From an archaeon (GTDB lineage Archaea; Iainarchaeota; Iainarchaeia; Iainarchaeales; 0-14-0-20-34-12): a stretch of DNA of 19,410 nt. The number at the start of each line of letters is the position of its first letter. The first letter of the stretch is position 1. The position numbers were made by a program, and so were the translations under genes. This document shows positions 1 to 19,410 of this stretch, piece after piece. Where the stretch lies: positions 62,848 through 82,257 of the forward strand of contig JBBSVU010000001.1 of assembly GCA_038046645.1 (NCBI GenBank), written 5' to 3'. The notes under the pieces were generated by a model. That model was not told the origin of the DNA. It saw only the letters and a program-made list of their open reading frames with translations, and made no database searches.

Positions 1-88
1 AAAAAGAAAACAAATAATTGAAAATTAATAATAAAAAAGAAAACAAATAATTGAAAATTAATAATAAAAAAGAAAACAAATAATTGAA
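1..88. repeat. 33-bp AT-rich tandem repeat, ~2.7 copies, cut by the window edge
   Basis: Unit AAAAAGAAAACAAATAATTGAAAATTAATAATA recurs at 1, 34 and 67 (partial) with no spacers. Confidence 0.9.
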
Positions 89-191
89 TTATGATTTAGG
101 AAAAATATACCAAAACAAATAGTTTTAAACTGCAAGAAGCAAGATATTTATAAGAAAACTGTGAATATATCATAAAGAAAAATGTGGAACA

Positions 192-449
192 ATGGGCGAT
201 ATTTGGAATGATTTAAGGACAGTATTGTCATTATTCTATTTAATCTGGGTATATGGCTGGGCAAAGAATCAATTAGGTTCGGCAAAATTGGCAATTTTAT
301 TCGCGGTAATTGTCGTATATCTGACATTCTTCCAGTACCCTGACCTTGTGTGGATTCCGGTAGCATTATTTTTATTGTCATTCTTTGGCAAGCATATCCT
401 TGAGAAATATCCCGAGGAAGCAGAACGAAGGGATTACTTCAGGGAGTAA
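192..449 (+). CDS. Small membrane protein, hypothetical (85 aa)
   Basis: About three hydrophobic segments and a charged C-terminal tail; first gene of a co-oriented membrane-protein cluster. Confidence 0.8.
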   Translation: MGDIWNDLRTVLSLFYLIWVYGWAKNQLGSAKLAILFAVIVVYLTFFQYPDLVWIPVALFLLSFFGKHILEKYPEEAERRDYFRE

Positions 450-550
450 TATCAATATTTCCTAAGTTACAACAAAAAGGAAATAGTAGGGGATTATTTT
501 ATTGGAAAAATTGGCGAAAAATAACTGCAATATCAATCTGGTGAAAATTA

Positions 551-877
551 ATGGATGTATTTAGTTTGTTTTTAACATTGGTAATAATGATGGTTGCATT
601 TAATGCAGGCCAAACCTGGATTGTTTTTGGCACACTTATTTTATCCATTATTTCAACAAGATCATTGCCTGCAATGGTTATCCTAGGCATAGGCACTATT
701 CTATTGTTTGTATCTAAGGACATTATGGGCGATTCATGGCCATTTGCAATCTTTGGGTTAATGATATTGGCTTTCCTGCTTGGGTTGAAAGGAGAAGGCG
801 GGGGCCAACCAGAATATTATTCACCAATGGGTTCTGATTTATTAGGCGGGGGAGGAGGAATGCCTCCTGGCTATTAA
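551..877 (+). CDS. Small membrane protein with Gly/Pro-rich C-terminus (108 aa)
   Basis: GGTGA ribosome site at 540-544; hydrophobic helices; tail GGGGGMPPGY. Confidence 0.8.
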   Translation: MDVFSLFLTLVIMMVAFNAGQTWIVFGTLILSIISTRSLPAMVILGIGTILLFVSKDIMGDSWPFAIFGLMILAFLLGLKGEGGGQPEYYSPMGSDLLGGGGGMPPGY

Positions 878-889
878 TCAAGGATTAAT

Positions 890-1177
890 ATGAAAACTGC
901 AAAACCCATATGGATTCCTTTTGTGACAATTATTGGAGTTATTGCACAAATCTACTTCATAAATAACCTTGCAGTAAACTTCTTTGTTTTTTGGTTCTTA
1001 ATTATATTAAACTTTGGGTTCACAATGACCGCAGCACTTATTTATATAATATTTTTCCCAATATATTTTATTGCATCGTATGGAAGGGTGGCAGACATTA
1101 CTTTCATAGCAATAAACATTATTTTTGGAATCTTTGCAATCGCAAGGGCCATTAAGGGGTTATCAAATGCCAAATGA
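890..1177 (+). CDS. Membrane protein, paralogue of the next gene (95 aa)
   Basis: Almost fully hydrophobic; VNFFVFWFLIILNFGFT matches VNFFTFWFLIIINFGFT in the downstream ORF. Confidence 0.8.
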   Translation: MKTAKPIWIPFVTIIGVIAQIYFINNLAVNFFVFWFLIILNFGFTMTAALIYIIFFPIYFIASYGRVADITFIAINIIFGIFAIARAIKGLSNAK

Positions 1178-1688
1178 TAAAAAACAAAATGCACCAAAAA
1201 CAGTTTTTCCTTGGGTGCCTTTGGTTACGTTTATTGGTGTGCTTTCACTTATTTATTACATTGATAATTTATATGTAAATTTCTTCACATTTTGGTTTTT
1301 GATTATAATAAATTTTGGATTCACTTATACCGGGGCAATTGTTTATGCGATATTTTTCCCGACATATATTTTTGCAGTATGGGCAAAGGTTGGGCAAACA
1401 GCATTTCTTGCTATAAACGGATTCTTTGTTTTGCTGTTTTTAGTGAAATCAGTTAGCGGAATTTTAAAAGCCTTGGGTGCAGGCATTCCAGAAAAGGTTG
1501 AAGCAGCTCATCCTACTCCCCCTTCTGGCAAGATTGTTAAAGAAATGGCTTCAGAAACCGGAAAATTAACTGCTGATTTTCTGTACGACCCTAAAAAAAC
1601 AGGTTTGGTTGACATTCCTTTGAAAAGGAAAGGGCATTCTGCCATTGATCACATGGTTGATAAATTCAGGGAAATCTTCAACCACTAA
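1167..1688 (+). CDS. Membrane protein with soluble C-terminal extension; likely start ATG 1167 (MPNDKK), not 1125
   Basis: Homology to the upstream paralogue begins just after 1167; 11-nt overlap with the upstream gene fits translational coupling. Confidence 0.75.
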   Translation: MPNDKKQNAPKTVFPWVPLVTFIGVLSLIYYIDNLYVNFFTFWFLIIINFGFTYTGAIVYAIFFPTYIFAVWAKVGQTAFLAINGFFVLLFLVKSVSGILKALGAGIPEKVEAAHPTPPSGKIVKEMASETGKLTADFLYDPKKTGLVDIPLKRKGHSAIDHMVDKFREIFNH

Positions 1689-1706
1689 CACAAGGTTGGT
1701 GAAATA

Positions 1707-1829
1707 ATGCTTAAGGAAGATGAAGTTAGGCTTGTAAATAAAGGTGTAAGTTTTGAGATGCAGCAAATAACTGAAGGAAAATTAAAAACAAAAAGTTTGG
1801 ATGAGATAAGGAAGAAATTTGCCAAGTAA
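1707..1829 (+). CDS. Unannotated 40-aa protein MLKEDEVRLVNKGVSFEMQQITEGKLKTKSLDEIRKKFAK
   Basis: GGTGA at 1698-1702 before the ATG; fills the gap up to the convergent gene; below the ORF-track size cutoff. Confidence 0.55.
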   Translation: MLKEDEVRLVNKGVSFEMQQITEGKLKTKSLDEIRKKFAK

Positions 1830-1839
1830 GCGATTTTCA

Positions 1840-2376
1840 TTACAATTTTGTAAGAATCTGCCTGTTGACATCTAGGATTTTTTCCATCAGGGTTTTTGTT
1901 GCTGATGCCAAAGCTTTGGTTTCTGCCACTTCCTTTTTCAAATCATCCAAAGATGACTTGAATTGCAATAAATCTACTGAATTCTGGGTTGATAAAGGCT
2001 GGGAAGACAGGGCTGAAATCTTTGATTCAATGCTTTCTAATTTGTCAGCATGGTCTTCTAAGGCAGCCTGCGTATTTTGTGCAAGCATGGCATGTTCTTC
2101 CCCTGCTAAAATTAAATGCTCCTTTATTTTTGAAGCTGTTTTTTCTGCTATTGCCTCATGCACACTCTCTGGCTCTTCCTCTGCGATTTCAAGTGTTTCC
2201 AATTCAGGTTCCTTTGGCTTTTCCTGGATAATATTTCCCGAAGATTTTGCAAGATAATTTGCTGCCTCTTCTTTTGAAATGCCAACATCGGTCAATGTGT
2301 TTACTATTAAATCGTCAGAAAGGCCTGCCTGTTTCATTCTCTGAATAGTGTCAAAAATAATCTTTTCGCTTACCAT
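1840..2376 (-). CDS. Hypothetical protein: N-terminal helical domain, acidic linker, C-terminal coiled coil
   Basis: 178-aa ATG ORF with heptad-like C-terminus; TATA-like TTTATAAA near 2398-2405. Confidence 0.8.
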   Translation of the reverse strand: MVSEKIIFDTIQRMKQAGLSDDLIVNTLTDVGISKEEAANYLAKSSGNIIQEKPKEPELETLEIAEEEPESVHEAIAEKTASKIKEHLILAGEEHAMLAQNTQAALEDHADKLESIESKISALSSQPLSTQNSVDLLQFKSSLDDLKKEVAETKALASATKTLMEKILDVNRQILTKL

Positions 2377-2455
2377 GCCATCAACACAAAAAACAAACTT
2401 ATAAATATACGATTTAACTATTTAAAATAGTTATCAATTAATATATAGGAGAATT

Positions 2456-3943
2456 ATGGGCATAAAAATAGCTTCAGGTCCTTGGGACATGATATTTAGC
2501 GGAAAATATCAGGGGCATGATATTGAAATATACTCTAACCCAAGGGAAACCTTGCTTTCAGTTATTTACGAAGAAGAGGCAGGAAAAAGGATTGGCGCTA
2601 TCCTTGAATTATTCAGGACATATTATGTGCAGGGCAATGTTGAAGGATTTATAGATACCTTTCCAAAGAAGATGCTTGGAATTGACATAAGGGCTGATAA
2701 TAAAAGCTCAAAATTCATTTTTGTAGGATCTGACATAGCATATTCATCAATGGATTCTGAGGATATGGGGAAAAAAGGAAATGAGATAATCAAAAGGCTT
2801 GATGAATTGTGCGATGCAATGAGAACTTTTTCAAAAGCGTATGATGTTGAACTGCTTGAATTAAAGGAATGCACTGATGAAGCAAAGCAGACATTCTATT
2901 CCAATCCTCTGGTAAATCTGCTTATCCTTCCTGTGGTTTCTGAAAAGCCTAAATGGCAGCAGAAAACCGAAAGCCAGGAATATGGGGAAATAGTCCTTGG
3001 CTTGACAAAAGAAGGAAATTTGGTAAAAGAGCCATTAAGTTTATTTAACAGAACACTTATCGAGGGAATTGATAAAAAACAAAGGCAGTTTGCAACAAGG
3101 GTCATAGTAGAATCTTCATTGTTGTCAAGAGTGCCAGTCATCATATTTTCTTTTGAGGATGAATTTTCTGGCTTAAATTATCCCAGCTTTGAGGCTAAAT
3201 CAATAAAGGAATATAAACTTGACTTTGAGGCAATGGGTTTTCCGTTAAAAGAGATTACTGCAAATTCTGACATTAAAGCAGAGGCATCAAAGCTAAATGG
3301 TGAGGCCACAGCTGAATTATTGGGATTAGGGGAGAATGCAATAAGCAAAGCAATTGCTTCATTGATAGAAACTTCAAACTGCGCAAGTGTAAAACAGATG
3401 ATAAATTTTGCAAAAAGGGACCTTGACAAGCTCGGGCAGTATGATAAAAATAAAGTAATCAGGATTTTATCATTATTTGATTTACGGTATCCTGAATTTT
3501 TTGATAAAGTTGTGGATATATCTGAATTAGTAAAGATAAGCGGGAAGATTGCAAAAGCGAATATATTAAAATGCAAAGATTTGGGAAAACGGGAAACATT
3601 GTTATTCATAAATTCAACGCTTTCTGCCCTAACTGAATATTATAATGAAGGCAAAATGCAAAACCTGAATGCGATGATTGTGATTCCAAATGCAGAAAAT
3701 ATAATCCCTGCAAATGTAGACAGCAAGATGATAAAAACAATAAAGGAGCAGATTTTAATGCTTGAGAATAAAGGGGTTTTATTGCTGCTAGAAACAGATT
3801 CTGCATCAAACCTTGATGTTGATTTGGCAGAGTCTATGAATGCAAAAATAACAATGGTCAGCGGAAATGATGCAGGCATACAAATAAGGGGGAGAAGGAA
3901 TTACAGGGTAAAGATAAGGCCGCCATTAAGCAGGACTGAATAA
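2456..3943 (+). CDS. HerA/FtsK/VirB4-like P-loop ATPase fold protein with degenerate Walker motifs
   Basis: IVLG...RTLIEG...RVIVESSLLSRVPVIIFSFEDEFSGL follows the HerA/DUF87 pattern, but GxxGxGKS is replaced by GIDKKQRQ and the Walker B region reads MIVIPNAE. Confidence 0.65.
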   Translation: MGIKIASGPWDMIFSGKYQGHDIEIYSNPRETLLSVIYEEEAGKRIGAILELFRTYYVQGNVEGFIDTFPKKMLGIDIRADNKSSKFIFVGSDIAYSSMDSEDMGKKGNEIIKRLDELCDAMRTFSKAYDVELLELKECTDEAKQTFYSNPLVNLLILPVVSEKPKWQQKTESQEYGEIVLGLTKEGNLVKEPLSLFNRTLIEGIDKKQRQFATRVIVESSLLSRVPVIIFSFEDEFSGLNYPSFEAKSIKEYKLDFEAMGFPLKEITANSDIKAEASKLNGEATAELLGLGENAISKAIASLIETSNCASVKQMINFAKRDLDKLGQYDKNKVIRILSLFDLRYPEFFDKVVDISELVKISGKIAKANILKCKDLGKRETLLFINSTLSALTEYYNEGKMQNLNAMIVIPNAENIIPANVDSKMIKTIKEQILMLENKGVLLLLETDSASNLDVDLAESMNAKITMVSGNDAGIQIRGRRNYRVKIRPPLSRTE

Positions 3944-3999
3944 AAGTAAAAAATGTTTAGATTTTTCGGGTTATTAAATTCTAAAATATTTTATTTTTT

Positions 4000-4482
4000 T
4001 CATTTTCTTGTGCTTGGTTTCTTTGGCTGGATTTCCGCAATTCTGTCATCAATCATCTGCTTAACCTGATCAATTGTTACATAAGAAAGAGGATTTATTG
4101 CGTCTATCACATACTTTAATTCTTTCAATTGATCTTCAGTCACCATGGAATTCTTTAAAGAAGCTAATTCTGATGTAAGCATGCCGGTTTTTTCTGTCAA
4201 CCCCAACATGCTTGCTTCCAAATCAGACAGCCTTTTTGCCAGATCGGCAGGAATCTCGCCTTTTGAACCACTGCTTTCCCCGCCTTTAACCTTTTTGTAA
4301 AGAACTACTAAATTTCTTCCCAAAATTTTCTCATTCCTGATTAAATGCCTCATTTTTTGGGAAATAAGCATTACTGACGAATTTAATGAACGTACATCAT
4401 TCGCTAATTCAAACAGCATTGCTTTGGGATCCTGTTTTACAGGCTTCCTCTGCACTGCTTGCTGTGGTTGTGGTCTTGGCAT
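4000..4482 (-). CDS. Hypothetical coiled-coil protein (160 aa)
   Basis: ATG ORF divergent from polB, with helical heptads and a shared TATA at 4506-4513. Confidence 0.75.
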   Translation of the reverse strand: MPRPQPQQAVQRKPVKQDPKAMLFELANDVRSLNSSVMLISQKMRHLIRNEKILGRNLVVLYKKVKGGESSGSKGEIPADLAKRLSDLEASMLGLTEKTGMLTSELASLKNSMVTEDQLKELKYVIDAINPLSYVTIDQVKQMIDDRIAEIQPKKPSTRK

Positions 4483-4505
4483 GTTAGAAATAAAGACAAT
4501 TCTGT

Positions 4506-4513
4506 TTTATAAA
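4506..4513. promoter_or_regulatory. Bidirectional TATA box (TTTATAAA) for polB and the divergent ORF
   Basis: Palindromic TATA about 20-30 nt from ATG 4482 (minus) and ATG 4532/4541 (plus); leaderless archaeal geometry. Confidence 0.55.
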
Positions 4514-4531
4514 CTTTCTTGCATTGGAAAT

Positions 4532-6961
4532 ATGGATAATATGCCTAAAATAACCGGTTTTTTATTAGATGCTGACTATGTTGATGAAAACAACCTTTCG
4601 GTAATAAGGCTTTTCATAAAAACAGAAAATAGGCACGAGATATTAAGGGATAATTCATTTAAGCCTTATTTTTATGCAATAGTTGAAAATCCGGAAAAAG
4701 ACAGCTTAAGGATAGCAGAAGATTTGAAGGGCATATTAAGTAAGTATGAAATTGTTGAGAAAAAATTAGTTATAAATGAAAATCCGAAAAAAGTGCTCAA
4801 ATTGATTTTTGATTCAACAAGGATGCTTGTTGAAGCAAGGGCAAGATGCAAGGAATTAAGCTATGTGATTGAAAGAAGGGAATACAAATTGCCATTCGCC
4901 CGCAGGTATCTAATTGATAAAAAATTGACATATTTTGATTATCTAGAAATTTCAGTTAATGAAAAAAACATTATTGGAAATATTGTAAAATTGGATGATA
5001 AACCAGTTAAATTGAACATTGGTGTGTTTGATTTGGAAACCTTGTCCCCAGAAAGATTTTCCAATCCCCAGTTAGACCCAATCTTGATGGCTTCTTTTGG
5101 TACAGAAACCTGGACAAAGGTAATTTGTGAAAAACTGATTGATAAGGATTATGCAATAAAAGTGAAGGATGAAAAAGAACTAATTGAAAAAATTGTTTCA
5201 ATGGTAAAGGAAAATGATTTGGATATTCTTGGCACATATAACGGCGATTCATTTGATATTCCTTACATAAAAACACGGGCCGAAAAATTAAAAACAAGGG
5301 TAAAGATAGGATTAGATGGTTCTGAACCAATGATAAAAAGAAAAGGCATGGGTAATGCTGTCCTGATTAAGGGATTGCAGCATGTTGATGCCTATTTAAT
5401 TGTAAGGATTCTTGCAAGATTAGGTGTTGTAAATTTAATTAAGTTTGATTTGGAATCAGTTAGCGAAGCTATTTTTGGCGAATGGAAGGAAAAGATAAAG
5501 GCAGAGGAAATAAACCAGATTTGGAATTCAAATAAAGACCTTGAACGCTTGGCAAATTACAACAAGGAAGATTCAGAGGTTACATTTAAATTAATTAAAA
5601 ATTATCTGCCGATATTTGTTGAACTTTCCAAACTTGTAAAACAAAATCTTTATGATACTACAAGGGCTGCTTCCTCAACACTTGTAGAGAACCTCCTTGT
5701 TTTGGAAAGTATAAAGCAAGGGGTATTAATCCCAAATGACCCTGAAGAAAGCATCATTAATCAAAGGATGCTGCAGACCTATGTTGGCGGTTTTGTAAAA
5801 GAACCCGAATCCGGGTTGCATGAAAATATTGCTGTTTTGGATTTTTCATCATTGCACCCGACAATAATGATTTCGCATAACATAAGCCCTGATACTCTTG
5901 ATTGCGAGCATGAGGAATGCAAAAAAAATATCGCCCCGAACAATCATTATTTTTGCACAAAAAAACCAGGATTTTTATCAAACACACTGAAGGAATTGTT
6001 TGATAAGAGAATCAAGCTGAAAGAAATAGTCAAAAAAATGGATAAAGAAAGCCTAGAATATAAAGTATTGAACGCGCAGCAGACCTCTTTGAAAATAATT
6101 TTGAATGCCACTTATGGTTCATTAGGGTATGCACGCTTTAAATGGTACTCAAGGGAATGTGCAAGTGCTGTTACTGGATTAAGCAGGCAGTATGCTCAAA
6201 TGGTTGGCGAGGAAGCAGAAAAATCAGGGTTTAAGTGGATATATGGAGACACAGACTCTGCCTTCCTAGAAATTCCAAAAAATAGGACAAAGGATGATGT
6301 AGTTAAATTTGTTGATGGGATAAATAACAAACTGCCAGGAGTCATGAATCTCGAGCTTGAAGGATTCTATAAAAGAGGAATATTTGTCACAAAGAAAGGG
6401 AATGATGAAGCAGCAAAGAAAAAATACGCATTAATGGACGAGAAAGGAAGGCTGAAGATTGTCGGCTTTGAATATGTAAGAAGGGATTGGGCGCGCATTG
6501 CAAAGGATACGCAAAGAAAAGTGATTGAAGCAGTTTTGAAAGAAGGGGATTCTGCAAAAGCCATTGGCATAGTAAAAGATACGCTTGAATATTTGAAATC
6601 TGGAAAGGCAAAAAAAGAGGAATTGGTAATTTACACACAAATAAAGAGAAAGTTGAAGGATTATGAAAGCATTGGGCCGCATGTTGCTGCTGCAAAAAAA
6701 GCAATCCAAAAAGGAAAAGAAATTGAGATAGGTTCTGTGATAGAATATATTGTAACAAAGAATGGGAAAAGCATCAGCGACAGGGCTGAATTGGCTGAAT
6801 TTGTGAAAGAAGGCAATTATGATGCTGATTATTACATTTCACATCAAGTGCTTCCGGCAGTCATTAAAATAATGCAGGAATTGGGGCATAGCGAGGAAGA
6901 CTTAAAACACGGAGGTAAGCAGAAAACCCTTCAGGCATTTTTTGGGCAGGATGTCAAATAA
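4532..6961 (+). CDS. polB: Family B DNA polymerase (PolB3-like); real start 4532 or 4541, not 4424
   Basis: ExoI FDLET, ExoII YNGDSFD, ExoIII YNKED, motif A DFSSLHP, motif B KIILNATYG, motif C YGDTDS, C-terminal PIP box QKTLQAFF; no intein. Confidence 0.97.
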   Translation: MDNMPKITGFLLDADYVDENNLSVIRLFIKTENRHEILRDNSFKPYFYAIVENPEKDSLRIAEDLKGILSKYEIVEKKLVINENPKKVLKLIFDSTRMLVEARARCKELSYVIERREYKLPFARRYLIDKKLTYFDYLEISVNEKNIIGNIVKLDDKPVKLNIGVFDLETLSPERFSNPQLDPILMASFGTETWTKVICEKLIDKDYAIKVKDEKELIEKIVSMVKENDLDILGTYNGDSFDIPYIKTRAEKLKTRVKIGLDGSEPMIKRKGMGNAVLIKGLQHVDAYLIVRILARLGVVNLIKFDLESVSEAIFGEWKEKIKAEEINQIWNSNKDLERLANYNKEDSEVTFKLIKNYLPIFVELSKLVKQNLYDTTRAASSTLVENLLVLESIKQGVLIPNDPEESIINQRMLQTYVGGFVKEPESGLHENIAVLDFSSLHPTIMISHNISPDTLDCEHEECKKNIAPNNHYFCTKKPGFLSNTLKELFDKRIKLKEIVKKMDKESLEYKVLNAQQTSLKIILNATYGSLGYARFKWYSRECASAVTGLSRQYAQMVGEEAEKSGFKWIYGDTDSAFLEIPKNRTKDDVVKFVDGINNKLPGVMNLELEGFYKRGIFVTKKGNDEAAKKKYALMDEKGRLKIVGFEYVRRDWARIAKDTQRKVIEAVLKEGDSAKAIGIVKDTLEYLKSGKAKKEELVIYTQIKRKLKDYESIGPHVAAAKKAIQKGKEIEIGSVIEYIVTKNGKSISDRAELAEFVKEGNYDADYYISHQVLPAVIKIMQELGHSEEDLKHGGKQKTLQAFFGQDVK

Positions 6962-7093
6962 GTATTACTAAATTAATAACTCAAAGATTGAAATTATATA
7001 TTAATAGAAGTTTAACACCTTTGGCGCATAAACTCAGAAATAAAACCCTTTGGGGCAGTTAATCTATATTAACATTAATGAAATGGTGATTTT

Positions 7094-8002
7094 TTGGATT
7101 CAGACATTGTGAAGAAATACCTAAAGGCCGGGGAAATTTTAAAAGAAACACAGGAAGAAGCAAGAAAGATAATTAAAAGCGAAGCAAAATTGTTGGAAAT
7201 AGCTGAAAGCATAGAAAAATTCATTGAGAAAAAAGGCGGGAAGCCAGCTTTTCCAGTAAATCTTTCATTTAACAATGAAGCAGCGCACCGCACAGCTGAC
7301 ATAAATGATGAATTAACAATAAAAAAAGAGGATGTTTTGAAGGTAGATATTGGGGTGCAAGTTGACGGATATATAGCTGATTCTGCATTTACAGTAAACC
7401 TTTCAGGCGAATGGAAAAAAATGATTAAAGTAAATGAAACTGCTTTGAATGAAGCACTAAAACTTGTGCAGGAAAATGGCGCTGGTTTAGAAATAAAAAA
7501 AATTGGCGAAATAATTGAAAAAACAATTAAAGAGGCGGGATTTAAACCTGTGCAAAATCTTACAGGGCATGGATTGGAAAAATATATGCAGCATGCTCCG
7601 CCAAGCATCCCAAACATAGCAACGAATGATTCAAAAAGATTTGAAGATAACAAGGTTTATGCAATTGAGCCTTTTGTGACAAATGGCTCTGGCTTTGTAA
7701 AAGAAGGGTCTGCCTGCCAGATCTTCATGGCAGATGAAGTAAAGCCAACAAGGGACAGAAATGCACGCAAGATAATGGAATTAATTTTAAAAGAATATGA
7801 AACCTTGCCATTTGCCGAGCGCTGGATTTCAGATAAAATAAAAATGAGTGAATTTGAAAGAAAAATTGCTTTTAGGGAATTGATGCAAAAAAAATGCATC
7901 AGGTCTTATCCAATACTAAAAGATGAGAATGGCTGCATTGTTACGCAGGCAGAAAATTCCTTTTTAATAAATGACGGAAAAGTAATCTTGCTTGTAAAAT
8001 AG
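7094..8002 (+). CDS. map: Methionine aminopeptidase type II (TTG start)
   Basis: AFPVNLS, AAH, DIGVQVDGYIAD, GHGL, AIEPF, type II insert LPFAERW; GGTGAT at 7085-7090. Confidence 0.95.
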   Translation: MDSDIVKKYLKAGEILKETQEEARKIIKSEAKLLEIAESIEKFIEKKGGKPAFPVNLSFNNEAAHRTADINDELTIKKEDVLKVDIGVQVDGYIADSAFTVNLSGEWKKMIKVNETALNEALKLVQENGAGLEIKKIGEIIEKTIKEAGFKPVQNLTGHGLEKYMQHAPPSIPNIATNDSKRFEDNKVYAIEPFVTNGSGFVKEGSACQIFMADEVKPTRDRNARKIMELILKEYETLPFAERWISDKIKMSEFERKIAFRELMQKKCIRSYPILKDENGCIVTQAENSFLINDGKVILLVK

Positions 8003-8041
8003 ATTAATAATTTGTCTTATTTCAATAGTTATATAATCAAA

Positions 8042-8059
8042 GCCCTCATAGTATAATGG
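8042..8059 (+). pseudogene. 5' remnant of a tRNA gene (acceptor strand plus part of the D arm)
   Basis: GCCCTCA TA GTAT AATGG fits tRNA positions 1-19 (U8, A9, G10, A14, G18G19); GCCCTCA pairs with TGGGGGC at 9382-9388. Confidence 0.5.
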
Positions 8060-8099
8060 GTGGAAATGAATATAATAGGTTACTACTAATTAACTCATA

Positions 8100-9296
8100 A
8101 TGACTAGAATATCCTTAGATAAAAAAAATAGAGAGAAGCTATTCAAATTACTAAAAAAACAATATGGCACTCTATCATACTTCAAATTAGCTAAAAAGAT
8201 AGGGGTGCCTTACAAAAGCTTACAAAACTGGATCTATGGGGAACGCCTAATCCCTACAGGAATAATCCCAAACAAGTTACTAAATAAAATAAAAATTGAG
8301 CAGATAAGGGAAAATAATTGGGGGCAAATAAAGGGGGGGCTTATTGGAGGCAAAATTGCCATTAAAAAACTTTTAAGCAAATATTCTAAAAAAGAGTTAA
8401 TTAAATGGAGAAAAAATATTGGCAAGAAAGGTGCAGCAAAAGCAAATAAAACACTTAAAAAATTAAAACATAAAAACCCCGATTATTTTTATATACTGCT
8501 AAGAAAAAAGAAATTTGCAAAAAATTTTCAAAAATTGAGTAAAAAGAAATTGCAAAAAAAGGAGATAATGCTAGACACCAAAAGCATACCTTACAGCCCT
8601 ATTGATATTAAAAAAGAGATTAGATTGCCCACTAAATTAACTCCTGAATTGGCAGAGATTATTGGGGCACATACTGGAGATGGGACACTTTCAACAAAAA
8701 GATATTATTTTTCAATAAGAACTAGCATATTTGAAGAGGAATATTTCACAAAACACGTTTTTCCCCTATATAAACGAACGTTTAACATTAATTTAAAATT
8801 ACTAAAAAGACCACCTATCTGCGGTTTTGAAACAAGTTCAAAAGCAATACATTATTTTAAAAATCAGATATTTGGTCTGCCCATAGGCACCAAAACGCAC
8901 AAAATAGGAGTATCTCCATTAATCTCAGAAAGTAATGATAAAAAAATAATGGGTGCTTTTTTGAGAGGAGTGTTTGACACAGATGGTTGTGTTTATTTCT
9001 CCAAACATCAAACATATCCAGTATTAAGCATTACTGTCAAATCAAAAAAAGCTATAAAAGGGATGGGATTGCTACTTAAAAAACTAGGATATGATCCACA
9101 TATAAACCTTAAGAGTTATACTGTTTATTTAAATGGGGTACTGAAATTCAAGAAATGGCTTGATGAAATTGGAACAAAAAACCCAAAACATCAAAAAAGA
9201 ATAAATAAAATAAAGGAAAAACTTCCTTGGGCGGAGATCGAAAAAACCTTAAATGAAATTTCAAATATTCAAGCAACCGATGGTTCCGTGGTGTAA
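8100..9296 (+). CDS. Free-standing double-motif LAGLIDADG (DOD/intein-type) endonuclease with N-terminal HTH; stop codon inside tRNA-Arg
   Basis: Motifs ELAEIIGAHTGDG and AFLRGVFDTDG; HTH-like YFKLAKKIGVPYKSLQNWIYG; no intein splicing termini. Confidence 0.9.
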   Translation: MTRISLDKKNREKLFKLLKKQYGTLSYFKLAKKIGVPYKSLQNWIYGERLIPTGIIPNKLLNKIKIEQIRENNWGQIKGGLIGGKIAIKKLLSKYSKKELIKWRKNIGKKGAAKANKTLKKLKHKNPDYFYILLRKKKFAKNFQKLSKKKLQKKEIMLDTKSIPYSPIDIKKEIRLPTKLTPELAEIIGAHTGDGTLSTKRYYFSIRTSIFEEEYFTKHVFPLYKRTFNINLKLLKRPPICGFETSSKAIHYFKNQIFGLPIGTKTHKIGVSPLISESNDKKIMGAFLRGVFDTDGCVYFSKHQTYPVLSITVKSKKAIKGMGLLLKKLGYDPHINLKSYTVYLNGVLKFKKWLDEIGTKNPKHQKRINKIKEKLPWAEIEKTLNEISNIQATDGSVV

Positions 9297-9353
9297 TGGA
9301 AAACATAGTGGCCTGCGGAGCTACTGACTCGGGTTCGAATCCCGACGGAACCA
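9282..9353 (+). tRNA. tRNA-Arg(GCG)
   Basis: GGTTCCG/CGGAACC acceptor, GTGGC-CTGCGGA-GCTAC anticodon arm, TCGGG-TTCGAAT-CCCGA T arm. Confidence 0.96.
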
Positions 9354-9370
9354 ATATGTAATTAAGTAAG

Positions 9371-9389
9371 TCAGATCCCAGTGGGGGCA
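9371..9389 (+). pseudogene. 3' remnant of a tRNA gene (T loop, T stem 3' strand, acceptor 3' strand, discriminator)
   Basis: TCAGAT CCCAG TGGGGGC A has tRNA 3'-end spacing; it matches no intact tRNA here but pairs with 8042-8048. Confidence 0.55.
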
Positions 9390-9448
9390 AGCCCCTTTCT
9401 TTTCTTGCGAAGAAAAGAAAGGCCCTTGGGTTCAAAGAAAAGAAACTA
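9390..9448 (+). repeat. Pyrimidine/purine hairpin element, copy A
   Basis: CCTTTCTTTTCTT-GCG-AAGAAAAGAAAGG (9394-9422) then GGTTCAAAGAAAAGAA; closely matches 9786-9843. Confidence 0.85.
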
Positions 9449-9493
9449 TTTAATTAGCTTTTAGTCAAGTATGTTATACTAAAGATCAGTTAA

Positions 9494-9577
9494 GCACGGG
9501 TTGGAGAGTGGCCTAATCCATCGGCTTTAGGGGCCGACGCCTTAGTGGCTTCGCAGGTTCGAATCCTGTCCCGTGCA
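9494..9577 (+). tRNA. tRNA-Leu(TAG)
   Basis: GCACGGG/CCCGTGC acceptor, TCGGC-TTTAGGG-GCCGA anticodon arm, long variable arm, TTCGAAT T loop. Confidence 0.96.
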
Positions 9578-9785
9578 AAACCATTGCGAAGCAATGGTTG
9601 GGCAGTATGTTAATATCAAGAAAATATTATTCTTTGATAAAACTTTCTTTTTAAGAAAGTTTTGAATCCTGTCCCGTGCACTGCCAACCGAAGGTTGGCA
9701 CTGAACAGCATAAGTAATATTATGCAAAATATTATTCTTTGATAAAACTTTCTTTCTAAGAAAGTTTTGAAGACTGTCCCGTGCA
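9578..9785 (+). repeat. Two tandem ~104-bp units, each ending in a copy of the tRNA-Leu 3' end
   Basis: GAATCCTGTCCCGTGCA (9561-9577) repeats at 9664-9680 (17/17) and 9769-9785 (15/17); 9621-9680 vs 9726-9785 match 57/60. Confidence 0.9.
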
Positions 9786-9843
9786 AACCCCTTTCTTTTC
9801 TTAGAAAGAAAAGAAAGGCCTTTTGGTTCAAAGAAAAGAACTA
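9786..9843 (+). repeat. Pyrimidine/purine hairpin element, copy B
   Basis: CCTTTCTTTTCTT-AGA-AAGAAAAGAAAGG (9790-9818) then GGTTCAAAGAAAAGAA. Confidence 0.85.
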
Positions 9844-9881
9844 ACTAAAAAGAATAATTTAAAGAAAACTGATAAGATAAC

Positions 9882-10766
9882 CTAGCTTTTTTCCTTTGAA
9901 ATAGTAATAATTACCACTCCAACTAATGCAAGTAAAATACCTAAGTATTGCACCAGAGCAAGAACCTCTGCAAATAAAATAAAGGAACCTATTGCAGTTA
10001 TTATTGGTGCAAATACCTCAATTAACGAACCAAGTATGGCTTTTATCCTTTTTAATGATTCATAATAAAACAGGTACGGCACTAATGTGCCTGTTACAAC
10101 AATGCCAAACAAAAGCAGGAAATCATTAAAACTTATTTGGAATAGCTCAGTGACATTTGAGAATAACAATAAAGGAATCAGAAAAATCGTCCCTGAAATA
10201 ATCCTTACTGTGAGTATGGTCAATGAAGATAAAGATTTTGTCAAATAACGGCCTAAAACAGTGCAAATAGCAAAACTAAAACAAGAAAATAAAGACAAAA
10301 GTATTCCTTGCACAGTTATATTAAAATCAGCATTCCCTAGGCCCATCATCAAGATAGCAATTAGGATTAGGCAAGTGGCAAATAACTCTTTTTTATTAAT
10401 GGTTTCCTTTAGGAAAATCCAGCCCAAAAGCAAAACAAAGATAGGCTGCATCTGCACTATTGTAGTAGACAGGGTAGGGCCAATAAATCCAATTGCATAA
10501 ATAAAAGACAGCCAACCCAAAATTATCCCAAAAAATCCTACTGAAATAGCCAGCAACTTTACCTTAGGTGAAACTTTAGAAAATTCACTAACCTTTTTAG
10601 CATGAACAAATAGGGGAAGAATAAACAAAAAAGACATTAGATAAACAGCAAAGGATAAGGTAATTGGGGAAAATTTGTGGGATAAAAATTTTAAGATTAA
10701 GGAATATGATCCAAAGCCAAGGCTTGCTAATAGCATTAGCAGTATTCCCTTAGTCCTTTCATCCAT
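9882..10766 (-). CDS. EamA/DMT family transporter
   Basis: 294 aa, about 10 TM helices in two repeats; motifs QPIFVLLLGWIFLKE and PIITAIGSFILFAE. Confidence 0.92.
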   Translation of the reverse strand: MDERTKGILLMLLASLGFGSYSLILKFLSHKFSPITLSFAVYLMSFLFILPLFVHAKKVSEFSKVSPKVKLLAISVGFFGIILGWLSFIYAIGFIGPTLSTTIVQMQPIFVLLLGWIFLKETINKKELFATCLILIAILMMGLGNADFNITVQGILLSLFSCFSFAICTVLGRYLTKSLSSLTILTVRIISGTIFLIPLLLFSNVTELFQISFNDFLLLFGIVVTGTLVPYLFYYESLKRIKAILGSLIEVFAPIITAIGSFILFAEVLALVQYLGILLALVGVVIITISKEKS

Positions 10767-10900
10767 AGTAACTTCATCAGCAAAGAGATTAATATGACTT
10801 TCCTGCTTGTAAAATAGCAGGGGCTATGCACAAACCAAATACCCCTAAAAATCGACAATCAAGAAGTTATTAAAAAGTTATGAGATAGATAATAATTAAG

Positions 10901-10964
10901 ATTCTCTTTTCTTTTACAAACCTATTTTTTCTTTTCTCTTAGAAAGAGAAAAGAAAAAACGGTT
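10901..10964 (-). repeat. Pyrimidine/purine hairpin element, copy C, directly upstream of tRNA-Pro
   Basis: 16-bp stem 10925-10940/10944-10959 with 3-nt loop and a distal TTCTCTTTTCTTTT tract. Confidence 0.75.
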
Positions 10965-11037
10965 GGGGAGATAGTATAGCCTGGCAGTACTTAACCTTGG
11001 GGTGGTTAAAACCTGGGTCCGAATCCCAGTCTTCCCA
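10965..11037 (+). tRNA. tRNA-Pro(GGG) with atypical T loop TCCGAAT
   Basis: GGGGAGA/TCTTCCC acceptor, TAACC-TTGGGGT-GGTTA anticodon arm, CTGGG/CCCAG T stem. Confidence 0.92.
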
Positions 11038-11174
11038 AACCTTTTCTCATTAAGAAAATAAAATAAGCATGCAATAAAAAAGTCATTAATTTACCATTAG
11101 TCCATATTGCACAATTCTTGCTTCAAATAGGTTTTTAAATATTAGTGGCAAATATTCTGCATAGGTGATCAAAA

Positions 11175-11312
11175 ATGGTATTCGATCTTATGTACGGTTG
11201 CGGTGCTTGCGGAGACGACGATGATTTTGACTCTGATGAAGACTTTGAGGATGAAGAGGAAGAAGAAGATAGTGATGAGGACTTTGAAGCAGAAGAAGGG
11301 GAAAATTACTAA
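11175..11312 (+). CDS. Unannotated 45-aa hyperacidic protein with a CxxC motif
   Basis: MVFDLMYGCGACGDDDDFDSDEDFEDEEEEEDSDEDFEAEEGENY; AGGTGAT at 11163-11169, TATA-like TTTTAAAT at 11133-11140, T-rich tract after the stop. Confidence 0.75.
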   Translation: MVFDLMYGCGACGDDDDFDSDEDFEDEEEEEDSDEDFEAEEGENY

Positions 11313-11396
11313 CTTTTAACATTCTAATTCCTTTTTATTTTTTTCTTATTCTTATTTTTCATATCCCCCATTATTTTTATAATTTGAACTCAGCAT

Positions 11397-11469
11397 GGCT
11401 GCGGTAGTACAATGGCTAGTATCTAGGGCTGTGGACCCTTGGAACCGAGTTCGATTCTCGGCCGCGGCC
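11397..11469 (+). tRNA. tRNA-His(GTG) with genomically encoded G-1
   Basis: G-GCTGCGG/CCGCGGC-C acceptor with C73, TAGGG-CTGTGGA-CCCTT anticodon arm, TTCGATT T loop. Confidence 0.95.
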
Positions 11470-11476
11470 TTTCTAC

Positions 11477-12088
11477 TTAGGCTGTAGAAGAAGTTCTTTC
11501 CTCATCAGCAGGCTTAGCAGATAATGCCCTTCTTGCAGCTGCTGCATTCAATAATAATGCCCTGTTGTATCTATGCCTGCGCCGCAACAATCTCTTATCA
11601 TGCACCCCAACTTCCCTTTTATGCTTCCTTGCCTTAGCCCTTAATTCGTTAAATTCTTTCTCATAATCTGAAATCATTTCCTCAAAACCATGTGCTTCCC
11701 TTAGCAATTGCTTCTTCCTGCTTTGAAGACCTGATATTTTATATGCAATGCTGGCTTTAGCTATGGGTTTAAATCTTACTGCTGCCAAATCCAAACGTTG
11801 TTGCTGCAAAGCTACTAATTTTCTATTTACTGAAGCAAGCTCGCTCTTTATTCTTGAATAAACATCATAGACTGAAGCAACTCTTGATTTTACCTTATCA
11901 GTACCTTGTTCTTGCATCAGTCTTTCCAATTCTCCTTGATAGTGCACTTTCTGCCATTTATGGTAGCTTCTCCAGGTTTTATCCCAAACGTTAGCGGAAA
12001 CCTTTGCGGTTTTTCTTGCAGCTTCAGCTATTTTTTTAGCACTAATTGAAACTACTTTTTTAAACAATGGTTTAAGAGGCCTTCTCAT
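11477..12088 (-). CDS. Highly basic coiled-coil orphan protein; likely start ATG 12088 (MRRPLKP)
   Basis: K/R-rich and helical; the 12088 start removes the overlap with hisS and lies about 25 nt from the TATA-like TTTAAA near 12114-12119. Confidence 0.7.
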   Translation of the reverse strand: MRRPLKPLFKKVVSISAKKIAEAARKTAKVSANVWDKTWRSYHKWQKVHYQGELERLMQEQGTDKVKSRVASVYDVYSRIKSELASVNRKLVALQQQRLDLAAVRFKPIAKASIAYKISGLQSRKKQLLREAHGFEEMISDYEKEFNELRAKARKHKREVGVHDKRLLRRRHRYNRALLLNAAAARRALSAKPADEERTSSTA

Positions 12089-12144
12089 AAATAAAATGGA
12101 CAGAAAAACTGTTTTTAAACCTAAATGAAACCTATTATATGTGT

Positions 12145-13416
12145 ATGTTGCAGACAATACGCGGAATGCGTGATTTAGAACCTCAGTTGGCAAGGAAGAA
12201 AAACTTCGTATTAGGCATATGCAAATCTGTTTTTGAGAAATATGGATTTAAGCCAATAGAAACACCGGCAGTAGAATATTTGGAATTATTGACAAAAAAG
12301 GGTTCTGCAGGTGCAGAAATTGAAAAAGAAATTTATGCTTTTGAAGACAAATCCAACAGAAAATTAGGGTTAAGGTTTGACTTAACTGTTCCATTGGCAA
12401 GATATGTTGCTTCAAATCCAACGTTAAGATTGCCATTTAAAAGATATCAAATTGGTTCTGTGTACAGGTATGACAGGCCGCAAGAGAAAAGATACAGGGA
12501 ATTTACCCAGGCAGATATTGATATAGTTGGAACAGAGTCAATCCTTGCGGAATTTGAGATTATTGCTGTTGTGATTGAAACATGCCAAAAAATCGGTTTG
12601 AAGAATTTTTATGTTAAAATAAACTCAAGAAAATTGCTTGAAGAAATTGCAAAATGCTGCAACATCCCAAATGACAAAATAAAGGAATGCTTCAGGTGCA
12701 TTGACAAATTAGATAAAATTGGCTGGGAAGGGGTTCAGAAAGAATTGCAAGCATATGGTTTGGATACAAAAATCTGCGAGATTGTAAAAAATAATAATTT
12801 TGAAAGTACAATAAAAATGATTGAGAAGGGCAAGGGCAATTCTGAATGCATAAAAGAACTGAAAGAACTGTTTGAATTATTGAAAAAATTCTCTCTTGAC
12901 AAATATGTGAAATTAGATTTGAGTTTAGCGCGCGGATTGGAATATTATACTGGCATAGTTTTTGAAATTGTTGCTGACGGCCCAAGTATAGGAGGAGGGG
13001 GGAGATATGATAAATTAATTGGCACTTATGGCAGCAAGGATGTTCCTGCTGTCGGCATTTCCTTTGGAATTGACCGTGTCATAGACAATATGCAAAAAGA
13101 CTTTGGAACAGAATCAAAAATTTTTATTATCCCTGCAAATGAAAATGTGAGAATTCAGTCATTAGAATTTGTGCAGGAATTGAGGGAAAATAATATTGCG
13201 AGCGAAATTGATTTAATGGATAGGAATATTTCAAAGAATCTGGATTATGCAAATAAGGAAGGCATTCCTTTTGTGATAGTATTGGGGGATAAAGAACTGA
13301 AAGAAAAGAAGTTTTCCCTGAAGGATATGAAAACAGGAAAAGAAACTCTGTTGAAATTGGATGAAATTGGAAAATTGAAAGAGATTATTGAAAAATATAG
13401 TAAAGGATATAAATAG
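12145..13416 (+). CDS. hisS: Histidyl-tRNA synthetase
   Basis: RGMRD, LRFDLTVPLAR, YRYDRPQEKRYREFTQ, RGLEYYTG, GGGRYD and a C-terminal anticodon-binding domain. Confidence 0.97.
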   Translation: MLQTIRGMRDLEPQLARKKNFVLGICKSVFEKYGFKPIETPAVEYLELLTKKGSAGAEIEKEIYAFEDKSNRKLGLRFDLTVPLARYVASNPTLRLPFKRYQIGSVYRYDRPQEKRYREFTQADIDIVGTESILAEFEIIAVVIETCQKIGLKNFYVKINSRKLLEEIAKCCNIPNDKIKECFRCIDKLDKIGWEGVQKELQAYGLDTKICEIVKNNNFESTIKMIEKGKGNSECIKELKELFELLKKFSLDKYVKLDLSLARGLEYYTGIVFEIVADGPSIGGGGRYDKLIGTYGSKDVPAVGISFGIDRVIDNMQKDFGTESKIFIIPANENVRIQSLEFVQELRENNIASEIDLMDRNISKNLDYANKEGIPFVIVLGDKELKEKKFSLKDMKTGKETLLKLDEIGKLKEIIEKYSKGYK

Positions 13417-13532
13417 GGAAACATAATTGGTCCTTTACTGCCTAGCAAAAGATAATAAACAATCTCAAAATTAAATTCTTTTGCTATAGATACTATTAAA
13501 ATTCTTGTTTTGTGAGAATATATAGAACTAAT

Positions 13533-13619
13533 GCCCTATTAGCGCAGTGGTTAGCGCACGTGCTTGGTATCTATTGAACAAATAGCACGGGGTCCCGGGT
13601 TCAATTCCCGGATAGGGCT
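13533..13619 (+). tRNA. tRNA-Thr(GGT) with a 14-nt intron at 37/38 (13570-13583)
   Basis: GCCCTAT/ATAGGGC acceptor; CGTGC-TTGGTA[TCTATTGAACAAAT]A-GCACG; CCGGG-TTCAATT-CCCGG. Confidence 0.93.
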
Positions 13620-14602
13620 CTAACTTTAGCTAAATTTCTTTCATTAGAAAAACCTATTAGCTGCATCCATTTTTCTAATTGTGCTAGTCCATAAACTTCA
13701 ATACAATAGCTGCACCTTTTAACATTCTCATGAGTATACAAACTAAATTCCTTTGACAAAATTTCTTTAAGTTGTAAATATAAGTTCTTGCTTACTGTCT
13801 GTAAAGTAATCCGCGGATAACATCCTTTATATGTTGGTCTTTCATCCAGATAGACACAACCATCAGTATCAAAAATTCCCCTAATTGTTGCAAAAATAAA
13901 TTTTTTATCAGATGCGAGTATCACATCTGGAATTTTTATTGTAAAAGACTTTTTACCAACCGGAAAATCAAATTTATTAATTAAGAAATGAAATAATGGC
14001 TTAGAATGAAATCTAACCCTCACAACATTACCTAAAGGTACTTCGATTATTTTTCCTTTAAGAATGCTTATGCTATGTTCAAGGTTGTTAGTTAAATAAT
14101 TAATATATTGTTTGTCTTTTTTTAGATTACCAACTACTTCAATAAGATACCTATTTTCATATTTCCCTATAAATCCATCTCCAATTAAAGCACCAATAAA
14201 TTCACAAATAATCTCTGACAAAGGCATATTTATGCGTGAGAAATGATGATACCTTCTCCAATTGCTTTTTATTGCCTTCATTCTTCCCTTCTCAAATATT
14301 TCGGGGTACTGTTTGGAAGTAATTTTCCCACCCAATTTAGCTCCCCAATTTGCTTCTTTTGTTGAAATATTTTGCAGAAAATACTGTTGCTTTGATTTTT
14401 CTAAAGCAGAATTAAGTTCAGCAAACAAATCACAGGGCAATGTGTTAATGCCATATTGATATCTTTGAAAAACACTTCGGTAAATGCCTAACGTATTCGC
14501 TAAATCTCTCCAAGTTTTAGCAGCATAAGAACTTCTTATGTCTTGGAAAAAATCTTCCCTTATTTTGTCATCTTTAAAATAAACTCTCGTATTTTTATCC
14601 AT
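13601..14602 (-). CDS. Free-standing double-motif LAGLIDADG endonuclease with N-terminal HTH; stop codon antisense within the tRNA-Thr T loop
   Basis: Motifs ICEFIGALIGDG and ATIRGIFDTDG; HTH-like WRDLANTLGIYRSVFQRYQYG; NWGxxxGG linker shared with 8100-9296. Confidence 0.9.
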   Translation of the reverse strand: MDKNTRVYFKDDKIREDFFQDIRSSYAAKTWRDLANTLGIYRSVFQRYQYGINTLPCDLFAELNSALEKSKQQYFLQNISTKEANWGAKLGGKITSKQYPEIFEKGRMKAIKSNWRRYHHFSRINMPLSEIICEFIGALIGDGFIGKYENRYLIEVVGNLKKDKQYINYLTNNLEHSISILKGKIIEVPLGNVVRVRFHSKPLFHFLINKFDFPVGKKSFTIKIPDVILASDKKFIFATIRGIFDTDGCVYLDERPTYKGCYPRITLQTVSKNLYLQLKEILSKEFSLYTHENVKRCSYCIEVYGLAQLEKWMQLIGFSNERNLAKVRALSGN

Positions 14603-14843
14603 ATAACCAACTTACCATAAACTAATTACTCTAAGAATCAGTAATTTCTCAAATAACCTCTTTTCGGAAGAGCAGATTTCCCCTGAAAAATATCTTTTTA
14701 TAGATACGCAAATAGGGCATGGCTACTTCATTTTTGTCTTATTGTGGAACTTCAGTGAAACAAAAGAAGCAAAAGGACTCAGCATTTAGCGTAAAGCAAC
14801 CCTTAAAAATACTTAAATTTTAATAATAACATAGTGAATTGAA

Positions 14844-15533
14844 ATGTCCTTTGAAAAGCTTGATGATAGATTGGTTGAATTGCTTATTGATAAATACATT
14901 AAGCATAATGATGTTGTTGCATTTGGTTCGAGCATCCATTCAGAACGCTTTGTAAAGAAAATGGCCTTGAAAGCTGAAACTGAAAATTTGCATATTAAGA
15001 TAGTGCCAACCTCTGCAAGAATTGCAGAAATTGCACATTCTTTAGGATTAAATATTGTTTCAATAAATGATGCTGAAATAGATATTTCAATTGAATTTGC
15101 TGAAATTATCGATAATGACTTTAATTTTGTAAAAAGAGACACTTTATCATTAGTAAGGGATAAAATGATAGCACAAAGTGCTGCAAAATTAATAGCAATT
15201 TCTCAAAAGGAGAACTTTGTAAAGCATTTATATGGCATTGTGCCATTTGAAATAACCCAATTTGGCTGGAAAAGGACACTTGCGCAGTTAGAACAATTTG
15301 GTGCAAGCAGCTTGAGAAAACAGGACAACAAAGCAAGCATTACTGAAAGCGGAAATTATTTGGCTGATGTTGATATAAGGGTGAAATTCTTGCCGGAAGA
15401 TATTGATTATGCAGCAAAGAATATTCCTGGTGTTTTAGAAACCGGCTTATTTATTGGGTGTGCAGATAAAGCATTGCTTTATTCTGCAAAAGGGATTGAG
15501 GTTAAAGGATTAATGCACGATAAAATAAAATAG
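14844..15533 (+). CDS. rpiA: Ribose-5-phosphate isomerase A-like protein with degenerate active-site motifs
   Basis: VPTS, VPFEI, ITESGNYLAD and IPGVLETGLF fit RpiA; GTGST, DGAD and KGGG are not conserved. Confidence 0.75.
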   Translation: MSFEKLDDRLVELLIDKYIKHNDVVAFGSSIHSERFVKKMALKAETENLHIKIVPTSARIAEIAHSLGLNIVSINDAEIDISIEFAEIIDNDFNFVKRDTLSLVRDKMIAQSAAKLIAISQKENFVKHLYGIVPFEITQFGWKRTLAQLEQFGASSLRKQDNKASITESGNYLADVDIRVKFLPEDIDYAAKNIPGVLETGLFIGCADKALLYSAKGIEVKGLMHDKIK

Positions 15534-15537
15534 CAAA

Positions 15538-15987
15538 CTAACTTTCTCTGATTATTTCATCAATAATATCCCTAAGTCTGTTGATTAGGTGATTCCTAAA
15601 TATACTACCTTTCGCTTCTGCCCTTGTTTCTAAGGCAGTTTGCAAAGCCTGCTTTAATGCCGGCAAAGCTTTTATTCCTGCTAGCTGTTGCAATCCACAA
15701 GCTGCACACAGCTTTACATGATCATCTGCATCAGTGGCTAATGACTTTTTCAATGCTGGTATGGATTGAACACTGTTTAAATCAACTAAGTTTAAAGCCG
15801 CTGAACTTCTTTTCCTGGGATTTGGATCAGCAATTAATGTTCTTTCCGCAGCCTCAACACTCCCCATAAGATTTCTTGCTAAAACTGCCTTTTTTCTTAA
15901 TTTCTTAAATACGCGCTTTGCGTCAAGCAAATTTCCCATAGGCTTAACTAAACGGCTTGTTCTTGATGTTGGTAGTTTTCGCGGCAT
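15538..15987 (-). CDS. HEAT/PBS-lyase repeat protein with basic N-terminus
   Basis: DPNPRKRSSAALNL...SIPALKKSLATDADDHVKLCAACGL...ALPALKQAL. Confidence 0.8.
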   Translation of the reverse strand: MPRKLPTSRTSRLVKPMGNLLDAKRVFKKLRKKAVLARNLMGSVEAAERTLIADPNPRKRSSAALNLVDLNSVQSIPALKKSLATDADDHVKLCAACGLQQLAGIKALPALKQALQTALETRAEAKGSIFRNHLINRLRDIIDEIIRES

Positions 15988-16131
15988 TTTATCACAATAA
16001 TAAATGGCAAATAGGAAATTTAAATGCTTTTATAAAAAACAAAATAATAACTATGCTAATTCAACGGAAATCTACTCTCTCTCCTCTTGTTTATATACAA
16101 AACAAGCCTGCTTAAGTAGGGATAATTAAAA

Positions 16132-16926
16132 ATGAGATATCTAAAACCTAAATGCTTTAACTATGTCAATACAAATATTCAGGCACTTCCCAAAGATAGT
16201 TTACTATTTAATGCTGAACTAAGGCTCATGCCAAATAAAAGAACAAGAACAGTACGATTCTATTCGACTCCCCTAAACAAAAAAATACGTAAAAGAGCTA
16301 TTTACATTAGCATAAAATTTAATAAAAAACAAAACATATTTTACCTAAAACCAATAATTAAAGGTAAGAACCGGTTGTATGCCTTACGTAAAGATACTGT
16401 TGGATTTGCAGCAACCGATATGACCAAAAAAATAAAACTTAAGTCTGGAAAAACACGAAAGTGCGCAGTTTTAATAAAGCCCACTGATTTTGGATTTAAA
16501 TTATCCGAACACATAATTGACAAAGATGCCTCTAAGCTATATAAAGAATTAATTAAATTAAGTTTTTTGAATTACCCTATAAAAGTGACACCTAACAATC
16601 ACTGTGGTGACCTACTTGTTTCAAAAAAAGGAAAAATATATTGTATCCATATTAGTGTTGCCTGTCCACATACTTCTAATAGAAAAATAAGGTCAATTAA
16701 CCGACACCGCTTATTTGGGAAAATAATTTATCAAGCAATGGAAGCCACAAAGAACCTTAAGTGTAAAAACATTGCAATAATTAATAAAGAATTAGTGGAT
16801 ACCAACACATTCAATGAGACTACTGTTAATTTTCTAAAAAAACATGTAGATTTATTGATATTCACAGATTTTTCACATAATTGGGAAAGAAAAGTAGCTA
16901 ATATAATTGCCGAGGGCGTGAATTGA
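16132..16926 (+). CDS. Basic orphan with possible C-terminal PD-(D/E)XK nuclease-like fold; stop codon antisense within the tRNA-Met T loop (alternative start 16228)
   Basis: K/R-rich; HCGDLLVSKKGKIYCIHIS resembles the D-hhh...h-E-x-K core, but with H-x-S in place of E-x-K. Confidence 0.6.
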   Translation: MRYLKPKCFNYVNTNIQALPKDSLLFNAELRLMPNKRTRTVRFYSTPLNKKIRKRAIYISIKFNKKQNIFYLKPIIKGKNRLYALRKDTVGFAATDMTKKIKLKSGKTRKCAVLIKPTDFGFKLSEHIIDKDASKLYKELIKLSFLNYPIKVTPNNHCGDLLVSKKGKIYCIHISVACPHTSNRKIRSINRHRLFGKIIYQAMEATKNLKCKNIAIINKELVDTNTFNETTVNFLKKHVDLLIFTDFSHNWERKVANIIAEGVN

Positions 16927-17020
16927 ACACGCGATCTTTCGATTGCCCCCTAGTTAAAGGTTATGAGTAACGTCGTCTTGAAAAGACTCGAACGCTCTAA
17001 CCGGACTGAGCTACCCCGGC
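16908..17020 (-). tRNA. Elongator tRNA-Met(CAT) with two introns: 30/31 (16969-16988) and 37/38 (16944-16961)
   Basis: GCCGGGG TA GCTC AGTCCGGTTA GAGC G TTCG[20 nt]A CTCATA[18 nt]A TCGAA AGATC GCGTG TTCAATT CACGC CCTCGGC A; removing both introns gives a clean cloverleaf. Confidence 0.92.
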
Positions 17021-17047
17021 AGATACTACTTAACATGCCAGCCAAGG

Positions 17048-17054
17048 TTTAAAA
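17048..17054. promoter_or_regulatory. Likely bidirectional TATA (TTTAAAA) between tRNA-Met and the C/D sRNA
   Basis: About 30 nt from tRNA-Met G1 (17020, minus) and from the sRNA stem start (17082, plus). Confidence 0.55.
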
Positions 17055-17081
17055 CTGTTTCTGGCAAGGTATTTTTAGCAA

Positions 17082-17163
17082 GGCGTCAATGATGAACGGA
17101 CTGAGCGCCGAGCCTTTTGCAAAAAAAAAGGCAGTGTGGAGCCAATATGAGTCCTGAGATGCT
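17082..17163 (+). ncRNA. Box C/D sRNA predicted to guide Cm34 of elongator tRNA-Met (sR-tMet/sR49-like)
   Basis: C ATGATGA 17089-95; D' CCGA 17108-11; hairpin; degenerate C' GTGTGGA 17134-40; D CTGA 17154-57; terminal stem GGCGTC/GATGCT; both guides are complementary to the adjacent tRNA-Met. Confidence 0.85.
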
Positions 17164-17180
17164 AAAAATAATTTAAATAA

Positions 17181-17248
17181 GGTTTCTCTTTTTCTTTTGA
17201 TAAGCCTAAATTTTCTTTTTCTCTTTCGCAAAGAGAAAAAGAAAAGTT
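17181..17248 (-). repeat. Pyrimidine/purine hairpin element, copy D, directly upstream of tRNA-Glu
   Basis: 16-bp stem 17211-17226/17230-17245; on the minus strand the loop is GCG and the tail TCAAAAGAAAAAGAGAAAC, as in copy A. Confidence 0.8.
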
Positions 17249-17251
17249 GGC

Positions 17252-17324
17252 GCCCCGATAGTCTAGCGGTCAAGGATGCTGCCCTCTCACGGCAGTGACA
17301 CGGGTTCGAGTCCCGTTCGGGGCA
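17252..17324 (+). tRNA. tRNA-Glu(CTC)
   Basis: GCCCCGA/TCGGGGC acceptor, CTGCC-CTCTCAC-GGCAG anticodon arm, TTCGAGT T loop. Confidence 0.96.
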
Positions 17325-17357
17325 ATAATTTTATTTGCAAAAAAAAGGGGCATTTAA

Positions 17358-18086
17358 ATGGCTGAATTTTATCCTAAAATAATTGGATTTTATGATTCAA
17401 TAACTGATCAAAAACCGGAACGTTTTCTAAAACTAATTAAAGAGTATTCCAAAAAACATAAAATTTACACAATATTGGACATTGGCTGTGGAACCGGAAC
17501 ATTAGTGAGATTACTCGCAAAGAATAATTTCAGGGCTATTGGTTTGGATAATTCTGAAGTAATGCTAAAAGAGGCAAGGAAAAAAATAAATGATAAGAAA
17601 TTGAAGGATGCCGAATTTAGAAACGGAAACATGGTTGATTTCACATTAAAAAATAAAGTCGACATTATTACTTGCTCTGATGCGATAAATCACATTTTGG
17701 ATAAAGCGGAATTATTGAAATGTTTTGGAAATTGTTATAAAAATCTGAATAAAAAAGGCGCATTTATCTTCAATACCCAAACTGAGGAATACATAAAAGA
17801 ATTGGAAGAAAGTTTGGGATATGGCGGTTTTAAAGAAGGAAATGCATTCATCTGGCAGGATTACTTAATTGGAAACAAGCATCTGCTAGAATTTACTATT
17901 TTTGAAAAACAGAAAAATGGGTTATATAAAAAACAAATTGAGGAATTGATACAAGCAGTTTATGGCAGAAACGAAGTCATTAAATTGCTTAAAAAAGCTG
18001 GATTCAAGAAAATTAGGGTATTGAATGAATATTTGAAAAAAAGCACTGCAAAAGATATTGAGAATATTTTCATTGCAGAAAAATAG
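17358..18086 (+). CDS. Class I SAM-dependent methyltransferase
   Basis: ILDIGCGTG, GLDNSEVML, GNM, DAINH and LNKKGAFIF motifs. Confidence 0.93.
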   Translation: MAEFYPKIIGFYDSITDQKPERFLKLIKEYSKKHKIYTILDIGCGTGTLVRLLAKNNFRAIGLDNSEVMLKEARKKINDKKLKDAEFRNGNMVDFTLKNKVDIITCSDAINHILDKAELLKCFGNCYKNLNKKGAFIFNTQTEEYIKELEESLGYGGFKEGNAFIWQDYLIGNKHLLEFTIFEKQKNGLYKKQIEELIQAVYGRNEVIKLLKKAGFKKIRVLNEYLKKSTAKDIENIFIAEK

Positions 18087-18101
18087 CTAGAGAATTAATT
18101 C

Positions 18102-18626
18102 TTACTTTTTCTCAACAATTTTCTCTTTCGGCAGAGCAGGCCAGACATTTTCAAAGCCTTTTTCTTCCACATCTAGGTAATATTTTTTCACTTTTTCATA
18201 ATGCTTTTTGTCAAAGGTTGGCTTGCGGCTTAATTGCTGCACAAGCAGGCAGAAAGGGTAAGCTTTCCTTATGTCTGAAGAGTCATCCAGAGCCAAAAAA
18301 GGGAATAATTTGCATTGCCTTGGCCTTGCAAGATAAACTTTGCAGAGATTTTCATCCGAAAGCAAAATGCATTTTCCATCAATTCGTTTCAGGGCAATAT
18401 TCTGCAAAAGGATTTTTTTGCCAGAGGACTCAAAACTTATTTCCTTAAAATATTGAATAGTATATTTTTCCAAAAAATCTTTCAATGAAGTCTTTTGGGA
18501 TTTTGCAAGCTTTTCTGCTTCAAAAGGCAGCAAGGTAATGTAATAATGCTTGCAGCAGGCTGCTTTGCATTCTTTCTGGCAGATTTCCTTTTCGTCTAGT
18601 TTTTTTTGCATATAAGATAAGGGCAA
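18102..18626 (-). CDS. YkgJ-family cysteine-cluster (zinc/iron-chelating) protein
   Basis: CQKECKAACC ... CILL...LCKVYLARPRQCKLFPF. Confidence 0.88.
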   Translation of the reverse strand: MPLSYMQKKLDEKEICQKECKAACCKHYYITLLPFEAEKLAKSQKTSLKDFLEKYTIQYFKEISFESSGKKILLQNIALKRIDGKCILLSDENLCKVYLARPRQCKLFPFLALDDSSDIRKAYPFCLLVQQLSRKPTFDKKHYEKVKKYYLDVEEKGFENVWPALPKEKIVEKK

Positions 18627-18665
18627 ACAATTGCATTTTAAAGGTTTTCAAGGGAAGGTATAGAT

Positions 18666-19373
18666 ATGAATAAGGGCATTTACCACATAGGATTAATTCC
18701 AGATGGCAATAGAAGATGGGCTTCTGCTAACAATAAACAAACTAGTGAAGGGCATAAGGAAGGATCCAAAAAAATGGAATTATTCATGAAATGGGCTCTT
18801 AAGAAACCTGACATAAAGGAAGTAACTGTTTATGGCTTAAGCGAGGAAAATTTCAAAAGAAGCAAAGAAGAATTGAATTGGCTTTACCAAATTTATTATG
18901 AGGGATTAAGCAAATTATTGAAAGAAAAAATAATCCATGATGAACAGGTAAAGGTAAATTTTGTTTCCACCCAATCAAATAAAATTCCCAGCAATATAAA
19001 AGGTGTCTTAAAAGAAATGAAGAGCGAGACAAAACTTTATGGGAATAAGATATTGAATATTTTATTGGGATACACAGGACAGTCTGAAATTTTAAGGGCA
19101 GTAAATACCCCTTTGAACAGATTCAAGAATTTTTTCTTAGGTTTGGATGAAAGAGACATACAAAGGGCTTTATCAGTAAAAAATACCTGTGATTTTATCA
19201 TAAGGACCGGAGAGGAAGAAGCCCCCAGGGAAGCAAAATCCGGCTTTTTGCTCTGGCAGTCAGCCTATGCTGAATATTACCACATAAACAAGTATTTTCC
19301 AGATATTGATGAAAAAGATTTGGATATTGCCTGGGAATATTTCTTAAATGCAAGGAGAAGGAAGGGACTATAA
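18666..19373 (+). CDS. uppS: cis-prenyltransferase (undecaprenyl diphosphate synthase family)
   Basis: HIGLIPDGNRRWA, YGLSEENFKRS, DFIIRTG, SGFLLWQSAYAE. Confidence 0.93.
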   Translation: MNKGIYHIGLIPDGNRRWASANNKQTSEGHKEGSKKMELFMKWALKKPDIKEVTVYGLSEENFKRSKEELNWLYQIYYEGLSKLLKEKIIHDEQVKVNFVSTQSNKIPSNIKGVLKEMKSETKLYGNKILNILLGYTGQSEILRAVNTPLNRFKNFFLGLDERDIQRALSVKNTCDFIIRTGEEEAPREAKSGFLLWQSAYAEYYHINKYFPDIDEKDLDIAWEYFLNARRRKGL

Positions 19374-19410
19374 GCAGGAAAAACATATAAAAAGCATTGC
19401 CTTGATTGAT

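Follow-up and report, generated by a model that had tools for sequence, protein, structure and literature searches.

How did a LAGLIDADG endonuclease gene and a complete tRNA gene come to lie between what look like the two ends of another tRNA gene? This question is raised by a locus in the 1.17-Mb genome of an archaeon (G000; completeness 89%), studied here in a window of 19,410 nucleotides in which all features given below are on the plus strand. The initial annotation had pointed out two tRNA-like fragments able to form an acceptor stem, and both are present in the sequence: the 5' fragment is GCCCTCATAGTATAATGG (8042-8059), the 3' fragment is TCAGATCCCAGTGGGGGCA (9371-9389), and GCCCTCA of the former pairs with TGGGGGC of the latter over 7 bp with one G-U pair. 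The fragments exceed chance expectation. With up to 3 mismatches allowed, the 5' fragment had two matches in the 1.17-Mb genome, namely itself and the start of a tRNA-Asp (reversed-pattern control, one match), and the 3' fragment matched itself only (control, none). Infernal, at E up to 10, gave no tRNA match at either fragment because they are too short for it. That the fragments reflect chance resemblance or a misassembly is extremely improbable. They are short, and the 8-mer TGGGGGCA recurs once within the endonuclease ORF (about 8319-8326), but the fragments and their flank are homologous to the corresponding locus of a sister species, and contigs from other sequencing runs span the left junction (X3 and X6) and the right junction (X3, X6, X10 and X11) with zero differences, X10 coming from the study that also provided the possible source sample. 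Misassembly is excluded because these contigs bridge both junctions.

The origin of the fragments is indicated by G001, a congeneric genome of a sister species (74% complete). Its gene order is map, tRNA-Arg(GCG), a hairpin element and tRNA-Leu, with an intact 73-nt tRNA-Arg(GCG) directly after map (L040:2087-2159; called by ARAGORN, and by Infernal over the full length with 59.4 bits) and with no LAGLIDADG gene between map and tRNA-Leu. The 5' fragment is identical to the start of this tRNA at 16 of 18 positions, or 21 of 27 when extended to 8068, and positions 9376-9389 are identical to its end (14/14), the T-loop part at 9371-9375 having diverged. The approximately 70 bases 3' of the 3' fragment are also nearly identical to those following the G001 tRNA. 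Since both fragments match the one intact tRNA-Arg(GCG) of G001, they stem, as had been assumed, from a single tRNA. The guess that the replaced resident was an Arg(GCG) proved right as well, as the G001 gene has the same anticodon as the substitute. It had further been predicted that relatives would have an intact tRNA starting with GCCCTCA or GCCCCCA and ending with CCCAGTGGGGGCA, without an endonuclease; the G001 tRNA starts with GCCCCTA and ends with CCCAGTGGGGGCA. The caveat of the initial annotation, that the 5' remnant might be a coincidence at a promoter, can be dropped because the fragment is homologous to the tRNA and no chance match near the TATA box.

The 5' stub of the resident tRNA-Arg(GCG) is placed at 8042..8068 and covers the acceptor 5' strand and the D arm (tRNA positions 1 to ~26); the assignment is certain for the core at 8042-8059 and probable for the extension over 8060-8068. 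The 3' stub at 9371..9389, recognised by the identity of 9376-9389 to the G001 tRNA end and by the 7/7 pairing with the 5' stub, consists of a decayed T loop (9371-9375) and of the T-stem 3' strand, acceptor 3' strand and discriminator (9376-9389). The G000 locus lacks an equivalent of positions ~27 to 53-60 of the G001 tRNA and has ~1.3 kb in their place. The G001 tRNA reveals the lost part to be the anticodon arm, the variable loop and the 5' T-stem strand, in agreement with the first reading, in which the anticodon arm and the 5' strand of the T stem were missing.

The flanks place the insertion at one conserved site. The upstream gene map (methionine aminopeptidase; 7094..8002; Pfam Peptidase_M24, E 1.8e-29) encodes a protein 91% identical to its G001 counterpart, and in this order map is conserved as the gene preceding tRNA-Arg(GCG), the tRNA being called at most 1.5 kb downstream in 20 of 30 scanned loci. 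ORFs of ~335 aa between map and tRNA-Arg in other families were considered as endonucleases, and since none of the three scanned gave a LAGLIDADG match they are regarded as ordinary neighbours. On the other side, a 16-nt spacer without counterpart in G001 (9355..9370) forms the right end of the inserted DNA, and the hairpin element (9390..9444), which follows the resident tRNA in both genomes and is near-identical in G001, marks the original downstream flank; a second copy of it lies at 9783-9840. The conserved downstream neighbour is tRNA-Leu(TAG) (9494..9577; ARAGORN and Infernal), also found 3' of tRNA-Arg in G001. Two additional copies of the 3' end of this tRNA-Leu were seen, with no nuclease nearby. 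We thus observed a presence/absence polymorphism between the same map and tRNA-Leu flanks, filled in G000 and empty in G001, in which the stubs match the G001 tRNA closely and the carried substitute far less (46/75 aligned columns). At the level of sequence this comparison demonstrates that the cassette replaced the resident tRNA-Arg(GCG) gene and left dead stubs. The contigs of four runs, which cannot show absence, carried only the filled form or hairpin copies that are unrelated, and no empty allele was seen among them.

The insert contains a TATA-like box, the LAGLIDADG gene and a tRNA-Arg(GCG), and nothing else. The gene and the intact tRNA-Arg noticed between the fragments are corroborated by Pfam LAGLIDADG_3 and by ARAGORN and Infernal, respectively. 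The endonuclease gene (8100..9296) is the sole ORF of at least 60 aa filling the insert; it is intact and free-standing, encodes 398 aa and is identified by Pfam PF14528, conserved motifs, AlphaFold2 and Foldseek. The protein has an N-terminal helical part (an extension of ~170 aa) and a two-motif nuclease core. The Pfam match (PF14528 LAGLIDADG_3; E 8.1e-09, 36.1 bits against a cut-off of 22.5) covers residues 285-338 only. The first motif closes with GDG (D194) and the second with TDG (D295); G193, D194, G195, D293 and G296 are invariant in ten orthologues, and D295 is nearly so (N in G174). The AlphaFold2 model (pLDDT 80.6 on average, and mostly above 85 at residues ~160-390) predicts the duplicated alpha-beta-beta-alpha-beta-beta-alpha fold for the core, and Foldseek matched it to I-Tsp061I (TMt 0.71) and I-DmoI (TMt ~0.7), with E values from 6.6e-09 to 1e-06, and to the TliVMA intein endonuclease, whereas the sequence itself had zero PDB matches at E up to 1. 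With an unbroken frame, conserved acidic motif residues and a fold match, the enzyme looks functional. There is no sign of very recent transfer, because its nearest relatives are only 41-49% identical.

The TATA-like box AATATAATA, read from the sequence at the left end of the insert (8069..8077), is the putative promoter of the endonuclease gene. It lies 23-31 nt upstream of the ATG, and orthologous cassettes have similar A/T boxes at an equal distance. The stop codon of the endonuclease falls within the D loop of the cassette tRNA, and as the frame ends inside the tRNA, the two probably form one transcription unit; it could be speculated that excision of the tRNA limits the amount of enzyme. 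Alignment of orthologues and their ORF ends revealed a conserved C-terminal L-P-W (codons at 9222..9230), and the codons concerned coincide, in most orthologues, with the first bases of the cassette tRNA; those in the window may thus be what is left of an older tRNA partner.

The substitute tRNA-Arg(GCG) lies at 9281..9354 according to ARAGORN and at 9282-9353 according to Infernal (61.6 bits). Its closest kin come from other families (88% in G040), and neither of two genomes of its own family had a match, which shows the foreign kinship of the cassette tRNA. ARAGORN and Infernal scans found it to be the sole tRNA-Arg(GCG) in G000, where CGT and CGC make up 714 of 210,824 codons in 410 long ORFs. 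Statements on an only copy or on the lack of an orthologue hold for the assembled part, because G000 is 89% and G001 74% complete. The stubs could also be imagined as working pieces of a split or intron-bearing tRNA that are joined as RNA, as the acceptor stem between them is a perfect 7 bp and G000 has many intron-bearing tRNAs. We give this reading practically no weight. Comparison with G001 shows the locus to lack the anticodon arm, the variable loop and the 5' strand of the T stem; in addition, the 3' stub has a decayed T loop, and a complete tRNA with the same anticodon sits between the fragments. Fragment-pattern searches and tRNA scans of the genome found no other copy of the fragments, no extra tRNA-Arg(GCG), and neither the intact copy of the resident tRNA nor the middle piece that the initial annotation had proposed to look for, and none is needed. 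Pairing across the junctions, judged by eye only, gives an A/U-rich 11-bp duplex with a 2-nt bulge, and no 3-4-3 bulge-helix-bulge motif was seen. A split tRNA or a giant intron is thus ruled out by the absent anticodon arm together with the G001 comparison.

Fragments of tRNA genes in archaea are usually assumed to come from SSV- or pNOB8-type integrase elements integrated into tRNA genes, which are classical integration sites where partial tRNA copies result, according to the accessible parts of the sources (PMC9897764, PMC3293823). For this locus such an origin is very improbable, as the insert is just ~1.3 kb and without an integrase gene, its two ends do not carry the same part of a tRNA as a direct repeat, and the resident tRNA was destroyed and not reconstituted. 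No integrase domain was found among the 17 window ORFs scanned with Pfam, and the same scan gave no intein domains. Rfam models detected no group I or II introns, whether over the window at the gathering score or, with E values up to 10, over 7950-9900. The endonuclease ORF is separate, with its own start, and lies outside any self-splicing intron or intein.

A survey of homologues in 196 genomes of the order found the enzyme family in 121 of them. All of the 13 best matches (window included; E 4.9e-57 or better; seven families) adjoin a tRNA-Arg(GCG), which was called by ARAGORN at nine loci, by Infernal at one (with a 40-nt D-loop insert), and by two-piece nhmmer and by eye at three with a D-arm intron. 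At E up to 0.01, Infernal missed the long D-arm-intron tRNAs in the cassettes of L041, L045 and L047, and altogether 4 of the 12 relatives' cassettes have a tRNA with a D-arm or D-loop intron. After the Arg group, seven of the next-best matches adjoin tRNA-His(GTG). A same-strand tRNA starts between 51 nt before and 239 nt after the end of the match in 28 of 33 loci, and all four free-standing paralogues in G000 adjoin a tRNA. These neighbourhoods demonstrate a family-wide link between enzyme clade and tRNA identity. The spread is patchy: the Arg-type enzyme is present in G000 and not in G001, and of the 17 genomes in genus g31 only 2 contribute to the 13 strong matches.

The double-stub layout was also seen in G189 and G184, where, judged by eye, the stubs pair at 7/7 and 6/7 positions and differ from the genome's own cassette tRNA through compensatory changes. 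With an nhmmer profile of tRNA-Arg(GCG), 5' stubs came up at E below 5 in just 3 of 12 loci, that of the window not among them; the profile lacks the sensitivity for fragments of at most 25 nt, and most stubs elsewhere are too short for statistics. Because of this insensitivity, the stubs of L041, L043 and L045, recognised by eye only, were not counted as evidence. A tree of ten Arg-type enzymes with four His-type ones as outgroup did not resolve whether the double-stub cassettes (G000, G184, G189) group together. A second filled/empty pair was not found in genus g31, where 3 of 16 other genomes share the upstream flank of G184 and synteny ends before any tRNA-Arg. A second cassette in the window (query 12900-15300) had zero matches in G001, and in G002 it matched only near rpiA (window ~14953-15271) and over its first ~180 bases.

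It is likely that the locus arose when a free-standing homing endonuclease that targets a tRNA gene and carries a substitute for it inserted in tRNA-Arg(GCG). The ancestral order would have been map, tRNA-Arg(GCG), hairpin and tRNA-Leu, as kept in G001. A mobile cassette of ~1.3 kb, comprising the promoter, the LAGLIDADG gene and a foreign complete tRNA-Arg(GCG), would have entered the resident gene and displaced its positions ~27 to 53-60, leaving the first ~26 and the last ~14-19 bases as dead stubs. The enzyme presumably recognises and cuts resident-type tRNA-Arg(GCG) genes in or near the lost segment, and the break would be repaired by copying the cassette from a donor. We propose that the cassette tRNA escapes cutting because its sequence differs or because an intron interrupts the D arm or D loop, as in the four relatives' cassettes mentioned above; by eye, no consistent difference marking a cleavage site was found between cassette and resident tRNAs. 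The cassette could then no longer be lost, as the cell would need its tRNA for CGU and CGC codons. In classical homing the target sequence is not deleted, and for this reason the loss of ~27-33 bases needs an extra assumption, for instance resection or joining through microhomology.

That the enzyme cleaves, where it cuts, that the substitute resists and how the break is repaired are inferred steps, and the target segment was deleted and not merely interrupted. The cassette might instead have come by enzyme-independent recombination, either illegitimate or through decay of a larger integrated element, with the LAGLIDADG protein as a passenger or a domesticated DNA-binding factor associated with tRNA genes. 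The orthologue in G174, with N for the second catalytic D, would fit this, and the extra tRNA-Leu 3' ends show that some process duplicates tRNA ends here anyway, as they occur without a nuclease nearby. We regard such an arrival as unlikely, though a good deal less so than an integrase element, since the insert has no space for another gene, none of the 17 scanned window ORFs has an integrase domain, the stubs are non-overlapping 5' and 3' parts and not att-type direct repeats, and the enzyme clades, with conserved catalytic motifs, track tRNA identity over seven families. Biased inheritance of the cassette may be reflected, indirectly, in the patchy distribution within genera and in the clade-to-tRNA fidelity, part of which could be explained by an old insertion, vertical descent and repeated loss.

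A homing endonuclease normally spares its host because the intron or intein that houses it is spliced out. If the homing reading is right, harm is avoided differently here: a single-copy, needed tRNA gene is destroyed and a full substitute supplied, which would make the element hard to lose. The two congeneric genomes provide a clean natural before-and-after pair, with the G001-type tRNA-Arg(GCG) and the cassette tRNA as substrates to compare, and the enzymes are candidate new site-specific nucleases aimed at tRNA genes. As the family is present in 121 of 196 genomes and tied to particular tRNAs, it may be a major overlooked force in tRNA turnover, and it may drive horizontal tRNA exchange and underlie non-canonical tRNA introns and tRNA fragments in Archaea. 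More tentatively, and with the balance rather against it, these ultra-small archaea may harbour a natural form of 'cleave-and-rescue', in which each LAGLIDADG lineage is devoted to one isoacceptor, destroys the resident gene, installs a resistant foreign copy and becomes indispensable. Were this true, such cassettes would drive the horizontal replacement of tRNA genes across families, with D-arm introns, tRNA fragments and perhaps the split tRNA genes of Archaea as by-products. The origin of such introns and fragments has previously been approached with integrase models, as seen in the accessible text of Sugahara et al. 2012 (PMC3293823).

In the literature searched, we found no description of LAGLIDADG-tRNA cassettes in archaea. 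The closest published parallels are the mORFs of fungal mitochondria, SegB of phage T4 and a tRNA-Thr insertion in Caldiarchaeum. The mORFs, as described in the available part of the source, occur in atp6 of Allomyces and in atp6, atp9, cox2 and nad3 of Glomus, and like the cassette they pair a free-standing gene of the LAGLIDADG (or GIY-YIG) type, placed within a host gene but not in an intron, with a foreign replacement for the displaced part, which is more divergent than the native part left as an unexpressed stub matching a close relative (PMC3630166). They differ in having mitochondrial protein genes as hosts and in replacing only the C-terminal part, in frame (PMC3630166, same part), whereas the cassette lies in an archaeal chromosomal tRNA gene, brings a whole substitute gene and has stubs on both sides with the native middle lost. 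SegB, which exemplifies 'intronless homing' together with other free-standing endonucleases, is likewise a free-standing homing endonuclease among tRNA genes, outside an intron or intein, and is preferentially inherited together with flanking tRNA sequence; in contrast, it is a GIY-YIG enzyme of a phage, lies between tRNA genes without gutting one, and a substitute gene with leftover stubs is not mentioned in the accessible text (PMC2988022).

At the tRNA-Thr(GGU) locus of Candidatus Caldiarchaeum subterraneum, a population polymorphism with an insert of ~1.9 kb is, in the available text, reported to have a 5' tRNA fragment (positions 1-27) upstream of the insert, so that the left-junction region is shared with our locus, and an 813-bp insert ORF directly before a complete same-strand tRNA, the new tRNA being interrupted at 24/25 by an additional intron (Sugahara et al. 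2012, PMC3293823). The authors, however, interpret the ORF as encoding the DNA recombinase of a plasmid-like element that integrates through attP/attB; in that text the term LAGLIDADG is absent, and a 3' stub or loss of the middle is undescribed (PMC3293823). As for the enzyme, the archaeal proteins I-DmoI and I-Tsp061I are the best structural matches of the nuclease core and are, like it, two-motif and monomeric, but they are located in rRNA introns that get spliced out, whereas the cassette enzyme is free-standing, has the ~170-aa N-terminal extension and lacks a sequence-level match to solved structures. Synthetic 'Cleave and Rescue' drives, according to the accessible part of the source, use an engineered Cas9 in diploid animals with the element away from its target (PMC6442612), whereas the cassette, for which the 'cleave' step is inferred, sits in its target in a haploid archaeon. 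The logic is the same in both: a nuclease disrupts an essential gene, a linked uncleavable substitute is provided, and the carriers become dependent on it (PMC6442612, same part).

Between map (7094-8002) and tRNA-Leu(TAG) (9494-9577), the window carries the two ends of a tRNA gene whose middle is missing. The initial annotation had described two tRNA-like fragments on either side of an endonuclease gene, and both were recovered there, a 5' fragment at 8042-8059 and a 3' fragment at 9371-9389, which pair with each other at 7/7 positions with one G-U. It had also predicted that a close relative would hold an intact tRNA without the endonuclease, and such an allele was found after map in G001, a relative of the same genus whose map protein is 91% identical to that of the window's genome (G000). 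In G001, an intact 73-nt tRNA-Arg(GCG) (ARAGORN; Infernal 59.4 bits, full length) lies 31 bases 3' of map and is followed, as in the window, by the same hairpin element (9390-9444 in the window) and then tRNA-Leu(TAG), and the LAGLIDADG gene is absent from the locus. The window 5' fragment agrees with the start of this tRNA at 16/18 bases, and at 21/27 when extended to 8068, a length that spans the D arm and reaches position ~26 of the G001 tRNA. The 3' fragment is identical to the end of this tRNA over its final 14 bases (14/14), the five preceding T-loop bases being diverged, and about 70 bases of the flank 3' of the stub are nearly identical between the two genomes. Because both fragments match the ends of the G001 tRNA and the flank is shared, they derive from opposite ends of a single former tRNA-Arg(GCG), the identity that had been suggested for the replaced gene. 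The resident anticodon arm, variable loop and 5' strand of the T stem are replaced by about 1.3 kb (8069-9370). Thus, the earlier observation is confirmed and its interpretation is supported. When the whole G000 genome was searched with up to three mismatches, the only other copy of the 5' fragment was the start of a tRNA-Asp, and no second copy of the 3' fragment was detected.

Contigs from other sequencing runs bridge both junctions with zero differences (X3 and X6 the left; X3, X6, X10 and X11 the right, X10 belonging to the same study as the possible source sample), and the layout is therefore not a misassembly; together with the homology to G001, these contigs rule out chance as well. A split or spliced tRNA is contradicted by the absent anticodon arm. 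The G000 genome (1.17 Mb, 25 contigs, 89% complete) is AT-rich, has a family B DNA polymerase and an archaeal-type set of intron-bearing tRNAs, and was found in groundwater metagenomes; it is probably that of an ultra-small, DPANN-like archaeon.

The insert consists of three parts only: an A/T box, a LAGLIDADG gene and a second tRNA-Arg(GCG). The last (9281-9354) is complete (61.6 bits), contains the stop codon of the reading frame inside its D loop and has only 46/75 aligned columns in common with the G001 tRNA. When 196 genomes of the order were searched, its top matches came from other families (88% identity in G040, 83-84% in several others), and neither of the two genomes of its own family gave a match reaching E 1e-5. 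No other tRNA-Arg(GCG) was found in G000 by ARAGORN or Infernal. Across 410 long ORFs, CGT and CGC account for 714 of 210,824 codons, and the cell is therefore presumably dependent on the cassette copy.

The A/T box AATATAATA (8069-8077) lies 23-31 nt 5' of the ATG and is a putative promoter of the endonuclease gene; orthologous cassettes have similar boxes at the same spacing. The 398-aa reading frame (8100-9296) is uninterrupted and its Pfam LAGLIDADG_3 match exceeds the cut-off. Its two motifs end in GDG (D194) and TDG (D295), which show no or almost no variation across 10 orthologues, N replacing D295 in one. A PDB sequence search gave no match for the protein. In an AlphaFold2 model (mean pLDDT 80.6), Foldseek matched the C-terminal ~200 residues with intein endonuclease domains and with I-Tsp061I and I-DmoI (best E 1.9e-10, TM on target ~0.7). 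The N-terminal ~170 residues form helices, beginning with a helix-turn-helix-like segment, and were assigned to no family. In most orthologues, the opening bases of the cassette tRNA also encode a conserved L-P-W near the C terminus of the protein, and in G000 and two other genomes of the order, G184 and G189, this L-P-W lies 15-22 codons 5' of the present tRNA; it may be left over from an earlier partner tRNA or reflect constraint on the protein.

Matches to the endonuclease at E 1e-8 or better occur in 121/196 genomes of the order. The top 13, the window counted, reach E 4.9e-57 or better with 41-49% identity and come from families f1, f2, f8, f10, f20, f23 and f30; at every one of them, a tRNA-Arg(GCG) starts within or just past the end of the reading frame. 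Nine of these tRNAs were called by ARAGORN and one, with a 40-nt D-loop insert, by Infernal; the remaining three, with a D-arm intron, rest on two-piece nhmmer matches and inspection by eye. Altogether, 4/13 Arg-type cassettes have a D-arm or D-loop intron of ~30-45 nt (L041, L045, L047 and L052 in G048, G090, G088 and G103, respectively), one with a second intron. Of the three D-arm-intron tRNAs, two are mislabelled Leu and Val by ARAGORN in intron mode and none is detected by Infernal at E 0.01; such tRNAs are likely under-annotated in these genomes. Seven of the matches ranking after the top 13 adjoin tRNA-His(GTG) and others adjoin tRNAs for Arg(TCG), Arg(TCT), Gly, Ala and Thr. Arg-type and His-type proteins (10 and 4 sequences, respectively) fell into two fully supported groups in a tree. 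At 28 of 33 scanned loci, a same-strand tRNA has its start in the interval from 51 nt before the match end to 239 nt past it, the other five comprising one opposite-strand tRNA and four loci with no tRNA called, and all four free-standing paralogues in G000 adjoin a tRNA. At least three Arg-type cassettes (G000, G090, G011) lie 3' of map, which fits the map to tRNA-Arg(GCG) order seen at 20/30 loci. The double-stub layout was also recognised by eye in G189 and G184, with a 5' stub that stops in the D loop and precedes the promoter, a 3' stub from the T loop onwards 65-80 nt past the cassette tRNA, mutual pairing of 7/7 and 6/7, respectively, and compensatory changes relative to the cassette tRNA. 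In G174, nhmmer detected a clear 5' stub (E 3e-4). The protein tree neither joined nor separated the three double-stub cassettes as one subgroup.

The protein is likely a homing endonuclease of the free-standing kind with tRNA-Arg(GCG) genes as its special target; it would cut the resident-type gene within or near the now-missing segment, the break then being repaired by copying from a donor with the cassette. An integrase-type element in a tRNA gene is contradicted, as there is no integrase and no att-type repeat, the insert is tiny and the resident tRNA is destroyed. That the insertion is unrelated to the enzyme, the protein being a passenger or domesticated, we consider improbable. Under the homing reading, the cassettes of many relatives seem to terminate in either a whole tRNA or a substitute for its 5' part; in the window, the conversion tract would have taken in the whole foreign tRNA with the right-hand join within the resident T loop, leaving a dead stub at either end. 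Cutting of the substitute would be prevented by its differing sequence, and in 4 of the 12 relatives' cassettes possibly also by its D-arm or D-loop intron, located near the 5' stub ends. Loss of the cassette would cost the cell its sole CGU/CGC tRNA because the resident copy is destroyed. The reading frame terminates inside the tRNA at 13/13 Arg-type loci and, speculatively, excision of the tRNA from a joint transcript might remove the stop codon and keep the enzyme level low.

Several other features of the region were observed. The 3' end of tRNA-Leu(TAG) (~17-23 nt) occurs three times (9555-9577, 9658-9680, 9763-9785) at intervals of ~105 nt, and the small hairpin that follows differs from copy to copy; the triplet is also present in G001, where two of the hairpins are swapped (L040:2380-2580). 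No nuclease or integrase was found near the triplet, which could stem from a tandem duplication or be a set of scars from former cassettes or integrations. A 58-nt element, a hairpin with pyrimidine and purine arms and a GGTTCAAAGAAAAGAA tail, follows tRNA ends at 9387-9444 and 9783-9840, and similar hairpins lie 5' of tRNA-Pro and tRNA-Glu (10925-10959, ~17190-17248). Summed contig depth in other runs is higher over this element, which is therefore repeated. In G001, such a hairpin lies inside a ~90-100-nt insert in tRNA-His (L040:3640-3700), while the window tRNA-His (11397-11470) is uninterrupted. In many other families, a conserved ORF of ~310-350 aa without a Pfam family lies between map and tRNA-Arg(GCG) (L012, L014, L015 and others); it is absent there in G000 and G001.

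A second LAGLIDADG gene (333 aa, PF14528; 13601-14602, minus strand) overlaps, tail to tail, the 3' end of an intron-bearing tRNA-Thr(GGT) (13533-13619, plus strand). On the minus strand 5' of this gene, 14707-14718 agrees with bases 1-12 of that tRNA at 11/12 positions (chance expectation 0.01), making it a possible 5' stub by sequence, inverted relative to the full tRNA. In G002, a LAGLIDADG gene also adjoins rpiA. The motif GGGAAATCYNCTCTTC (14667-14683, minus strand) precedes three LAGLIDADG paralogues; having 13 copies in G000 against one for a reversed control, at least two of them next to the hairpin element, it is not cassette-specific but a repeat or regulatory motif of the genome at large. 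tRNA scans of G000 found no Met, Trp, Lys(CTT), Val(TAC), Leu(TAA), Pro(TGG), Ser(TGA) or Arg(TCG/CCG/CCT), and several calls, such as 'SeC', are doubtful; the gaps could reflect missing contigs at 89% completeness or non-canonical introns overlooked by the tools.

Homing endonucleases that carry a replacement for the part they disrupt are a known principle. The closest published case is the mORFs of fungal mitochondria, LAGLIDADG or GIY-YIG genes within atp6, atp9, cox2 and nad3 that carry a foreign C-terminal part while the native one remains as a stub (PMC3630166). In phage T4, SegB, a free-standing endonuclease of the tRNA cluster, is described as driving inheritance of the tRNA region (PMC2988022). 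A tRNA-Thr(GGU) polymorphism in Caldiarchaeum, with a 5' fragment (positions 1-27), an insert and an ORF directly 5' of a complete tRNA, has the same left-hand anatomy as the window; its authors attributed it to an integrase-type element, and LAGLIDADG goes unmentioned (PMC3293823). Sugahara et al. report a tRNA intron gained at 24/25 (PMC3293823), the same region as the D-arm and D-loop introns of the relatives' cassettes. Elsewhere, tRNA gene fragments have been ascribed to integrative elements and CRISPR, in a paper that does not contain the word 'endonuclease' (PMC9897764). Our search of the literature, supplements aside, found no description of LAGLIDADG-tRNA cassettes in archaea. The presumed dependence on the cassette after loss of the resident follows the logic of synthetic cleave-and-rescue elements. 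To these systems, the window adds a clean filled and empty pair within one genus in an Arg(GCG) lineage, and a substitute that is a whole tRNA gene on an archaeal chromosome, with stubs on both sides.

Follow-up and report, generated by a model that had tools for sequence, protein, structure and literature searches.

Probable displacement of resident tRNA genes by nuclease-plus-tRNA cassettes in a groundwater archaeon

The DNA analysed here (the window; 19,410 nucleotides) derives from a tiny groundwater archaeon and holds seven tRNA genes according to Rfam, or five according to ARAGORN with introns off. Three protein-coding genes end inside three of these tRNA genes. HEG1 (P0001, 398 aa; 8100..9296, plus strand) reads 15 nt into tRNA-Arg'(GCG) (9282..9353, plus strand; Rfam 61.6 bits), finishing with GSVV and a TAA stop at 9294-9296. 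HEG2 (P0002, 333 aa; 13601..14602, minus strand) is convergent with tRNA-Thr'(GGU) (13533..13619, plus strand; Rfam 58.9 bits) and runs 19 nt antisense into its 3' end before stopping after ALSGN. The near-orphan P0003 (264 aa; 16132..16926, plus strand) enters the convergent tRNA-Met'(CAU) (16908..17020, minus strand; Rfam 52.9 bits) by 19 nt, also antisense, and stops after AEGVN. These coordinates and peptide ends agree with a preliminary description of the window, which was also right that, among the seven tRNAs, only tRNA-Thr' and tRNA-Met' carry the T loop TTCAATT and introns. The former has a 14-nt intron at 13570-13583 (ARAGORN i(38,14)), and the latter has insertions of about 20 and 18 nt flanking the anticodon loop CTCATAA. 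Contigs of a separate study (run X3) span MetAP-stub-HEG1, HEG1-tRNA-Arg'-stub and P0003-tRNA-Met-tRNA-Glu with 0 differences; no filled/empty polymorphism inside one population was seen in the assembled contigs.

HEG1 and HEG2 are paralogues. Both are intact, match LAGLIDADG_3 (Pfam, E 8.1e-9 and 1.8e-6, respectively) and combine an N-terminal helical domain with a single-chain LAGLIDADG endonuclease, which in HEG1 has a double motif. The AF2 model of HEG2 (pLDDT 93.1) matches the fold of I-Tsp061I (Foldseek E 3.5e-10) and also that of I-DmoI. We consider it likely that the two genes belong to a large family of free-standing LAGLIDADG homing endonucleases that are single-chain, have an added N-terminal helical (HTH-like) domain, occur in DPANN-type archaea and target tRNA genes; the cutting of tRNA loci is a candidate role for these proteins.

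Across the whole genome, the 3' end overlaps a tRNA call in 6 of the 698 non-overlapping ORFs of at least 200 aa, namely four LAGLIDADG genes, P0003 and an ORF that meets a doubtful intron-containing tRNA-SeC call by 1 nt. All five overlaps of more than 1 nt consequently fall on LAGLIDADG genes or P0003. Each of the five free-standing LAGLIDADG paralogues ends at a tRNA (Arg-GCG, Thr-GGU, Gly-CCC, Ala-CGC and Val-UAC); the three other tblastn matches in the genome sit within ORFs measuring 836 to 1276 aa and are interpreted as inteins. The link extends to other genomes, where homologues were tabulated at about 110 related loci. For the P0002-type set, 80 loci were retained out of 384 relatives, and 70 of these loci have a tRNA no more than 200 nt away: the gene is convergent on tRNA-Thr(GGU/UGU) at 25 loci (3 of these were added from the table of read-through tails, since the tRNA is wholly within the tail), directly upstream of tRNA-Thr(GGU) at 23, directly downstream of tRNA-Thr(CGU) at 21 and otherwise arranged at 1. 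The remaining 10 have no tRNA within 200 nt, 2 of them being truncated by a contig end. Among P0001-like loci, a co-directional tRNA (Arg, Leu, His, Asn and others) stands at the 3' end of the gene in 26 of 30. Each protein clade keeps to one tRNA type and one geometry; one clade, of four family members, precedes a thiolase-like gene at loci devoid of any tRNA.

In a compact genome with short spacers, genes might simply run into neighbouring tRNAs. Indeed, a further 12 ORFs of at least 200 aa stop short of a tRNA by no more than 50 nt, and 11 of them lie outside the family. The restriction of every overlap longer than 1 nt to LAGLIDADG genes and P0003, and the recurrence of the tRNA link in the other genomes, leave chance juxtaposition with a negligible probability. 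On the other hand, the suggestion that the overlap acts as a lock between nuclease and tRNA is not supported: read-through into the tRNA ranges from 3 to 91 nt among relatives, and the tails, which differ in both length and sequence, are plain reading on to the first stop inside the tRNA. The 19-nt value is not special either, because it merely reflects the position of the first antisense stop (TGA in AATTGAA).

Comparison with related genomes, which the preliminary description had proposed, revealed empty sites for both HEG1 and HEG2. In G001, a genome of the same genus, MetAP is followed 31 nt on by an intact tRNA-Arg, and HEG1 is absent. In the window, the resident tRNA-Arg(GCG) persists as two plus-strand stubs flanking HEG1 and tRNA-Arg', that is a 5' stub (nt 1-27; 8042..8068, aligned to the G001 tRNA-Arg) and a 3' stub of the last 14 nt (9376..9389, 14/14 match to G001), past which identity to G001 runs on into the downstream flank. 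The old promoter region of the resident gene lies just 5' of the first stub. The middle of the resident tRNA (about nt 28-58) is lost and a whole foreign tRNA is gained: tRNA-Arg' shares 54% identity with the G001 allele but 70-75% with tRNA-Arg genes that adjoin nucleases in another family. By comparison, tRNA-Leu(UAG) is 100% identical and tRNA-Ala differs by 1 mismatch. G001 also lacks the nuclease gene at the Gly-CCC, Ala-CGC and Val-UAC sites.

As for HEG2, the close relative represented by metagenome contigs L177/L178 (HisRS 90% identical in amino acids) has an intron-less tRNA-Thr directly before rpiA. Homology to these contigs ends about 8 nt 5' of the tRNA and restarts at TAAAGCAACC before rpiA, which delimits an unstranded segment at 13525..14791 made up of tRNA-Thr', the antisense HEG2 and its promoter region. 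This segment measures 1.27 kb, against about 130 bp replaced in the relative, and tRNA-Thr' is 74% identical to the intron-less allele when the intron is excluded. The surroundings of the Thr and Met segments of the window yielded no tRNA stubs. Overall, tRNA fragments occur in 35 of 151 flank windows as against 2 of 132 control windows, with examples inspected by eye, and 3' stubs are also present in L137, L141 and L145. HEG1 and HEG2 probably belong to nuclease-plus-tRNA cassettes that displaced resident tRNA genes. The preliminary description had proposed that all three genes belong to cassettes homing into tRNA loci, and this proposal is supported for the two LAGLIDADG genes; P0003, with its weak fold similarity, is not supported as a nuclease.

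An intact tRNA and a repeated tRNA fragment around an insert are also the classic footprint of an integrase, and plasmids or viruses that integrated at tRNA att sites and then decayed could leave behind a LAGLIDADG gene, as a passenger, together with a restored tRNA and a tRNA fragment in direct repeat. Sugahara et al. 2012 (PMC3293823) read such a footprint at a Caldiarchaeum tRNA-Thr as integration; the insert there holds an ORF of 813 bp, without assignment, immediately ahead of tRNA-Thr(GGU), and its paralogue sits after tRNA-Thr(CGU), an arrangement that speaks in favour of integration. Several observations, however, make this origin very unlikely for our loci. The LAGLIDADG gene is the only one regularly found between tRNA and fragment at about 100 loci, and the inserts are just about 1.0-1.3 kb long. 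As stated in the preliminary description, no integrase or transposase family was detected with Pfam among the 19 window ORFs scanned, and the IMG/VR viral contigs yielded no close family member. The tRNA-Thr genes are occupied in three geometries, each tied to its own nuclease clade. Finally, the loss of the resident middle together with the gain of a whole foreign tRNA at tRNA-Arg is not what a site-specific crossover yields.

Displacement by cassettes could proceed as follows. The enzyme would cut a nuclease-free copy of the cognate tRNA gene and the break would be repaired from a cassette-bearing genome, a route suggested by the footprints. The nuclease gene would thereby be copied in with part or all of the donor tRNA, so that a working tRNA is always left. 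With only the tRNA common to donor and recipient, the far end would be joined without homology, so that part of the old tRNA would survive as a stub on the far side of the nuclease gene. HEG1 would have come with a whole foreign tRNA-Arg, leaving both resident stubs, and HEG2 with a whole intron-bearing tRNA-Thr in a clean replacement of the resident gene. Arrival as a cassette with its own tRNA copy, in place of the resident, would explain why each nuclease gene is pressed against a tRNA; the 15-nt and 19-nt overlaps would arise because the nuclease frames bring no stop codon to the point where they meet the tRNA and read on to the first tRNA stop. The host would then depend on the cassette tRNAs, since each is the only gene called for its anticodon, as is tRNA-Arg' for GCG. 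The nearest precedents come from fungal mitochondrial mobile ORFs and from the Caldiarchaeum tRNA-Thr study of 2012 (PMC3293823). Spread by nuclease-plus-tRNA cassettes may help to explain the frequent replacement, breakage and interruption of archaeal tRNA genes.

Alternatively, these HTH-plus-LAGLIDADG proteins might no longer home and, in the manner of bacterial WhiA, serve as sequence-specific binders or regulators of the adjoining tRNA gene, with adjacency maintained by selection. The constancy of one tRNA type per clade across wide phylogenetic distances fits this idea. WhiA is also among the fold matches (E 1.6e-7), one source labels a homologue 'WhiA', and the C17 paralogue shows a weak LAGLIDADG_WhiA match (E 0.0012, under the Pfam cut-off). 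Moreover, nuclease divergence between families (41-49%) is near the housekeeping level (MetAP/HisRS 45-48%), and HEG1 occupies the same MetAP/tRNA-Arg site in G011, a genome of a different family, so that much of the distribution could go back to a long vertical residence punctuated by repeated losses. WhiA, however, has lost the catalytic acidic residues. In the family described here, the motif-1 Asp is retained in 107 of 107 members and the motif-2 Asp or Glu in 106 of 107. The family is also patchy, with any member (E <= 1e-20) in only 46 of 215 class genomes, which argues against a core function. Of 214 other class genomes, 11 have a strong orthologue of HEG1 (E < 1e-75), and one of these orthologues has 3 stops; strong orthologues of HEG2 are present in 5 of 40 order-level relatives, one with an in-frame TAG; a P0002-type copy with 3 stops lies near rpiA in the same-family genome G002. 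The patchiness and the broken copies also fit the cassette reading. Since, in addition, a working tRNA stands without the gene at the very same sites in the closest relatives, and the genes are bordered by tRNA stubs and by tRNA alleles of foreign origin, we judge domestication unlikely.

A further proposal, that the tRNA intron confers self-immunity on the cassette, fits both of the genus-level comparisons of convergent cassettes (Thr and Val). However, an intron is called in only 22 of 69 nuclease-adjacent tRNAs of relatives, and one nuclease-free tRNA-Arg has an intron call. At the tRNA-Ala site, a single mismatch separates the nuclease-bearing from the nuclease-free tRNA, so that an immunity change borne by the tRNA is not evident there.

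Whether P0003 is simply an unrelated lineage-specific gene abutting tRNA-Met, with no nuclease function and no place in a mobile cassette, is an even call. No family was matched in Pfam or NCBIfam, the protein database holds two close homologues, and neither an empty site nor a tRNA stub was found for this gene. The fold evidence is weak, with a model of pLDDT 64.9 and a best Foldseek match of E 4.7e-3; VIA scores Z 8.8 against a usual background of 7-8, with Rossmann-like folds at Z 6-7, and a His stands where the glutamate of (D/E)xK is expected. A distant homologue, in G098, lies away from any tRNA. Against a mere neighbour, the N-terminal domain of this same homologue aligns with that of the LAGLIDADG family (hhalign E 3.6e-4, probability 37%), and the top matches to the C-terminal half of P0003, although weak, are PD-(D/E)xK nucleases by three methods (Can2, VC1899, XisH-like, Bax1, Mus81, McrC, CoiA, DpnII). 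P0003 is one of only five genes of the genome with a tRNA overlap longer than 1 nt, it docks in the 19-nt antisense geometry of HEG2, and it was found in 1 of 214 other class genomes. Furthermore, the orientation of tRNA-Met' is opposite to that in the conserved backbone: in G005 and G011 the tRNA-Met is co-directional with rpiA and intron-less, and alignment shows that both insertions are absent from these genes. We tentatively suggest, as a possibility with somewhat less than even odds, that P0003 and the inverted two-intron tRNA-Met form a parallel cassette built on a different protein, possibly of PD-(D/E)xK type. The arrangement of P0003 and tRNA-Met' recurs in metagenome contig L179.

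Rfam models identify seven tRNA genes in the window, and ARAGORN, run without intron search, five. The preliminary description had placed the ends of three ORFs inside tRNA genes, and our calls agree with it to the nucleotide. HEG1 (8100–9296, forward strand) is closed by a TAA at 9294–9296, 15 nt inside tRNA-Arg(GCG) (9282–9353, Rfam), while HEG2 (13601–14602, reverse strand) stops 19 nt antisense inside the 3′ end of tRNA-Thr(GGU) (13533–13619, Rfam). The orphan gene P0003 (16132–16926, forward strand) likewise stops 19 nt antisense inside a reverse-strand tRNA at 16908–17020, assigned to tRNA-Met(CAU) from its alignment with intron-less relatives, in which about 20 and 18 extra nucleotides flank the loop CTCATAA. 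The three partner tRNAs are denoted here tRNA-Arg′, tRNA-Thr′ and tRNA-Met′; among the seven tRNAs of the window, the T loop TTCAATT and introns occur in the Thr and Met genes only. The encoded proteins have 398 aa (P0001, from HEG1), 333 aa (P0002, from HEG2) and 264 aa (P0003), and P0001 and P0002 are paralogues across both the nuclease core and the N-terminal region. The remaining genes of the window are ordinary by Pfam (PolB, MetAP, an EamA transporter, HisRS, RpiA, a HEAT-repeat protein, a methyltransferase and UPP synthase). The archaeal host genome comprises 1.17 Mb in 25 contigs at 35% G+C and is 89% complete. Key joints of the assembly were checked, and the junctions are bridged without differences by contigs from the sequencing runs of other studies. 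No joints skipping the cassettes (nuclease gene plus accompanying tRNA) were found in the contigs of four runs, contigs being a form of data that drops rare variants; the joints that were listed lie in repeats or come from other organisms.

HEG1 and HEG2 match the LAGLIDADG_3 family (PF14528) with 36.1 and 28.6 bits, respectively, above the cut-off of 22.5 bits, and three other paralogues of this genome reach 36.8 to 43.7 bits. The proteins carry two LAGLIDADG motifs, IGDG and FDTDG, as is typical of single-chain enzymes; the Asp of motif 1 is kept in 107/107 family members, and motif 2 has Asp or Glu in 106 of the 107. The AF2 model of P0002 (pLDDT 93.1) shows the alpha-beta-beta-alpha-beta-beta-alpha double-domain fold, and 142 PDB chains match it in Foldseek at E ≤ 0.001, including I-Tsp061I (2dch; E 3.5e-10, TM 0.76 by target) and chains of I-DmoI (E about 1e-8). 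P0002 thus shares fold and active-site layout with these single-chain LAGLIDADG enzymes of archaeal rRNA introns; unlike them, HEG1 and HEG2 are free-standing, possess an additional helical domain of about 120 aa at the N-terminus, are docked at tRNA genes and travel with tRNA sequence. WhiA, a bacterial transcription factor combining LAGLIDADG and HTH domains, also matches the P0002 fold (E 1.6e-7), and a homologue bears the name WhiA in one source. WhiA has its HTH at the C-terminus and has lost the catalytic residues; in contrast, the extra domain of the present family is N-terminal and its acidic residues are conserved. Relatives of P0002 number at least 219 among the protein-database candidates, those bearing names coming from bins of Diapherotrites, Micrarchaeota, Woese-, Pace- and Nanoarchaeota. 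IMG/VR viral contigs yielded no family members, only distant LAGLIDADG matches with 24–43% identity over partial regions. The elements of HEG1 and HEG2 are predicted homing-endonuclease mobile ORFs whose targets here are archaeal tRNA genes.

The site of HEG1 is preserved without a nuclease gene in G001, a genome of the same genus, where the order is PolB, MetAP, tRNA-Arg, tRNA-Leu, tRNA-Pro, with a 31-nt spacer separating MetAP from tRNA-Arg and a MetAP 91% identical to that of the window. In the window, the resident tRNA-Arg is split: its nt 1–27 persist as a 5′ stub at 8042–8068 and its last 14 nt as a 3′ stub at 9376–9389, followed by a flank identical to G001, and HEG1 together with the complete tRNA-Arg(GCG) sits between the two stubs. 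This tRNA-Arg′ is only 54% identical to the G001 allele and 70–75% identical to the nuclease-adjacent tRNA-Arg of another family, whereas the adjacent tRNA-Leu(UAG) is 100% identical between the two genomes. HEG1 also occupies the same MetAP/tRNA-Arg site in a genome of a second family (G011). The hairpin-rich repeat of this genome's long tRNA introns was also seen beside cassettes, namely at 9395–9444 after the tRNA-Arg stub, with further copies on other contigs of the host genome before the nuclease gene of C17 (G000:C17 26669–26718) and after tRNA-Ala (G000:C24 12977–13111).

For HEG2, the nuclease-free allele is found in two metagenome contigs of a close relative (L177/L178), which carry HisRS, an intron-less tRNA-Thr(GGU), 82 nt and rpiA, and whose HisRS and RpiA are 90% and 89% identical to those of the window. 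Homology to these contigs ends about 8 nt before the tRNA and returns 52 nt before rpiA, so that about 1.27 kb of the window (13525–14791) stands for about 130 bp of the relative; this segment holds tRNA-Thr′ with its 14-nt intron, the antisense HEG2 and the HEG2 promoter region. Intron aside, tRNA-Thr′ and the relative's allele share 74% identity. A search for remnants of an earlier tRNA around the Thr and Met cassettes, using blastn-short with a panel of tRNAs as well as visual inspection, found none. The same contigs have a P0003 homologue 85 nt after rpiA and lack the 149-aa HEAT-repeat gene that lies between rpiA and P0003 in the window (15538–15987, reverse strand), a small insertion distinct from the cassettes.

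By tblastn, the host genome contains five free-standing LAGLIDADG paralogues, all ending at a tRNA; three further matches lie inside ORFs of 836 to 1276 aa and are read as inteins. Besides HEG1 at Arg-GCG and HEG2, convergent with Thr-GGU, the paralogues are placed at Ala-CGC (13-nt overlap), at Gly-CCC (19-nt gap) and at a tRNA-Val(UAC) with two insertions, which is convergent with its nuclease gene and is miscalled as Gly by ARAGORN. All five nuclease genes have an empty site in relatives, four in G001 and one in L177/L178, a comparison that the preliminary description had suggested. G001 lacks the gene at the Gly-CCC, Ala-CGC and Val-UAC sites as well. At the Ala site the insertion ends 17 nt before a tRNA that is virtually unchanged with respect to G001; in tRNA-Gly(CCC) the differences cluster in the half adjoining the nuclease gene; and at the Val site the nuclease-free allele is intron-less, whereas that of the window genome has two insertions. 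The foreign character of tRNA-Arg′ and tRNA-Thr′, set against the 99–100% identity of the neighbouring tRNAs, corresponds to co-conversion or to flanking DNA imported with the gene.

Two of these sites show additional differences. After tRNA-Ala(CGC), 1.7 kb of the host genome (L122 4101–5826, corresponding to G000:C24 13000–14725) are absent from G001, which has 79 nt there; encoded there are a protein of 338 aa, in which two wHTH domains of the AsnC type are recognised, and an ORF of 145 aa that matches no family. In G001:C6 (reverse complement of L126, about 372–1107 and 1183–1501), tRNA-Gly(CCC) is flanked by different genes on both sides, with an ORF of about 95 aa occupying the position of the nuclease and a further ORF of about 735 nt following the tRNA, and tRNA-Gly(CCC) is therefore an exchange hotspot on both flanks.

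The association with tRNA genes exceeds chance within the genome and recurs among relatives. In a set of 698 non-overlapping ORFs of at least 200 aa, the only tRNA overlaps longer than 1 nt belong to four LAGLIDADG paralogues and P0003; the remaining genes with an end close to a tRNA are of ordinary kinds, namely an HTH_10 regulator, a HerA-like ATPase and a membrane protein. A 238-aa ORF of the window (hyp238, 11477–12193, reverse strand) ends 7 nt from the 3′ end of tRNA-His in convergent orientation; it has neither a family match nor a nuclease signature. The preliminary description implied that homologues would be enriched at tRNAs, and their tabulation bears this out. From 384 relatives in one-genome-per-species contigs, 80 P0002-like loci were kept, with ARAGORN and Rfam calls combined, and 69 of them lie at a tRNA-Thr in one of three arrangements: convergent on the 3′ end of tRNA-Thr(GGU or UGU) in 25 (in 3 of which the tRNA falls entirely within the read-through tail), directly upstream of tRNA-Thr(GGU) and reading into it in 23, and directly downstream of tRNA-Thr(CGU) in 21. 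One locus has another arrangement, and the remaining 10 have no tRNA within 200 nt, 2 of these being cut by a contig end. For P0001-like loci, a co-directional tRNA is present at the gene end in 26/30 (Arg-GCG, Leu-CAG/GAG, His-GUG, Arg-UCG/UCU, Asn). The other four form one clade (L154, L157, L160 and L165), whose genes instead overlap a conserved gene at its start; this gene encodes about 390 aa, begins MRSVSI..G.G...FGE and is taken here to be thiolase-like. In this tRNA-free clade the ORF is extended at the C-terminus by a conserved tail of about 40 aa, and an Rfam search of its four loci returned no RNA families. In a tree of 107 members, the protein clades agree with tRNA type and geometry.

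The overlap itself had been proposed to lock the nuclease to an essential gene, and this part of the proposal does not hold. The tails reaching into the tRNA vary from 3 to 91 nt and are not conserved; they are mere read-through, arising because frames without a stop of their own at the junction run to the first stop within the tRNA. Indeed, in the family alignment many C-termini consist of a conserved IGFSNxRHLxKI followed at once by an antisense-tRNA-like peptide. Host dependence is nevertheless real at the level of the cassette, as no second gene with the anticodon of tRNA-Arg′, tRNA-Thr′ or tRNA-Met′ is called in the genome (89% complete).

Fragments of tRNAs recur around the related loci. 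Uncalled tRNA fragments were detected in 35 of 151 windows flanking cassettes as compared to 2 of 132 control windows farther off. Inspection by eye shows that their position follows the arrangement of the locus: downstream-type loci consist of an intact tRNA-Thr(CGU), the nuclease gene and, within about 10 nt of its stop, a 3′ fragment starting from about nt 38–52; upstream-type loci have a 5′ fragment (nt 1–15), promoter, nuclease gene and intact tRNA; and convergent loci carry an inverted 3′ fragment ahead of the nuclease start. Among P0001-like loci, L137, L141 and L145 have 3′ fragments of 17, 51 and 19 nt past the intact tRNA. The longest stub seen, from about nt 38, lies at L049 (2859–4005), where it follows the nuclease gene and an intron-bearing tRNA-Thr(CGU) missed by ARAGORN.

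These footprints fit a break-and-repair route, which we infer from them. A break in the resident tRNA gene would be repaired by copying from a cassette-bearing donor, one broken end invading through the tRNA sequence common to donor and recipient. Where no further sequence is shared, the other end would be joined non-homologously, and the old tRNA end would persist as a stub starting near the break. With a donor tRNA that is too different, as at Arg, the whole cassette would be captured and the middle of the old tRNA lost. Pfam recognises no integrase or transposase family among the 19 ORFs of the window, and the inserts of about 1.0–1.3 kb hold the nuclease gene alone. As for the suggestion that the intron or variant allele confers self-immunity, the two informative convergent cases of the genus (Thr and Val) both have introns alongside the cassette, and variant alleles are present at Arg and Thr. 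Intron calls were obtained for 22 of 69 nuclease-adjacent tRNAs of relatives (7/25 convergent, 6/23 upstream and 9/21 downstream), and no enrichment is evident from these counts, which cover nuclease-adjacent tRNAs alone. A nuclease-free tRNA-Arg of G005, another genome, also has an intron call, and tRNA-Ala is virtually the same whether or not the nuclease gene is present.

The distribution of the family is patchy. Strong P0002 orthologues are present in 5 of 40 order-level relatives, one of them with a TAG, and family members at E ≤ 1e-20 in 46 of 215 class genomes; broken copies were found in G002 (3 stops), in the P0001 orthologue of G150 (3 stops) and at L073 (13 in-frame stops). This pattern fits the homing-endonuclease cycle of invasion, decay and loss. 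Divergence of the nucleases between families is about equal to that of housekeeping proteins and HEG1 is found at the same site in G011; long residence with many losses must therefore have contributed. At least some gains are still evident from the split resident tRNA-Arg and the foreign alleles.

P0003 is a different case. Pfam and NCBIfam returned nothing usable for it, and its homologues are two close ones in the protein database and one distant among 214 other class genomes. The latter, a 395-aa protein of G098, aligns with all of P0003 and has an added N-terminal region, which hhalign compares with the N-terminal domain of the LAGLIDADG family at E 3.6e-4 and a probability of 37%. The model of P0003 is mediocre (pLDDT 64.9). 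With each of three methods, every top match is a PD-(D/E)xK nuclease, and every one is weak: Bax1 is the best in Foldseek (E 4.7e-3, none reaching E ≤ 0.001); Can2, VC1899 and a XisH-like chain have Z of 8.8, 8.4 and 8.2 in VIA, where the listed matches span 8.8 to 8.0 and unrelated Rossmann-like folds score 6–7; and Atlas neighbours have TM values of 0.37–0.49. Assigned by eye, the conserved GDL is present, and the strand on which (D/E)xK would be expected reads CIHIS in P0003 and VIEIT in the G098 homologue. We also considered a degenerate LAGLIDADG protein and rejected it, since hhalign against the family profile gives E 0.096 with a probability of 0.6% and profile-profile comparison a probability of 7%. 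In G005 and G011 tRNA-Met is intron-less and follows rpiA on the same strand, whereas tRNA-Met′ is inverted, interrupted and paired with P0003; the same pair is present in the contigs of the close relative, and a search for an empty site of P0003/tRNA-Met′ found none. P0003 and tRNA-Met′ might constitute a parallel cassette, a reading to which we give a little under even weight. Taken as a whole, the preliminary interpretation of three tRNA-docked selfish endonuclease cassettes was largely right for the two LAGLIDADG genes, given their empty sites and foreign tRNAs, and failed as to the lock; for the orphan, the weak fold matches lend it little strength.

Three known systems come close. In fungal mitochondria (Allomyces atp6; Glomus atp6, atp9, cox2 and nad3), the accessible text of PMC3630166 (2013) describes mORFs, in which a LAGLIDADG or GIY-YIG ORF inserts into a gene and imports a foreign gene end; the native end is duplicated beyond the ORF, and the inserted copy is far less like a close relative's gene than the native stub is. 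The likeness lies in the endonuclease ORF, the foreign gene end and the native stub left behind; the targets here are archaeal chromosomal tRNA genes, and the replacement can be a whole tRNA, intron-bearing and in either orientation. In Caldiarchaeum subterraneum, according to the accessible text of Sugahara et al. 2012 (PMC3293823), the tRNA-Thr(GGU) locus comprises a 5′ fragment and a 1.87-kb insert, which carries an unassigned 813-bp ORF immediately ahead of an intact, intron-gaining tRNA; this ORF, designated b, has seven paralogues, a paralogue follows tRNA-Thr(CGU), and tRNA-Thr is suggested to be a specific target. The authors read the locus as a pNOB8-type, integrase-driven integration with the ORF as a putative recombinase, and neither LAGLIDADG nor homing is mentioned in the main text of that article. 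That study may have seen such an element without recognising its enzyme. Finally, among the free-standing Seg/Mob homing endonucleases, SegB of phage T4 is encoded within a tRNA gene cluster and spreads along with adjoining tRNA DNA through cleavage of the genome that lacks the nuclease (Brok-Volchanskaya et al. 2008, PMC2330249); it is a GIY-YIG phage enzyme, for which the accessible text of that article describes no tRNA overlap, stubs or carried replacement tRNA. As far as the accessible texts go, the fungal mitochondrial mORF is the nearest published mechanism, the Caldiarchaeum tRNA-Thr(GGU) the nearest observation and T4 SegB the phage analogue. We found no description of LAGLIDADG elements docked at tRNA genes of archaea, DPANN included, in the searchable literature.

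Archaeal tRNA genes are often interrupted, split, permuted or replaced; the cause is a long-standing open question, with integrating viruses and plasmids as the usual suspects. The locus in the window and about 110 related loci point to a simpler agent, a selfish endonuclease cassette of about 1 kb that would enter a tRNA gene with a tRNA of its own, whole or partial. Nuclease-plus-tRNA cassettes could conceivably drive the turnover of archaeal tRNA genes in general, with P0003 as a second family likewise docked, a proposition that we regard as possible and distinctly short of probable. If it were true, cleavage of resident tRNA genes and insertion of a foreign tRNA, complete or partial, would replace tRNA alleles across lineages, the scattered halves would be raw material for split tRNA genes, the cassettes would import introns while the host came to depend on their tRNA, and P0003 would exemplify a second, non-LAGLIDADG family with the same lifestyle. 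Matched filled and empty alleles of tRNA-Arg and tRNA-Thr, from the window and close relatives, make the question testable. The family would also add many natural sequence-specific, predicted single-chain LAGLIDADG enzymes with an extra DNA-binding domain, and shows how a host can come to depend on a parasite's copy of an essential gene.

A further element recurs ahead of these genes. An upstream motif consisting of GGAAATCYRCTCT and TTTATAAA precedes HEG2, P0003 and three paralogues; its form is TTCAGGGGAAATCTACTCT(Y)C, then TTTATAAA about 10 nt on, and in the window it lies at 14662–14690 (reverse strand) and 16062–16100 (forward strand). We considered it as a cassette boundary and rejected this, since the motif is promoter-like and general, with about 25 sites genome-wide, several of them before IS605-type tnpB copies and some before other genes. 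It seems to serve these genes as a common promoter or regulator site.

Follow-up and report, generated by a model that had tools for sequence, protein, structure and literature searches.

How a box C/D ribonucleoprotein gains access to the wobble base in a folded tRNA, while avoiding an initiator that carries the same anticodon loop, is the question raised by a small locus of the archaeal lineage Iainarchaeota (GenBank assembly GCA_038046645.1, contig JBBSVU010000001.1). The window analysed, a stretch of 19,410 nucleotides to which all plain coordinates refer, was initially annotated as containing a box C/D sRNA transcribed back-to-back with its own target, the gene for elongator tRNA-Met. Comparison with related genomes (identified below by G numbers, the present genome being G000) indicates that the RNA at 17082-17163 (+) is a genuine small guide RNA, conserved in an archaeal lineage with small genomes, and that its ribonucleoprotein would, with good probability, bind elongator tRNA-Met through both guides and methylate C34. 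The relevant features are collected in Table 1.

Table 1. Coordinates of the sRNA, its presumed target and the neighbouring elements in the window.
Feature	Position	Strand	Remarks
Box C/D sRNA, core plus terminal stem	17082..17163	+	Boxes read directly; homologues in at least 41 genomes
Terminal stem 5' arm, 6 bp, kink-turn register	17082..17087	+	At least 5 pairs in the same register, with other letters, in 15/32 homologues
Box C, ATGATGA	17089..17095	+	Canonical; T, G, A, G of the box invariant in homologue alignment
D' guide, 12 nt	17096..17107	+	Pairs with the tRNA-Met D arm from G10 to G18 (10 pairs); +5 opposite C13
Box D', CCGA, degenerate	17108..17111	+	In homologues CTGA 12/33, other NNGA words 21/33
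7-bp hairpin, D'-C' spacer	17112..17132	+	Fold plus alignments
Box C', GTGTGGA, degenerate	17134..17140	+	Direct reading, alignment
D guide, 13 nt	17141..17153	+	8 pairs with G30-A37 of spliced tRNA-Met; +5 opposite C34
Box D, CTGA	17154..17157	+	Canonical
Terminal stem 3' arm	17158..17163	+	Pairs with 17082-17087
11-bp inverted repeat	17070..17080 (left arm), 17160-17170 (right arm)	.	Overlaps predicted start site
Near-palindromic TATA box (TTTAAAAC)	17048..17055	.	Centre 31.5 nt from tRNA 5' end, 30.5 nt from sRNA stem
Elongator tRNA-Met(CAU) gene, two introns	16908..17020	-	Rfam RF00005, 52.9 bits; complete cloverleaf once both introns are removed
18-nt intron at 37/38	16944..16961	-	Absent from the initial annotation
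D target core, A31-A37	16962..16968	-	C34 at 16965; G30 at 16989, across the 30/31 intron
20-nt intron at 30/31	16969..16988	-	Strict bulge-helix-bulge; outer helix pairs G22-G24 with C32-C34
D' target, G10-G18	17002..17011	-	C13 at 17008
tRNA-Glu(CTC)	17252..17324	+	Most constant neighbour of the family

The features by which box C/D RNAs are recognised were found together at this locus: the boxes follow the order C, D', C', D, the guides are of about 12 nt (11-13 nt for the D' guide in 33 homologues), a terminal stem is present, and each guide places a Watson-Crick pair at +5 (C34 for D, C13 for D'). The genome also encodes the core proteins fibrillarin, Nop5 and L7Ae, for which a search had been proposed at the outset (all above the Pfam cut-off), together with a splicing endonuclease. 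The layout had been described as canonical, which holds for the order and for boxes C and D but not for the degenerate boxes D' and C'; the hairpin reported between the latter two was confirmed, the spacer that contains it varying in relatives from approximately 3 to more than 100 nt. Structured D'-C' insertions of some 60 to 130 nt, with both guides intact, were observed in the homologues of G014, G040, G089 and G092. The 11-bp inverted repeat said to flank the RNA does exist, but is probably not the terminal stem: it is a common A/T word with 14 copies in the genome, and it competes for the same bases with the proximal 6-bp stem immediately beside the boxes, which had been overlooked. Homologues other than those with at least five pairs in this stem are mostly stemless. 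Transcription probably begins near 17076. Between the sRNA and tRNA-Glu lies an A/T-rich hairpin repeat (17182-17247), of which this genome holds approximately 19 copies and G001 holds others; tracts resembling it fill the long introns of the tRNA genes for Pro, Trp, Gly, Tyr, Asp, Ser and Ala.

The box layout alone was not significant, two candidates being found in the genome as against 0-2 in each of 10 shuffled versions, so that it is conservation which carries the case for an RNA. The sole other canonical C/D-like candidate that the pattern gave in the genome, at G000:C21:7663 (+), has a short terminal stem. Conservation was assessed in 215 genomes of the phylum by means of two search patterns, which required a box C, the core of the D guide and a box D and nothing else, the D' guide being left unconstrained. 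This yielded 41 rows and 39 distinct matches, and none in reversed controls; 32 of the matches had a D' guide complementary to the D arm, three proved to be a Leu-type sister RNA (vide infra), and four were neither and look like chance. The G014 homologue was taken from a separate locus rather than from the pattern search, and a profile constructed from 27 members, when run against 61 genomes, contributed eight more homologues, bringing the family to at least 41 genomes in 15 of 37 taxonomic families. No copy was detected in either of the two closest relatives, G001 (74% complete) and G002 (94% complete), nor in many families that possess Nop5; since Nop5 was present in all 61 genomes, its presence or absence is uninformative with respect to the sRNA.

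A stricter pattern applied to 185,579 genomes, in which A31, a CTGA box D and the spacing were fixed such that absence elsewhere is not implied, recovered 31 loci: 16 with the full layout, 13 bacterial chance matches, and one each in Thermoplasmata and Altiarchaeota. Nine of the full-layout loci are labelled Ca. Iainarchaeum or similarly, four are labelled as archaeal, and three carry other labels that look wrong; six metagenome contigs hold further copies. The Thermoplasmata locus (L036) corresponds to Rfam sR41 and has a D' guide that does not fit the D arm of its own tRNA-Met, while for the Altiarchaeota locus (L053) no tRNA-Met was found in the genome concerned.

These data bear directly on the suggestion that no functional RNA is produced here, the motifs having arisen by chance or through a local duplication in which a segment of the tRNA gene was inverted. 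Such an origin could account for a layout near chance level, for a target only 90 bases away, and for the outcome of the Infernal/Rfam search proposed initially, in which no family exceeded its gathering score with either the window or one homologue. It is nevertheless exceedingly improbable, given an RNA that recurs in at least 41 genomes and 15 families, in several orientations and at distances of kilobases from the tRNA gene, with a guide and a terminal stem that covary.

The presumed target begins 68 bases from box C. It is presumably an elongator tRNA-Met, an assignment made from the G1-C72 and A31-U39 pairs and the CAU anticodon by the usual identity rules. ARAGORN missed the gene in the window and called it Ala in the genome. 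At the non-canonical 30/31 position, or adjacent to it, unrelated introns are found repeatedly in the tRNA-Met genes of G019, G104, G105, G012, G174, G089 and G048, which represent several families. The initiator tRNA-Met gene, at G000:C6:16068-16159 (-, approximate coordinates), has a 37/38 intron and was called Ser by ARAGORN; the 89%-complete assembly contains a tRNA-Ile(UAU) gene at G000:C11:11266-11341 (+) and showed none for Ile(CAU). Elsewhere in the window, two LAGLIDADG-like open reading frames at 8100-9296 (+) and 13601-14602 (-) end within tRNA genes (Arg on the same strand and Thr in antisense, respectively), and a 264-aa frame at 16132-16926 (+), which lacks both a Pfam match and another copy in the genome, terminates in antisense inside the 3' end of tRNA-Met, within a possibly inverted stretch.

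The sequence CGGACTGAGC is present both at 17097, in the D' guide, and at 17002, in the tRNA gene, and the resultant guide/D-arm duplex comprises 10 Watson-Crick pairs (-21.3 kcal/mol). The proposed match to the D arm with +5 opposite C13 was thereby confirmed, and was moreover unique: excepting its own antisense, it was the only Watson-Crick match of at least 10 nt through +5 in the 1.17-Mb assembly. Genome-wide, 492 of 2,338,244 12-mers contain a 10-nt complement to the tRNA-Met gene.

Covariation between guide and target was examined in the 30 of 33 pattern-found genomes for which tRNA-Met was recovered, among which the D loop takes five forms. The D' guide forms a mean of 9.8 pairs with its own tRNA as against 8.6 when the tRNAs are permuted, a value reached in none of 10,000 permutations, albeit among kin that are not independent. 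The D-loop form of the same genome was the best fit in 26 of the 30, tied in three and worse in one (G015). In a quickly built rpiA tree of 30 rows, in which G015 and G018 sit on long branches and from which G020 was omitted as too short, the D loop changed four times, and the D' guide followed fully in three lineages (G000, G018, and the group G028/G078/G080) and partly in G015; the sister genome G002 retains the common D loop, indicating that the change in G000 is recent and that the guide changed with it. Further matches were seen in G012 and in G079, the latter outside the tree with the D-loop type of G028 and one bulge. Seven of the eight profile-found genomes had a tRNA-Met, and all seven D' guides matched it, as judged by eye and with a profile that favoured such guides. 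Covariation thus supports, at the level of sequence, the view that both guides are aimed at elongator tRNA-Met. The D' guide also fits other tRNAs, which in this genome means tRNA-Ile(UAU) (10 pairs, one wobble), and it has no D-arm match in the initiator gene.

The D guide forms eight contiguous pairs with the spliced tRNA (-10.1 kcal/mol), or seven if the +1 base is disregarded, confirming both the proposed pairing opposite C34 and the shortness of the duplex. A guide scan over the whole 89%-complete assembly, in which the rRNA genes look partly assembled such that rRNA targets are incompletely covered, found no longer perfect target for it, although one had been envisaged as a better explanation of the guide. 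The pairing pattern in the family could not sustain the argument that the order of splicing follows from the eighth pair, as the +1 base forms a Watson-Crick pair in one of the 30 genomes, a wobble in 19 and a mismatch in 10; furthermore, it lies outside the guide core, positions 3-11 according to the cited account (PMC7229835). While the search patterns themselves dictated positions +2 to +6 and +10, which carry no evidential weight, the unconstrained +11 position pairs with C40 in 24 of the 30 genomes, and across the family the D guide pairs through the 37/38 junction to reach exon positions 38-40. Twenty-two of the 30 targets have no intron, four have one at 30/31 and five one at 37/38, G000 having both. 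In the other genomes with a 37/38 intron the spliced junction was clearly the better fit in three of four, G091 fitting both forms. The likely substrate of the family, as read from these alignments, is hence spliced or intronless tRNA-Met. In the present genome splicing at 30/31 would probably still precede guide action, because the outer helix of that intron pairs C32-C34 with G22-G24.

The distal part of the D guide is degenerate here relative to the family consensus, and this departure might imply that the guide has drifted or been re-aimed, for example at the initiator pre-tRNA-Met or at the elongator form that retains the 37/38 intron, the C34 of the spliced elongator being no longer the main target. 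Split pairings with these candidates reach -10.8 and -12.3 kcal/mol, respectively, compared with -10.1 for the mature elongator. Yet the gains in energy are small and require looped-out stretches, the same distal change occurs in G085, the tRNA-Met of which is intronless (comparison with its congener G084 shows the change to be a one-base deletion), and the initiator D arm offers the D' guide no match; re-aiming is accordingly considered very unlikely, and spliced elongator tRNA-Met is retained as the preferred target.

A distinct variation was observed at position +7, where the D guides of G015, G090, G091 and G102 have a U that mismatches U36 of tRNA-Met; the homologue in G089 shares it. The same base pairs with A36 of tRNA-Leu(CAA), the gene for which was compared for G015 alone and gave the better fit (11 pairs). 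Guides of this type in all five genomes may, on the basis of this base, serve both Met and Leu(CAA).

The register of the D' guide proved more variable. Its +5 position falls on C13 in 23 of 33 homologues, on A14 in four and on G15 in six, the D' box being chosen by rule and the G15 cases resting on weak ATGA/GTGA boxes. A register that drifts suggests that D' may be an anchor rather than a guide for Cm13. It is tentatively proposed, with somewhat less than even confidence, that D' serves mainly as a tRNA-identity handle, which would select elongator over initiator and pry open the folded, spliced tRNA for the short D duplex, in a manner resembling human SNORD97, evidenced by natural covariation and repeated in a sister RNA for tRNA-Leu(CAA). 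By this account, specificity could be supplied and the D stem opened by D', given that the initiator gene offers the D guide eight pairs, one of them a wobble, but does not match the D' guide.

A different interpretation, that of two independent catalytic guides, would have D make Cm34 and D' make Cm13 on tRNA-Met and on tRNAs with a similar D arm, with no cooperation. It gains from the presence of C13 at +5 in many families and of a CTGA box D' in 12 of 33 homologues, from the reported functional independence in vitro of C/D and C'/D' (PMC7229835), and from the predicted placement of Pyrobaculum sR61 on C13 of tRNAs Tyr and Phe (PMC6009581). It gains also from the group G028/G078/G080, where the D duplex has decayed to 5-6 bp while an 11-bp D' match with a CTGA box is intact, suggesting that D' can be retained for its own sake; no better target for the D guide was found in the tRNA-Leu(CAA) of G028. 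Against it, D-arm pairing persists while the register moves to A14 or G15, the C' and D' boxes are often degenerate and sometimes more than 100 nt apart, and a full-text literature search combining Cm13, tRNA and archaea returned phage-display papers only. Fully independent action, the main rival to a joint grip by both guides, is on balance rather unlikely.

The sister C/D RNA was observed at G075:C18:9670-9719, G077:C3:455-504 and G079:C3:37667-37715 (loci L087, L088 and L073), in the last case in tandem with the Met guide. In tRNA-Leu(CAA) its D guide matches the anticodon arm, placing C34 at +5, and its D' guide matches the D loop, placing G18 at +5; in G075 these amount to 11 and nine pairs, respectively, with one wobble each, the fit in G079 being weaker. 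The tRNA-Leu(CAA) genes were located by DNA search, pattern searches having yielded chance matches only.

The arrangement of the genes was then considered in relation to the initial proposal of a co-regulated guide-target pair sharing one TATA. A single TATA box does lie midway between the two genes, and to judge from its position is probably used in both directions: in the section of PMC6640164 cited, one TATA of P. furiosus is used bidirectionally with start sites approximately 50 nt apart, and the spacing here is compatible. The notion that guide and target were selected to share a bidirectional promoter draws on this precedent, and on the location of the sRNA and tRNA-Met on one contig in 24 of 30 genomes, with the sRNA 7-32 nt behind in three. 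It fails, however, to account for the arrangements elsewhere: relative to tRNA-Met the sRNA is divergent in one genome only, as against six in tandem behind it (including the three within 7-32 nt), 17 convergent and six on another contig. Divergence from tRNA-Glu(CTC) is by comparison common (17 of 33, 12 of them within 170 nt), with five further cases in tandem ahead of that gene. Moreover, wherever rpiA and tRNA-Met occur in one locus in other genomes (31 of 31, including G002 of the same family; six genomes had no rpiA match), tRNA-Met follows rpiA on the same strand, whereas here it lies on the opposite strand, indicating that the tRNA-Met gene has been inverted in this genome alone. Selection for co-regulation is thus unlikely. 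From these comparisons, the cluster of Met, sRNA and Glu is what is conserved, the back-to-back layout is a local inversion rather than a conserved design, and the sRNA seems to use the promoter of any neighbouring tRNA gene.

The sequence of events most compatible with these findings would begin with transcription of an sRNA gene that borrows the promoter of an adjacent tRNA gene, inversion of tRNA-Met having here put both on one TATA. The stand-alone sRNA would assemble with L7Ae, Nop5 and fibrillarin, and its D' guide would pair with the 5' strand of the D stem plus the D loop, opening the tRNA and separating the elongator from an initiator whose anticodon loop is the same but whose D arm differs. 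The D guide would pair with the anticodon arm, setting C34 for 2'-O-methylation on a spliced or intronless tRNA, with the D' site (C13 here) possibly methylated too. The geometry appears permissive: the target stretches, approximately 9-19 and then 30-40, end beside the C/D kink-turn and are joined by a linker of about 10 nt, so that both duplexes could form together. Protein-free co-folding of the sRNA with the tRNA was set aside, since the structures it yields disregard the boxes, and two simultaneous duplexes are beyond what it can represent. The single SpoU-family gene in the genome represents a candidate protein-only route to Cm34; for archaeal SpoU/TrmJ, action on position 32 is a prediction in the cited portion of PMC2584109.

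Methylation of C34 in tRNA-Met is itself already known, and what appears to be new, as far as sequences can indicate, is an archaeal guide that would grip the D arm of a spliced target and covaries with it, together with the sister RNA for tRNA-Leu(CAA). A literature search, outside which most subscription papers fell, found no description of the family or of archaeal Cm13. An RNA of approximately 80 nt with three proteins and a set of natural variants (shifts in D' register, decayed D guides and matched D-loop changes) renders the cooperation of two guides testable in vitro, and the results add an unannotated RNA family, possibly Cm13, and a tRNA gene mis-called by standard tools.

Among archaeal systems, the precedents cited initially, Pyrococcus sR49 and haloarchaeal sR-tMet (RF02163), are apt in being stand-alone C/D sRNAs that guide to C34 of elongator tRNA-Met at +5, and degenerate boxes with an extended D'-C' linker are likewise found in the haloarchaeal guides. 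sR49 and sR-tMet are less apt in mechanism, as they pair partly with a 37/38 intron and act before splicing (PMC2584109, PMC7994747, PMC4033218), whereas the present family pairs with exon positions 38-40, and no contiguous intron pairing is seen here. Because the described archaeal guides rely on intron pairing and most of the present targets are intronless, the family cannot act likewise; judged by this defining feature of the D guides, it is outside the sR49/sR-tMet type. RF02163 had no match in this genome. Rfam sR41 (RF01126) has a consensus D guide ending in CUAUGAGcg-CUGA, in the same C34 register, but differs in its distal guide (GCCC), its variable D' guide and the lack of a hairpin, the window scoring 8.2 bits as against a gathering score of 54.

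Dual guides to one tRNA are rare in Pyrobaculum, where PMC6009581 lists four cases. One of these, sR61, is predicted to select C13 of tRNA-Phe through D' and C32 through D and is to that extent similar, although its targets are Phe/Tyr and remain predictions; another, sR44, is a C/D gene that adjoins the elongator tRNA-Met gene with fluid spacing, but its predicted target in the same source is 23S rRNA rather than its neighbour. In the reduced archaeon Nanoarchaeum equitans a tRNA-sRNA dicistron likewise places a C/D sRNA immediately after a tRNA gene, an order also seen in G006, G014 and G015; in N. equitans, however, the gene is for tRNA-Val, which the section of PMC3491384 cited does not describe as the target, and the tRNA-Met-linked RNA is intronic.

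The closest two-guide analogue is human SNORD97, in which, according to the relevant part of PMC10576143, D' binds the D arm of elongator tRNA-Met (predicted Gm22) and D binds C34, with tRNA-Leu(CAA) as a further target. SNORD97 and SCARNA97 (SNORD133) thus resemble the present family in a D guide directed at C34 of elongator tRNA-Met, and SNORD97 does so also in placing D' on the D arm of the same tRNA and in cross-targeting Leu(CAA); the SCARNA97 probe given in PMC6601510 implies an ending GAUUAUGAG-NN-CUGA, as in the consensus of the archaeal family. No SNORD97-type family was listed by Rfam at E values up to 10 for the window or one homologue, and the similarity of the D guides may reflect the common target only. 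The human RNAs differ in being intron-encoded and longer (216 nt for SCARNA97), and the human D' is predicted on G22, on the 3' side of the D arm, as opposed to the 5' strand and loop (C13, A14 or G15) in the present family. The archaeal family offers a simple model for SNORD97.
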